Origin: a virus
Lineage: Duplodnaviria > Heunggongvirae > Uroviricota > Caudoviricetes
Reading direction: 5' to 3' (one strand)
Length of the DNA: 6,021 nucleotides
IMG/VR virus record: IMGVR_UViG_2778261504_000009
Coordinates: 1 to 6,021 of that record
In this document: positions 1 through 6,021 of the stretch, piece by piece
Layout of the letters: each line of letters starts with the position of its first letter
How positions within the stretch are numbered: the first letter of the stretch is position 1
Notes under the pieces: model-generated
Told to the model about the DNA's origin: nothing
Databases searched by the model: none
Seen by the model: only the letters and a program-made list of their open reading frames with translations
Made by a program: the position numbers and the translations under genes

Positions 1-926
1 TCGCAGTACTGGCCGATGACATACAGCGCCCATTTGTCCACATCCGCCGCACCAAGACGTTTCCCCATGCCGTAGCGTGGATGGGTCAGCATATCCCACA
101 GACACCAGGCCATGTTATTGCTGTATGCTGGCTTAAACGTTCCGTCCCAGATACCGCTGTATTGCCGAGTCTGCGGGTTATAGTTCGACGGCACCTGCAG
201 AATACGCCCGCGCAGATGATAATTACGGCTCACCTGCTGGCTGCCGAACTGCTCCGAATCCACCTGTACGCCGACCAGTGCCGTGTTCGGGTAGCACTGT
301 TTCACATCGATGATTTCGGTGTATGACGACCAGAGCGTTTTGTTCTGCAGCTGGTCTGTGGTGCTGTCCGGCGTCATCCTGCGCATCCGGATATTGAACG
401 GGCGCGGCGGCAGGTCACCCACCACCACCGAGGCCAGATACTGCGACGTGGTTTTGCCCTTAATGGTGATGTCTTTTTCCGTCACCCAGCCACCGTTACG
501 CTGTATCTGAACCAGCAGGCGGACTTCCGATGGATTCCTGTCCCCCTTTGAAGTGGTTTCCACCAGTGCCTGCACACCGAAGGTAAAGCGCAGACGGTCG
601 ATGTTTGCCGACGTAATGGTCCGGGTAATCGGCGTGTCGTACTTCACCTCCGTACCCAGCACCGTCTCGGAGTCGGAGGATTCAAATCCCTCCGGCGGTG
701 TCTGCTCCTGCTCACCAGCCCGGAACACCACCGTGACACCGGAGATATTGGTATTCCCCTCACTGTCCAGCACTGGCGTACTGTTCAGCAGCACACTTTT
801 TAATCCCTCCACCGGACCTTCAATCGGCCCTTCACTGATGGCGTCTATCACGCTCAGCAGCGGGGATGATTTCAGGTTGTCCTTCGCTTCGCGCGGGGTA
901 TGCCCCTTACTGCTGCCTTTACCCAT
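1..926 (-). CDS. J: Tail tip / host-specificity protein J, N-terminal ~308 codons; gene runs off the window at position 1
   Basis: Not in the ORF track because no stop lies in the window. Reverse complement from ATG (complement of 924..926) reads MGKGSSKGHTPREAKDNLKSSPLLSVIDAISEGPIEGPVEGLKSVLLNST..., and near the window edge ...RQYSGIWDGTFKPAYSNNMAWCLWDMLTHPRYGMGKRLGAADVDKWALYVIGQYC, which matches lambda gpJ as I remember it. Sits 60 nt downstream of the I stop, as in lambda. Confidence 0.9.
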   Translation of the reverse strand, partial: MGKGSSKGHTPREAKDNLKSSPLLSVIDAISEGPIEGPVEGLKSVLLNSTPVLDSEGNTNISGVTVVFRAGEQEQTPPEGFESSDSETVLGTEVKYDTPITRTITSANIDRLRFTFGVQALVETTSKGDRNPSEVRLLVQIQRNGGWVTEKDITIKGKTTSQYLASVVVGDLPPRPFNIRMRRMTPDSTTDQLQNKTLWSSYTEIIDVKQCYPNTALVGVQVDSEQFGSQQVSRNYHLRGRILQVPSNYNPQTRQYSGIWDGTFKPAYSNNMAWCLWDMLTHPRYGMGKRLGAADVDKWALYVIGQYC

Positions 927-986
927 TCCTCTCGCTCCAGAAACGACAAAACCGCCCGCAGGCGGTTTCACATAAAACATTTTGCA

Positions 987-1628
987 TCAGCGACCAATCA
1001 CCACAACCTGACCACCATCCCCTTCGTCTGCCGTGCTGATTTCCTGCGAAATTACCCGTGACCCCACACGCATTTCACCGTACAGAACAGGCAGAACATT
1101 GCCCTGGGCAACCATGTTATCCAGTGATGAGAAATACGTGTTCTGCTTACCGTTATCCGTGCTGGTCGTTGTTGCGGTACTCGCTTTCGGTGCCAGCATC
1201 TGTGCAACACCGCCAAGCGTCATCGCTGCACCCATTGAAAAGAGAATGTCACTGAAAGCGATACTGATCCCCGGCATCCAGATTGCCGTAGCAATCAACG
1301 CCGCACCCAGCACCGCCTGAAACACACCGCCACTTTTTGCTCCCGCAAGACGCGGCACGATGTGGATCACGGCACCATTTGCCAGCGGCTCATTAAGACG
1401 GGATGATAATTCGGTTTCGCCTGCATCACGCCCGGCAATCCGTACCTGATACCAGCCGTCGCTCAGTTTCTGACGAAACGCCGGGAGCTGTGTGGCCAGT
1501 GCGCGGATGGCTTCAGCCCCCGTTTTCACACGAAGGTCGATGCGGCGGCCAAATCGTTGTAAATCCCCGTAAAGGCAGATGCGTGCCATGCCCGGTGACG
1601 CCAGAGGGAGTGTGTGCGTCGCTGCCAT
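987..1628 (-). CDS. I: Tail assembly protein I (lambda gpI-like), 213 aa
   Basis: ORF-track translation MAATHTLPLASPGMARICLYGDLQRFGRRIDLRVKTGAEAIRALATQLPAFRQKL... ...NGKQNTYFSSLDNMVAQGNVLPVLYGEMRVGSRVISQEISTADEGDGGQVVVIGR matches lambda gpI N- and C-termini from memory. Its 5' end overlaps the 3' end of K by 103 nt out of frame, as in lambda. Confidence 0.9.
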   Translation of the reverse strand: MAATHTLPLASPGMARICLYGDLQRFGRRIDLRVKTGAEAIRALATQLPAFRQKLSDGWYQVRIAGRDAGETELSSRLNEPLANGAVIHIVPRLAGAKSGGVFQAVLGAALIATAIWMPGISIAFSDILFSMGAAMTLGGVAQMLAPKASTATTTSTDNGKQNTYFSSLDNMVAQGNVLPVLYGEMRVGSRVISQEISTADEGDGGQVVVIGR

Positions 1629-2263
1629 TTGTCGGTATACCTCTCTCGTTTGCTCAGTTGTTCAGGAATATGGTGCAGCAGCTCGCCGTCGCCGCAGTAA
1701 ATAGCGGCATGATTCGGCACCGATGAACCAAAACAGCACAGCAGCACATCGCCCGGCTGCGCCGCTGACAACGGCACCTGATACAGCCCCGTTGCCTCCA
1801 GATTATCCAGATAGAGATTCTGACCGTGACGCCACCAGTCATCCCCGCGATGAAAATCCGGCATCTCAATCCCCGCCAGATGGTAAGCATCCCGGAACAG
1901 TGTGTAACAGTCCGTCACCCCGTGCTCAAAGCGCCGCCCGGTGAGATGCGGCACACAGCGGAATTTATGAATCTCACCCCGGCAGACCAGCCACCACGGC
2001 AAATCACTCTGCACCTGCAGCCGCCGGTCAGCCTCACTCAGCCAGGGCAGGCCACCGGGGTGGCTGTGGACCAGCGCCACAATCTCACCCTGCATTTTGG
2101 CCTGCAGCCAGTCCTCCGGAGCCATCCGGAAATAATCCTCCGGCTCACCGGAGATATTCACGCAGGGAAAATATCTTTCCCCCTCCGGCGTTCTCACCAC
2201 GAAGCCGCACGACTCCGCTGGCGCACATCGCCGGGCGTGCGCCAATATATTGCTATAGAGCAT
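1526..2263 (-). CDS. K: Tail assembly protein K (lambda gpK-like) with MPN/JAMM and NlpC/P60 peptidase motifs; start placed at the ATG with a strong SD (245 aa)
   Basis: Translation carries a JAMM-type motif HSHPGGLPWLSEAD (HxHx7Sx2D) and NlpC/P60-like Cys/His contexts (GVTDCYTLF, SVPNHAAIY). The ORF-track start at 2302 is rejected because codons 2-13 lie inside a hairpin/U-tract (2276..2299). The ATG at 2261..2263 is preceded by AGGAG (complement of 2269..2273) with a 5-nt spacer. An internal ATG at 2123..2125 would give the 199-aa length I recall for the classical lambda K annotation, so the start is uncertain. Confidence 0.85.
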   Translation of the reverse strand: MLYSNILAHARRCAPAESCGFVVRTPEGERYFPCVNISGEPEDYFRMAPEDWLQAKMQGEIVALVHSHPGGLPWLSEADRRLQVQSDLPWWLVCRGEIHKFRCVPHLTGRRFEHGVTDCYTLFRDAYHLAGIEMPDFHRGDDWWRHGQNLYLDNLEATGLYQVPLSAAQPGDVLLCCFGSSVPNHAAIYCGDGELLHHIPEQLSKRERYTDKWQRRTHSLWRHRAWHASAFTGIYNDLAAASTFV

Positions 2264-2275
2264 GAGAACTCCTGA

Positions 2276-2299
2276 TAAAAAACCCAGCCGAAGCTGGGT
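2276..2299 (-). terminator. Putative intrinsic terminator after ant: 6-7 bp GC-rich stem, UUCG loop, U6 tract, directly 5' of the K ribosome-binding site
   Basis: Minus-strand RNA reads CCCAGC-UUCG-GCUGGG-UUUUUU-AUC-AGGAG-UUCUC-AUG. Plus strand shows cccagc (2283..2288), loop cgaa, gctggg (2293..2298), with an A6 run at 2277..2282. Confidence 0.5.
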
Positions 2300-2317
2300 C
2301 ATTTCGTTGGCAATCTG

Positions 2318-3238
2318 TTAGTAGTGATGCAGTGAAGGAGGTAATTCTTTGTTCTTAAGTCTTAGCCATGCAGAAAGATTCGTTGGTCCGTCTGGCTCAT
2401 TAATATCAATATCTCGCGTGTGATTGATTAAAACGTCTCTCGCCATTCCAATAACATACGAGAACTCATGACCGTAGTCGTAGCATCTGCAGGAATAGTT
2501 CGATTGAATTTGCTTTAGCGCCGGATACAGTTCGCGGAATAATGCCTGTGAGCGGTTAGCATAATCCCATAACCATACAAGGCTGTTTGCTTCTTTTGCA
2601 GAAAGCTCGTTGGTTTTCTTCTCTTGTTTGCCAATGAACTCACCTTCAAGCGGAACGCGAGCAGCAAGTGACAGTGCTTCGGTAAACTGCTCCTCACTAA
2701 TTTCTTTGTACGAACATCCAAAATGGGATTTCAGTGACGACCACATGGTGATCATCGCCTTCGCCTGTTTTTCTTTTGGCAGAGACTGACCGCGACTCAT
2801 GACAAGTTGTTTAATGGCTTCCTGCTGTTCAGTGGTGATTTTCCCCAGCAATGCCTTTTTAGCTTTGCGCGGGTTAATCACATGGCCTTTAGTCCAGTAC
2901 TCGTAGAGCACATCGTCACACTCTTCCTGATACTGGATTACCTTCTCGCGGATTTCAGGGCGGACTTTGTTAGGACTGATGGTTTGGAGCCAACCATTCA
3001 GTTTACGCAAAGCAAGGCAAATCATGGTCTGCATACCGCCAACTGAAGGTATTGCGATTTCCACAATACCTTTAGCAAATCTTTGTTTTAACTTTGTAAA
3101 CTGTGAAGCCCAATCCATACCCATTCCCTCAACGATAGGTTTCATTGGGGTGTACGGTTCGCCGTTGTGATTGACGACATAAAGCTCTGCGCCGTGGAAT
3201 GGCACGTTGATAGTAGATACCGCTGTTGCTATACTCAT
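2318..3238 (-). CDS. ant: Ant-like phage antirepressor (P22 immI Ant family), 306 aa from the ATG start
   Basis: Translation MSIATAVSTINVPFHGAELYVVNHNGEPYTPMKPIVEGMGMDWASQFTKLKQ... has the look of phage antirepressor proteins and sits immediately downstream of an Arc-like gene, the P22 arc-ant order. The ORF-track start at 3292 is a GTG inside a hairpin; ATG at 3236..3238 is preceded by AGGAA (complement of 3247..3251). Family assignment is from memory and context, not from a search. Confidence 0.75.
   Translation of the reverse strand: MSIATAVSTINVPFHGAELYVVNHNGEPYTPMKPIVEGMGMDWASQFTKLKQRFAKGIVEIAIPSVGGMQTMICLALRKLNGWLQTISPNKVRPEIREKVIQYQEECDDVLYEYWTKGHVINPRKAKKALLGKITTEQQEAIKQLVMSRGQSLPKEKQAKAMITMWSSLKSHFGCSYKEISEEQFTEALSLAARVPLEGEFIGKQEKKTNELSAKEANSLVWLWDYANRSQALFRELYPALKQIQSNYSCRCYDYGHEFSYVIGMARDVLINHTRDIDINEPDGPTNLSAWLRLKNKELPPSLHHY
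3207..3235 (+). promoter_or_regulatory. Near-consensus sigma70-type promoter firing antisense across the ant start (Psar-like)
   Basis: TTGATA (3207..3212), 17-bp spacer, TATACT (3230..3235), with TG at 3227..3228 giving an extended -10 (TGcTATACT). Predicted start near 3242. Confidence 0.4.
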
Positions 3239-3241
3239 TTC

Positions 3242-3312
3242 GTTAGTTCCTTGGAAGTTACTGACATAGAAGCCCGATTTGTGTTCGCGCACTGTCGGGC
3301 TTCGCTATTTTT
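3242..3312 (+). ncRNA. Candidate sar-like small antisense RNA (~70 nt) complementary to the ant SD and the arc-ant intercistronic region
   Basis: Bounded by the promoter at 3207..3235 and a hairpin with 9-bp stem gaagcccga (3269..3277) / tcgggcttc (3295..3303) followed by gcUAUUUUUAU (3304..3314). Coordinates are approximate. Size and position mirror the P22 sar RNA as I recall it. Confidence 0.35.
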
Positions 3313-3314
3313 AT
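3269..3314 (+). terminator. Hairpin plus U-rich tract in the arc-ant intercistronic region; candidate terminator for the antisense RNA
   Basis: Perfect 9-bp inverted repeat 3269..3277 / 3295..3303 with a 17-nt loop that can form an inner GUG/CAC stem, followed after 2 nt by tattttta. The U tract is not directly adjacent to the stem, hence modest confidence. Confidence 0.35.
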
Positions 3315-3478
3315 GTCCTAGCATTCTTCTCTCCAATCAGTCCGTACACTTTTCTCAATTGATAAATAAGTTCCGTGTTGAACTGTCGACACTCTTTTTC
3401 TCCATTTCTTTCAATCGCCTTCCTTACATCCTCTGGGAAACGAACCTTGCGTTGATACATGTCTTTTGCTTTTTCCAT
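3311..3478 (-). CDS. arc: Arc-like ribbon-helix-helix repressor, 55 aa (not in the ORF track)
   Basis: Hand translation of the reverse complement gives MEKAKDMYQRKVRFPEDVRKAIERNGEKECRQFNTELIYQLRKVYGLIGEKNART, stop TAA at complement of 3311..3313. Resembles P22 Arc (...FNLRWPREVLDLVRKVAEENGRSVNSEIYQRVMESF...) in the R-x-P-x-E-V strand and N-x-E-I/L-Y-Q helix. Preceded by AAGGAG (complement of 3484..3489) 5 nt before the ATG. Confidence 0.75.
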   Translation of the reverse strand: MEKAKDMYQRKVRFPEDVRKAIERNGEKECRQFNTELIYQLRKVYGLIGEKNART

Positions 3479-3495
3479 CTCCACTCCTTAAATAG

Positions 3496-3558
3496 CCTCA
3501 CTGTGGGGCAATCAAAATTGTCACACCGTGCGTCATTGAAGTCAACCCCACCGTGGGG
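3496..3558. promoter_or_regulatory. Operator-like sites: three CACYGTG cores at 25-bp phasing, two embedded in 13-bp palindromes
   Basis: Perfect palindrome ccccac-c-gtgggg (3546..3558) and near-palindrome cctcac-t-gtgggg (3496..3508) share the core CCNCACYGTGGGGCA. A third caccgtg lies at 3524..3530. The cores start at 3499, 3524 and 3549. Confidence 0.45.
3517..3545 (-). promoter_or_regulatory. Candidate Pant-like promoter for arc-ant
   Basis: On the minus strand: TTGACT (complement of 3540..3545), 17-bp spacer, GACAAT (complement of 3517..3522) preceded by TGT (extended -10 form). Predicted start near 3510, about 30 nt upstream of the arc ATG. Confidence 0.4.
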
Positions 3559-3564
3559 CATAAT
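3536..3564 (+). promoter_or_regulatory. Candidate Pmnt-like promoter for the Mnt-like gene, back-to-back with the arc-ant promoter
   Basis: TTGAAG (3536..3541), 17-bp spacer, CATAAT (3559..3564). Its -35 overlaps the -35 of the divergent minus-strand promoter by 2 bp. Confidence 0.4.
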
Positions 3565-3601
3565 TTACTTATTGTGAATTTTTCCTGTTTGGACTAATGG
3601 T

Positions 3602-3976
3602 ATGAGTAGAGAAGACCCTCAACTTCGGATTAGGCTTCCTGTTGAATTAAAAAAAATAATTGAAGCGTCATCAAAACAAAATAATCGTTCTATGAATGCT
3701 GAGATTGTCACTCTGCTTGAGTTGGCGATTCGTGTTTGTCGTGATTTTGGGCCGGAGGATGGTCCTATCGTTCAGCAGTTTAAAGAACAACTAGATGCGA
3801 TAAACAGAAAATATGATAAAAGCGAGCATGAAAAACTTATACCTCAACTTTTAGAAATCATAGAAAAACAGAAAAAACAAGTAGATAAACTTATTAGCAT
3901 GGTTGAAAGATCAATTCCTCTTTCAGAGGAATATAAGCAGAAATATCTTGGTGATGACAACAAAAAACCCACCTGA
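3602..3976 (+). CDS. mnt: Mnt-like ribbon-helix-helix repressor with an extended charged C-terminal region, 124 aa
   Basis: N-terminus MSREDPQLRIRLPVELKKIIEASSKQNNRSMNAEIVTLLELAI resembles P22 Mnt (ARDDPHFNFRMPMEVREKL...NGRSMNSELLQIVQDAL) as recalled. The C-terminal ~80 residues are K/E/Q-rich and probably helical. Divergent from arc-ant as in P22 immI. The SD is weak. Confidence 0.75.
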   Translation: MSREDPQLRIRLPVELKKIIEASSKQNNRSMNAEIVTLLELAIRVCRDFGPEDGPIVQQFKEQLDAINRKYDKSEHEKLIPQLLEIIEKQKKQVDKLISMVERSIPLSEEYKQKYLGDDNKKPT

Positions 3977-3983
3977 TGGTGGG
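3962..3983 (-). terminator. Putative intrinsic terminator 3' of L, overlapping the stop codon of the convergent Mnt-like gene
   Basis: Minus-strand RNA reads CCCACC-AUCA-GGUGGG-UUUUUUGUUGU. Plus strand shows cccacc (3968..3973), loop tgat, ggtggg (3978..3983), preceded by an A6 run (3962..3967). The mnt TGA stop (3974..3976) lies in the loop. Confidence 0.45.
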
Positions 3984-3992
3984 CATAATCCA

Positions 3993-4691
3993 TTACTGCG
4001 AAAGTTTGTTAATGGAAAGGAAGCCGCCAAAGTTGCCGACGTTATTGCGAAACTTACAGCCACTCAGGCATTTGCTGCATTTATCCTTCGTGATATCGGA
4101 CGTCGGCTGGTCATATTCATCCGCGACAGCCGGACCGTTATAACCGCACTCATCACCGCGATAGGTCCAGGTGCAGGTGTTGGCCAGCATGATACGCCCC
4201 GGAAAAACAGCGCCATCCGTTTCCGTCGGCGTGGCCAGTACAAAGGAGGCACTCACCGCGCTCAGTTCACTGCACTGCTCGATGCGCCAGCGGCTGATCA
4301 CCTCCTGCTCCGGATCGGCGTCACTGTTTCCGTTGACGAAGTTCACCGCATCCAGAAAACGGGCGTAAACCTTACGCCTGACCACCGTTCCGCCGACCAG
4401 ACTCTGCATATCTTCCACCATACCGGTGACCATGCCGTACAGGTTAGAGACTGCCAGCGTGGGCCGCGTACTGGTGCCTTTGCCATTCAGTTCAAAACCG
4501 CTCCCCTGAATGGGATACGCCTGATACTGCCTCCCCTGCCAGGTGATCGGCTCACCTTTTTCGTTCTGCTCATTACAGAAAAAATAACGTTCTCCACCGA
4601 CCTCTGTCAGGTCGATTTCCCAGAGCACCACGCTGGCCGACTGCTCCGCACGGGTGCATTCATTCAGTGTTTCCTGCCGGATATCCTGCAT
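3993..4691 (-). CDS. L: Tail tip protein L (lambda gpL-like), 232 aa
   Basis: Translation MQDIRQETLNECTRAEQSASVVLWEIDLTEVGGERYFFCNEQNEKGEP...CSKCLSGCKFRNNVGNFGGFLSINKLSQ matches lambda gpL from memory. Start overlaps the M stop by 1 nt (TGATG). Confidence 0.9.
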   Translation of the reverse strand: MQDIRQETLNECTRAEQSASVVLWEIDLTEVGGERYFFCNEQNEKGEPITWQGRQYQAYPIQGSGFELNGKGTSTRPTLAVSNLYGMVTGMVEDMQSLVGGTVVRRKVYARFLDAVNFVNGNSDADPEQEVISRWRIEQCSELSAVSASFVLATPTETDGAVFPGRIMLANTCTWTYRGDECGYNGPAVADEYDQPTSDITKDKCSKCLSGCKFRNNVGNFGGFLSINKLSQ

Positions 4692-5020
4692 CAGTTCACC
4701 ACCTGTTCAAACTCTGCGCTGAACTCAACACGCAGCATACTGACCCGCGACGACCATTTTGCGCAGGTCACCTTTATCTGCCGCCACTCATAAGGCGGCG
4801 TCCACAGAAAGGCTTTCCAGCCCCCGTGCTCTTCCAGAAACGACTCCAGTACCGTGGCCTCCTCACGGGGGACAGAAAGCGTCACGCTGTACGTTTTCAG
4901 GTTGGCATTCAGCCCGGCAGGCGCTCGCTGGGAATAGCCATCACCAAAGCGCACCTTTCTTACAGAAGGGGCCGAAGCCACATCCATACCGGGTTTCACT
5001 TTCCAGCGGAAGGTTTTCAT
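4691..5020 (-). CDS. M: Tail tip protein M (lambda gpM-like), 109 aa
   Basis: Translation MKTFRWKVKPGMDVASAPSVRKVRFGDGYSQRAPAGLNANLKTYSVTLSVPREEATVLESFLEEHGGWKAFLWTPPYEWRQIKVTCAKWSSRVSMLRVEFSAEFEQVVN matches lambda gpM from memory. ATGA overlap with the H stop. Confidence 0.9.
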   Translation of the reverse strand: MKTFRWKVKPGMDVASAPSVRKVRFGDGYSQRAPAGLNANLKTYSVTLSVPREEATVLESFLEEHGGWKAFLWTPPYEWRQIKVTCAKWSSRVSMLRVEFSAEFEQVVN

Positions 5021-6021
5021 CGTCCACCTCCGGAGAACAGGCCACCATCACGCATCTGTGTCTGAATTTCATCACGGGCACCCTTGCGGGCCATGTCATA
5101 CACTGCCTTCATCATCTGTGGACCTGGCAGACCATTCGTACCGTCGTTCTGAATCACCACGTGATTGTTCTGATTAAAATTAATGCCTTCAGCCCGCCGC
5201 ATCTGCGCCGGACTTCCGGCACCGCCCACATAACCACCTTCCGCATAGCCCCGCATCAGGCGGTACAGGTTGCCGACACCAATCCGGCTGGTTGCCTCCT
5301 TCGTGAAGACAAATTCACCACGGTGAACAATCCCCGCTGGCTCATATTTGCCGCCGGTTCCCGTAAATCCCCCGGTCGCGAAATGGAAGTTCGCCGCCGC
5401 AGCCTGAATGGCCGTCCCCGTGGAGGCAGACGCACCACCACCGAAAGCACCGCCAATGGCGCTGCCGATACTCCCGACTATCCCCACCATCGCCTGCTTC
5501 AGAAAAATCTCTGTCAGCATGGAGAGCACAGAACGGGTGAAACCACGCCAGTTCTGTTCGCTGCCGGTCAGCATCGCTGCCATATTCTGTGCAATACCGT
5601 CAAAGGTCTGCGTGGCCGCGCTTTTAACCTGCGAAAAACTGTCCGTCGCACTTTCCGCCCACTCGCCCCAGCCGGACTTCAGCCCGGCCATCCAGCTTCC
5701 ACGAAGCTGCTCCTCCGCAGACCAGGTGTTCTTCAGTGCAGATGTGGCCTTCGCCAGCGCAGCCGGATTATCACCGTACACGTCACGAAGGCGCTGCTCT
5801 TCCGACTCCCGCTGCGCCTGACGGTCGGTGAGGCCGCGGGCTTTTGCGCTGATGGCTGCCTGCTTCGCGCTCTGCTGCTGTTCAAACCGCGCCGCCTGCT
5901 GTGCCAGCTCATTCAGCCGTTTCTGGTGTTCAACCTTGTCGCCAAGCTCAGCCAGCTGGCGTTTGTACTCCAGCGTCTCTTTCTCATGGGTCAGCAGGGA
6001 TTTTTCCTGCTCAGATAACTG
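5017..6021 (-). CDS. H: Tail tape-measure protein H, C-terminal ~334 codons; 5' part lies beyond the window
   Basis: The frame is open from the window edge: reverse complement from 6021 reads QLSEQEKSLLTHEKETLEYKRQLAELGDKVEHQKRLNELAQQAARFEQQQSAKQAAISAKARGLTDRQAQRESEEQRLRDVYGDNPAALAKAT... and ends ...RDGGLFSGGGR, matching the lambda gpH C-terminus from memory. The ORF-track M at 5781 is an internal GTG (Val), not a start. Confidence 0.9.
   Translation of the reverse strand, partial: QLSEQEKSLLTHEKETLEYKRQLAELGDKVEHQKRLNELAQQAARFEQQQSAKQAAISAKARGLTDRQAQRESEEQRLRDVYGDNPAALAKATSALKNTWSAEEQLRGSWMAGLKSGWGEWAESATDSFSQVKSAATQTFDGIAQNMAAMLTGSEQNWRGFTRSVLSMLTEIFLKQAMVGIVGSIGSAIGGAFGGGASASTGTAIQAAAANFHFATGGFTGTGGKYEPAGIVHRGEFVFTKEATSRIGVGNLYRLMRGYAEGGYVGGAGSPAQMRRAEGINFNQNNHVVIQNDGTNGLPGPQMMKAVYDMARKGARDEIQTQMRDGGLFSGGGR

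Follow-up and report, generated by a model that had tools for sequence, protein, structure and literature searches.

A probable P22 immI-type antirepressor module among the late tail genes of a lambda-tailed Escherichia coli prophage

What is a cassette of regulatory genes doing between tail genes L and K of a lambda-tailed virus, a place where lambda itself has a gap of 5 nt between the stop codon of L and the ATG of the K open reading frame? The DNA that raises this question is a stretch of 6,021 nt (IMG/VR record IMGVR_UViG_2778261504_000009, positions 1 to 6,021; hereafter "the window"), which on its minus strand reads H-M-L, then the cassette (2264-3992), then K-I-J. A preliminary description of this DNA had called the two groups of tail genes lambda-like and colinear, had given lambda only a short spacer at this place, and had noted a higher AT content in the cassette. 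All of this is confirmed. In a blastn comparison with lambda, window positions 1-2244 match at 90.2% identity and positions 3993-6021 at 88.6%, with nothing in between, and the GC content is 42.6% in the cassette versus 57.4% in each flank. That the late genes on both sides all lie on the minus strand is a detail absent from the preliminary description.

Tail gene L (3993..4691, minus strand; Pfam Phage_tail_L, 1.4e-100) is the upstream flank in the sense of the late operon. Its stop codon occupies 3993-3995, and homology to lambda picks up exactly at position 3993. The downstream flank is tail gene K (1526..2263, minus strand), with Prok-JAB and NLPC_P60 domains; other Pfam matches in the tail flanks are Phage_min_tail and Lambda_tail_I. 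The start of K according to PGAP (ATG 2263, with a GGAG ribosome-binding site) is derived from the cassette and substitutes the first approximately 7 codons of lambda K (MLYSNIL versus MTQTESAIL). A longer K reading frame (raw open reading frame to 2302; 258-aa start) was rejected, because the extension is the terminator of ant and homology speaks against it. Lambda K is annotated in RefSeq from a later start than the ATG of the K open reading frame. As had been proposed, the cassette has the marks of a moron: it is missing in lambda and in most lambda-like tail clusters, deviates in GC content, and carries predicted promoters and terminators of its own.

The antirepressor gene of the module is ant (2318..3238, minus strand; 306 aa, ATG at 3238). 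The protein matches both Pfam domains of the P22 antirepressor, P22_AR_N (1e-44; 151.7 bits, cut-off 30.7) and P22_AR_C (4e-29; 100.9 bits, cut-off 22.4), as well as PHROG 245 "anti-repressor Ant" (1e-97). Its identity with P22 Ant is 56% from end to end (E 3e-119) and about 90% across the last 125 aa. A GTG start at 3292 (324 aa) was rejected, being without homology support. A search of the PDB found no solved relative of Ant, and NCBIfam holds no family for Ant or for the Arc-like protein.

The first gene of the arc-ant operon encodes an Arc-like repressor (3311..3478, minus strand; 55 aa, ATG 3478, with an AAGGAG Shine-Dalgarno sequence 5 nt upstream). Its size (53 aa for P22 Arc) and its position just 5' of ant fit this assignment. 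The protein scores 19.1 bits against Pfam Arc, just below the cut-off of 20.4 bits, and matches PHROG 228 "Arc-like repressor" (5.5e-6) and P22 Arc (33% identity, E 2e-5). A profile that combines this protein with homologues in the equivalent position, P22 excluded, matched the Arc structures 1ARR and 1PAR over the full length at about 1e-7. This match needed the profile, as single-sequence phmmer against the PDB gave spurious designed proteins only.

The gene of a Mnt-like repressor (3602..3976, plus strand; 124 aa) points away from arc-ant and runs antisense to the late operon. Residues 1-43 form a ribbon-helix-helix domain (Pfam Arc, 30.6 bits versus the cut-off of 20.4), which is 33% identical to residues 1-43 of P22 Mnt (E 2e-10); the best PDB match is 1MNT (E 0.0015). 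Past residue 43, the C-terminal approximately 80 aa display no sequence similarity to Mnt or to its tetramerisation domain. In an AF2 model of low confidence (pLDDT 55), computed without alignment, the chain past residue 14 consists entirely of helices, among them long ones in the range 55-104 that would be compatible with an oligomerisation domain and are not evidence for one. The comparison of the three proteins with Mnt, Arc and Ant thus places each in the family expected by the preliminary description, the two small repressors over their ribbon-helix-helix part of about 40 aa only (33% identity). The reading frames also stand in the order of the annotated P22 immI region and with its polarity.

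Ribbon-helix-helix proteins are common antitoxins, and the cassette could accordingly be read as a defence or toxin-antitoxin-like moron, with antitoxin-type proteins and an effector in the place of an antirepressor. A weak FitA-like_RHH match in the cassette would fit this idea, as would some alleles of the locus in which the N-terminus of Ant is BRO-N-like or a ClpP-like gene is added. However, Ant is homologous over its full length to the experimentally characterised antirepressor of P22, the ribbon-helix-helix proteins are nearest to Mnt and Arc themselves, and domain-family scans of the cassette found no toxin-family domain. We therefore regard this reading as very improbable.

Between the divergent genes, two promoters are predicted. 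A Pmnt-like promoter (3536..3564, plus strand; TTGAAG-17-CATAAT, scan score 9/12) holds operator candidate O1 in its spacer, and its -35 element overlaps, back to back, that of a Pant-like promoter (3517..3545, minus strand; TTGACT-17-(TG)n-GACAAT, 9/12, extended -10). At the Pmnt-like site, the homologues L006 and L014 read TTGATG-17-CATACT by eye. The two predicted start sites are about 60 bp apart, whereas the two promoters of P22 overlap fully. A P22-style arrangement, with the -35 of Pmnt over the -10 of Pant, offered no acceptable -10 by eye, and the back-to-back arrangement of the scan was kept.

The candidate operators are 15-bp palindromes, O1 at 3545..3559 (aCCCCACcGTGGGGc) and O2 at 3495..3509 (GCCTCACtGTGGGGC). 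Both carry the core CCACGGTGG of the P22 mnt operator (GGTCCACGGTGGACC), with 1 mismatch each to the consensus GCCCCACNGTGGGGC; the window has 2 sites with at most 1 mismatch to this sequence, versus 0.0015 expected in shuffles. O2 follows the Pant-like -10 at a distance of 7 nt and has the position relative to its promoter that Omnt has relative to Pant in P22. A third, weaker CACGGTG core (3524-3530) in the Pant-like spacer occupies the position of P22 Oarc, and the centres of O1, this middle core and O2 (3552, 3527 and 3502) are spaced by exactly 25 bp. The window and L006/L014 agree in operator type as well as in the recognition strand of Mnt (SREDPQLRIRLP), and P22 differs in both. No distinct Arc-type operator was seen in the Pant/Pmnt region, and the recognition strands of the Mnt-like and Arc-like proteins are alike (Q-x-R/K-x-R). 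Hence, the division of labour between the two repressors may differ from that in P22.

At the arc-ant boundary, a promoter scan, RNA folding and a layout shared with P22 point to a sar-like antisense unit (3207..3314, plus strand). Its predicted promoter (3207-3235; TTGATA-17-(TG)-TATACT, 10/12) is the best promoter match of the region, and the -10 element overlaps codons 2-3 of ant, the hexamer and its placement both matching the annotated P22 Psar. The predicted RNA (about 3242-3312, approximately 70 nt) would have its 3' end at the stop codon of arc and would be complementary to the ribosome-binding site of ant. Of its two hairpins, one lies at the 5' end and the other (3269-3303), with a U-run behind it, is a terminator; this fold (-28.3 kcal/mol, z -4.9) resembles that of P22 sar. 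The terminator hairpin is kept in 8 alleles, with compensatory changes in 3 pairs. In a focused scan, the Rfam sar model (RF00262) aligns end to end with 3242-3306 at 15.6 bits; with a gathering score of 43 bits, and 97.8 for P22 sar as control, the unit is not a member by the criterion of Rfam. The Rfam scan of the whole window gave no match at E<=1.

Two intrinsic terminators on the late strand are predicted to bracket the cassette. The first, after L (3961..3984, minus strand; GCCCACC-atca-GGTGGGT, then TTTTTT; -14.1 kcal/mol, z -2.8), overlaps the 3' end of the divergent Mnt-like gene (last codons KKPT-stop) and constitutes the conserved L-side junction, identical in the window, L004, L008, L012, L013, L015 and L016. 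The second lies between ant and K (2275..2300, minus strand; GACCCAGC-ttcg-GCTGGGTT, then a T-run; -16.4 kcal/mol, z -3.7). The ant/K junction is kept in all alleles, and P22 has an annotated terminator at the equivalent place, between ant and gene 9. The preliminary description had suggested that late read-through would co-express ant with the tail-tip genes. This is plausible in itself; on the other hand, with two late-strand terminators around the island, read-through would need Q-modified polymerase, and the sar-like RNA and Arc would act against the synthesis of Ant.

Based on this evidence, we propose that the cassette is a module of the P22 immI ("second immunity") type, located within the late operon that encodes the tail of a lambda-tailed prophage, a reading that we hold with a probability of about 0.8. 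We infer all binding, repression and antisense steps of the module from homology and layout. In a lysogen, a promoter of its own would drive the divergent gene of the Mnt-like ribbon-helix-helix repressor, and this protein would keep Ant off by binding to the Omnt-like palindromes that flank and overlap the arc-ant promoter. In an infected cell that lacks the matching Mnt allele, the arc-ant promoter would fire, and Ant would bind and inactivate prophage repressors of the C2/CI type. The main repressor of the host prophage is 94% identical to P22 C2 and of the self-cleaving type with an S24 domain, and the repressors of P22, L, lambda and 21 are all targets of P22 Ant (PMC3121763). Arc would then turn the promoter down, and the sar-like RNA would anneal to the ribosome-binding site of ant. 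The terminators after L and after ant may insulate the island, such that unmodified polymerase would neither enter it nor exit to K-I-J, and Q-antiterminated late transcription would pass both of them, with the tail-tip genes still being expressed. Several observations count against this mechanism: the sub-threshold scores of the Arc-like protein in Pfam and of the sar-like unit in Rfam, the Mnt-unlike C-terminus, the back-to-back promoters, the alike recognition strands of the two small repressors with no distinct Arc-type operator, and the finding that mnt transcripts were undetected in Kapi1, a related P22-like lysogen (PMC12922286).

The immI region of P22 comprises mnt, Pmnt/Pant, Oarc/Omnt, arc, sar, ant and t-ant, upstream of the tailspike gene 9. 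Common to this region and to the cassette are the gene order and polarity, Ant, an Arc-family protein, a Mnt-type ribbon-helix-helix protein and the operator core, together with a location in the late operon and a primary repressor of the C2 type. Also shared, as predicted features of the cassette, are an antisense -10 TATACT over the start of ant, a two-hairpin RNA of about 70 nt that reaches to the arc stop, and a terminator between ant and the next late gene. In contrast to P22, the host has lambda head and tail genes, and the site is L-K and not upstream of a tailspike gene. The Mnt-like protein has 124 aa versus 83 aa in P22 Mnt, with an unrelated C-terminus, and two or three similar palindromes take the place of distinct Oarc and Omnt operators. 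The promoters are predicted to lie back to back, an extra late-strand terminator is predicted upstream of the island, and the sar-like unit remains below the Rfam threshold.

The L-K island as such is not new, as reference EHEC genomes and published Stx phages already have it in their annotation. Nor is it universal in lambda-like tail clusters, most of which lack it. Among 5426 complete E. coli genomes, 461 have the island (about 8%, or roughly 1 in 12). Carriers include phages 2851 and YYZ-2008, Stx2 phage 1717, Stx2a_WGPS4/6/8 and PhiR12_1, as well as prophages of O157:H7 and O26:H11 11368, and the island is common in polylysogenic EHEC (O157:H7, O26:H11, O111:H8). The island is found in inducible Stx phages, 2851 for instance, and is therefore compatible with tail assembly. 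Length differences of about 420 nt among clusters were traced to an insert between I and J, and not to the L-K insert.

The exact allele of the window is present in only 2 of the 5426 complete genomes. This rarity, together with the undetected mnt expression in the related P22-like lysogen, might suggest a hitch-hiking remnant, inactive and without a function today. However, the three reading frames are all intact, as are the predicted promoters, the operators, the sar-like hairpin and the two terminators. The allele is also found in five more IMG/VR contigs (at least 90% identity over at least 90% of the length), and the island persists in the 461 genomes and in inducible phages. We consider a remnant improbable, and the immI-type module remains our preferred reading.

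Within its fixed junctions, the interior of the island is hypervariable, with at least 9 variants. The L-K islands of long-tailed Stx and lambdoid phages share with the window both junctions, both terminators, the replaced K start and the C-terminal domain of Ant, and differ in the allele of the Mnt-like/Arc-like/operator segment and in the N-terminal two thirds of ant. Between the window and the island of L008, for example, common sequence is limited to positions 1-756 and to the final 34 nt of the cassette. Conversely, the immI region of Stx2 phage TL-2011b and those of the related podophage prophages L014 and L006 display 80-85% identity over window positions 2638-3708, a range that spans most of ant, the sar-like unit, arc, the promoters, the operators and the DNA-binding N-terminus of the Mnt-like protein. 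Their immI regions do not lie between L and K, and they differ from the window in the Mnt-like C-terminus and in the C-terminal part of ant. The allele of the window is a rare recombinant of known parts with a TL-2011b-like immI. Since the junctions are identical in every L-K cassette examined, a single ancestral insertion is suggested, the interior of which would since have been exchanged by recombination with the immI regions of P22-like podophages, swapping its specificity. The "recurrent placement" envisaged in the preliminary description would therefore be more aptly put as the outcome of what appears to be one event at L-K.

The same parts may also serve mainly in cross-talk between prophages, and not in self-immunity. 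Ant of an incoming or induced phage would then inactivate the repressors of other resident lambdoid prophages, including those of Stx phages, and the alleles of Mnt and its operators would act as a compatibility code. The variants within fixed junctions and the frequency of the island in polylysogenic EHEC are in line with this role, as is the broad repressor range of P22 Ant, which is dispensable for the own cycle of P22 (PMC3121763). In the EC12 allele (L004), Mnt is replaced by a helix-turn-helix and S24 CI/LexA-like regulator, which would tie Ant to the SOS response. On the other hand, the host prophage has a self-cleaving S24 repressor of the C2 type and would therefore not need Ant for its own induction, a point that was counted against the cross-talk role. 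As cross-talk shares its mechanism with the best explanation, it does not exclude the immI-type module. We consider cross-talk as the main role a possibility to be taken seriously, with the odds against it. A further and more tentative proposal, which we find rather doubtful, describes the L-K island in general as a single-origin, terminator-insulated and hypervariable second-immunity locus of long-tailed lambdoid and Stx phages. The alleles of its Mnt/Arc/operator part, at least 9 in number and with one that is SOS-cleavable, would be a compatibility code that decides on the trans-induction of co-resident prophages, those of Shiga-toxin phages included, once another phage enters the cell or is induced.

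The immI-type module would mean that the bipartite immunity of P22 (C2 plus a Mnt/Arc/Ant/sar module) is naturally present in a lambda-tailed E. coli prophage, which is modest as a discovery. The wider point is the L-K site as a widespread, allele-swapping antirepressor island that extends to EHEC and Stx phages. If its alleles control cross-induction, the island would bear on the induction of Stx phages in polylysogens.

By analogy, the SOS-controlled antirepressors of Gifsy, Fels-1 and N15 are comparable in that they are small to medium proteins, inactivate repressors non-covalently and are encoded outside the primary immunity region (PMC3121763). Their proteins are unrelated, however, and are repressed directly by host LexA, whereas phage ribbon-helix-helix repressors and an antisense RNA would be in control here; among the island alleles, a CI/LexA-like regulator is seen only in that of EC12. 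In the searchable literature, no account of an antirepressor island between L and K was found. In a paper on O157 prophages, the term "antirepressor" denotes Cro.

The window derives from an E. coli lambdoid prophage and is 99.9% identical to a stretch of NZ_CP062871.1 (strain Res13-Lact-PEA14-20), where ybhC and ybhB/bio flank the prophage, in the lambda attachment region. The minus strand encodes every tail gene of the window: J (up to 926), I (987–1628), K (1526–2263), L (3993–4691), M (4691–5020) and H (from 5017 onward). BLASTn aligns positions 1–2244 (90.2% identity) and 3993–6021 (88.6%) with lambda and displays no alignment in between. In lambda, 5 nt separate the stop codon of L from the ATG of the K ORF, hence the short spacer given in the preliminary description is correct. 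The intervening 1729 nt (2264–3992) are indeed AT-rich (42.6% GC versus 57.4% in each flank) and carry a module resembling immI, the second immunity region of Salmonella phage P22; the observation is confirmed, and this reading of it is supported once amended as described below. A mechanically called K reading frame (258 aa, start at 2302) was rejected because its additional stretch (2264–2302) passes through the predicted ant terminator. The real start is the ATG at 2263, of which the ribosome-binding site (GGAG) comes from the cassette, and the first ~7 codons of K are unlike lambda.

The antirepressor gene ant (minus strand, ATG at 3238) encodes 306 aa with both P22_AR_N and P22_AR_C domains. 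Aligned along its whole length with P22 Ant, the product shows 56% identity (E 3e-119), rising to about 90% over the final 125 residues. Directly upstream, the Arc-like gene (3311–3478, minus strand) encodes 55 aa. On its own this protein scores 19.1 bits against Pfam Arc, slightly below the cut-off of 20.4 bits. It matches the PHROG family "Arc-like repressor", and a profile of the protein and its positional homologues, built without P22, matches solved Arc repressor structures over the full length (about 1e-7), in agreement with the proposed identity. The Mnt-like gene (3602–3976, plus strand; 124 aa) is divergent from arc-ant. Its N-terminal ribbon-helix-helix is 33% identical to residues 1–43 of P22 Mnt, with 1MNT as the closest solved structure. 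The C-terminal 80 residues have no sequence relation to Mnt and are predicted to be helical with low confidence.

Annotated P22 immI served as yardstick for the regulatory layout. The divergent region between mnt and arc-ant spans 123 nt and contains a predicted Pant-like promoter (3545–3517, minus strand; TTGACT-17-TGnGACAAT) and a predicted Pmnt-like promoter (3536–3564, plus strand; TTGAAG-17-CATAAT), the −35 hexamers of which overlap. Two 15-bp palindromes, each with one mismatch to GCCCCACNGTGGGGC, are candidate operators: one at 3545–3559, within the Pmnt spacer, and one at 3495–3509, 7 nt downstream of the Pant −10, the placement that Omnt has relative to Pant in P22. Shuffled sequence is expected to yield 0.0015 palindromes of such quality, versus 2 observed. 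Both share the core CCACGGTGG with P22 Omnt (GGTCCACGGTGGACC). The Pant spacer contains a weaker core (CACGGTG) at the position of Oarc in P22, and the three CAC-N-GTG cores (two strong palindromes, one weak) are centred at 3502, 3527 and 3552, exactly 25 bp apart. The recognition strands of the Arc-like and Mnt-like proteins are alike (Q-x-R/K-x-R). Together with the regular spacing of the cores, this may suggest that, unlike in P22, both small repressors use the operators jointly. The window allele and those of two podophage-type immI loci (L006, L014) have the same Mnt recognition strand and the same operator type, whereas P22 differs in both; recognition strand and candidate operator covary among them.

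The best promoter match of the region (3207–3235, 10/12, extended −10) is antisense to ant, and its −10 (TATACT) overlaps ant codons 2–3 exactly as annotated for Psar in P22. The predicted transcript (about 3242–3312, roughly 70 nt) covers the ant ribosome-binding site in antisense and extends as far as the stop codon of arc. Its predicted fold (−28.3 kcal/mol, z −4.9) consists of two hairpins, the same as in P22 sar. From end to end, the Rfam sar model can be aligned to 3242–3306, with a score of 15.6 bits against a threshold of 43 bits and 97.8 bits for P22. By score the unit falls outside the Rfam family, but it is the putative positional and structural counterpart of sar. Its terminator stem is retained in 8 alleles, with compensatory changes at 3 pairs. 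On the late strand, a predicted terminator (hairpin and T-run, 2275–2300) between ant and K corresponds to the annotated one between ant and gene 9 in P22, and a second follows immediately after L (3961–3984).

The main repressor encoded by the prophage that carries the window (NZ_CP062871.1, 4542178–4542828; L011, 14179–14829) has HTH and Peptidase_S24 domains and is 94% identical to P22 C2, the known target of P22 Ant. This lambda-tailed phage therefore has both halves of P22 bipartite immunity, and the prophage is a natural lambda/P22 hybrid, with a P22-type immC and an immI-like island in the lambda attachment region. Documented targets of P22 Ant are the repressors of P22, L, lambda and 21; P22 can complete its own cycle without Ant (PMC3121763).

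For the window allele, we infer the following mechanism from homology and layout. In a lysogen, the Mnt-like repressor would keep the arc-ant promoter off; in an infected cell without the window's Mnt allele, a burst of Arc and Ant would follow, to be cut short by Arc and the sar-like RNA. Transcription not modified by Q would be cut off from the island by the two terminators; late transcription with Q would continue across it into K-I-J. Late co-expression of ant, as suggested in the preliminary description, is plausible because such transcription would cross both terminators; it would need antitermination and be opposed by sar and Arc.

The island is neither universal nor near unique. L and K adjoin in most E. 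coli lambda-like H–J clusters, and no phage record reaches 80% coverage of the window. An antirepressor island between L and K is present in 461 of 5426 complete E. coli genomes (K/ant junction query, coverage ≥80%); one allele alone occurs in 267, including O26:H11 11368 and O157:H7. The island is also found in published phages (2851, YYZ-2008, 1717, Stx2a_WGPS4/6/8, PhiR12_1), the annotation of which places an antirepressor between L and K. The allele of the window itself is rare, with occurrences in 2 complete genomes and 5 IMG/VR contigs (the latter at ≥90% identity over ≥90% of its length). The kind of module is already known and the site is filled in many database records, while the window allele is new and rare; in the searchable literature, no paper on this placement was found.

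All L–K cassettes examined have identical junctions on both sides, including both terminators, and in all of them the K start is swapped (MLYSNIL versus MTQTESAIL in lambda). The uniform junctions favour a single insertion in an ancestor over repeated targeting of L–K. Internally, the island is mosaic: 45 cassettes form at least 9 clusters (90% identity over 90% of length). The cassettes differ in their genes of Mnt and Arc type, have either of two Ant N-termini and may or may not include a ClpP-like gene. Positions 2638–3708 (mid-ant to the Mnt DNA-binding domain) are 80–85% identical to immI of the Stx2 podophage TL-2011b and a related prophage, and the common EHEC allele matches the window allele in the outer parts only. 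In E. coli EC12 (NZ_CP070229.1; L004, 4331–5140), a 269-aa CI/LexA-like regulator (HTH_3 and Peptidase_S24) substitutes for the Mnt-like gene; expression of Ant from this allele could be directly SOS-inducible.

The ClpP-like protease gene lies downstream of mnt in PhiR12_1 (L016, 2395–2931) and in loci L007 (4540–5076), L028 and L039; L039 also has a Cys-rich 67-aa ORF between arc and ant. Unrelated divergent regulators (124-aa and 106-aa ribbon-helix-helix, 269-aa CI-like) end in KKPT-stop in the window, L004, L008 (another L–K island) and L057. Their last codons fall within the common terminator hairpin at the L-side junction (3961–3984 in the window); this junction appears to mark a boundary of recombination.

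The I–J junction is a further small-insert site within the tail-tip operon of some lambda-like prophages: NZ_CP099721.1 (L009, 993–1331), H74 and H86 carry a separate insert of ~420 nt there, encoding a hypothetical 112-aa protein. In locus L002 (10614–12696), type III effector genes (EspJ family ADP-ribosyltransferase, EspS) are located past the prophage tail-fibre genes, adjoining the bio-side attachment end. MW057783.1 ("Campylobacter phage CJLB-4", 48,361 bp) matches the window with exactly the identity and bit score of lambda records and uses lambda gene names; it may essentially be lambda under a Campylobacter phage name.

Follow-up and report, generated by a model that had tools for sequence, protein, structure and literature searches.

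Why should a hairpin followed by a run of U residues lie in the middle of a phage tail operon, directly in front of gene K, and where does K begin? These questions are raised by positions 2276-2299 of a 6,021-nucleotide stretch of Caudoviricetes DNA (IMG/VR record IMGVR_UViG_2778261504_000009, positions 1 to 6,021), referred to here as the window. We are confident, though short of certain, that the hairpin is the rho-independent terminator tANT of an ant moron of the P22 immI type (mnt-, arc- and sar-like elements together with ant), inserted between L and K of a lambda-like E. coli prophage, that it insulates the immunity cassette and is read through by Q-modified polymerase, and that K is translated from ATG 2263.

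The structural genes in the window are all on the minus strand and in lambda order (open reading frame list). A 1.7-kb insert separates L and K; it carries a plus-strand Arc-family gene, a small minus-strand ribbon-helix-helix gene and an antirepressor gene. The features are as follows, each with the evidence on which it was assigned.

Minus strand: tape-measure gene H, partial (open reading frame list).
5020-4691, minus strand: tail gene M (open reading frame list).
3993-4691, minus strand: tail gene L, directly upstream of the cassette (open reading frame; named 'phage minor tail protein L' by PGAP).
3958-3984, minus strand: a second late-strand terminator-like hairpin, GCCCACC-AUCA-GGUGGGU followed by U5GUUGU (scan, folding, alignment, HK620 annotation).
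3602-3976, plus strand: mnt-like gene for an Arc-family repressor, divergent from arc-ant (Pfam Arc, PGAP).
3517-3545, minus strand: Pant-like match to a sigma-70 promoter, TTGACT-17-GACAAT with a TG extension (consensus scan only).
3311-3478, minus strand: arc-like ribbon-helix-helix gene, upstream of ant (weak Pfam Arc match, identity to P22 Arc).
3207-3312, plus strand: sar-like antisense unit (scan, folding, position of P22 sar).
2318-3238, minus strand: ant, antirepressor of 306 aa from ATG 3238 (Pfam, comparison with P22 Ant, PGAP start).
2276-2300, minus strand: predicted intrinsic terminator tANT (sequence, scan, folding, alignment with P22, HK620 and Emek).
2269-2273, minus strand: Shine-Dalgarno AGGAG of K, 5 nt before ATG 2263-2261 (sequence; from the right junction of the cassette).
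1526-2263, minus strand: tail-tip assembly gene K, JAB and NlpC/P60 peptidase, 245 aa (PGAP, Pfam, junction copies).
1628-987, minus strand: tail gene I (open reading frame list).

Read 5' to 3' on the minus strand, the junction runs CAC UAC UAA, CAGAUUGCCAACGAAAUG, A-CCCAGC-UUCG-GCUGGG-U, UUUUU, AUC, AGGAG, UUCUC and AUG (2263). The stem pairs 2299-2293 with 2288-2282 over 7 bp, or 8 bp if G2300.U2281 is counted, and is G+C-rich (5 G-C pairs by scan count). It is capped by the loop UUCG (2292-2289) on a C-G closing pair, and U6 (2282-2277) follows directly 3' of the stem. The spacer from the ant stop (UAA, 2320-2318) is 17-18 nt, and the hairpin lies in non-coding DNA 3' of that codon; upstream of 2263 the K frame shows no conservation of coding sequence. 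A preliminary description of this locus had given the hairpin, its loop, the U6 tract, the AGGAG-ATG and the ant stop, all at the correct positions, and its range of 2276-2299 is exactly the hairpin plus the U-run. Among 12 terminator-like sites found in the window by a consensus scan, this one ranks first. Folding gives -13.6 kcal/mol for the hairpin by itself and -20.9 kcal/mol (z = -2.7) for its 76-nt context. In 1000 mononucleotide shuffles of the window, perfect stems of 7 bp or more that have a loop of 3-6 nt and a T-run are found at a mean of 0.009 per window; the window itself has one.

A bidirectional terminator was also considered and was ruled out by the scan. The tail on the plus strand is the weak CATTTCGTTG, which makes the element essentially unidirectional.

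By its sequence, this hairpin is already known: it is the annotated ant terminator of P22, tANT, and not a new element. Positions 2299-2276 are identical at 23 of 24 bases to the feature 'terminator, gene=ant' of P22 (BK000583, 16012-16035, ACCCAGCTTCGGCTGGGTTTTTTT). The homologous hairpin of HK620 is labeled 'terminator associated with remnant of P22 ant gene; tANT', and that of Emek is annotated as 'rho-independent terminator'. With the 121 bases that surround the hairpin as a BLAST query, matches fall at the ant 3' end of P22 and of many P22-like phages, and also on the annotated terminator features of Emek and HK620. In both P22 and the window the hairpin follows ant, and the gene directly 5' of it here encodes P22_AR_N and P22_AR_C. 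The claim of the preliminary description that this is a terminator is thus borne out by the matches to P22, HK620 and Emek. In the alignment with these three phages, the P22 homology runs from inside ant to the T-run and ends there; past the T-run the window has ATCAGGAGTTCTCATG and P22 has ATGCCCAAAATTCACC. This difference in downstream sequence could alter the efficiency of termination.

The genes that accompany the hairpin are those of a P22 immI-type module. The ant product matches Pfam P22_AR_N (E = 9e-45) and P22_AR_C (E = 4e-29). Over its full length the identity to P22 Ant is 56%, but the C-terminal third (about 120 aa) is near-identical. The longest ant frame opens at GTG 3292 on the minus strand, and the PGAP start is ATG 3238; P22 Ant homology and the P22_AR_N domain begin just past 3238. 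The 18 extra codons of the longer frame (3238-3292) overlap the arc-ant spacer and the sar-like hairpin. The mnt-like gene, named 'Arc family DNA-binding protein' by PGAP, matches Pfam Arc (E = 3e-7) and is 33% identical to the N-terminus of P22 Mnt. The arc-like gene, a hypothetical protein in PGAP, matches the same family at E = 0.0011, below the curated cutoff, and is 33% identical to P22 Arc across 40 aa.

Regulatory elements can be proposed for the cassette as well. The Pant-like promoter matches the consensus at 9 of 12 positions, and this assignment rests on position by analogy with P22, because promoter-like sites in the window do not exceed the number expected from shuffles. The best promoter match of the window, TTGATA-17-TATACT with TG (10 of 12; 3207-3235), lies within the first codons of ant and belongs to the sar-like unit. 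The sar-like hairpin (3269-3304, GAAGCCCGA...UCGGGCUUC), with a U-run to 3312, folds in the arc-ant spacer. From this unit an RNA of about 70 nt spanning the ant ribosome-binding site is predicted. The sar RNA of P22, also 70 nt, is annotated at the equivalent position, and its sequence similarity to the unit in the window is partial. An Rfam scan of the whole window (E <= 1), sar family included, returned no match. Two operator-like palindromes are present between the divergent Pant-like (3545-3517, minus) and Pmnt-like (3536-3564, plus) promoter matches, in the region 3495-3560. CCCCAC-G-GTGGGG (about 3557-3545) adjoins the -35 of the Pant-like promoter, and CCCCAC-A-GTGAGG (about 3510-3497) is near its predicted start.

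That this module is an insertion can be seen from relatives that lack it. K follows 4 nt past the L stop in the lambda-like phage 2B8, and the corresponding ATG of lambda lies 5 nt past that stop; the cassette is absent at this position from both of these close relatives, as is characteristic of a moron. Homology of the window to 2B8 and lambda ends at the L stop and restarts at K codon 8 (GCG CAC GCC CGG = AHAR). The cassette therefore supplies the terminator, the AGGAG site and seven codons of K, so that the N-terminal MLYSNIL replaces MTETESAIL. The left boundary is marked by the other late-strand hairpin (3984-3967, -12.6 kcal/mol), 8 nt past the L stop. It is shared by phages 2851 and PhiR12_1, by HK620 (where it is named 'tMNT') and by P22 (at the mnt stop), with flanks that differ on both sides.

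Two further observations concern the left hairpin. The stop codon of the mnt-like gene, on the opposite strand, falls in its loop, and the U-rich tail that P22 has in the mnt sense is lost in the window. With that tail lost, the hairpin looks suited to stopping transcription of the L strand rather than of mnt.

Modest novelty attaches to three aspects of this arrangement: the terminator sits right up against the ribosome-binding site of K, the N-terminus of K is rewritten by the cassette, and a conserved hairpin whose U-run is on the late strand stands at each end of the cassette.

The longest K frame opens at ATG 2302 and crosses the hairpin, as the preliminary description had observed in arguing for a start at 2263. 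This frame is what speaks for a coding role of the region, in which the stem-loop would encode an N-terminal extension of 13 residues, MTQLRLGFLSGVL; we find this scarcely credible. There is no Shine-Dalgarno sequence before 2302, and the 39 nt upstream of 2263 are homologous to P22 DNA that is non-coding and follows ant. The K leader ATCAGGAGTTCTCATGCTCTATAGCAATATATTG occurs in all 19 ant-K junction copies and is missing from insert-free lambda and 2B8. An in-frame start upstream of the 2263 equivalent is missing in 8 of the 19. The T-run has five residues in 5 of the 19, which puts the upstream ATG out of frame; another three have no upstream start, with a stop codon 42 nt upstream of the K ATG. 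Such variation between T5 and T6, together with the loss of the upstream ATG in related junctions, rules out a start at 2302.

The start at 2263 is borne out from several directions. PGAP gives K as 738 nt from the equivalent ATG, both in the identical junction and in PhiR12_1. Pfam Prok-JAB covers residues 15-116 of the 258-aa frame (2302-1526), matching profile positions 4-113; since profile position 4 aligns at residue 15 of that frame, the JAB domain begins at the 2263 Met. K of the insert-free phages opens at the position equivalent to 2263. Together with the non-coding homology of the upstream 39 nt and the junction variants, these findings uphold the start that the preliminary description had proposed.

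That description had also looked to the lambda annotation as a check on the start, and such a check would mislead. The lambda ATG close behind the L stop corresponds to 2263, but it is not the annotated start. In NC_001416, K is annotated from an internal Met at 14276 and has 199 aa, 46 codons fewer, and for that reason the reference is a misleading guide to K starts. Lambda 14133-14276 holds 43 codons from ATG 14133 (MTQTESAILAHARRCAPAESCGF...) that are homologous to the K N-terminus and JAB domain. Lambda has one base fewer near codon 44 than the window and 2B8, and this difference puts its first 43 K codons in another frame. Either the sequenced strain has a true frameshift at this point, or the sequence contains an old error.

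The hairpin and its junction are widespread. At a coverage of at least 80%, the ant-terminator-K junction is present in 461 of 5426 complete E. coli genomes, and it has also been found in several Stx phages, including 2851, YYZ-2008, 1717 and Stx2a_WGPS phages. The exact hairpin occurs in at least 120 IMG/VR contigs. Linked to ant, it is found there in three contexts: before a P22-type gene 9, before K, and between ant and roi in the nin region. VT2-Sakai is an example of the last (NC_000902, about 1828-1895 of the examined locus): its hairpin is identical and stands upstream of Q. All three operons that bear the hairpin are read by processively antiterminated polymerase.

In PhiR12_1 (2527-2582 of the examined locus), the ant stop and the hairpin are separated by a spacer of the VT2-Sakai Stx-phage type, yet the K leader is as in the window, which indicates recombination on both sides of the hairpin. 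An exact 21-mer, CCCAGCTTCGGCTGGGTTTTT, is also found after stop codons in IMG/VR contigs with unrelated, often AT-rich flanks (L005, L006, L010, L073 and others). These copies suggest either independent generic C(UUCG)G terminators or a wider mobility of the hairpin, and of the two we favor the former.

To examine conservation, about 125 ant-linked copies were gathered from IMG/VR and GenBank by means of a search pattern fixed on the ant 3' end. Their stems hardly vary. Eight sequence variants occur, of which five alter only the loop (CUCG, UCAG, UUAG, CACU or UCCG); the others are a C-to-U change that keeps a wobble pair, a C-to-G change that breaks the closing pair and a deletion of one G. 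No compensatory double changes occur among the roughly 125 copies; the hairpin is too conserved for a covariation test, and support from covariation is accordingly lacking. This pattern bears on whether the hairpin is a passenger, a relic that recombination carried along together with the 3' end of ant and that serves no selected function here. HK620 keeps tANT beside a mere remnant of ant, and the homology breakpoints lie exactly at the hairpin edges in three contexts, both as expected of a relic. However, the stem holds nearly constant while the loop and the spacer from the ant stop vary, and a strong terminator in an essential operon would be costly unless antitermination tolerates it and it is of use in the prophage state. 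A passenger without function is in our judgment very improbable.

More tentatively, the two hairpins, the tMNT-like one (3984-3967) and tANT (2299-2282), may be portable ends of immI, that is, conserved recombination joints by which the module moves between operons. The right joint would bring a ready ribosome-binding site and N-terminus, and the cassette might settle only in operons that are processively antiterminated (the P22 late operon, the lambda-type tail operon and the Stx-phage nin region). We put this forward as a speculation that may well prove wrong.

The window itself carries neither Q nor the late promoter, and the operon context is taken from a related prophage. Across the whole window the prophage of E. 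coli Res13-Lact-PEA14-20 shares 96.5% identity, and within the 221-bp junction the identity is 100%. This lambdoid prophage is complete: it encodes CI, Cro, O and P, has a nin region and carries a gene for a Q-type antitermination protein; the Q-type gene lies upstream of one co-directional lysis-head-tail block that runs through L, the cassette, K, I and J. The 13 nt from the U-run to the K ATG are too few to hold a promoter, and transcription can therefore reach K, I and J only through the hairpin.

In the mechanism that we propose for tANT, unmodified RNA polymerase would start at the arc-ant promoter of the cassette (candidate 3545-3517) and transcribe arc and ant. The C(UUCG)G-capped stem of 7-8 bp would then form, and the polymerase would be released at the U-run (2277-2282), 13 nt before the K start codon; with release there, transcription from the immunity cassette would not extend into K-I-J. 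In lytic growth, polymerase from the late promoter, once modified by Q, would pass both tANT and the hairpin after L, and this late read-through would be the sole route to transcription of K, I and J. The insertion has separated L from K, and since its right junction brings a new AGGAG and the seven MLYSNIL codons, K is translated from ATG 2263. The sequences show the anatomy, the homology, the module boundaries, the K start and the operon context directly; termination, its efficiency and Q-dependent read-through are what we infer here by homology. Berget, Poteete and Sauer (J Mol Biol 1983, 164:561) reportedly showed that Pant transcripts of P22 terminate between ant and gene 9. For the P22 'ant moron' in its late operon, it is accepted that the cassette is insulated and that antiterminated polymerase reads through (PMC2629481; PMC8022706). 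The preliminary description had arrived at the same reading of insulation and antitermination, which fits this logic, the Q-type gene of the related prophage and the 13-nt gap. A Term-seq data set for E. coli O157 Sakai is also available (PMC7547250).

Two other roles can be set beside insulation by tANT. The hairpin could act mainly as a partial attenuator of the late operon, with Q-modified polymerase sometimes stopping at both cassette hairpins so that the dosage of K-I-J falls below that of the upstream tail genes. The cassette is indeed flanked by two late-strand hairpins, terminators within operons have been proposed to lower downstream mRNA (PMC8022706), and a similar tuning has been suggested for the P22 tailspike (PMC2629481). 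Yet insert-free relatives assemble their tails without any element of that kind between L and K. As the main role attenuation appears unlikely, and it is compatible with insulation by tANT.

The hairpin could instead serve mainly RNA stability or translation, either as a 3' cap that protects ant mRNA or as a structure just upstream of the K ribosome-binding site. Hairpins with a C(UUCG)G loop are unusually stable, which counts for such a role. The base of the stem also lies where a ribosome footprint on K would just end, 18-19 nt before its ATG. In P22 and HK620, however, the hairpin is 58-168 nt from the next gene, so proximity to the ribosome-binding site is not conserved, and protection of a 3' end is a normal by-product of any intrinsic terminator. 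This role is improbable as the principal one.

The main use of these results is for annotation. The start of K is fixed at 2263, giving a protein of 245 aa with an intact JAB domain, and the 199-aa lambda reference K is unfit as a guide to K starts. The insert between L and K is identified as an antirepressor module of the P22 immI type, probably complete, with its terminator. A strong terminator can sit within an essential tail operon because late transcription would be antiterminated. Among the complete E. coli genomes searched the cassette is common, and several Stx phages have it too; in such phages antirepressors can affect prophage induction. Nothing new is added on the terminator itself, which by its sequence is the known tANT of P22 in a widely sequenced cassette.

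Compared with tANT of P22 and HK620, the window has the same hairpin sequence, ACCCAGCTTCGGCTGGGTTTTTT, with the single difference from P22 among 24 bases. As in P22, the hairpin lies 17-18 nt 3' of the ant stop, after ant 3' DNA that is about 86% identical; it has the same orientation in a late operon with a tail gene just downstream, and mnt-like, weakly arc-like and predicted sar-like elements are alongside. The U-run is T6 in the window and T7 in P22. From the U-run to the next gene it is 13 nt here, whereas this distance is about 60 nt in HK620 and Emek and 168 nt in P22. Identity to the P22 counterparts is about 33% for both mnt and arc. The host operon also differs, being the tail-tip cluster (L to K) of a lambda-type siphovirus and not the 16 to 9 interval of a podovirus.

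Morons in general have been described by Hendrix et al. 2000. The name 'ant moron' was given to the equivalent region of P22-like phages, an independently expressed insert in the late operon, by Villafane et al. 2008 (PMC2629481). Like it, the cassette in the window is a gene set, probably under its own regulation and with its own terminator, that is inserted in a late operon and missing in close relatives. The morons noted in that paper are only those between 16 and 9 of P22-like phages, whereas the present module lies between L and K. Unlike the P22 ant moron, its right junction also rewrites the first 7 codons of K and the ribosome-binding site.

The intra-operon terminators of lambdoid phages, such as those of the nin region and tR', are overridden by N or Q antitermination (PMC7547250). 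Like them, tANT is intrinsic, lies within an operon and would be passable only by modified polymerase. Those terminators serve the timing of the regulatory cascade, whereas tANT would insulate an inserted cassette from structural genes.

Follow-up and report, generated by a model that had tools for sequence, protein, structure and literature searches.

A probable sar-type antisense RNA gene opposite the ant ribosome-binding site in a lambda-like E. coli prophage

Does a lambda-like prophage of E. coli encode, opposite the start of its antirepressor gene, an antisense RNA of the kind that limits Ant synthesis in phage P22? The question was raised by an original prediction, which placed a strong antisense promoter in the first codons of ant and a hairpin with a U-rich tract a short distance downstream of it. 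The window analyzed here, the whole stretch of 6,021 nucleotides, covers part of the tail operon of the prophage, which lies on the minus strand. The operon genes in the window are the tape-measure gene (5017 onwards), an M-like gene (4691–5020), L (3993–4691; Pfam Phage_tail_L, E = 1e-100), a K-like gene for a C40 peptidase (1526–2263), I (987–1628) and J (up to 933). Between L and K, the tail operon is split by an insert of three genes, namely an mnt-like gene, an arc-like gene and ant. At 99.9% identity, the window matches the chromosome of E. coli Res13-Lact-PEA14-20, where RefSeq gives the same genes only and an RNA annotation is absent from the locus; with strain CFSAN018748 included, identity at this locus is 99.9–100%.

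The mnt-like gene (3602–3976, plus strand) encodes a ribbon-helix-helix repressor of 124 aa with a Pfam Arc domain (E = 3e-7), and its N-terminal ribbon-helix-helix part is 33% identical to the N-terminus of P22 Mnt. The arc-like gene (3311–3478, minus strand; 55 aa) is the upstream cistron of an arc-ant operon. Its product matched Pfam Arc weakly and under the cut-off (19.1 bits, E = 0.0012), and displayed 33% identity to P22 Arc over 40 aa and 80% identity to the protein annotated as an Arc-like repressor in phage TL-2011b. The second cistron, ant (2318–3238, minus strand), encodes an antirepressor of 306 aa with both Pfam P22_AR_N (E = 9e-45) and P22_AR_C (E = 4e-29) domains and 56% identity to P22 Ant, and is the gene that the candidate RNA is predicted to control. 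Its ATG is located at 3238–3236, and the start of the RefSeq antirepressor corresponds to window position 3238. Judged from its sequence, the mnt/arc/ant module is complete. The insert is bracketed by minus-strand intrinsic terminators, one after L (3984–3967) and one after ant (2300–2281), as is usual for late-operon inserts under their own regulation, and arc and ant have the same orientation as the tail genes. A promoter scan placed two divergent promoters of 9/12 each at 3517–3564, which by analogy we assigned as a predicted Pant (3545 to 3517, minus strand) and a predicted Pmnt (3536 to 3564, plus strand). Their core is conserved in TL-2011b, and they are flanked by the operator-like repeats CACTGTGGGGCA (3499–3510) and CACCGTGGGGCA (3549–3560).

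The candidate sar promoter (Psar) lies within ant codons 2–11 on the plus strand and is directed antisense to ant. The promoter scan identified a −35 hexamer TTGATA at 3207–3212, within Ile-Asn codons of ant, and, after a spacer of 17 bp, an extended −10 TGcTATACT at 3227–3235 (TG at 3227–3228, TATACT at 3230–3235), which is the reverse complement of ant codons 2–4, AGT ATA GCA (Ser-Ile-Ala). The strong promoter claimed by the original prediction is thus present, with a near-consensus sequence, and it is also better than those of the protein genes, as had been stated: with 10/12 plus the TG extension, Psar was the top promoter-like site between 2200 and 4100, compared with 9/12 for both Pant and Pmnt. 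Transcription from Psar is predicted to start at G3242, 7 nt after the −10. This position was taken from the layout in P22, and position 1 of the Rfam sar model aligns to the same nucleotide.

A promoter-like and a terminator-like sequence might stand side by side by chance, and sites that reach 9/12 in the promoter scan are as frequent here as in shuffled sequences (4 found, 3.6 expected). At the level of Psar the picture is different. Promoters of at least 10/12 with a TG extension numbered one in the whole window on either strand, compared with 0.038 per dinucleotide shuffle, and such a promoter together with a 9-bp hairpin and a T run was found in 0 of 1000 shuffles. Moreover, the homology to P22 sar and the conservation over about 80 loci, both presented below, are comparative data that effectively refute a coincidence, which we regard as extremely improbable.

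The RNA that would arise from Psar is 67–71 nt long (3242 to 3308–3312, plus strand) and consists of two hairpins and a U-tract end. The minimum free energy fold of the 71-nt form (3242–3312) had an energy of −28.3 kcal/mol, with z = −5.06. In stem-loop I (3242–3265), GUUAGU (3242–3247) pairs with ACUGAC (3260–3265) and encloses a 12-nt loop, UCCUUGGAAGUU, which holds the anti-Shine-Dalgarno sequence UCCUU at 3248–3252. This 5′ hairpin was absent from the original prediction. The predicted target of its loop is the ant Shine-Dalgarno sequence AAGGA (3248–3252, minus strand), located 9 nt upstream of the ant AUG. Stem-loop II (3269–3303), the terminator hairpin, has a lower stem GAAGCCCGAU/GUCGGGCUUC of nine Watson-Crick pairs and one G-U pair and an upper stem GUGU/GCAC. 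The perfect 9-bp stem that had been described about 30 nt beyond the start, followed by a U-rich tract, was recovered as GAAGCCCGA (3269–3277) paired with TCGGGCTTC (3295–3303); it begins 27 nt after the predicted start and is followed by the terminator tail GCUAUUUUU (3304–3312), within which the 3′ end is predicted at 3308–3312. This end overlaps the arc stop codon (3311–3313, minus strand), and complementarity between the predicted RNA and the arc-ant intercistronic leader is perfect. It had also been proposed that the RNA covers both the Shine-Dalgarno sequence and the start codon of ant. The predicted RNA does cover the Shine-Dalgarno sequence, whereas the start codon would be left uncovered because the predicted 5′ end stops 4 nt from the AUG (1 nt in P22).

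The terminator hairpin was not listed by a simple terminator scan, because its loop exceeds the length limit of that scan. In addition, the U tract is set 4 nt (GCUA) off the stem, and the efficiency of termination is therefore uncertain. A coding reading of the segment was rejected, as 3242–3312 contains no ATG or ORF, and two overlapping reading frames, an ORF of 136 aa on the plus strand (3167–3577) and one of 33 aa on the minus strand (3235–3336), were without support. A possible third operator in the 3′ arm of the terminator was also considered. This arm, CACTGTCGGGC, resembles the operator-like repeats CAC(T/C)GTGGGGCA, and the same coincidence is found in TL-2011b. The idea was dropped after four loci with similar terminators and unrelated operators (L170, L130, L091 and L096) displayed no such resemblance.

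The annotated P22 record provides the reference for this layout. In P22, sar occupies 15021–15090 (minus strand) and Psar 15097–15125, arc ends at 15022 and ant starts at 15091, and the 5′ end of sar, 15090, is a G located 7 nt after TATACT. According to published work, the sar transcript of P22 is about 69 nt long and prevents Ant from being made by base pairing, in the arc-ant intergenic region, with the ribosome-binding site of ant, and it works in trans (PMC3134472, PMC7968456, PMC10732415); RNA-seq of infected cells has also detected it (PMC13397905). On the sar strand, the P22 sequence reads ...AAAATTGCTATACTATTCATGTTGG... and that of the window ...GCTGTTGCTATACTCATTTCGTTAG.... The extended −10 block TTGCTATACT is identical and falls on the same Ser-Ile-Ala codons of ant, a gap of 6 nt separates the −10 from the G start in both phages, and both elements are antisense to the arc-ant intercistronic region, with a 3′ end that overlaps the arc stop. 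Both correspond to a two-hairpin RNA of about 70 nt (annotated as 70 nt in P22, predicted in the window), and the fold of P22 sar (−29.5 kcal/mol, z = −5.26) has the same architecture as that of the window. The 6-bp stem I is the same, GUUGGU...ACUGAC in P22 and GUUAGU...ACUGAC in the window, with a G-U pair replaced by an A-U pair; the loop of hairpin I carries an anti-Shine-Dalgarno sequence in both, and the terminator base GAAGCCC/GGGCTTC is common to them. In both phages the module is situated inside a late operon, in the same orientation.

There are also clear differences, as about half of the RNA sequence is not shared. The loop of stem I comprises 12 nt in the window and 16 nt in P22, and the upper part of stem II is, in the window, an internal loop followed by the GUGU/GCAC helix instead. 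The tail is GCUAUUUUU in the window and AACUUU in P22; the latter is even poorer, and the U tract of the window is longer but lies 4 nt from the stem. In comparison to the near-consensus −35 TTGATA of the window, P22 has a weak GTGTTA. The host context differs as well: the window belongs to an E. coli prophage that is lambda-like and long-tailed and carries the module between L and K, whereas P22 is a short-tailed phage with the module between gene 16/sieA and the tailspike gene.

We then compared the window with the sar family by means of covariance models. The Rfam sar model (RF00262) has a gathering cut-off of 43 bits and gave 97.8 bits for the positive control P22. In a narrow scan of 106 nt, the candidate was aligned end to end (3242–3306) with a score below this cut-off, 15.6 bits (E = 0.59), and a whole-window scan with an E limit of 10 returned noise only and no sar match. 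The low score is attributed to the narrow seed of the Rfam model, which at its own cut-off recognized only 5 of 19 representative sources (18 loci and the window) and so catches a minority of sar variants; the window thus belongs to the majority of sar sequences that Rfam misses. For a broader model, one set of 80 loci was picked solely by similarity to the Ant protein of the window and another of 120 loci by a loose DNA pattern, and together these gave 79 unique sar-like sequences. A covariance model (R1) of 41 sar variants, from which the window's own sequence was excluded, matched 3239–3311 on the plus strand with 39.9 bits (E = 1.9e-8). This was the sole significant match in the 6 kb, the runner-up being the reverse strand of the same hairpin (E = 0.37). 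Taken together, the module context, the shared −10 block and its spacing to the start, the two-hairpin fold and the R1 match bear out the sar-like reading of the original prediction, and identify 3207–3312 (plus strand) as homologous to P22 sar in position, sequence and structure.

The variant sets were chosen in part by patterns that include the −10 and the base of the stem, and hence the unbiased evidence on conservation is confined to stem I, to upper stem II and to the 80 loci selected by protein. In all 80 of the latter, which comprise five N-terminal haplotypes of Ant, the codons AGT-NTA-GCA were kept, with ATA as the middle codon in 58 loci, TTA in 14 and GTA in 8. This pattern preserves the TG, the TA at positions 1–2 and the ACT at positions 4–6 of the −10, whether the residue is Ile, Leu or Val. 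The −35 was TTGATA in 49 of these loci, TTGATT in 22 and of the weak P22 type (GTGTTC/GTGCTC) in 9, and the hairpin was kept in 79 of the 80.

Folding of the 79 unique variants gave two hairpins in every case, starting at nucleotide 0 or 1 of the predicted transcript. Stem I had been conditioned on in no selection step, and it was assessed by alignment-free folding and shuffles in place of alignments. By this approach, 19 helix haplotypes were found, all of them paired, with examples such as GUUAGU/ACUGAC, GUCAAUA/UGUUGAU, GUCGU/ACGAU, AUCAGUU/AACUGGU and GCCGG/CUGGC, although, owing to shared ancestry among related sequences, there were fewer independent events than such counts suggest. A 5′-terminal hairpin was formed by 17 of 17 haplotype representatives, compared with 8% of shuffles. 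Stem-loop I was not recovered when 20 representative variants were analyzed by MAFFT combined with RNAalifold, since its variable loop misaligns the 3′ arm, and the value of 53% paired for helix I in an alignment fitted to the covariance model (A2) is uninformative, the helix being misaligned there. For helix II, 97% pairing was obtained in the model-based family alignment; both partners had changed in 7 of its pairs, and its covariation score was reached by 0 of 500 shuffles. The A-U pair 3277–3295 of the window, for example, is G-C in its closest relatives.

These data also bear on whether an antisense RNA is involved at all. Each sar hairpin is mirrored in the ant mRNA, and the hairpins might act on the sense strand only, in the processing, stability or translational coupling of the arc-ant leader, with no antisense RNA; the promoter-like sequence would then be a by-product of conserved N-terminal codons of Ant, as its −10 and −35 do lie in coding sequence with conserved Ser-Ile-Ala and Ile-Asn. 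However, codon usage in the 80 loci is fixed beyond what the amino acids need, since AGT, NTA and GCA are found in every one of them, and the −10 is preserved even where the residue changes. The T run is present solely on the plus side, which indicates that the hairpin terminates transcription in the antisense direction and not that of arc-ant. Moreover, P22 sar has the same layout and is an experimentally detected RNA (PMC13397905). We therefore consider action on the sense strand alone very improbable.

On this evidence, 3207–3312 (plus strand) is very probably a functional homolog of the P22 sar gene, and by homology the element is most likely transcribed with the ends given above and most likely represses Ant. 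In the mechanism that we propose, a sigma-70 extended −10 promoter in the first codons of ant would fire at about G3242, opposite to ant, and transcription would end at the hairpin and U tract (3269–3312) to give an untranslated RNA of about 67–71 nt. The UCCUU in the loop of hairpin I would contact the ant Shine-Dalgarno sequence on the arc-ant mRNA, which may originate from Pant or from read-through of the tail operon. The resulting sar:arc-ant duplex would occlude the ribosome-binding site and limit antirepressor synthesis, with sar serving as a back-up to transcriptional control by the Arc-like and Mnt-like repressors. Late read-through is a possible additional source of ant message because the module is oriented as the tail genes are, and the P22 ant moron likewise sits in a late operon (PMC2629481). 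A post-transcriptional brake on ant makes sense in such a setting.

The same arrangement allows for another role of the promoter. Psar and the predicted Pant face each other, with starts at about 3242 and about 3510. An active Psar might act mainly by convergent transcription and not through a small RNA: polymerases could read through into arc and, by collision or occlusion, interfere with Pant (about 270 bp away) or with polymerases of the tail operon, lowering transcription of arc-ant and of the downstream tail genes K, I and J. The U tract at 4 nt from the stem may leak, and the module is oriented like the tail genes of the late operon that contains it, both in line with such interference. 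Liao et al. and Wu et al. (1987) are said to have described Psar and Pant as convergent promoters that influence each other. Against convergent transcription as the main mode of action, the terminator hairpin and stem-loop I are kept with compensatory changes, and promoter interference alone needs neither; P22, furthermore, produces a discrete trans-acting RNA with a length of about 69 nt (PMC3134472, PMC10732415). Convergent transcription and small-RNA action are not mutually exclusive, but we consider it improbable that the former predominates, and prefer the small antisense RNA as the main product of Psar.

Related elements are found in several phage groups. Sar-like elements are present in L-K modules of E. 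coli O157:H7 (strain F7386, 80 bits; TW08637, 61 bits) and in the Salmonella siphovirus vB_SosS_Oslo (50 bits), and because of these occurrences the sar circuit appears to be common in lambda-like long-tailed phages. Our literature searches found no description of sar in ant modules of lambda-like tail operons. Among P22-like phages, sar-bearing "ant morons" have been described in epsilon34, CUS-3, TL-2011b and others (PMC2629481). These resemble the module of the window as mosaic ant modules with sar, and TL-2011b shares 81% DNA identity with positions 2638–3708 of the window. They differ in that their stem-loop I and upper stem II are of other haplotypes and that their slot adjoins the tailspike gene and is not between L and K; TL-2011b is also narrowly above the Rfam cut-off (44.8 bits), whereas the window is below. 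The terminator hairpin is also present upstream of Icd-like genes in P4-like satellites; these sites were considered as further sar elements and rejected, as they scored only 15–25 bits with R1, a score due solely to the hairpin.

The element is real but ordinary, and is best described as a diverged, unannotated copy of sar in a lambda-like E. coli prophage. It extends the P22 sar circuit, at the level of sequence, to lambda-like long-tailed E. coli prophages with ant modules between L and K. The locus is of value for annotation and as an illustration of how broad and modular the sar family is. It extends a known mechanism and exposes an annotation gap, and brings neither a new mechanism nor a new question. 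Antirepressors decide on prophage induction or loss of immunity, Shiga-toxin phages included, and their controls therefore merit correct annotation. A wider reading is that sar-type RNAs form a much larger, modular family than RF00262, in which the diversity of stem-loop I, together with the ant leader, sets immunity specificities at the RNA level and GAAGCCC/GGGCTTC is a recombination joint. The basis for this reading is the finding of at least 17 stem-loop I haplotypes that recombine freely with terminator and arc-side modules; as a whole we regard it as speculative and rather unlikely. If it were true, the trans-acting sar of a resident prophage would shut off Ant only in those incoming or co-resident phages that are of its own type, a specificity that would matter in E. 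coli genomes with up to 7 ant modules, and the conserved GAAGCCC/GGGCTTC hairpin base would be the joint for swapping specificities.

Finally, we compared the element with other phage antisense RNAs. The C4 or CI-type RNAs of P1, P7, N15 and P4 (RF01695) also control antirepressor operons, and are likewise small phage RNAs that limit antirepressor expression by pairing near a ribosome-binding site (PMC10732415 for the CA RNA of N15). In contrast to the candidate, they are processed from the target's own transcript and act on downstream sites, and are not cis-antisense RNAs from a convergent promoter. The C4 model gave no match in the window even with E values of up to 10 allowed, and the candidate is on the strand opposite to ant; a C4/CI-type identity was thus rejected. 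The OOP RNA of lambda, which is antisense to cII, is likewise a short cis-antisense RNA with its own promoter and intrinsic terminator that modulates a regulator of the lysis-lysogeny decision. OOP overlaps its target at the 3′ end and works via RNase III-dependent decay, not by occlusion of a ribosome-binding site. It also has no sequence relation to the element of the window. OOP and sar are both listed in PMC3134472. As a side observation, C4 and isrK are both present elsewhere in TL-2011b.

The sar gene, which is predicted to encode an antisense RNA (window 3242-3312, plus strand) homologous to P22 sar, is itself a mosaic joint: variants of stem-loop I, variants of the terminator and the downstream (arc-side) sequence recombine freely there. 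At the terminator hairpin of the window (stem II, 3269-3303) and among loci L005-L204, four-gamete quartets numbered 63 for stem-loop I against the downstream sequence, and only 2-3 across either the stem I/stem II or the stem II/downstream junction. Locus L172 carries a P22-type terminator joined to the stem-loop I of the window, and in L130, L091 and L096 this combination is reversed. The conserved terminator base, GAAGCCC/GGGCTTC, may serve as a boundary for recombination. A "boundary sequence" is annotated at the corresponding sar site in the CUS-3 record.

In the ant-homolog locus L074 (about 1390-1500), the sar promoter Psar and stem-loop I were retained and the 3' arm of the terminator was lost to rearrangement; this is a natural deletion of the sar terminator. 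The viral contig L117 gave two separate significant matches to the sar model, at 450-517 (plus strand, 44.4 bits) and 2213-2287 (minus strand, 55.1 bits); this points to duplication of sar or to the presence of two ant-type modules.

A hairpin resembling the sar terminator was also present in three E. coli P4-like satellites (L208 1483-1545, L209 1471-1545 and L210 1474-1545). Its sequence, GAAGCCCGGTTAGTGTTCGCGCACTGCCGGG(C/T/G)TTC followed by a T run, is nearly identical to the sar terminator of the window, and it lies antisense to, and about 30 nt upstream of, the Icd-like genes of these primase/integrase satellites, which is how sar is placed relative to ant. These hairpins scored only 15-25 bits with the sar model, and they could be either sar-like antisense RNAs against icd or simply a terminator shared with sar.

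Strong intrinsic terminators were located on the minus strand directly 3' of tail gene L (window 3967-3984) and directly 3' of ant (2281-2300), so that the ant module is insulated at either end. Expression of the downstream tail genes K, I and J must then rely on late transcription that is antiterminated (Q-modified) and reads through both terminators and the convergent Psar.

Operator-like repeats, CACTGTGGGGCA (window 3499-3510) and CACCGTGGGGCA (3549-3560), flank the conserved core of the predicted promoters Pant and Pmnt and resemble the P22 Mnt operator core, CCACCGTGG. At 3290-3300, the sar terminator is similar to these repeats as well, through its 3' arm (CACTGTCGGGC), and the same holds in phage TL-2011b; this likeness is probably coincidental, because it is absent from other phages with similar terminators. 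The Mnt-like protein (window 3602-3976) has 124 residues, compared with 83 in P22 Mnt; only its N-terminal 43 residues (ribbon-helix-helix) are alignable, and its C-terminal 80 residues are rich in lysine and glutamate.

The TL-2011b locus also contains isrK (76.7 bits) and C4 antisense RNA (77.7 bits) matches (L001 62-247), which adjoin a Bro-N gene and lie at a distance of about 2 kb from the sar/ant module, so that two different RNA-controlled antirepressor-type systems lie side by side. Of 5426 complete E. coli genomes, 1183 contained DNA related to the ant module (window 2250-4000), at up to 7 places per genome. Only about 12 records had a sar of exactly the window type, defined by at least 95% identity over 141 nt.

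Follow-up and report, generated by a model that had tools for sequence, protein, structure and literature searches.

Work on phage P22 in the 1980s made the underlying logic of its immunity I (immI) region textbook knowledge. In P22 the cassette is embedded in a late operon, with gene 16 on one side and the tailspike gene on the other, and its two divergent promoters overlap fully, with starts about 37 bp apart. Arc, the 53-aa protein that opens the ant operon downstream of the divergent mnt gene, is represented by PDB entries 1ARR, 1PAR and 1BDT. The region as a whole, mnt-arc-sar-ant, has been described as the 'ant moron' (Villafane et al. 2008, PMC2629481).

Ant modules are also found in lambdoid prophages of E. 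coli O157:H7, at the same site as the cassette described here, between the genes for minor tail protein L and the C40 peptidase K. These modules likewise carry Ant and two Arc-family genes, but their arc-type protein is a weak match to the one examined here (35% over 34 residues) and the Ant proteins are 48% identical. Additionally, Escherichia phage TL-2011b encodes an 'Arc-like repressor', gp41 (YP_007001992.1), which has the same length as the present protein (55 aa), is 79% identical to it in a tblastn comparison over residues 1-53, and is encoded upstream of an Ant gene. The control region is common to both loci, with the palindromes M and O1 (defined below) intact in the phage; however, TL-2011b has a different phage backbone and flanking genes, and its record shows a frameshift in the Mnt-like gene and a degenerate O2 palindrome.

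Here, a 6,021-nt stretch of DNA from a tailed virus (IMG/VR record IMGVR_UViG_2778261504_000009, positions 1 to 6,021; referred to throughout as the window) was analysed, with attention to a 55-codon frame that an initial annotation had singled out as an Arc-like gene completing a two-repressor module of the P22 type. The 55-aa Arc-family repressor gene most probably heads the arc-ant operon of a P22 immI-type cassette that has been inserted between tail genes L and K.

The arc-like gene

The frame and its ribosome-binding site are as follows.

3311-3478, minus strand: arc-like coding sequence, 55 codons plus stop, first cistron of the putative arc-ant operon
3489-3484, minus strand: Shine-Dalgarno sequence AAGGAG, followed by a 5-nt spacer (TGGAG) and then ATG

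Translation from the ATG at 3478-3476 to the TAA at 3313-3311 gives the product MEKAKDMYQRKVRFPEDVRKAIERNGEKECRQFNTELIYQLRKVYGLIGEKNART, and both the position of the frame and the 5-nt spacing of AAGGAG from the ATG are borne out. In a mechanical list of open reading frames the same frame begins two codons earlier, at a GTG at 3484 (57 aa), although this alternative start falls within the Shine-Dalgarno sequence itself. A start codon, ATG or GTG, occupies the same column as the window ATG (3478) in 12 related loci, and a GGAG or GGA motif stands at the same place before the start in 12/12 of these. The ribosome-binding site had been called near-perfect. AAGGAG-N4-9-ATG is found a single time in the 6 kb window against 0.35 occurrences expected by chance, and since at least one occurrence was obtained in 58/200 shuffles, the site alone is not significant. 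The gene is therefore judged real from its conservation and from purifying selection, rather than from its ribosome-binding site. The frame had also been described as unlisted. Its absence is due to a length cut-off only, and RefSeq annotates the identical coding sequence in two E. coli genomes, as "hypothetical protein" WP_001579610.1, while homologues are named as Arc family.

Comparison with relatives leaves little room for the view that the frame arose by chance in AT-rich intergenic DNA and yields no protein. The window does contain 55 open reading frames of at least 30 aa, and the insignificance of the Shine-Dalgarno-plus-ATG pattern by itself would also suit that view. Conversely, the frame is open in 13/13 compared loci from about ten enterobacterial genera, most of the other frames being interrupted by stops across the same loci, and nonsynonymous divergence (pN 0.04-0.17) is far below synonymous divergence (pS 0.66-0.96, values at which pS is saturated), with omega ∼0.065 where computable. 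No frameshifted copies with conserved flanks were found among the close relatives compared, 129 homologues with a conserved start column were recovered across Enterobacterales, and the product has significant homology to Arc (below). The proposed check of frame and Shine-Dalgarno conservation in related prophages thus came out in favour of the gene; the chance-frame reading is refuted by the pN/pS and open-frame comparisons over the 13 loci and is hardly credible. The 55-codon frame is a real gene under purifying selection.

Relationship of the product to Arc

The Pfam Arc model (PF03869) scores the 55-aa protein at 19.2 bits (E = 0.0011), 1.2 bits short of the gathering cut-off of 20.4, and it is because WP_001579610.1 falls just below this cut-off that it carries the label "hypothetical protein" in RefSeq. 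Some homologues have a precomputed PF03869 match, and 21/30 close homologues match the model at E <= 0.01 (best 8.8e-6); the family straddles the Pfam cut-off. The PHROG 'Arc-like repressor' profile matches the protein at 1.3e-5, and BLASTP against P22 Arc gives E = 2e-5, at an identity of only 33%. A scan with NCBIfam models returned no match, and a single-sequence search of PDB sequences returned no Arc entry, its matches, to de novo designed proteins (the best) and to primase, all being spurious.

Alignment by hhalign places residues 5-43 against Arc 5-43 without a gap, at a probability of 45%, and the family profile compared directly with Arc is weak (E 0.06-0.15). Residues retained from P22 Arc in the gapless alignment are M7, Q9, R13, P15, V18, R31, N34 and E36. 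The signature comprises alternating polar or basic residues in the strand, then a proline, and an R-x-x-N-x-E motif opening helix B; Q9, K11, R13, P15, R31, N34 and E36 are column-matched to Q9, N11, R13, P15, R31, N34 and E36 of Arc, and all seven vary little or not at all within the family. The recognition strand thus differs from that of Arc in having K11 in place of N11, and an NG pair lies four residues earlier in helix A than it does in Arc.

An exhaustive HMMER search with the family profile among 1.8 billion sequences recovered 43 representative proteins at E <= 1e-3. When 38 of these and the window protein were scanned, 31 of the 39 aligned sequences were assigned to Pfam Arc, the window protein itself scoring nothing at the scan threshold. 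Compared with solved structures, the profile of these remote relatives matched AmrZ (1.6e-10), Arc (2.2e-9) and Mnt (9.8e-8). Searching proteins a second time by word index, with the family profile as the query, yielded no more distant relatives among the 120 matches listed. The Arc signature claimed for the translation, for which a profile search had been suggested as a check, is upheld by the remote-relatives matches to Arc and Mnt and by the PHROG match, and the assignment of the 55-aa product to the Arc family of ribbon-helix-helix proteins is supported.

Structure prediction points the same way. A first AlphaFold model from a shallow alignment had a pLDDT of 65 and no fold match, whereas a model built from another alignment (A4), in which remote Arc-family sequences dominate, reached a pLDDT of 87 and has an extended stretch at residues 1-15 and two helices, 16-28 and 33-44; being a monomer, the model cannot form the strand. 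The predicted strand-helix-helix topology is that of P22 Arc. P22 Arc chains occupy Foldseek ranks 1-8 for this model, at probabilities of 0.97-1.0, followed by AmrZ, CdbA and CopG. The E-values of these Foldseek matches are no better than about 0.06, which is expected for a domain of 55 residues.

Neighbouring genes and the site of insertion

The genes on either side of the arc-like gene, and the edge of the module, are as follows.

2318-3238, minus strand: ant antirepressor gene, 306 aa, with Pfam matches to P22_AR_N (1e-44) and P22_AR_C (4e-29); a RefSeq coding sequence has the same coordinates
3602-3976, plus strand: divergent Mnt-like gene, 124 aa, with an N-terminal ribbon-helix-helix domain (Pfam Arc, E = 3e-7)
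3967-3984, minus strand: terminator-like hairpin and T-run directly after tail gene L, at the upstream edge of the inserted module

Full-length comparison of Ant with P22 Ant gives 56% identity, and no sense-strand terminator was predicted between the arc-like gene and ant. The Mnt-like protein, named 'Arc family DNA-binding protein' in RefSeq, shares 33% identity with P22 Mnt over residues 1-43 (E = 2e-10), with no similarity to Mnt past residue 43. Across 11 loci its N-terminus, MSREDPQLRIRLP, hardly varies, while its C-terminal domains differ even among related loci. The divergent gene lies about 125 nt upstream of the arc-like gene in 11/11 related loci. GC content falls from ∼0.57 to 0.35-0.46 across 2300-4000, and the cassette separates tail gene L from tail gene K, both lambda-like, in an E. 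coli prophage.

The nature of the gene that follows bears on whether the 55-aa protein might have another role, as an antitoxin-like partner or as a factor acting on the Ant protein. Antitoxins often have ribbon-helix-helix domains; further down the Foldseek list the predicted model matches the antitoxins VapB, MazE and AtaR, among others, and remote relatives of the family also match FitA-like and HicB families. However, the best matches by sequence and fold are to Arc itself, and the protein has 55 aa only, without a C-terminal toxin-binding extension. Furthermore, no toxin gene follows: the next gene encodes an Ant homologue in the window and in TL-2011b, and a P22_AR_N or Bro-N protein in the 10/10 other related loci tested. 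The antitoxin reading was rejected on this last count, and any such alternative role is very improbable. With a conserved Arc-type gene at the head of its antirepressor operon, this is most probably an ordinary P22-style "immunity I" cassette set among lambda-like tail genes.

Predicted promoters and candidate operators between the divergent genes

Consensus scans and inspection for palindromes of the region between the arc-like and Mnt-like genes gave the following features.

3495-3509, no strand assigned: O1, Omnt-like palindrome, GCCTCACTGTGGGGC on the plus strand, beginning 7 nt after the -10 hexamer of the Pant-like promoter
3517-3545, minus strand: predicted Pant-like promoter, TTGACT (3545-3540), 17-nt spacer, GACAAT (3522-3517)
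3519-3535, no strand assigned: M, imperfect 17-bp palindrome, TGACGCAC-G-GTGTGACA in the arc sense, inside the Pant-like spacer
3536-3564, plus strand: predicted Pmnt-like promoter, TTGAAG, 17-nt spacer, CATAAT
3545-3559, no strand assigned: O2, perfect 13-bp palindrome CCCCAC-C-GTGGGG (3546-3558), in the Pmnt-like spacer and adjoining the Pant-like -35 hexamer

The Pant-like promoter is nearly invariant in sequence across genera and agrees in layout with P22 Pant, and the Pmnt-like hexamers are conserved in related loci. The two predicted promoters stand back to back, and because only their -35 hexamers overlap, their predicted starts are ∼61 bp apart, in contrast to the arrangement in P22.

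The usual form of O1 in relatives is GCC(C/T)CACGGTGGGGC, from which the window copy departs at two positions, and P22 Omnt is GGTCCACGGTGGACC; the central CCACGGTGG is common to Omnt and to the usual form, and both operators begin 7 nt past the -10 hexamer. A candidate Mnt-type operator thus appears to overlap the start of the Pant-like promoter. M lies in a 49-nt control block that is identical at 43-49 of its 49 positions across related loci in several genera, and occupies the position in the promoter spacer held in P22 by the annotated Oarc, but it shows no sequence resemblance to Oarc (21 bp, with TAGA half-sites). We propose M as a candidate operator for the Arc-like protein, a pairing suggested by its position. 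O2, a second candidate operator of the Mnt type within the Pmnt-like promoter, has no counterpart at this position in P22.

A CAC-N-GTG core is common to M, O1 and O2, the centres of the three sites (3502, 3527 and 3552 for O1, M and O2) are spaced 25 bp apart, and the recognition strands of both repressors, YQRKVRF in the Arc-like protein and PQLRIRL in the Mnt-like protein, conform to Q-x-(K/R)-x-R. With the core and the strand motif held in common, the assignment of sites to proteins is not secure. The two proteins might exchange sites, the Arc-like protein acting at O1 and O2 and the Mnt-like protein at M, or both might bind all three with different affinities; and as proteins and sites alike are invariant across loci, no covariation separates one assignment from another. 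Such an exchange or sharing of sites is nevertheless distinctly unlikely, given that O1 has the core sequence of P22 Omnt and lies at precisely the same distance from the -10 hexamer, that M is at the Oarc position, and that the N-terminus of the Mnt-like protein, SREDPQLRIRLP, is closer to that of Mnt, ARDDPHFNFRMP, than is the Arc-like protein. The preferred assignment remains the one modelled on P22, with M for the Arc-like protein and O1 and O2 for the Mnt-like protein.

Predicted sar-like antisense RNA

Two further features lie on the strand opposite ant.

3207-3235, plus strand: predicted Psar-like promoter, TTGATA, 17-nt spacer, TG-TATACT, 10/12 consensus positions
3242-3312, plus strand: predicted sar-like antisense RNA of ∼71 nt, with a 5' stem-loop, a terminator hairpin (3269-3303) and a U-run

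The promoter lies within the first codons of ant. Its -10 hexamer, TATACT, is also that of P22 Psar at the equivalent place, and a TAnnnT hexamer is present at the same offset in 12/12 loci. The predicted RNA would cover the Shine-Dalgarno sequence of ant (3247-3252), and its folding energy is -28.3 kcal/mol (z = -4.7).

A search of the whole window against Rfam found nothing, and a 151-nt search with the Rfam sar model (RF00262) gave a sub-threshold match at 3242-3306 on the plus strand (15.6 bits against a threshold of 43, E = 0.84). RNAalifold likewise gave no consensus structure for the antisense RNAs aligned with MAFFT, owing to indels that shift the hairpins out of register. The comparison of folds was therefore made instead by folding each sequence separately and counting pairs stem by stem. 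In these per-sequence folds the two-hairpin structure is also predicted for 11 relatives and for P22 sar, and the bases of stem pairs change yet stay paired, with, for example, five pair types at pair 8 of the terminator. The locus thus appears to have the architecture of sar: a promoter in the start of ant, and a predicted two-hairpin RNA of ∼70 nt complementary to the ant ribosome-binding site.

Discussion

The gene order and orientation of the P22 immI region are found here, together with an Ant orthologue, an Omnt-like palindrome at the same 7-nt offset, a conserved palindrome within the spacer of the promoter, and a predicted antisense RNA that shares with sar its -10 hexamer, two hairpins and length; the cassette is, moreover, embedded in a late operon and runs in the direction of late transcription, as it does in P22. 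The claim that the P22-type two-repressor logic is complete can therefore be endorsed as regards its components, namely the divergent Mnt-like gene, Ant, the Omnt-like operator and the predicted sar-like RNA. The regulatory layout, however, is a variant of that of P22 and not a copy. The cassette stands between siphovirus tail genes and has no sieA gene, the C-terminal domain of its Mnt-like protein is unrelated to that of Mnt, the proposed Arc-like operator is without TAGA half-sites, the promoters are back to back, and O2 is additional.

Homology with P22 suggests how the cassette might work, from dimerisation of the repressor and the pairing of sites with proteins to the activity of the promoters and the production of the antisense RNA. 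The Arc-like protein would dimerise, its two N-terminal strands forming a two-stranded sheet that would present Q9, K11 and R13 to read the major groove of DNA. Binding of this dimer to M could then, shortly after infection or induction, stop production of both the Arc-like protein and Ant. In the lysogen, the Mnt-like repressor may keep the Pant-like promoter off via O1 and O2, and the sar-like antisense RNA would block the ant ribosome-binding site.

A more distinctive view of the control region is that three CAC-N-GTG operators at 25-bp spacing, read by two repressors with near-identical recognition strands, constitute an immI design of their own, in which the repressors may compete, cross-bind or co-occupy. 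This is offered tentatively and is on balance rather unlikely. Were it correct, the Mnt-like gene would gain direct autoregulation through O2. The control core of ∼70 bp is almost invariant in about ten enterobacterial genera and is paired with interchangeable antirepressors (P22_AR_N or Bro-N) and Mnt C-terminal domains; under the same design it would be a portable switch.

For the most part the outcome is a correction of annotation, in which WP_001579610.1 becomes an Arc-type repressor and its neighbourhood a complete immI-type cassette for antirepressor control. The near-invariant three-operator region would additionally provide a compact, testable model of two small ribbon-helix-helix repressors sharing one promoter region. 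Cassettes of the immI type decide, via the antirepressor, the inducibility of the prophage or the induction of co-resident prophages, and antirepressor control of this kind is relevant to the lambdoid prophages of pathogenic E. coli.

The arc-like gene and its genomic setting

The window comprises a minus-strand lambda-like tail operon (tape-measure gene, M, L, K and I), with a low-GC stretch of 1.7 kb (0.35–0.46 versus ~0.57) between L and K that contains three genes, namely a divergent 124-aa gene, a 55-aa gene and ant:

2318–3238, minus strand: ant
3311–3478, minus strand: arc-like CDS of 55 codons (ATG 3478–3476, TAA 3313–3311)
3489–3484, minus strand: arc-like Shine-Dalgarno sequence AAGGAG, followed by a 5-nt spacer (TGGAG) and the ATG
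3602–3976, plus strand: divergent Mnt-like gene, 124 aa

The minus-strand sequence at the arc-like start reads ...TATTTAAGGAGTGGAGATGGAAAAAGCA..., and the initial annotation, which had described a 55-aa frame with AAGGAG 5 nt ahead of ATG 3478, was correct in its coordinates and description. A mechanical ORF list extends the frame to 57 aa from GTG at 3484, a codon that falls within the Shine-Dalgarno sequence. The ribosome-binding site by itself proves nothing, since AAGGAG-N4-9-ATG, present once in the window, occurred at least once in 58 of 200 shuffled sequences.

The Ant protein shares 56% identity with P22 Ant along its entire length. The N-terminus of the 124-aa protein is of the ribbon-helix-helix type (Pfam Arc, 3e-7) and is 33% identical to P22 Mnt residues 1–43, the remainder being unrelated to Mnt. 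This N-terminus (MSREDPQLRIRLP), near-invariant across loci, is encoded ~125 nt upstream of the arc-like gene on the opposite strand at 11 of 11 loci from other genera, and in each of 10 loci tested the arc-like gene is followed by one for a P22_AR_N or Bro-N protein. The arc-like gene therefore regularly heads an antirepressor operon that stands under a divergent gene of the Mnt type. For all their almost invariant ribbon-helix-helix domain, the Mnt-like proteins have exchanged C-terminal domains: a helical tail ends the 124-aa window protein, the proteins of most other genera (142–151 aa) carry another conserved domain, and that of one locus has 87 aa.

A terminator-like hairpin with a T-run (3967–3984, minus strand) sits right behind the tail gene L stop codon, where it overlaps the Mnt-like 3' end. 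Late transcription must cross it and the entire cassette before reaching K, I and J, just as that of P22 traverses the mnt-arc-sar-ant region (immI) on its way to the tailspike gene. Tail gene K (1526–2302) has a mechanical ORF start at 2302 (258 aa) and a RefSeq start at 2263 (245 aa, C40 family peptidase), the latter giving an inserted module of ~2264–3992. A 19-nt inverted repeat (3229–3247 and 3593–3611, 15/19 complementary, ACTAAyGrwATGAGTAkAG) makes the ant and Mnt-like start regions resemble each other; it was not apparent by eye at the corresponding starts in three other loci, and is probably due to chance.

Conservation and distribution

The arc-like frame was compared codon by codon with 11 genomic loci from other genera and with phage TL-2011b (NC_019445). 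It is open in every case, with non-synonymous divergence of 0.04–0.17, saturated synonymous divergence of 0.66–0.96 and, where computable, an omega of ~0.065, while most alternative frames contain stops. The start codon (ATG or GTG) occupies the same column as ATG 3478 in 12 of 12 related loci, each with a preceding GGAG or GGA motif, so that the frame and its Shine-Dalgarno sequence are both conserved, as the initial annotation had proposed to check. The arc-like frame is a real gene.

It is also already partly captured by public annotation. A RefSeq CDS matching it exactly (WP_001579610.1, "hypothetical protein") is present in the chromosomes of two swine E. coli, whose compared stretches show 99.7–99.9% identity to the window. 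A word-indexed search returned 129 homologues at 65–100% identity in Escherichia, Klebsiella, Salmonella, Raoultella, Enterobacter, Citrobacter, Buttiauxella, Cronobacter, Kluyvera, Lelliottia, Cedecea, Rosenbergiella and others, many of them already named "Arc family DNA-binding protein", and the TL-2011b homologue is "Arc-like repressor" in RefSeq. Within E. coli, this arc-plus-control sequence is rare, being found in 38 of 5426 complete genomes (2 copies almost the same as that of the window, plus 36 TL-2011b-type copies with ~78% identity); among deposited phages only TL-2011b has it.

Family membership and predicted structure

Single-sequence evidence that the protein is Arc-like is marginal. 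Pfam Arc scored 19.2 bits (gathering score 20.4, E = 0.0011), PHROG 228 "Arc-like repressor" matched at 1.3e-5, and BLASTP against P22 Arc gave 33% identity over 40 residues (pairwise E 2e-5); NCBIfam yielded nothing usable, and a PDB sequence search only spurious designed proteins. Indeed, the Pfam cut-off runs through the family, 21 of 30 members matching Arc at E ≤ 0.01, with the result that PGAP gives the Arc family name to part of the members and calls the rest hypothetical.

Profile comparison aligned residues 5–43 gap-free to Arc 5–43, with Arc positions Q9, R13, P15, R31, N34 and E36 kept and K11 replacing N11; the aligned signature columns are invariant or near-invariant within the family. 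When 1.8 billion sequences were searched exhaustively by HMMER, the family profile recovered 43 representative proteins (E ≤ 1e-3), 38 of which were aligned with the window protein. Pfam Arc was found in 31 of these 39 sequences (best 1.3e-37), and the profile of this deeper alignment matched the solved structures of Arc (2.2e-9), Mnt (9.8e-8) and AmrZ (1.6e-10) and a deposited "Arc family DNA-binding protein" (8.7e-10). The Arc signature read from the 55-aa peptide is thus borne out, and the gene product belongs to the Arc family.

The outcome of AlphaFold2 prediction depended on alignment depth: a shallow alignment gave a model with pLDDT 65 and no fold matches, and a deeper one, relying on remote Arc-family rows, a model with pLDDT 87 and pTM 0.65, comprising an extended N-terminus and helices at 16–28 and 33–44. 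The best eight Foldseek matches to the latter were all P22 Arc chains (probability 0.97–1.0, TM 0.53–0.80), followed by AmrZ, CdbA, ribbon-helix-helix antitoxins and CopG, with E-values of only ~0.06, as is usual for such short domains.

Control DNA

In the arc sense, the control region reads ATTATG-CCCCACGGTGGGG-TTGACT-tcaaTGACGCACGGTGTGACAAT-tttgatt-GCCCCACAGTGAGGC-tattt-AAGGAG. Consensus scans and comparison with the annotated P22 record gave the following features:

Minus (arc) strand: predicted Pant-like promoter, TTGACT-17-GACAAT
Plus strand: predicted Pmnt-like promoter, TTGAAG-17-CATAAT
3495–3509: O1, an Omnt-like palindrome 7 nt after the -10 hexamer, the exact offset of P22 Omnt
3519–3535: M, a 17-bp imperfect palindrome filling the Pant-like spacer
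3546–3558: O2, a perfect copy of the O1-type palindrome inside the Pmnt-like spacer

The predicted promoters lie back to back with overlapping -35 hexamers, and the centres of O1, M and O2 (3502, 3527 and 3552) are 25 bp apart. O1 usually has the form GCC(C/T)CACGGTGGGGC, its central CCACGGTGG being common to Omnt (GGTCCACGGTGGACC), whereas O2 has no equivalent in P22, and M occupies the position of Oarc but is unrelated to it in sequence. Two such O1/O2-type sites within 50 bp are unusual for the window (0.23 expected; two reached in 5 of 200 shuffles). In TL-2011b, O2 is degenerate (GCCTCACCGTGTGC) and O1 and M are intact; the Mnt-like gene of this record (~2972–3064) carries a +1 frameshift after codon 9 (extra G in CTAAGG-G-ATCAGA), as a result of which RefSeq annotates only a downstream-ATG ORF (gp40) without the DNA-binding strand.

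The 49-nt block from -10 hexamer to -10 hexamer is 43–49/49 identical across genera while adjoining synonymous sites are saturated, and the control DNA is therefore under strong constraint. Position and similarity to Omnt would make O1 and O2 the sites of the Mnt-like protein and M that of the Arc-like protein, an assignment that we consider evenly balanced. The two proteins may also cross-bind, given the CAC-N-GTG core common to the three sites and the likeness of the recognition strands (YQRKVRF and PQLRIRL); since both the block and the Mnt-like N-terminus are near-invariant, covariation cannot pair sites with proteins.

A putative sar-like RNA

An antisense RNA is predicted at the arc-ant junction:

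3207–3235, plus strand: Psar-like promoter, TTGATA-17-TG-TATACT (10/12 consensus positions), within the first ant codons
~3242 to ~3312, plus strand: sar-like transcript, which would cover the ant Shine-Dalgarno sequence (3247–3252)

P22 Psar has this very -10 hexamer in the equivalent position. The RNA is predicted to form a 5' stem-loop, then a terminator hairpin (3269–3303) and a U-run (-28.3 kcal/mol, z = -4.7). The same two hairpins were found in antisense segments of 10 related loci (L004–L008, L010, L012–L014 and TL-2011b) and in P22 sar itself, each with a TAnnnT hexamer at the same offset; stem positions vary yet stay paired, with five pair types at terminator pair 8. The Rfam sar model matched end to end at 3242–3306 with 15.6 bits, below the threshold of 43; the candidate RNA would work like sar but fails the family test. 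Two Proteus loci, L009 and L011 (P. penneri and P. faecis; ~3175–3220), are without the intercistronic hairpin; their arc-ant spacer is shorter, and the arc-like gene and control region are kept.

The TAnnnT hexamer opposite ant codons 2–4 (3230–3235 in the window), 6 nt from the start codon, was always present in L004–L014, TL-2011b and L015. It is retained although the encoded antirepressors vary in N-terminus and in domain type (P22_AR_N or Bro-N), which points to a constraint of the antisense promoter on the antirepressor coding sequence.

Comparison with P22

For the mnt-arc-sar-ant region of P22-like phages, Villafane et al. 2008 (PMC2629481) use the names immunity I region and "ant moron", and regard it as a variable element inserted into the late operon; phage L lacks arc and ant (PMC8022706). 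The window cassette is of the same kind, but differs from P22 immI in its place between genes L and K, within a siphovirus tail operon of lambda-like type, in having a second Mnt-type operator and a different promoter geometry, and in the non-homologous C-terminal domain of its Mnt-like protein. At the same L-K junction, E. coli O157 prophages have a different Ant and two Arc-family genes.

The initial proposal that the arc-like gene completes a two-repressor logic of the P22 type is supported by the similarity of Ant to its P22 counterpart and by the divergent Mnt-like gene. Overall, we are confident, short of certainty, that the arc-like gene is real, of the Arc family and, by homology and synteny, has a role in the ant operon, where its product would act as an early-acting autoregulatory repressor. 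There is a modest chance that this three-operator, two-repressor core works differently from that of P22.

Follow-up and report, generated by a model that had tools for sequence, protein, structure and literature searches.

The segment at positions 3495-3564 of the window (the whole 6,021-nucleotide stretch of DNA analysed here) probably serves as the control region of an antirepressor module of the immI type, with a design homologous to that of the mnt-Pmnt/Pant-arc-sar-ant region of phage P22 and with three operators that share one recognition code. It is an uncharacterised but well-conserved version of the classic phage P22 immI (Mnt/Arc/antirepressor) switch, and not a new kind of system. 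The gene identities, site statistics, conservation and geometry described below were established directly.

The window represents the tail operon of a lambdoid E. coli prophage, and the P22-immI-like cassette sits between tail genes L and K. It encodes a Mnt-like repressor on the plus strand and, on the minus strand, an Arc-like repressor and a P22-type antirepressor, with a candidate sar-like antisense element at their junction (Table 1). The preliminary description of this DNA had invoked two RHH (ribbon-helix-helix) repressors, one Arc-like and one Mnt-like, and for the genes on either side of the control region Pfam, PDB, PHROG and hhalign matches support these identities; a P22-type antirepressor gene follows the Arc-like gene. 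The antirepressor, which we take as the cargo gene under control of the switch, matches Pfam P22_AR_N (1.1e-44) and P22_AR_C (4.3e-29) and the PHROG anti-repressor Ant (4.7e-97), and the 55-aa Arc-like ORF lies directly upstream of it.

Table 1. Features of the antirepressor cassette and its control region, in window positions.
Feature	Position	Strand	Details
Antirepressor Ant	2318..3238	-	P22_AR_N + P22_AR_C domains; start as annotated
Candidate sar-like antisense element	3207..3312	+	predicted promoter + terminator hairpin
Arc-like RHH repressor, first gene of the ant operon	3311..3478	-	55 aa; starts MEKAKDMYQRKVRFP; RefSeq hypothetical protein WP_001579610.1
O1, predicted operator	3495..3509, centre 3502	.	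GCCTCAC-T-GTGGGGC; covers ~+2 to +16 of leftward (Pant-like) transcript
Leftward Pant-like sigma-70 promoter (predicted)	3517..3545	-	TTGACT (3545-3540), 17 nt, TGtGACAAT (3525-3517); start near 3510
O2, predicted operator	3520..3534, centre 3527	.	GTCACAC-C-GTGCGTC; in leftward-promoter spacer, overlapping TG-extended -10
Rightward Pmnt-like sigma-70 promoter (predicted)	3536..3564	+	TTGAAG (3536-3541), 17 nt, CATAAT (3559-3564); start near 3571
O3, predicted operator	3545..3559, centre 3552	.	ACCCCAC-C-GTGGGGC; in spacer of rightward (Pmnt-like) promoter
Mnt-like RHH repressor	3602..3976	+	124 aa; RefSeq 'Arc family DNA-binding protein' WP_032258060.1

The Mnt-like protein matches the Pfam Arc family (3e-07), and its best PDB sequence match is 1MNT (E = 0.0015). 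It aligns without gaps to the RHH domain of P22 Mnt (residues 1-43; 33% identical, 74% similar), its N-terminus MSREDPQLRIRLP being in register with ARDDPHFNFRMP of P22 Mnt. The C-terminal part is longer than that of P22 Mnt and unrelated to it, with no sequence similarity between the two. Its last 80 residues are predicted to be helical by single-sequence AF2, at a confidence (pLDDT 55) so low that only the helices can be read from the model.

The Arc-like protein scores 19.1 bits against Pfam Arc, just under the cut-off of 20.4, and 11 of 16 members of its family match this profile. It also matches the PHROG 'Arc-like repressor' (1.3e-05) and P22 Arc itself, both by BLASTP (2e-05) and by hhalign, in the correct register (E = 2.5e-4). 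The RHH fold is absent from a single-sequence AF2 model, which gave one long helix, and in PDB sequence and profile searches spurious designed-protein matches ranked above Arc. The DNA-facing ribbon residues of the Arc-like protein, Q-K-R, closely resemble the Q-R-R of the Mnt-like protein; the middle ribbon residue is K in the former and R in the latter, and the N-terminal arms differ as well. Similar ribbons do not guarantee shared operators, since in P22 the ribbons of Arc, with Q,N,R, and of Mnt, with H,N,R, are alike and the operators differ.

The three predicted operators are built on the cores CACTGTG (3499-3505) and CACCGTG (3524-3530 and 3549-3555), which start 25 and 25 bp apart, exactly as the preliminary description had it. 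The 13-bp palindromes that it had drawn around the outer two are also present, perfect in O3 (ccccac-c-gtgggg, 3546-3558) and imperfect in O1 (cctcac-t-gtgggg, 3496-3508), where 5 of 6 arm pairs match, or 6 of 7 when the site is taken as gcctcac-t-gtggggc. A single 15-bp consensus of 10 positions, GNCNCAC-N-GTGNGNC, accommodates all three sites, and across 177 related loci (1.1-8 kb) it is matched at O1-O3 only. CACYGTG occurs five times in the window, against 1.83 expected, and when the window was simulated 20,000 times with a first-order Markov model, three CACNGTG fell inside 60 bp in 0.045% of the runs. When the wider pattern GNCNCACNGTGNGNC is sought with at most one mismatch, O1-O3 are the only matches in the window (0.23 expected). 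A chance origin of the triple array is unlikely. As read from the sequence, the control region contains no LexA box, and the literature searched contained nothing relevant on operator strings of the O1-O3 family or on Mnt operator contacts.

Each site is tied to promoter elements. A consensus promoter scan gives the same two promoters as the preliminary description, each matching at only 9 of 12 positions, and the promoter/operator layout proposed there is strongly conserved. The leftward -10 hexamer, GACAAT (3522-3517), is preceded by TG, and the -35 hexamers of the two predicted promoters overlap by 2 bp. We infer that the leftward promoter drives the arc-like gene and ant, and that the rightward promoter drives the mnt-like gene. 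O1 begins ~2 nt past the predicted leftward start, just upstream of the arc-like Shine-Dalgarno sequence AAGGAG (3490-3485); O2 abuts the rightward -35; and O3 and the leftward -35 share their first base. The best palindrome, O3, is placed in the repressor's own promoter, and such very strong autoregulation would be unusual for sustaining occupancy of O1 and O2, a point that tells against a single-code model.

The array recurs in 80 distinct upstream regions, drawn from viral contigs and from 14 species of Enterobacterales, and conservation was assessed over these. In all three sites positions +/-1, 2, 3, 5 and 7 are essentially invariant, and the centre, +/-4 and +/-6 vary. The O1 core is kept in 79 of 80 relatives, with variation at 0, +/-4 and +/-6. 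O3, in 79 relatives, has invariant flanks and a free centre (C in 58, G in 13, A in 5 and T in 3). O2 is nearly invariant in 79 relatives, and its 21-mer TGTCACACCGTGCGTCATTGA is matched exactly in 14 Enterobacterales species. This near-invariance of O2 at +/-4 and +/-6 could mean a second (Arc-like) specificity, not promoter constraint, which would speak against a single code. The 46-bp block comprising O2, the -35 pair, O3 and the -10 is almost invariant across genera, and drift is seen between O1 and O2 and downstream of the -10. Among relatives the leftward promoter has TTGACA or TTGACT as its -35 and GACAAT or GACACT as its -10; the rightward one has TTGAAG, TTGATG or TTGCTG and CATAAT or CATACT, respectively.

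Half-site variants are exchanged between positions, and this favours a single recognition code. O1 is a copy of O2 in Xenorhabdus bakwenae and reads GTCACACGGTGTGAC in Mixta, and in two viral contigs the right half of O2 is GTGGGGC or GTGAGGC. As judged from these sequences, with one consensus fitting all sites, there is no sign of two different operator types.

The array and the two repressor genes, Arc-like and Mnt-like, are strictly linked. All 80 loci retrieved with the Arc-like protein have it together with a canonical Mnt-like start, and none pairs the Arc-like protein with a different partner; with the two proteins invariably found together, no naturally exchanged partner tells which site belongs to which protein. 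The ribbon variants of the Arc-like protein (QRKVRFP, QKKIRFP, QRKIRIP, QRRVRFP) show no consistent pattern with operator variants beyond phylogeny. One locus, L077, has lost arc/ant and O1 and retains O3, the mnt-like gene and the proximal part of O2; as a lone recombinant, with its junction at the left edge of O2, it is not decisive for this assignment. The E. coli EC12 allele of the L-K slot is uninformative, since it carries an unrelated LexA/CI-type repressor and no CACNGTG site.

Comparison with P22 immI shows the same genes in the same order, namely a divergent Mnt-type RHH gene, an Arc-type RHH gene and a P22_AR-type antirepressor, and an antisense element at the arc-ant junction, predicted in our case. 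O1 corresponds to P22 Omnt: in both cases 7 nt separate the operator from the -10 of the antirepressor promoter, the arc ribosome-binding site follows closely, and the distance from the centre of O1 to the last -10 base is 15 bp, as for Omnt. O2, like P22 Oarc, lies in the spacer of the antirepressor promoter. The proposed likeness to the P22 Pant/Pmnt arrangement stands for gene content and for the Omnt position, but not for the promoters, which are back-to-back here with 2 bp shared and overlap almost completely in P22 (1794-1822 on the plus and 1799-1827 on the minus strand in L007). The third operator, O3, inside the mnt-like promoter spacer is a further difference from P22, as is the host element, a lambda-like siphovirus tail operon rather than the P22 gene 16-9 interval. 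In P22, arc and ant are repressed by Mnt, mnt is repressed and ant moderated by Arc, and ant mRNA is blocked by sar (PMC11016777).

The two P22 operators, Oarc ATGATAGAAGCACTCTACTAT and Omnt GGTCCACGGTGGACC, are unrelated in sequence, whereas here three sites follow one consensus. No Oarc-type sequence (TAGA boxes) is found in the control region, the Pant-like spacer holding O2 instead. The preliminary description held that the sites are unlike the P22 operators. This is true of the outer bases, GTGGGGC here and GTGGACC in P22, to which any difference in specificity would be confined, but not of the core, since the CCAC-N-GTGG of Omnt recurs in O1 and O3 and O1 stands at the Omnt distance. The known Mnt operators (P22 GGTCCAC-G-GTGGACC; L/ST160 AGACCAC-G-GTGGTCT; Gally AGACCAC-T-GTGGTCT) have this core in common, with a free centre. 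O3 has it on both halves; O1 has it on one half in the window (TCAC/GTGG) and on both in many relatives; O2 has just CAC-N-GTG.

Phages L, ST64T, ST160, SE1 and Gally likewise have palindromes around CCAC-N-GTGG, TAAGACCACGGTGGTCTTA and AGACCACTGTGGTCT, upstream of a Mnt gene with the ribbon PQFNLRLP, but they have one operator each, with outer GTGGTC rather than GTGGGG, and are mostly without arc or ant. The outer positions of the operator are read by residue 6 of Mnt. At ribbon positions 6 and 8 the residues are Q,R here, H,N in P22 and Q,N in the L-type, and across these three types the outer operator bases change together with them.

How the two proteins use the three sites can be framed in more than one way, and promoter activity, the assignment of proteins to sites, oligomeric state and regulatory logic are in each case what we infer from sequence and conservation. 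The reading that we hold to be probable is an immI-type switch with a single recognition code for all three operators. In a lysogen the rightward promoter would yield the Mnt-like repressor, by analogy with Mnt probably a tetramer that places one RHH dimer on each half-site. Bound to O1 and O2 it would block the antirepressor promoter, and bound to O3 it would limit its own synthesis. Were the leftward promoter to fire, on infection or on loss of the Mnt-like protein, the Arc-like protein would accumulate and re-close that promoter through the same operators, most probably through O2 in the Oarc position, while translation of ant would be damped by the sar-like antisense RNA. A bolder version, on balance doubtful, is that the two paralogous RHH repressors, differing in size and in time of expression, compete or alternate on the three shared operators, in contrast to P22 with its two separate ones, and that this one-motif, three-site design is the common form of the antirepressor moron outside P22.

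Possible too, if on balance doubtful, is a division of labour in the style of P22, in which the Mnt-like tetramer would bind only the GGGGC-flanked O1 and O3, the Arc-like protein would take O2 (TGTCACAC-C-GTGCGTCA), and the shared CAC-N-GTG core would reflect common ribbon ancestry. O2 does sit where P22 has Oarc, it is near-invariant at +/-4 and +/-6, where O1 is free, and its right half is unconstrained by a promoter hexamer; the K/R difference in mid-ribbon and the different N-terminal arms could underlie distinct specificities. On this account, however, the relatives in which O1 is an exact copy of O2, or a hybrid, would have an antirepressor promoter without a maintenance-repressor site, and those in which O2 has an O1/O3-type right half would have an O2 without its specific flanks. 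That all three sites satisfy one 10-position consensus also argues against it.

The spacing across relatives bears on a further reading, one in which the exact 25-bp register would be needed for function. In that reading, which we consider improbable, a Mnt-like tetramer bridges O1 and O3 (50 bp) or neighbouring sites (25 bp) and so loops or wraps the promoter DNA, as the 25/25 spacing in the window, the near-identity of O1 and O3 and the long helical C-terminal extension of the Mnt-like protein (AF2, low confidence) might suggest. The preliminary description had called the array phased, but the O1-O2 interval is 24, 25, 26 or 27 bp in 28, 5, 43 and 3 of the 80 distinct regions, so that exact 25-bp phasing is not conserved and the equal spacing is a peculiarity of the window's allele. 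The O1-O3 distance therefore runs from 49 to 52 bp, with no favoured helical phase. The O2-O3 interval is 25 bp in 79 of 80 regions, a constancy that follows from the two 17-bp spacers together with the overlap of the -35 hexamers. Moreover, 25 bp amounts to 2.4 helical turns, which would put neighbours on nearly opposite faces, and the C-terminal domains of the Mnt-like relatives are swapped (proteins of 86-151 aa) while the array is unchanged. DNA looping phased at 25 bp was rejected, being contradicted by the variable O1-O2 spacing.

It is most improbable that the repeats bind no protein and are instead promoter elements, mRNA 5'-end hairpins, or by-products of chance or recombination (module boundary sequences). 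In favour of this, O2 and O3 overlap promoter elements, O1 would give the arc-ant mRNA a small 5'-terminal hairpin, and one locus has its recombination junction where O2 begins on the left. Against it, the sequence of promoter spacers is not as a rule conserved, yet those parts of O2 and O3 that fall in spacers are invariant around a free dyad centre. Positions related by symmetry are conserved in step, known Mnt operators have a matching core, and the chance probability is ~5e-4 or lower.

Several small RHH repressors, among them MetJ (met-boxes), omega (heptads), CopG and ParG, bind short sites, symmetric or repeated, that overlie promoter elements, and a promoter often has several of them. 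Their arrays are tandem and contiguous and are bound cooperatively along one face, whereas the sites described here are discrete 15-bp palindromes, 9-12 bp apart, each tied to a particular promoter element. A further counterpart is the antirepressor moron of O157-type lambdoid and Stx prophages, such as Stx2-converting phage 1717, which occupies the same L-K slot, shares the right-end hairpin and has an ant gene ~91% identical to the window's. There an Arc-like ORF that lacks annotation and a Mnt-like ORF with a frameshift lie on either side of an intergenic region that contains three copies of the short palindromic motif TGGYRCCA; this RHH pair has other ribbons (KLNLRLP and KFNLRFP), and the operator motif and the spacing (31 and 27 bp) differ from those in the window. 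Similar triple arrays, with paired repressors whose ribbons are near-identical, are found in Stx2 phage 1717, Acinetobacter phage qsb1 and Pseudomonas phage PfDIW6.

When a prophage escapes repression is decided by antirepressor modules, also in the Stx-converting and other lambdoid prophages of E. coli, and outside P22 the control regions of these modules are essentially unannotated. The predicted three-operator switch is compact and highly conserved, and natural operator variants are available for it. The series from P22 through the L-type to the window type ties residues 6 and 8 of the ribbon to positions +5 and +6 of the operator, which makes the family a ready resource for testing RHH recognition rules and the heteroimmunity of immI cassettes towards one another. 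Within the same L-K slot, regulatory cassettes have been swapped independently of the ant gene. The gain is incremental, this being a variation on a classic paradigm whose mechanism is not itself new. The complete regulatory cassette of the window is present in 2 of 5426 complete E. coli genomes, and the ant part matches in 1183.

The candidate sar-like element has its own predicted promoter (TTGATA, 17 nt, TGcTATACT), which matches the consensus at 10 of 12 positions and stops 3 nt short of the complement of the ant start codon; its transcript would be expected to start near 3242. The predicted RNA of ~70 nt forms two hairpins and ends in a GC-rich stem followed by a U-run (3269-3313); its folding energy is -28.1 kcal/mol (z = -4.6). 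An Rfam scan gave no match to any sar family. Relatives conserve both the extended -10 and the terminator hairpin, where 3 of 8 pairs show compensatory changes.

The 1.7-kb cassette sits between tail genes L and K of a lambda-type series on the minus strand (tape measure, M, L, then K, a JAB/NlpC peptidase, I and J), and positions 2300–4000 of the window (1701 bases searched) match a prophage of E. coli Res13-Lact-PEA14-20 at 99.9%. The Mnt-like protein matches Pfam Arc (3e-07), has the Mnt repressor (1MNT) as its top match in solved structures, and aligns without gaps to residues 1–43 of P22 Mnt, with 33% identity and 74% similarity. Assignment of the 55-aa protein, labelled hypothetical in RefSeq, as an Arc relative is weaker but consistent across searches. 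It scores 19.1 bits against Pfam Arc (cut-off 20.4), a model matched by 11 of the 16 members of its family; it also matches the PHROG 'Arc-like repressor' (1.3e-05) and, by hhalign, aligns with P22 Arc in the correct register (E = 2.5e-4). Structure models of the two proteins were uninformative. From these identities, and that of the antirepressor, we place the operator array in the 117-bp intergenic region of a predicted mnt / arc-ant arrangement that resembles P22 immI.

Features of the window and, from the annotation of the P22 record, the corresponding P22 elements
Feature	Position	Strand	Details
P22-type antirepressor (ant)	2318-3238	-	P22_AR_N 1e-44, P22_AR_C 4e-29
Candidate sar-like antisense RNA	3207-3313	+	~70 nt, two hairpins, terminator at end
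Arc-like protein, 55 aa	3311-3478	-	Shine-Dalgarno AAGGAG at 3490-3485
O1	3495-3509
O2	3520-3534		GTCACAC-C-GTGCGTC
O3	3545-3559
Leftward promoter, predicted	3545-3517	-	TTGACT, 17 nt, GACAAT, TG extension; 9-of-12 consensus match
Rightward promoter, predicted	3536-3564	+	TTGAAG, 17 nt, CATAAT; 9-of-12 consensus match
Mnt-like ribbon-helix-helix (RHH) protein, 124 aa	3602-3976	+
P22 Pant	1794-1822	+
P22 Pmnt	1799-1827	-
P22 Oarc	inside Pant spacer		ATGATAGAAGCACTCTACTAT
P22 Omnt	starts 7 nt after Pant -10, ends shortly before arc ribosome-binding site		GGTCCAC-G-GTGGACC

All three cores of the preliminary description are present 25 bp apart, CACTGTG at 3499 and CACCGTG at 3524 and 3549; of its outer palindromes the right one is perfect, whereas the left one pairs at 5 of 6 arm positions. 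The clustering of CACNGTG sites in the window is not due to chance. CACYGTG occurs five times (1.83 expected), three or more CACNGTG within 60 bp appeared in 0.045% of 20,000 simulated windows, and the 15-bp pattern GNCNCACNGTGNGNC, with at most one mismatch, is matched only at 3495, 3520 and 3545 (0.23 expected), the starts of the putative operators O1, O2 and O3. A promoter scan returned the same divergent pair as had been proposed, the -35 hexamers of which share 2 bp.

Searching viral contigs retrieved 80 loci with the Mnt-like protein and 80 more with the Arc-like protein; combined, the relatives comprise 80 distinct upstream regions, a sample skewed towards its queries, the conserved N-terminal peptide and a 21-mer spanning the middle core. 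This 21-mer is present exactly in 14 Enterobacterales species, with carriers that include Proteus, Xenorhabdus, Yersinia pestis, Pantoea, Raoultella, Mixta, Rouxiella, Dryocola and Pluralibacter. All the upstream regions have the three sites, except for one recombinant, L077. Positions -5, -3, -2, +2, +3 and +5 never vary in O1, O2 or O3, and variation at -1, +1 and +7 is confined to O1 and affects no more than 7 of 79 regions. At -7, O1 and O2 have G, and O3 has an A that is also the first base of the leftward -35. Positions ±4 and ±6 are variable, and no one base is required at the dyad centre of O1 (C 55, G 12, T 12) or of O3 (C 58, G 13, A 5, T 3). Such a pattern conforms to that expected of a dyad-symmetric protein-binding site with an uncontacted centre; elsewhere in the related loci, outside the sites, the consensus was not found.

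O2 and O3 are 25 bp apart in 79 of the 80 regions, a distance fixed because each lies in a 17-bp promoter spacer and the two -35 hexamers overlap. The O1–O2 distance takes four values, 24 bp (28 regions), 25 (5), 26 (43) and 27 (3). The exact 25/25 phasing noted earlier is therefore true of the window but an allele-specific coincidence, and it seems unlikely from these distances that O1 must be in helical phase with its neighbours.

Natural variants of the array were also seen. In L011 / L112 (IMG/VR contig 2671180567_000004) the O1 core is CACTATG in place of CACTGTG in an otherwise identical cassette, possibly an operator-down allele. L077 (IMG/VR contig 2846591578_000006, 1380-1956) has a 151-aa Mnt-like gene without arc, ant or O1; its recombination junction is at the left edge of O2, O3 and the proximal part of O2 are kept, and unrelated genes follow this stand-alone copy.

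Comparison with P22 modifies the earlier view that the sites differ from its operators. The window's control region indeed contains no Oarc-like sequence, but its sites are best described as a specificity variant of the Mnt operator. The minus strand reads GACAAT, tttgatt, GCCCCAC-A-GTGAGGC, tattt, AAGGAG and then the arc-like ATG, so that O1 has the same 7-nt offset from the -10 as Omnt, and the two have a CCAC-N-GTG core in common. In phages L and ST160 (Mnt ribbon PQFNLRLP) the sequence TAAGACCAC-G-GTGGTCTTA precedes the Mnt gene, and in phage Gally AGACCAC-T-GTGGTCT does. Comparison of these operators with the window's sites indicates that Mnt-class operators share CCAC-N-GTGG with a free centre. 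The outer bases change in step with Mnt ribbon residues 6 and 8, which are H and N in P22 (half-site GTGGACC), Q and N in the L type (GTGGTCT) and Q and R in the window's family (GTGGGGC). Outer operator positions are read by Mnt residue 6, with which this pattern agrees. The window's family differs from P22 in that its promoters are back-to-back, whereas Pant and Pmnt overlap, and in having a dedicated operator in the mnt-like promoter.

The differences between O2 and its neighbours O1 and O3 are limited to ±4 and ±6, where O1 varies as well, and variants are exchanged between sites: in Xenorhabdus bakwenae O1 copies O2 exactly, X. hominickii and X. khoisanae have a hybrid O1 (GTCACAC-C-GTGAGGC), O1 in Mixta is GTCACAC-G-GTGTGAC, and two viral contigs have GTGGGGC or GTGAGGC as the right half of O2. 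The DNA-facing ribbons are also alike, Q-L-R-I-R in the Mnt-like and Q-R-K-V-R in the Arc-like protein. Because of this exchange and likeness we favour one recognition code, which the Mnt-like protein, and probably the Arc-like protein as well, would read. A serious rival, closer to P22, makes O2 a dedicated Arc-like operator; O2 occupies the position of Oarc, and although the extended -10 (TGtGACAAT) also constrains its left half, its invariance exceeds what promoter constraints explain. Since the mnt-like and arc-like genes are always linked in the loci examined, no natural experiment separates the one-code and two-code models.

We infer a four-step working of the switch that follows published P22 logic (PMC11016777; for morons as a concept, PMC2629481). 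In the lysogen, Mnt-like protein from the rightward promoter would occupy O1 and O2, blocking the antirepressor promoter, and would limit its own promoter through O3; once the leftward promoter fires, the Arc-like protein would close it again, with ant translation restrained by the sar-like antisense RNA. The predicted plus-strand promoter of this RNA (TTGATA, 17 nt, TGcTATACT; 10 of 12 consensus) ends 3 nt short of the complement of the ant start codon, and the RNA downstream forms two predicted hairpins, the second with a GC-rich stem and a U-run after it (z = -4.6). The extended -10 and terminator stem are kept in relatives, even with an antirepressor gene of a different type, and 3 of the 8 predicted hairpin pairs show compensatory changes. 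No Rfam family matches the element.

The array is real, conserved and useful for work on RHH specificity, and would not surprise a specialist; the literature searched made no mention of the operator sequences. Of 5426 complete E. coli genomes, 1183 match the ant part of the cassette, and only two have the whole cassette with the window's regulatory module. In phage TL-2011b, and also in a prophage of E. coli KC-Dl-1, the genomic setting of the cassette is different. The TL-2011b Mnt-like gene (L002, about 3472-3520) is frameshifted after codon 9 (MSREDPQLRDQTSR*), so this phage may be without a maintenance repressor of its antirepressor; the KC-Dl-1 copy is intact. Among loci L016-L101, several unrelated sequence types replace the C-terminal part of the Mnt-like protein (window 3735-3976), total length ranging over 86–151 aa, while the N-terminal RHH (MSREDPQLRIRLP) and operator array are constant, which suggests that these are oligomerisation or sensor domains open to exchange. 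The 3' end of the mnt-like gene contains, on the minus strand at 3967-3984, an intrinsic-terminator-like hairpin (GCCCACCATCAGGTGGGT plus TTTTTTGTTGT) that starts 9 nt past the stop of tail gene L and is also found in Stx2 phage 1717; late tail transcription must pass it on the way to K, I and J.

Other alleles of the L–K slot have other regulators. In E. coli EC12 (L004, 2521-3604) ant is near-identical, the RHH pair is absent, and a LexA/CI-family repressor and an unrelated 57-aa protein are found instead; exchange of regulatory cassettes is independent of ant. In Stx2-converting phage 1717 (L191, 2943-3631) the 690 bp that separate ant from tail gene L, an 'empty' interval, encode a different RHH pair, a 57-aa Arc-like ORF that is not annotated and a Mnt-like gene with a frameshift. 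Three intergenic TGGYRCCA motifs have centres 31 and 27 bp apart, and the whole is a sister cassette that uses another operator code. Acinetobacter phage qsb1 (L104; DPQINIRVP) and Pseudomonas phage PfDIW6 (L190; DPQFNLRLP and DPQFNLRIP) have distant Arc/Mnt pairs whose ribbons are identical or nearly so, each with three ACGGTG-type repeats in the intergenic region; antirepressor modules may commonly have one motif at three sites.

Follow-up and report, generated by a model that had tools for sequence, protein, structure and literature searches.

The window (the whole stretch of 6,021 nucleotides of viral DNA analysed here) contains, as judged from its open reading frames and their Pfam matches, the tail-tip portion of a lambda-type late operon that is read on the minus strand. 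At 99.9% identity the window matches a prophage in E. coli Res13-Lact-PEA14-20 that is integrated beside bioA/ybhB and carries the EspJ and EspS effector genes past its tail fibres. Within the operon, a block of 1.75 kb (2245..3992) separates tail gene L from tail gene K, and it is the border of this block with L, at which L and a Mnt-like repressor gene converge, that is our main subject. The features are as follows, in the order in which late transcription would meet them.

From 5017, minus strand: C-terminus of the tape-measure gene (strong Pfam match).
4691..5020, minus strand: tail gene M (strong Pfam match).
3993..4691, minus strand: tail gene L (Pfam Phage_tail_L, E=1.4e-100), with its stop codon TAA at 3995..3993.
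3985..3992: 8-nt linker between the stem and the L stop, conserved; with C3984 it makes up the plus-strand 9-nt sequence CATAATCCA.
3967..3984, minus strand: predicted terminator hairpin (terminator scan and folding).
3962..3967, minus strand: T-tract of the putative late-strand terminator, UUUUUU in the RNA, then GUUGU at 3961..3957.
3602..3976, plus strand: gene for a Mnt-like ribbon-helix-helix (RHH) repressor of 124 aa (Pfam Arc, E=3e-7, above the curated cutoff).
3496..3564: divergent promoter/operator region (promoter scan and sequence), its function assigned by analogy with Pant/Pmnt and Oarc/Omnt of P22.
3536..3564, plus strand: putative promoter toward mnt, TTGAAG-17-CATAAT (scan).
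3546..3558: palindrome CCCCAC-C-GTGGGG (sequence).
3545..3517, minus strand: putative promoter toward arc-ant, TTGACT-17-GACAAT (scan).
3496..3508: palindrome CCTCAC-T-GTGGGG (sequence).
3311..3478, minus strand: Arc-like small RHH gene (Pfam Arc, E=1.2e-3, 19.1 bits against a cutoff of 20.4).
3207..3315, plus strand: sar-like antisense RNA unit (position and architecture).
2318..3238, minus strand: P22-type antirepressor gene ant (Pfam P22_AR_N, E=1.1e-44; P22_AR_C, E=4.3e-29; RefSeq coordinates).
2275..2300, minus strand: second putative late-strand terminator, with its hairpin at 2281..2300, GACCCAGC-UUCG-GCUGGGUU, then UUUUAU.
1526..2263, minus strand: tail gene K (strong Pfam match).
987..1628, minus strand: tail gene I (strong Pfam match).
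Within the window, minus strand: J, start portion only (strong Pfam match).

On sequence grounds, the block 2245..3992 is an immI cassette of the P22 type, made up of the genes mnt, arc, and ant, of divergent promoters with their operators, and of a putative sar-like antisense RNA. The Mnt-like protein shares 33% identity with P22 Mnt over the RHH domain (BLASTP, E=2e-10), its C-terminal half is unrelated to P22 Mnt, and its last four codons (KKPT) and stop are encoded by the A-tract, the 5' arm, and the loop of the hairpin. This Mnt-family repressor gene diverges from arc-ant, with promoter-like sites facing both ways between them. The Arc-like gene, which RefSeq labels as a hypothetical protein, fits P22 arc in position and size, and the antirepressor carries both of the P22_AR domains. 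The promoter-like site of the sar-like unit (TTGATA-17-TATACT, 3207..3235, plus strand), which lies opposite the ribosome-binding site of ant, is the best promoter match of the window, and is followed by a hairpin at 3269..3303 (-30.1 kcal/mol, z=-4.1) and the U-tract GCUAUUUUUAU. When the whole window was scanned against Rfam at E<=1, no match appeared, and hence none to sar, for which reason the element cannot be assigned to the sar family; we dropped that assignment and treat 3207..3315 as an analogue by position and architecture. The hairpin 2281..2300, which lies past ant and 11 nt ahead of the start codon of K, aligns with the annotated P22 ant terminator, AAAAAAACCCAGCCGAAGCTGGGTC, and is thus a homologue of t-ant.

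The cassette has the sharp junctions expected of a moron or accessory insert, and it is absent from the collinear relatives lambda and E. coli PCP06102. In lambda, the TAA of L is followed by atccc (5 nt) and the ATG of K, and in PCP06102 by tccc (4 nt) and the ATG of K; this close spacing of 4-5 nt, with no hairpin in it, is shared by lambda and thousands of E. coli prophages, from which it follows that the hairpin arrived with the cassette. The 3' end of L is 100% identical to that of lambda L, and 2245..3992 substitutes for about 29 nt of lambda, including the first seven codons of K, so that the N-terminus of K was exchanged along with the cassette (MLYSNILAHA in the window versus MTQTESAILAHA in lambda). 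Among 5426 complete E. coli genomes, 460 (about 8%) have the hairpin junction; 4310 complete genomes carry this L 3' end, and the 460 are the minority of these in which the junction accompanies it.

At the junction itself, the initial annotation had placed both stop codons correctly, that of L at 3995..3993 on the minus strand and that of the Mnt-like gene at 3974..3976 on the plus strand, with a gap of 16 nt (3977..3992); the hairpin, which it described as lying between them, in fact straddles the mnt stop. In plus-strand letters the arms are CCCACC (3968..3973, 5') and GGTGGG (3978..3983, 3'), and the loop TGAT (3974..3977) contains the TGA of mnt. The minus-strand RNA reads GCCCACC-AUCA-GGUGGGU, then UUUUUGUUGU, and continues past the hairpin as UUUUUUGUUGU; it alone can form the seventh pair, G3984-U3967, giving a GC-rich stem of seven pairs (five G-C) with a 4-nt loop and a U-tract directly 3' of the stem, whereas the plus strand continues after the stem as CAUAAUCCAUUA and has no U-tract there. 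A consensus scan accordingly called a terminator-like site at this hairpin on the minus strand only, which, together with the T-tract, upholds the earlier view that the anatomy of a terminator exists in the L direction alone. The stem lies 8 nt downstream of the L stop codon. The complement of the T-tract is AAAAAA, which encodes the two Lys residues in the C-terminus of the Mnt-like protein.

Over a 34-nt span the folding energy was -12.6 kcal/mol on the minus strand and -11.8 kcal/mol on the plus strand (z-scores of -2.6 and -2.9, respectively), with 2 of 200 shuffles being as stable. There are 12 terminator-like sites in the whole window versus 5.6 +/- 2.5 in shuffles, and the two with the top scores, namely the L/mnt hairpin and 2281..2300, lie exactly at the two borders of the cassette. 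The case against a chance hairpin is carried mainly by conservation.

The junction turns up in 22 phage records, some of them from isolated phages that form plaques; 2851, 1717, YYZ-2008, vB_EcoS_phi330, and PhiR12_1/4/5 are such phages and carry it in identical form. Three more cassette types occupy the same L/K site, namely the Stx2a_WGPS8 type, the O157 Z903 type, and type 4, which carries an additional ClpP-like gene after mnt. Across the four types the mnt, operator, and arc sequences are unrelated, and some types have a different ant N-terminal domain, yet all four share the 31 nt adjoining L, AAAAAA[C/A]CCACCTGA[C/T]GGTGGGCATAATCCA, including the T-tract of the late strand. When IMG/VR loci were anchored independently on the K side, the hairpin was found 9 nt from the L stop in 37 of the 38 informative ones, the sole exception being disrupted by an insertion sequence. 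It is likewise present in 111 of 113 contigs anchored on a P22-type mnt coding sequence, among which the fourth loop base may be A, C, G, or T and the stem is conserved.

Searches for further copies used a 21-mer consisting of the A-tract and the core as the specific query, since the bare 15-nt core gives many unrelated chance matches. All collected contigs together hold 148 copies of the 21-mer, of which 98 close an open reading frame of at least 60 aa, nearly all of these frames being RHH Mnt-like, and the ending KKPT-stop is common to at least 25 divergent Mnt-like proteins with different C-terminal regions. The hairpin is therefore, to judge from these alignments, a conserved module at the 3' end of mnt-family genes, which supplies the last four codons and the stop. 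In type-4 cassettes a plus-strand open reading frame for a ClpP-like protein of 178 aa lies between mnt and the hairpin and ends 25 nt before it; a minus-strand gene of 85 aa directly after the T-tract in these cassettes was considered and discarded, the real gene being the plus-strand ClpP-like one. The near-invariance of the junction may reflect recent spread and recombination instead of functional selection.

The explanation that we consider reasonably probable is that the hairpin and its T-tract form a late-strand Rho-independent terminator, placed as the conserved entry border of the immI cassette, which insulates the cassette against non-antiterminated transcription and is passed in lytic growth. 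Late transcription must cross mnt in the antisense and arc-ant in the sense direction because K, I, and J are encoded beyond the cassette on the late strand, in a P22-like layout, and on this point the initial annotation was right. As K, I, J, and the fibre genes all lie beyond them, both signals must be passed in lytic growth, and since plaque-forming phages carry the identical junction and are evidently viable, the entry signal is read through. Q antitermination is established for lambdoid late operons and would explain such read-through.

In a lysogen or early in infection, a polymerase lacking the Q modification that drifts down the tail operon would stop at 3957..3963, and this would block both the antisense reading of mnt and the sense reading into arc-ant, read-in that could reduce Mnt or yield antirepressor and so destabilise lysogeny. 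The t-ant homologue at 2281..2300 would have the converse task of barring Pant transcripts from K-I-J. In lytic growth, Q-modified polymerase would pass both signals, and on translated L mRNA the ribosome terminating on L would mask the hairpin, as is to be expected from an L stop only 8 nt away from it. Terminators located a few base pairs past a stop codon are almost completely repressed, full efficiency being reached beyond 30 bp (PMC4824070), and both stop-codon distances at this junction (8 nt for L; inside the loop for mnt) fall within the known range of ribosome masking. Intra-operon terminators have been suggested to halt spurious transcription that proceeds without antitermination, in a source that states their roles to be unknown (PMC8022706).

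The alternative that builds on the initial annotation is that the geometry is made for mutual interference, with mnt transcripts running antisense into L, and antiterminated late transcription silencing mnt and driving arc-ant. The convergent layout, the plus strand devoid of a U-tract, and the obligatory late read-through for K-I-J expression all fit this idea, and there is a precedent in STnc6030, a lysogen RNA antisense to late genes in the P22-like prophage BTP1 (PMC7067206). Intrinsic termination on the mnt strand is indeed unlikely, since the U-tract is missing and the stop codon lies in the loop; however, the RNA past mnt is untranslated and richer in C than in G from about 4017 on (C/G 1.1-2.0), making it a plausible Rho substrate, so that an end produced by Rho and then cut back by exonucleases as far as the hairpin would be at least as probable as read-through into L. 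The mnt transcripts would then probably end by Rho action inside antisense-L and be trimmed to the hairpin, which would be left as a protective 3' end of mnt mRNA. Nor did we find any cassette-linked plus-strand terminator or conserved antisense feature in L: the only plus-strand terminator-like site within the gene, 4541..4557, was considered as a dedicated mnt terminator and rejected as coincidental, because it is present in cassette-free L and degraded in two cassette-bearing prophages. The overlap geometry of mnt and L is, moreover, not conserved, as the ClpP-like gene parts mnt from the hairpin in type 4, and by the time Q acts the phage is already committed to lysis, which would leave interference little regulatory value. 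We hold a role in mutual interference to be possible, though on the unlikely side.

The hairpin could also be primarily an element of the mnt strand, ancestrally a bidirectional or mnt-direction terminator and, at the L junction, a stabiliser of mnt mRNA, whose terminator-like look on the minus strand is a by-product of the Lys-Lys codons. Its habit of closing Mnt-like reading frames (the 98 copies above) and the stability of the plus-strand fold speak for this, as does what follows the stem elsewhere: in non-L contexts, 73 of 101 copies have at least five T in the 8 nt after the stem, as in GGTGGG-TTAATTTTTG and GGTGGG-TTTTATTAG. Because of these T-rich sequences, the ancestral role of the hairpin may have been mainly that of an mnt terminator, and because the A-tract amounts to two Lys codons, the T-tract of the minus strand could simply follow from the coding sequence. 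At the L junction, however, all 43 copies have fewer than five T in those 8 nt, the plus-strand tail being CAUAAUCC. The element thus looks, from the copies compared, bidirectional in most phages, with its mnt-side tail lost here; it is the replacement of the T-rich tail by CATAATCCA that leaves canonical anatomy in only one direction. Against a primary mnt-strand role it can also be held that the stop codon in the loop means that the terminating ribosome covers the hairpin, and that the P22 copy has a broken plus-strand stem, with the annotated P22 mnt terminator lying past orf59a.

Stem variants point the same way, in that they weaken the plus-strand helix and spare the minus-strand one. The rare forms GGTGAG, GGCGGG (P22), GGTAGG, and GGTGGA each arise by a transition in the arm that does not code, and each of the four yields a G.U wobble on the minus RNA and a mismatch on the plus RNA, with 95.8% of cells paired for the late-sense (minus) RNA versus 88.9% for the mnt-sense (plus) RNA. 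This pattern speaks for conservation of the late-sense helix, in a comparison of four events that is confounded by the other arm being coding (Pro-Thr). A covariation test of the stem found no double compensatory change, and its shuffle controls were uninformative. Altogether we regard a primarily mnt-strand element as rather unlikely; it is compatible with the late-strand terminator, and the two are not mutually exclusive.

A more elaborate proposal, and one that we find doubtful, joins the two strands: the junction would be an insulator gated by direction and translation, which stops only untranslated, non-antiterminated late-strand transcription, and the lysogen would make Pmnt RNA antisense over L (and M), the mnt-side U-tract having been lost on insertion. 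If this were true, the long antisense RNA would silence leaky tail genes or superinfecting phages, as STnc6030 excludes BTP1.

That the junction is a mere boundary sequence, maintained by common descent and serving cassette exchange by homology, with no role in transcription, we judge quite improbable. It is true that homology among cassette types begins abruptly at the A-tract, that the L junction is nearly free of sequence variation, and that 'boundary sequences' around ant are annotated in the GenBank record of CUS-3. L and K offer far longer homology, however, so that 31 nt would be unneeded for exchange; the canonical anatomy of a terminator is complete, the loop base varies freely in a stem that is kept, and the partner border is homologous to an annotated P22 terminator. 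It is hardly credible that the inverted repeat is an extra operator, i.e., a protein-binding site for Mnt or Arc: its flank GGTGGGCATAAT does resemble GTGGGGCATAAT, the putative operator and Pmnt -10 element at 3553..3564, but the half-site spacing is 4 nt rather than 1 nt, and the same hairpin occurs in the WGPS8 and Z903 types despite their different RHH proteins and entirely different operators, on which ground the idea, suggested by the shared motif GGGCATAAT, was rejected.

The junction occurs in many Shiga-toxin phages, in which an antirepressor cassette placed among the tail genes could either couple the induction of co-resident prophages or uncouple it, and the two putative late-strand terminators bracketing the cassette provide a testable handle on how lysogens keep the antirepressor silent. 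Unrelated Mnt variants have the entry terminator in common and take their last four codons from it, and the junction offers a clean natural case in which the two directions of a terminator would have been uncoupled by a recombination joint. In the open-access papers that we searched there is no description of the L/K junction in Stx phages or of transcription across it, which may have been published elsewhere.

The closest known system is immI of P22, which has the organization mnt / Pmnt-Pant / arc / sar / ant / t-ant within the late operon, between genes 16 and 9, an arrangement that is already known (PMC8022706). The cassette described here has the same order and the same orientation relative to the late operon, with mnt antisense and arc-ant sense to late transcription in both, and a putative sar-like pair of promoter and terminator lies between arc and ant. 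The P22 mnt gene ends in ...AAAAAAACCACCTGACGGCGGG, that is, AAA AAA ACC ACC TGA CGGCGGG (KKTT and stop), which is homologous to the present hairpin. There are also clear differences: the cassette here resides in a lambda-type long-tail operon, between L and K, instead of a podovirus late operon; the Mnt-like protein of 124 aa has an unrelated C-terminal half, and the operators are different; in P22, orf59a and sieA separate mnt from the late gene that comes before it; and an A.C mismatch interrupts the P22 hairpin on the mnt strand, the annotated mnt terminator of that phage lying further downstream.

A second parallel is provided by the morons, a concept attributed to Hendrix and colleagues, who are said to have described lambdoid accessory cassettes with their own promoter and terminator inside late operons. 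The present cassette resembles them in being an autonomous unit between tightly packed late genes, with predicted intrinsic terminators at its bounds and expression expected in the lysogen. It differs from them in that its cargo is a regulatory immunity module and not a host-fitness gene, and in that one of the terminators faces incoming late transcription instead of marking the end of the cassette's own transcript.

Bidirectional intrinsic terminators, which consist of an A-tract, a hairpin, and a U-tract and are known to act with unequal efficiencies in the two directions (PMC4824070), are the third point of comparison; the same hairpin has the look of such a terminator in most other phage contexts, whereas at the L junction the loop contains one stop codon and a distance of 8 nt separates the other from the stem. 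Finally, STnc6030 of BTP1 is expressed in the lysogen, is antisense to late structural genes, and originates in the variable region where P22 has immI (PMC7067206); it is a precedent for the form that an unterminated mnt transcript might take, the likeness drawn here being one of arrangement. Seen against these systems, the hairpin looks like a tidy and fairly ordinary case of insulation of a phage accessory module, and the locus as a whole carries the P22 immI and moron paradigms over to tail operons of the lambda type and overturns nothing in either.

Among the IMG/VR contigs examined (L007-L312), at least 25 Mnt-like proteins whose C-terminal halves are unrelated share the ending KKPT*, and these residues are encoded in an identical A-tract, stem and loop, at the site of the late-strand terminator-like hairpin whose loop holds the mnt stop codon. 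Within the same set all four nucleotides occur at the fourth loop base, and in a few copies the Lys-Lys pair is specified by AAAAAG, which shortens the T-tract on the opposite strand. These contigs also yielded a fourth type of cassette, with a 178-aa ClpP-like gene:

L019, approximately 7447..7983: locus in a cassette of the fourth type
L063, approximately 2050..2586: locus in a cassette of the fourth type

The ClpP-like gene (Pfam CLP_protease, E=1.6e-11) overlaps the 3' end of a short Mnt-like gene through ATGA, and stops 25 nt short of the same hairpin. The Mnt of the Z903 cassette type, which ends in …YGEDKKPT*, looks as though it arose from the fourth-type Mnt (…YGKDEK*) when a deletion of the ClpP-like gene fused it to the hairpin. 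In one cassette-bearing prophage (IMG/VR contig L163) a transposase-like ORF occupies the expected place of mnt and the hairpin, and the L gene is truncated.

The features of the window that bear on transcription in and around the cassette are as follows:

4012..3985, minus strand: promoter-like site TTAACA-16-GATTAT, 9/12 matches
4541..4567, plus strand: terminator-like hairpin and T-run, on the strand antisense to L
3496..3508: palindrome CCTCAC-T-GTGGGG, overlapping divergent promoter-like sites
3546..3558: palindrome CCCCAC-C-GTGGGG, overlapping divergent promoter-like sites
3207..3315, plus strand: putative sar-like antisense RNA unit, located between the arc and ant genes, with promoter match and hairpin

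The promoter-like site at the L/mnt junction is composed of the 3' end of L and the conserved linker, and its predicted start lies within the hairpin, so that a transcript begun there would escape the hairpin and run antisense to mnt; promoter-like matches are, however, no commoner in the window than in shuffled sequence (6 vs 4.3), and the site is therefore probably a chance match. The terminator-like hairpin antisense to L can be ruled out as an mnt-linked element, because it also occurs in L001, where the L gene has no cassette, and because the WGPS8 and Z903 prophages carry it in degraded form. The two palindromes are related to each other and are probably operators; the second runs on into GTGGGGCATAAT, which is similar to GGTGGGCATAAT flanking the L/mnt hairpin, a likeness that we judge coincidental since other cassette types share this hairpin and have different operators. 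The top promoter match of the window (TTGATA-17-TATACT, with TG) belongs to the sar-like unit; this promoter match faces the ant ribosome-binding site and leads into a hairpin (3269..3303, -30 kcal/mol) and then GCUAUUUUUAU; a whole-window scan of Rfam (E<=1) gave no match to this unit.

Comparison with lambda and P22 involves both borders of the cassette and the P22 copy of the hairpin:

3984..3986, minus strand: ATG 6 nt past the L stop codon (TAA-TGGATT-ATG)
2275..2300, minus strand: second late-strand terminator, homologous to the annotated P22 t-ant
P22 (L006), 2745..2775: copy of the L/mnt hairpin (CCACC/GGCGG)

The ATG starts an ORF of just 30 codons; its setting is similar to the displaced lambda L-K junction (TAA-ATCCC-ATG), and this ATG may be a remnant of K's original start where the cassette was inserted. 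On the other side, the second terminator immediately precedes the K ribosome-binding site and ATG, and the first seven codons of K are unlike those of lambda K, which places the cassette joint inside K. The prophage matching the window (L004) is located at the lambda attachment region (bioA/ybhB), and its tail fibre genes are followed downstream by genes for type III effectors, EspJ-family and EspS (10678..12760). In P22 the late-sense RNA of the hairpin copy has a G.U pair where the mnt-sense RNA is mismatched (A.C). There orf59a comes after mnt on the same strand, and the annotated mnt terminator lies only beyond orf59a.

Follow-up and report, generated by a model that had tools for sequence, protein, structure and literature searches.

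The window analyzed here, a 6,021-nucleotide stretch of a tailed-phage record (IMG/VR IMGVR_UViG_2778261504_000009, positions 1 to 6,021), is by Pfam a lambda-type block of tail genes on the minus strand, comprising the C-terminal part of the tape measure followed by M, L, K and I. An insert of three genes splits L (3993-4691) from K. On the plus strand lies a mnt-like repressor gene (3602-3976) of 124 codons plus stop, identified from the list of open reading frames (ORFs) and a Pfam Arc match; its dN/dS is below 1, and in a 99.9% identical prophage RefSeq annotates its product (WP_032258060.1) as an 'Arc family DNA-binding protein'. The translation is identical, residue for residue, to the 124-aa sequence quoted in an earlier note made from the DNA letters alone (the sequence-only reading). 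Two further genes occupy the minus strand. An arc-like gene encoding a small ribbon-helix-helix (RHH) protein of 55 aa (3311-3478) is the first in the ant transcript; it carries the beta-strand QRKVRFP, is a RefSeq coding sequence, and matches the PHROG family 'Arc-like repressor' (E 1.3e-5) and, slightly below the cut-off of 20.4 bits, Pfam Arc (19.1 bits, E 0.0012). The antirepressor gene ant (2318-3238) follows, with both P22_AR_N (E 1e-44) and P22_AR_C (E 4e-29) matched in Pfam; RefSeq places its start at 3238, and the longest ORF extends to 3292.

Terminator-like hairpins bound the insert on both sides. A terminator scan placed one of them on the minus strand between ant and tail gene K (2281-2300), at the edge of the module away from the repressor. 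At the repressor edge, gene L is on the other strand and converges on the mnt-like gene, 17 bp downstream of its end at 3976. A co-transcribed downstream toxin gene, the criterion for an RHH type II antitoxin, is therefore absent from the window locus.

Positions 2300-4000 are 99.9% identical to a prophage adjoining bioA/ybhB in E. coli Res13-Lact-PEA14-20, and the loci of relatives show the same order of mnt, divergent promoters, arc-like gene and ant. The same arrangement is known from P22-like phages, where it is called the immunity I region or 'ant moron' (PMC2629481). Judged by gene content and order, the insert is an immI-type ant moron in a lambda-like E. coli prophage. A general Rfam scan of the window at gathering thresholds returned no match, and hence no candidate for the sar-type antisense RNA of an immI module. 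A megablast of 3300-4000 against a phage collection was also without a match, and tblastn found matches to the RHH head only; among isolated phages the closest, TL-2011b, has a different allele that is apparently disrupted. Both the protein, under its generic name, and the type of module are already known. The modest novelty lies in two points: the Mnt tail is replaced by a non-homologous pair of helices, and the protein is one member of an extensive natural set in which tails have been exchanged on a common head and operator arrangement.

An Arc/Mnt-type DNA-binding head

The first 45 residues of the mnt-like protein (3602-3736, plus strand) form the RHH head, and several comparisons stop at nearly the same point. 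Pfam Arc (PF03869) covers residues 2-40 with 30.6 bits against a cut-off of 20.4, and a phmmer alignment to the N-terminal domain of P22 Mnt (PDB 1mnt) is confined to residues 3-43, in agreement with the RHH boundary of about 45 residues given in the sequence-only reading. PHROG families of the Arc-like and Mnt types match with E-values of 1e-10 to 1e-16. BLASTP against an 83-aa sequence that we take to be P22 Mnt, and that agrees with the 1mnt alignment, gave 14 identities in 43 positions (33%, E 2e-10) with no alignment past residue 43. Comparing the family profile with P22 Mnt, hhalign reported 96% probability over residues 1-42 only.

AlphaFold2 predicts head helices at residues 14-26 and 31-49, preceded by the strand sequence PQLRIRLP. 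In the monomer model the N-terminal segment is extended and the strand is not formed, as expected of a monomer. The best Foldseek matches for the head were Arc, AmrZ and CopG, with TM-scores to the target of 0.67-0.83 and probabilities of 0.97-1.0 at E-values of 0.17-1.8. Head codons are strongly constrained (Nei-Gojobori dN/dS about 0.05). Together these comparisons identify the head as a predicted DNA-binding domain of the Arc/Mnt family.

Divergent promoters and three operator-like sites

Consensus scans of the intergenic region revealed two divergent promoter-like sites whose -35 elements overlap. The one facing the mnt-like gene (3536-3564, plus strand) reads TTGAAG, a 17-nt spacer and CATAAT, and is conserved in related loci; the one facing the arc-like gene and ant (3517-3545, minus strand) reads TTGACT, a 17-nt spacer and (TG)GACAAT. 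Three operator-like sites are embedded in this arrangement. A near-palindrome, CCTCAC-T-GTGGGGCA (3496-3510, centre 3502), found with a repeat finder and a CACNGTG scan, covers approximately +1 to +15 of the predicted ant promoter. A weaker site from the CACNGTG scan, TCACAC-C-GTGCGT (3521-3533, centre 3527), is located within the ant promoter spacer, adjacent to the -10 element, and is identical in 10 related loci. The palindrome CCCCAC-C-GTGGGGCA (3546-3560, centre 3552), recovered by both the repeat finder and the scan, falls within the mnt promoter spacer and directly upstream of the -35 element of ant. The 6-kb window has five CACNGTG matches in all, and three of them lie in these 123 intergenic bp, against an expectation of about 0.04.

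The layout accompanies the head in all the loci examined. Three sites at a spacing of 24-26 bp recur in the 10 related loci, which carry six tail types, and the layout occurs with tails of approximately 42 to approximately 102 residues. In relatives of 86 and 87 aa the sites lie 100/74/49 and 101/75/50 bp from the ATG, respectively. Every locus with this head places the counterpart of the 3552 site 49-51 bp from the ATG, apart from L043 (36 bp), an eleventh locus with two exact cores and a degenerate third. Two loci with a different head, L004 and L014, have different repeats, GAAGTCAA, and a different Arc-like partner. The Mnt-like head and the Arc-like protein co-vary in every locus we compared, and their strands are similar (Q-L-R-I-R and Q-R-K-V-R), so that either protein is a candidate for binding each site.

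A constrained helical tail

Residues 46-124 make up the tail. K, E and Q account for 35% of these 79 residues and charged residues for 39%, yet the net charge is only -1. In the AlphaFold2 prediction the tail is helical at 55-70, 73-104 and 109-115 and disordered at 119-124; the K/E/Q-rich, helical remainder of about 80 residues in the sequence-only reading is thus borne out. The full-length model, built with the family alignment, has a mean pLDDT of 72.7 and a pTM of 0.36. A tail-only model reproduces the same helices, with a pLDDT of 82-95 on the long helix and a pTM of 0.37. All of these models are predictions of the monomer only. They contain no standard single Mnt-like helix, and instead place an additional conserved hinge and helix (46-70) ahead of a helix of 32 residues.

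The hinge, C46-R-D-F-G-P-E-D-G-P55, and the amphipathic helix alpha3 that follows it (residues 55-70) are encoded at 3737-3811 on the plus strand, in the context ...LELAIRVC-R-D-F-G-P-E-D-G-P-VVQQFKERL.... Residues C46, F49, G54, P55, Q59 and L64 are invariant in the family alignment, and the segment recurs in both tail sub-variants and with either of two RHH heads. Over residues 38-66, pS ranges from 0.24 to 0.91 and pN from 0.03 to 0.19; with many synonymous differences and few amino-acid changes, the hinge and alpha3 are conserved at the protein level.

The long amphipathic helix alpha4 (residues 73-104; 3818-3913, plus strand) is a candidate self-association helix. Its heptad core is I80/L83/I87/(K91)/V94/L97-I98/V101/I105, with L84 beside L83, and over residues 78-107 the a/d positions are occupied by ILIKVIVI, as assigned by a simple script of our own that is not a calibrated coiled-coil predictor. 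Tail sub-variant B has a different sequence in place of alpha4. A short predicted helix, EEYKQKY (residues 109-115; 3926-3946, plus strand), appears in the AlphaFold2 models.

Selection on the tail was evident in divergent pairs, with a Nei-Gojobori dN/dS of 0.11-0.35 over residues 46-118. Approximately 20 clusters of full-length proteins occur in E. coli, Salmonella and Citrobacter, and this spread over three genera, together with a dN/dS below 1, argues against an ORF that is open by chance. On this sequence evidence the tail appears to be translated and under purifying selection.

The last codons follow a different logic. The stretch at 3956-3990, which encodes D-N-K-K-P-T and the stop, is a conserved module junction that overlaps a minus-strand terminator-like hairpin, GCCCACCAUCAGGUGGGU with UUUUUU after it, located immediately past the end of tail gene L. 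A terminator scan placed the hairpin stem at 3984-3967 on the minus strand, and RNA folding gave -14.1 kcal/mol (z = -2.0). In E. coli EC12, where the same slot holds an unrelated repressor with a helix-turn-helix (HTH) and an S24 domain, the last 35 nt are 100% identical and the protein accordingly has the same DNKKPT ending. Endings in ..PT were found in 50 of 120 relatives, irrespective of tail. These shared sequences suggest that the extreme C-terminus, DNKKPT, belongs mainly to the conserved DNA junction and terminator and not to a protein domain.

Relatives of the tail

We searched for relatives of the tail at several levels. Pfam, PHROG and NCBIfam contained no meaningful family match for it, a sequence search of the PDB returned designed helical repeat proteins only (E > 0.02), and Foldseek searches of the PDB with the full-length and tail-only models gave no match for the tail. 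An exhaustive phmmer search with residues 50-124 against 1.84 billion representatives recovered the tail's own family and one weak match, a protein of 2301 aa. Direct comparison with the C-terminal helix of Mnt (residues ~52-82) by phmmer, BLASTP and hhalign showed no similarity. A scan of genome contigs added one further family member, L014, which combines a different head with tail sub-variant B. As the searches return its own small family from enterobacterial prophages, the tail is a lineage-restricted sequence.

Many tails on one head

Among the 120 best protein clusters, 116 carry the MSREDPQLRIRLP head. The median length in this set is 143 aa, with 105 clusters above 110 aa and 10 at or below 90 aa. 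When the tails on this head were clustered by BLAST, they fell into at least nine types with no link between them; the tail type of the window accounts for 26 of 121 sequences (the 120 clusters plus the window protein). Some tails on this head are of Mnt size with a single helix, for example ...LHKLMENLETLLENV..., and the most common alternative tail (143-147 aa) does not resemble a coiled coil by sequence, so that the tails need not all share one function. The whole gene is present in 2 of 5426 complete E. coli genomes; in 36 of these genomes the regulatory region and approximately the first 36 codons are joined to another tail.

The sequence-only reading had singled out the length of the protein. 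Within this set that length is unremarkable: long, varied tails are usual on this head, and relatives of 86-87 aa share its operator layout. From these comparisons long, interchangeable tails appear to be the rule in this repressor clade, with 124 aa typical. The window's tail type occurs beside at least three antirepressor architectures, namely P22_AR (in the window), Bro-N with an unknown protein, and Bro-N with ANT, and the Arc-like neighbour tracks the head and not the tail.

The sister alleles make the same point at the level of the locus. Proteins of 77-194 aa from enterobacterial prophages with the SREDPQ head have a near-identical head, Arc-like neighbour, promoters and three-site layout, and the same module architecture beside Bro-N, ANT or P22_AR antirepressors, whereas their tails are unrelated. 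The slot between gene L and the pair of small gene and ant can also hold, in the same orientation, a repressor with an HTH and a peptidase S24 domain (LexA/CI-type). The EC12 example (269 aa, HTH_3 + S24) is an entirely different protein, and its intergenic control region differs too. Such an S24 repressor presumably responds to SOS by self-cleavage, a feature that the Mnt-like protein appears to lack.

Comparison with P22 Mnt and AmrZ

P22 Mnt has a head homologous to that of the window protein, and both proteins are helical C-terminal to it. P22 Mnt associates through a single helix of approximately 30 residues; the window tail has 79 residues against approximately 38 in P22 Mnt, adding the conserved hinge and a helix, and the protein exceeds P22 Mnt by 41 residues, as the sequence-only reading had noted without the figure. 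The operator of P22 Mnt is single and 17 bp long, in contrast to the three CAC-N-GTG sites 25 bp apart in the window. The phages that carry the two modules differ as well: P22 is a podovirus, whereas in the window the insert separates tail genes L and K of a lambda-like siphovirus prophage. In P22, mnt holds the same place in the module, divergent from arc and ant across overlapping promoters and within the late operon (PMC2629481). [quoted passage not shown] 'Mnt-like' was therefore apt both for the head and as a description of the genomic role, with a divergent arc-like gene and ant, overlapping promoters and palindromic operators. By sequence comparison the window protein is an Mnt equivalent and not a strict Mnt orthologue, as it seems to be without a homologous C-terminal helix.

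[quoted passage not shown] AmrZ has an Arc/Mnt-like RHH domain and, at 108 aa, a size similar to that of the window protein. It is a chromosomal global regulator with an extended N-terminal arm, in contrast to the phage ant-moron repressor described here, and the two tails share no sequence similarity.

What the tail may do

Head, module and operator layout all point to the 124-aa protein as a probable Mnt-type maintenance repressor of ant. Dimers of the head would bind some or all of the three CAC-N-GTG candidate sites, and their occupancy would shut off the ant promoter and autoregulate the repressor's own promoter. The tail would join RHH dimers into tetramers or higher forms and so make operator binding cooperative. 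Our inference, with a probability of about 0.55, is that the tail acts as an exchangeable module for self-association and takes the part played in Mnt by the C-terminal helix. Several lines of evidence favor this reading. The amphipathic helices are heptad-patterned and lack a confident monomer fold (pTM 0.36-0.37), which in these models is what would be expected of helices that pack only in an oligomer. The tail is constrained and occupies the place of the Mnt tetramerization helix. Many unrelated helical tails, including Mnt-sized ones, are found on the same head and operators, and helical sequences of many unrelated kinds are able to self-associate. [quoted passage not shown] The sequence-only reading had offered a 'different oligomerisation domain' as one possibility: its difference from the Mnt helix holds, and its role in oligomerization is the best supported of the functions considered, by way of the heptad-patterned helices. 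Plain oligomerization does not account for the hinge with its invariant Cys46 and FGPxDGP.

The same hinge, under strong purifying selection, is what one might look for in a signal-input or partner-binding domain, in which a host or phage factor would bind or degrade the tail and lift repression of ant; different tails on the same head would then link one switch to different induction signals. RHH proteins, including antitoxins, commonly bind partners through C-terminal extensions, and the weaker Foldseek matches of our models included the RHH antitoxins TacA, AtaR and KacA. Some relatives have a co-oriented downstream gene, and in sister prophages the same slot holds the self-cleaving HTH + S24 repressor, indicating that the slot can carry a sensor. 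Nevertheless we consider an input or partner-binding role unlikely. In the window nothing is co-transcribed and gene L converges, and the tail matched no known sensor, ligand-binding or toxin-binding family. To our knowledge P22 Mnt needs no inducer. Ant and Arc themselves are disfavored as partners, given that the tail type co-varies with neither: one tail is found beside the three or more antirepressor architectures, and the Arc-like protein follows the head. The 'added partner-binding function' suggested in the sequence-only reading is disfavored on the same grounds. A shade less probable again, in our estimate, is a tail that only stabilizes the RHH dimer, for instance through helical hairpins that assemble into a four-helix bundle within the dimer, with no tetramers and with any cooperativity coming from head-head contacts on DNA, as in Arc. 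Arc binds cooperatively without any tail, and the 2-residue break between the modelled helices at 55-70 and 73-104 would allow such a hairpin. Against this, the monomer models show no confident packing of the two helices (pTM 0.36-0.37), and the Mnt-sized relatives have a single helix that is unable to form a hairpin. The protein also holds the position of Mnt, itself a tetramer (PMC3325190).

Two further explanations fared worse. The three sites at 25-bp intervals might invite the idea that the long tail is a molecular ruler bridging operators 25-50 bp apart, and by our own estimate a 32-residue helix with the hinge and alpha3 could span approximately the distance between adjacent sites. We rejected this highly improbable explanation, as the 86- and 87-aa relatives with Mnt-sized tails have the identical three-site layout. 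Least probable of all is an extension without function, produced by read-through or by faulty annotation. A junction and terminator shared by unrelated genes do dictate the last six codons, and for residues ~119-124 an artefact is plausible. For residues 46-118 it is refuted by the selection analysis (dN/dS 0.11-0.35, with many synonymous changes), the full length is retained in E. coli, Salmonella and Citrobacter alike, and the helix predictions are confident.

Taken singly, the protein matters little: it is one more uncharacterized 'Arc family DNA-binding protein' guarding a prophage antirepressor gene. The clade to which it belongs is a natural domain-swap series, with one head and operator layout, at least nine tails and a LexA/CI-type repressor in the same slot, and is well suited to working out which functions an RHH repressor needs from its tail. 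A bolder view, improbable on our assessment, is that the tails are alternative input domains, each ant moron releasing its antirepressor on a different cue. The HTH + S24 allele would then be the version wired to SOS, and the Cys46/FGPxDGP tail a new module that governs prophage induction by sensing or by recognizing a partner. As antirepressor modules affect the timing of prophage induction, the question of whether a tail serves as glue or as signal bears on induction and on cross-talk between prophages. Some of the prophages concerned carry type III effector genes, and the closest match to the window is among them, with genes such as EspJ and EspS.

Possible joints within and at the end of the repressor gene

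The RHH head and helical tail of the mnt-like repressor are connected by a hinge (window 3737-3766) containing C46 and F49-G50-P51-E52-D53-G54-P55; an invariant cysteine and an FGPxDGP motif are present here in 23 of 23 aligned family members, a conservation that is not accounted for by simple oligomerisation. Two head-swapped relatives (L004 3001-3390; L014 about 1450-1824, Citrobacter) carry another RHH head (MSEKFPSQMQDKFTVRFP...) fused to the same tails at the conserved LELAIRVCRDFGP hinge; their operator repeats (GAAGTCAA, three copies) and Arc-like neighbour also differ from those of the window. Because different heads are joined to the same tails at this point, the hinge appears from sequence comparison to be a recombination joint, and one also under selection at the protein level.

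At the 3' junction of the gene (window 3956-3990), the repressor's final K-K-P-T codons and stop overlap a terminator-like hairpin of the opposite strand, located directly past tail gene L. In another prophage, that of E. coli EC12, an unrelated HTH+S24 repressor gene closes with the identical 35 nt (L002 3590-3625), so that the DNKKPT C-terminus is common to both proteins. The observation also covers the 3' ends in the related loci L004, L008, L010, L036 and L038, and 50 of 120 relatives have a ..PT C-terminus irrespective of tail type. The 35-nt end has the look of a conserved junction, either a module boundary or a recombination site, that imposes its sequence on the protein.

In some alleles whose tail is of another type, an additional co-oriented gene of unknown function lies directly 3' of the repressor gene (L005-L007 3572-3940; L039 2987-3550; L042 2258-2665); the window's allele has no co-oriented gene at this position.

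Control of the ant module

Three CAC-N-GTG near-palindromes (window 3496-3560; centres 3502, 3527 and 3552) lie at exact 25-bp intervals and cover two face-to-face promoters, a three-site layout that is kept in ten related loci. As 25 bp corresponds to about 2.4 helical turns, adjacent sites, candidate operators for either of the two RHH proteins, lie on different faces of the DNA. Sister prophages encode a 269-aa HTH_3 + peptidase S24 (LexA/CI-type) protein in the repressor slot (L002 2795-3604, corresponding to window 3602-3976), which has tail gene L on one side and the small-gene/ant pair on the other, and the control region of this allele differs from the window's. The presence of such a protein in this slot suggests an SOS-wired form of the same ant module.

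The inserted module is flanked within the tail operon by two terminator-like hairpins on the (-) strand, one after L (window 3967-3984) and one after ant (2281-2300); late transcription would reach K, I and J only via read-through of both.

The mnt product is labelled 'partition protein ATPase' in several phage records (Salmonella phages ST160, SE1, ST64T and others), and two PHROG families matching the RHH head bear this label too, which appears to be a propagated misannotation.

A near-identical prophage in E. coli Res13-Lact-PEA14-20 extends past the window (L001 2578-4660) and is adjoined by bioA/ybhB; past its tail-fibre genes are type III effector genes encoding an EspJ family ADP-ribosyltransferase and EspS.
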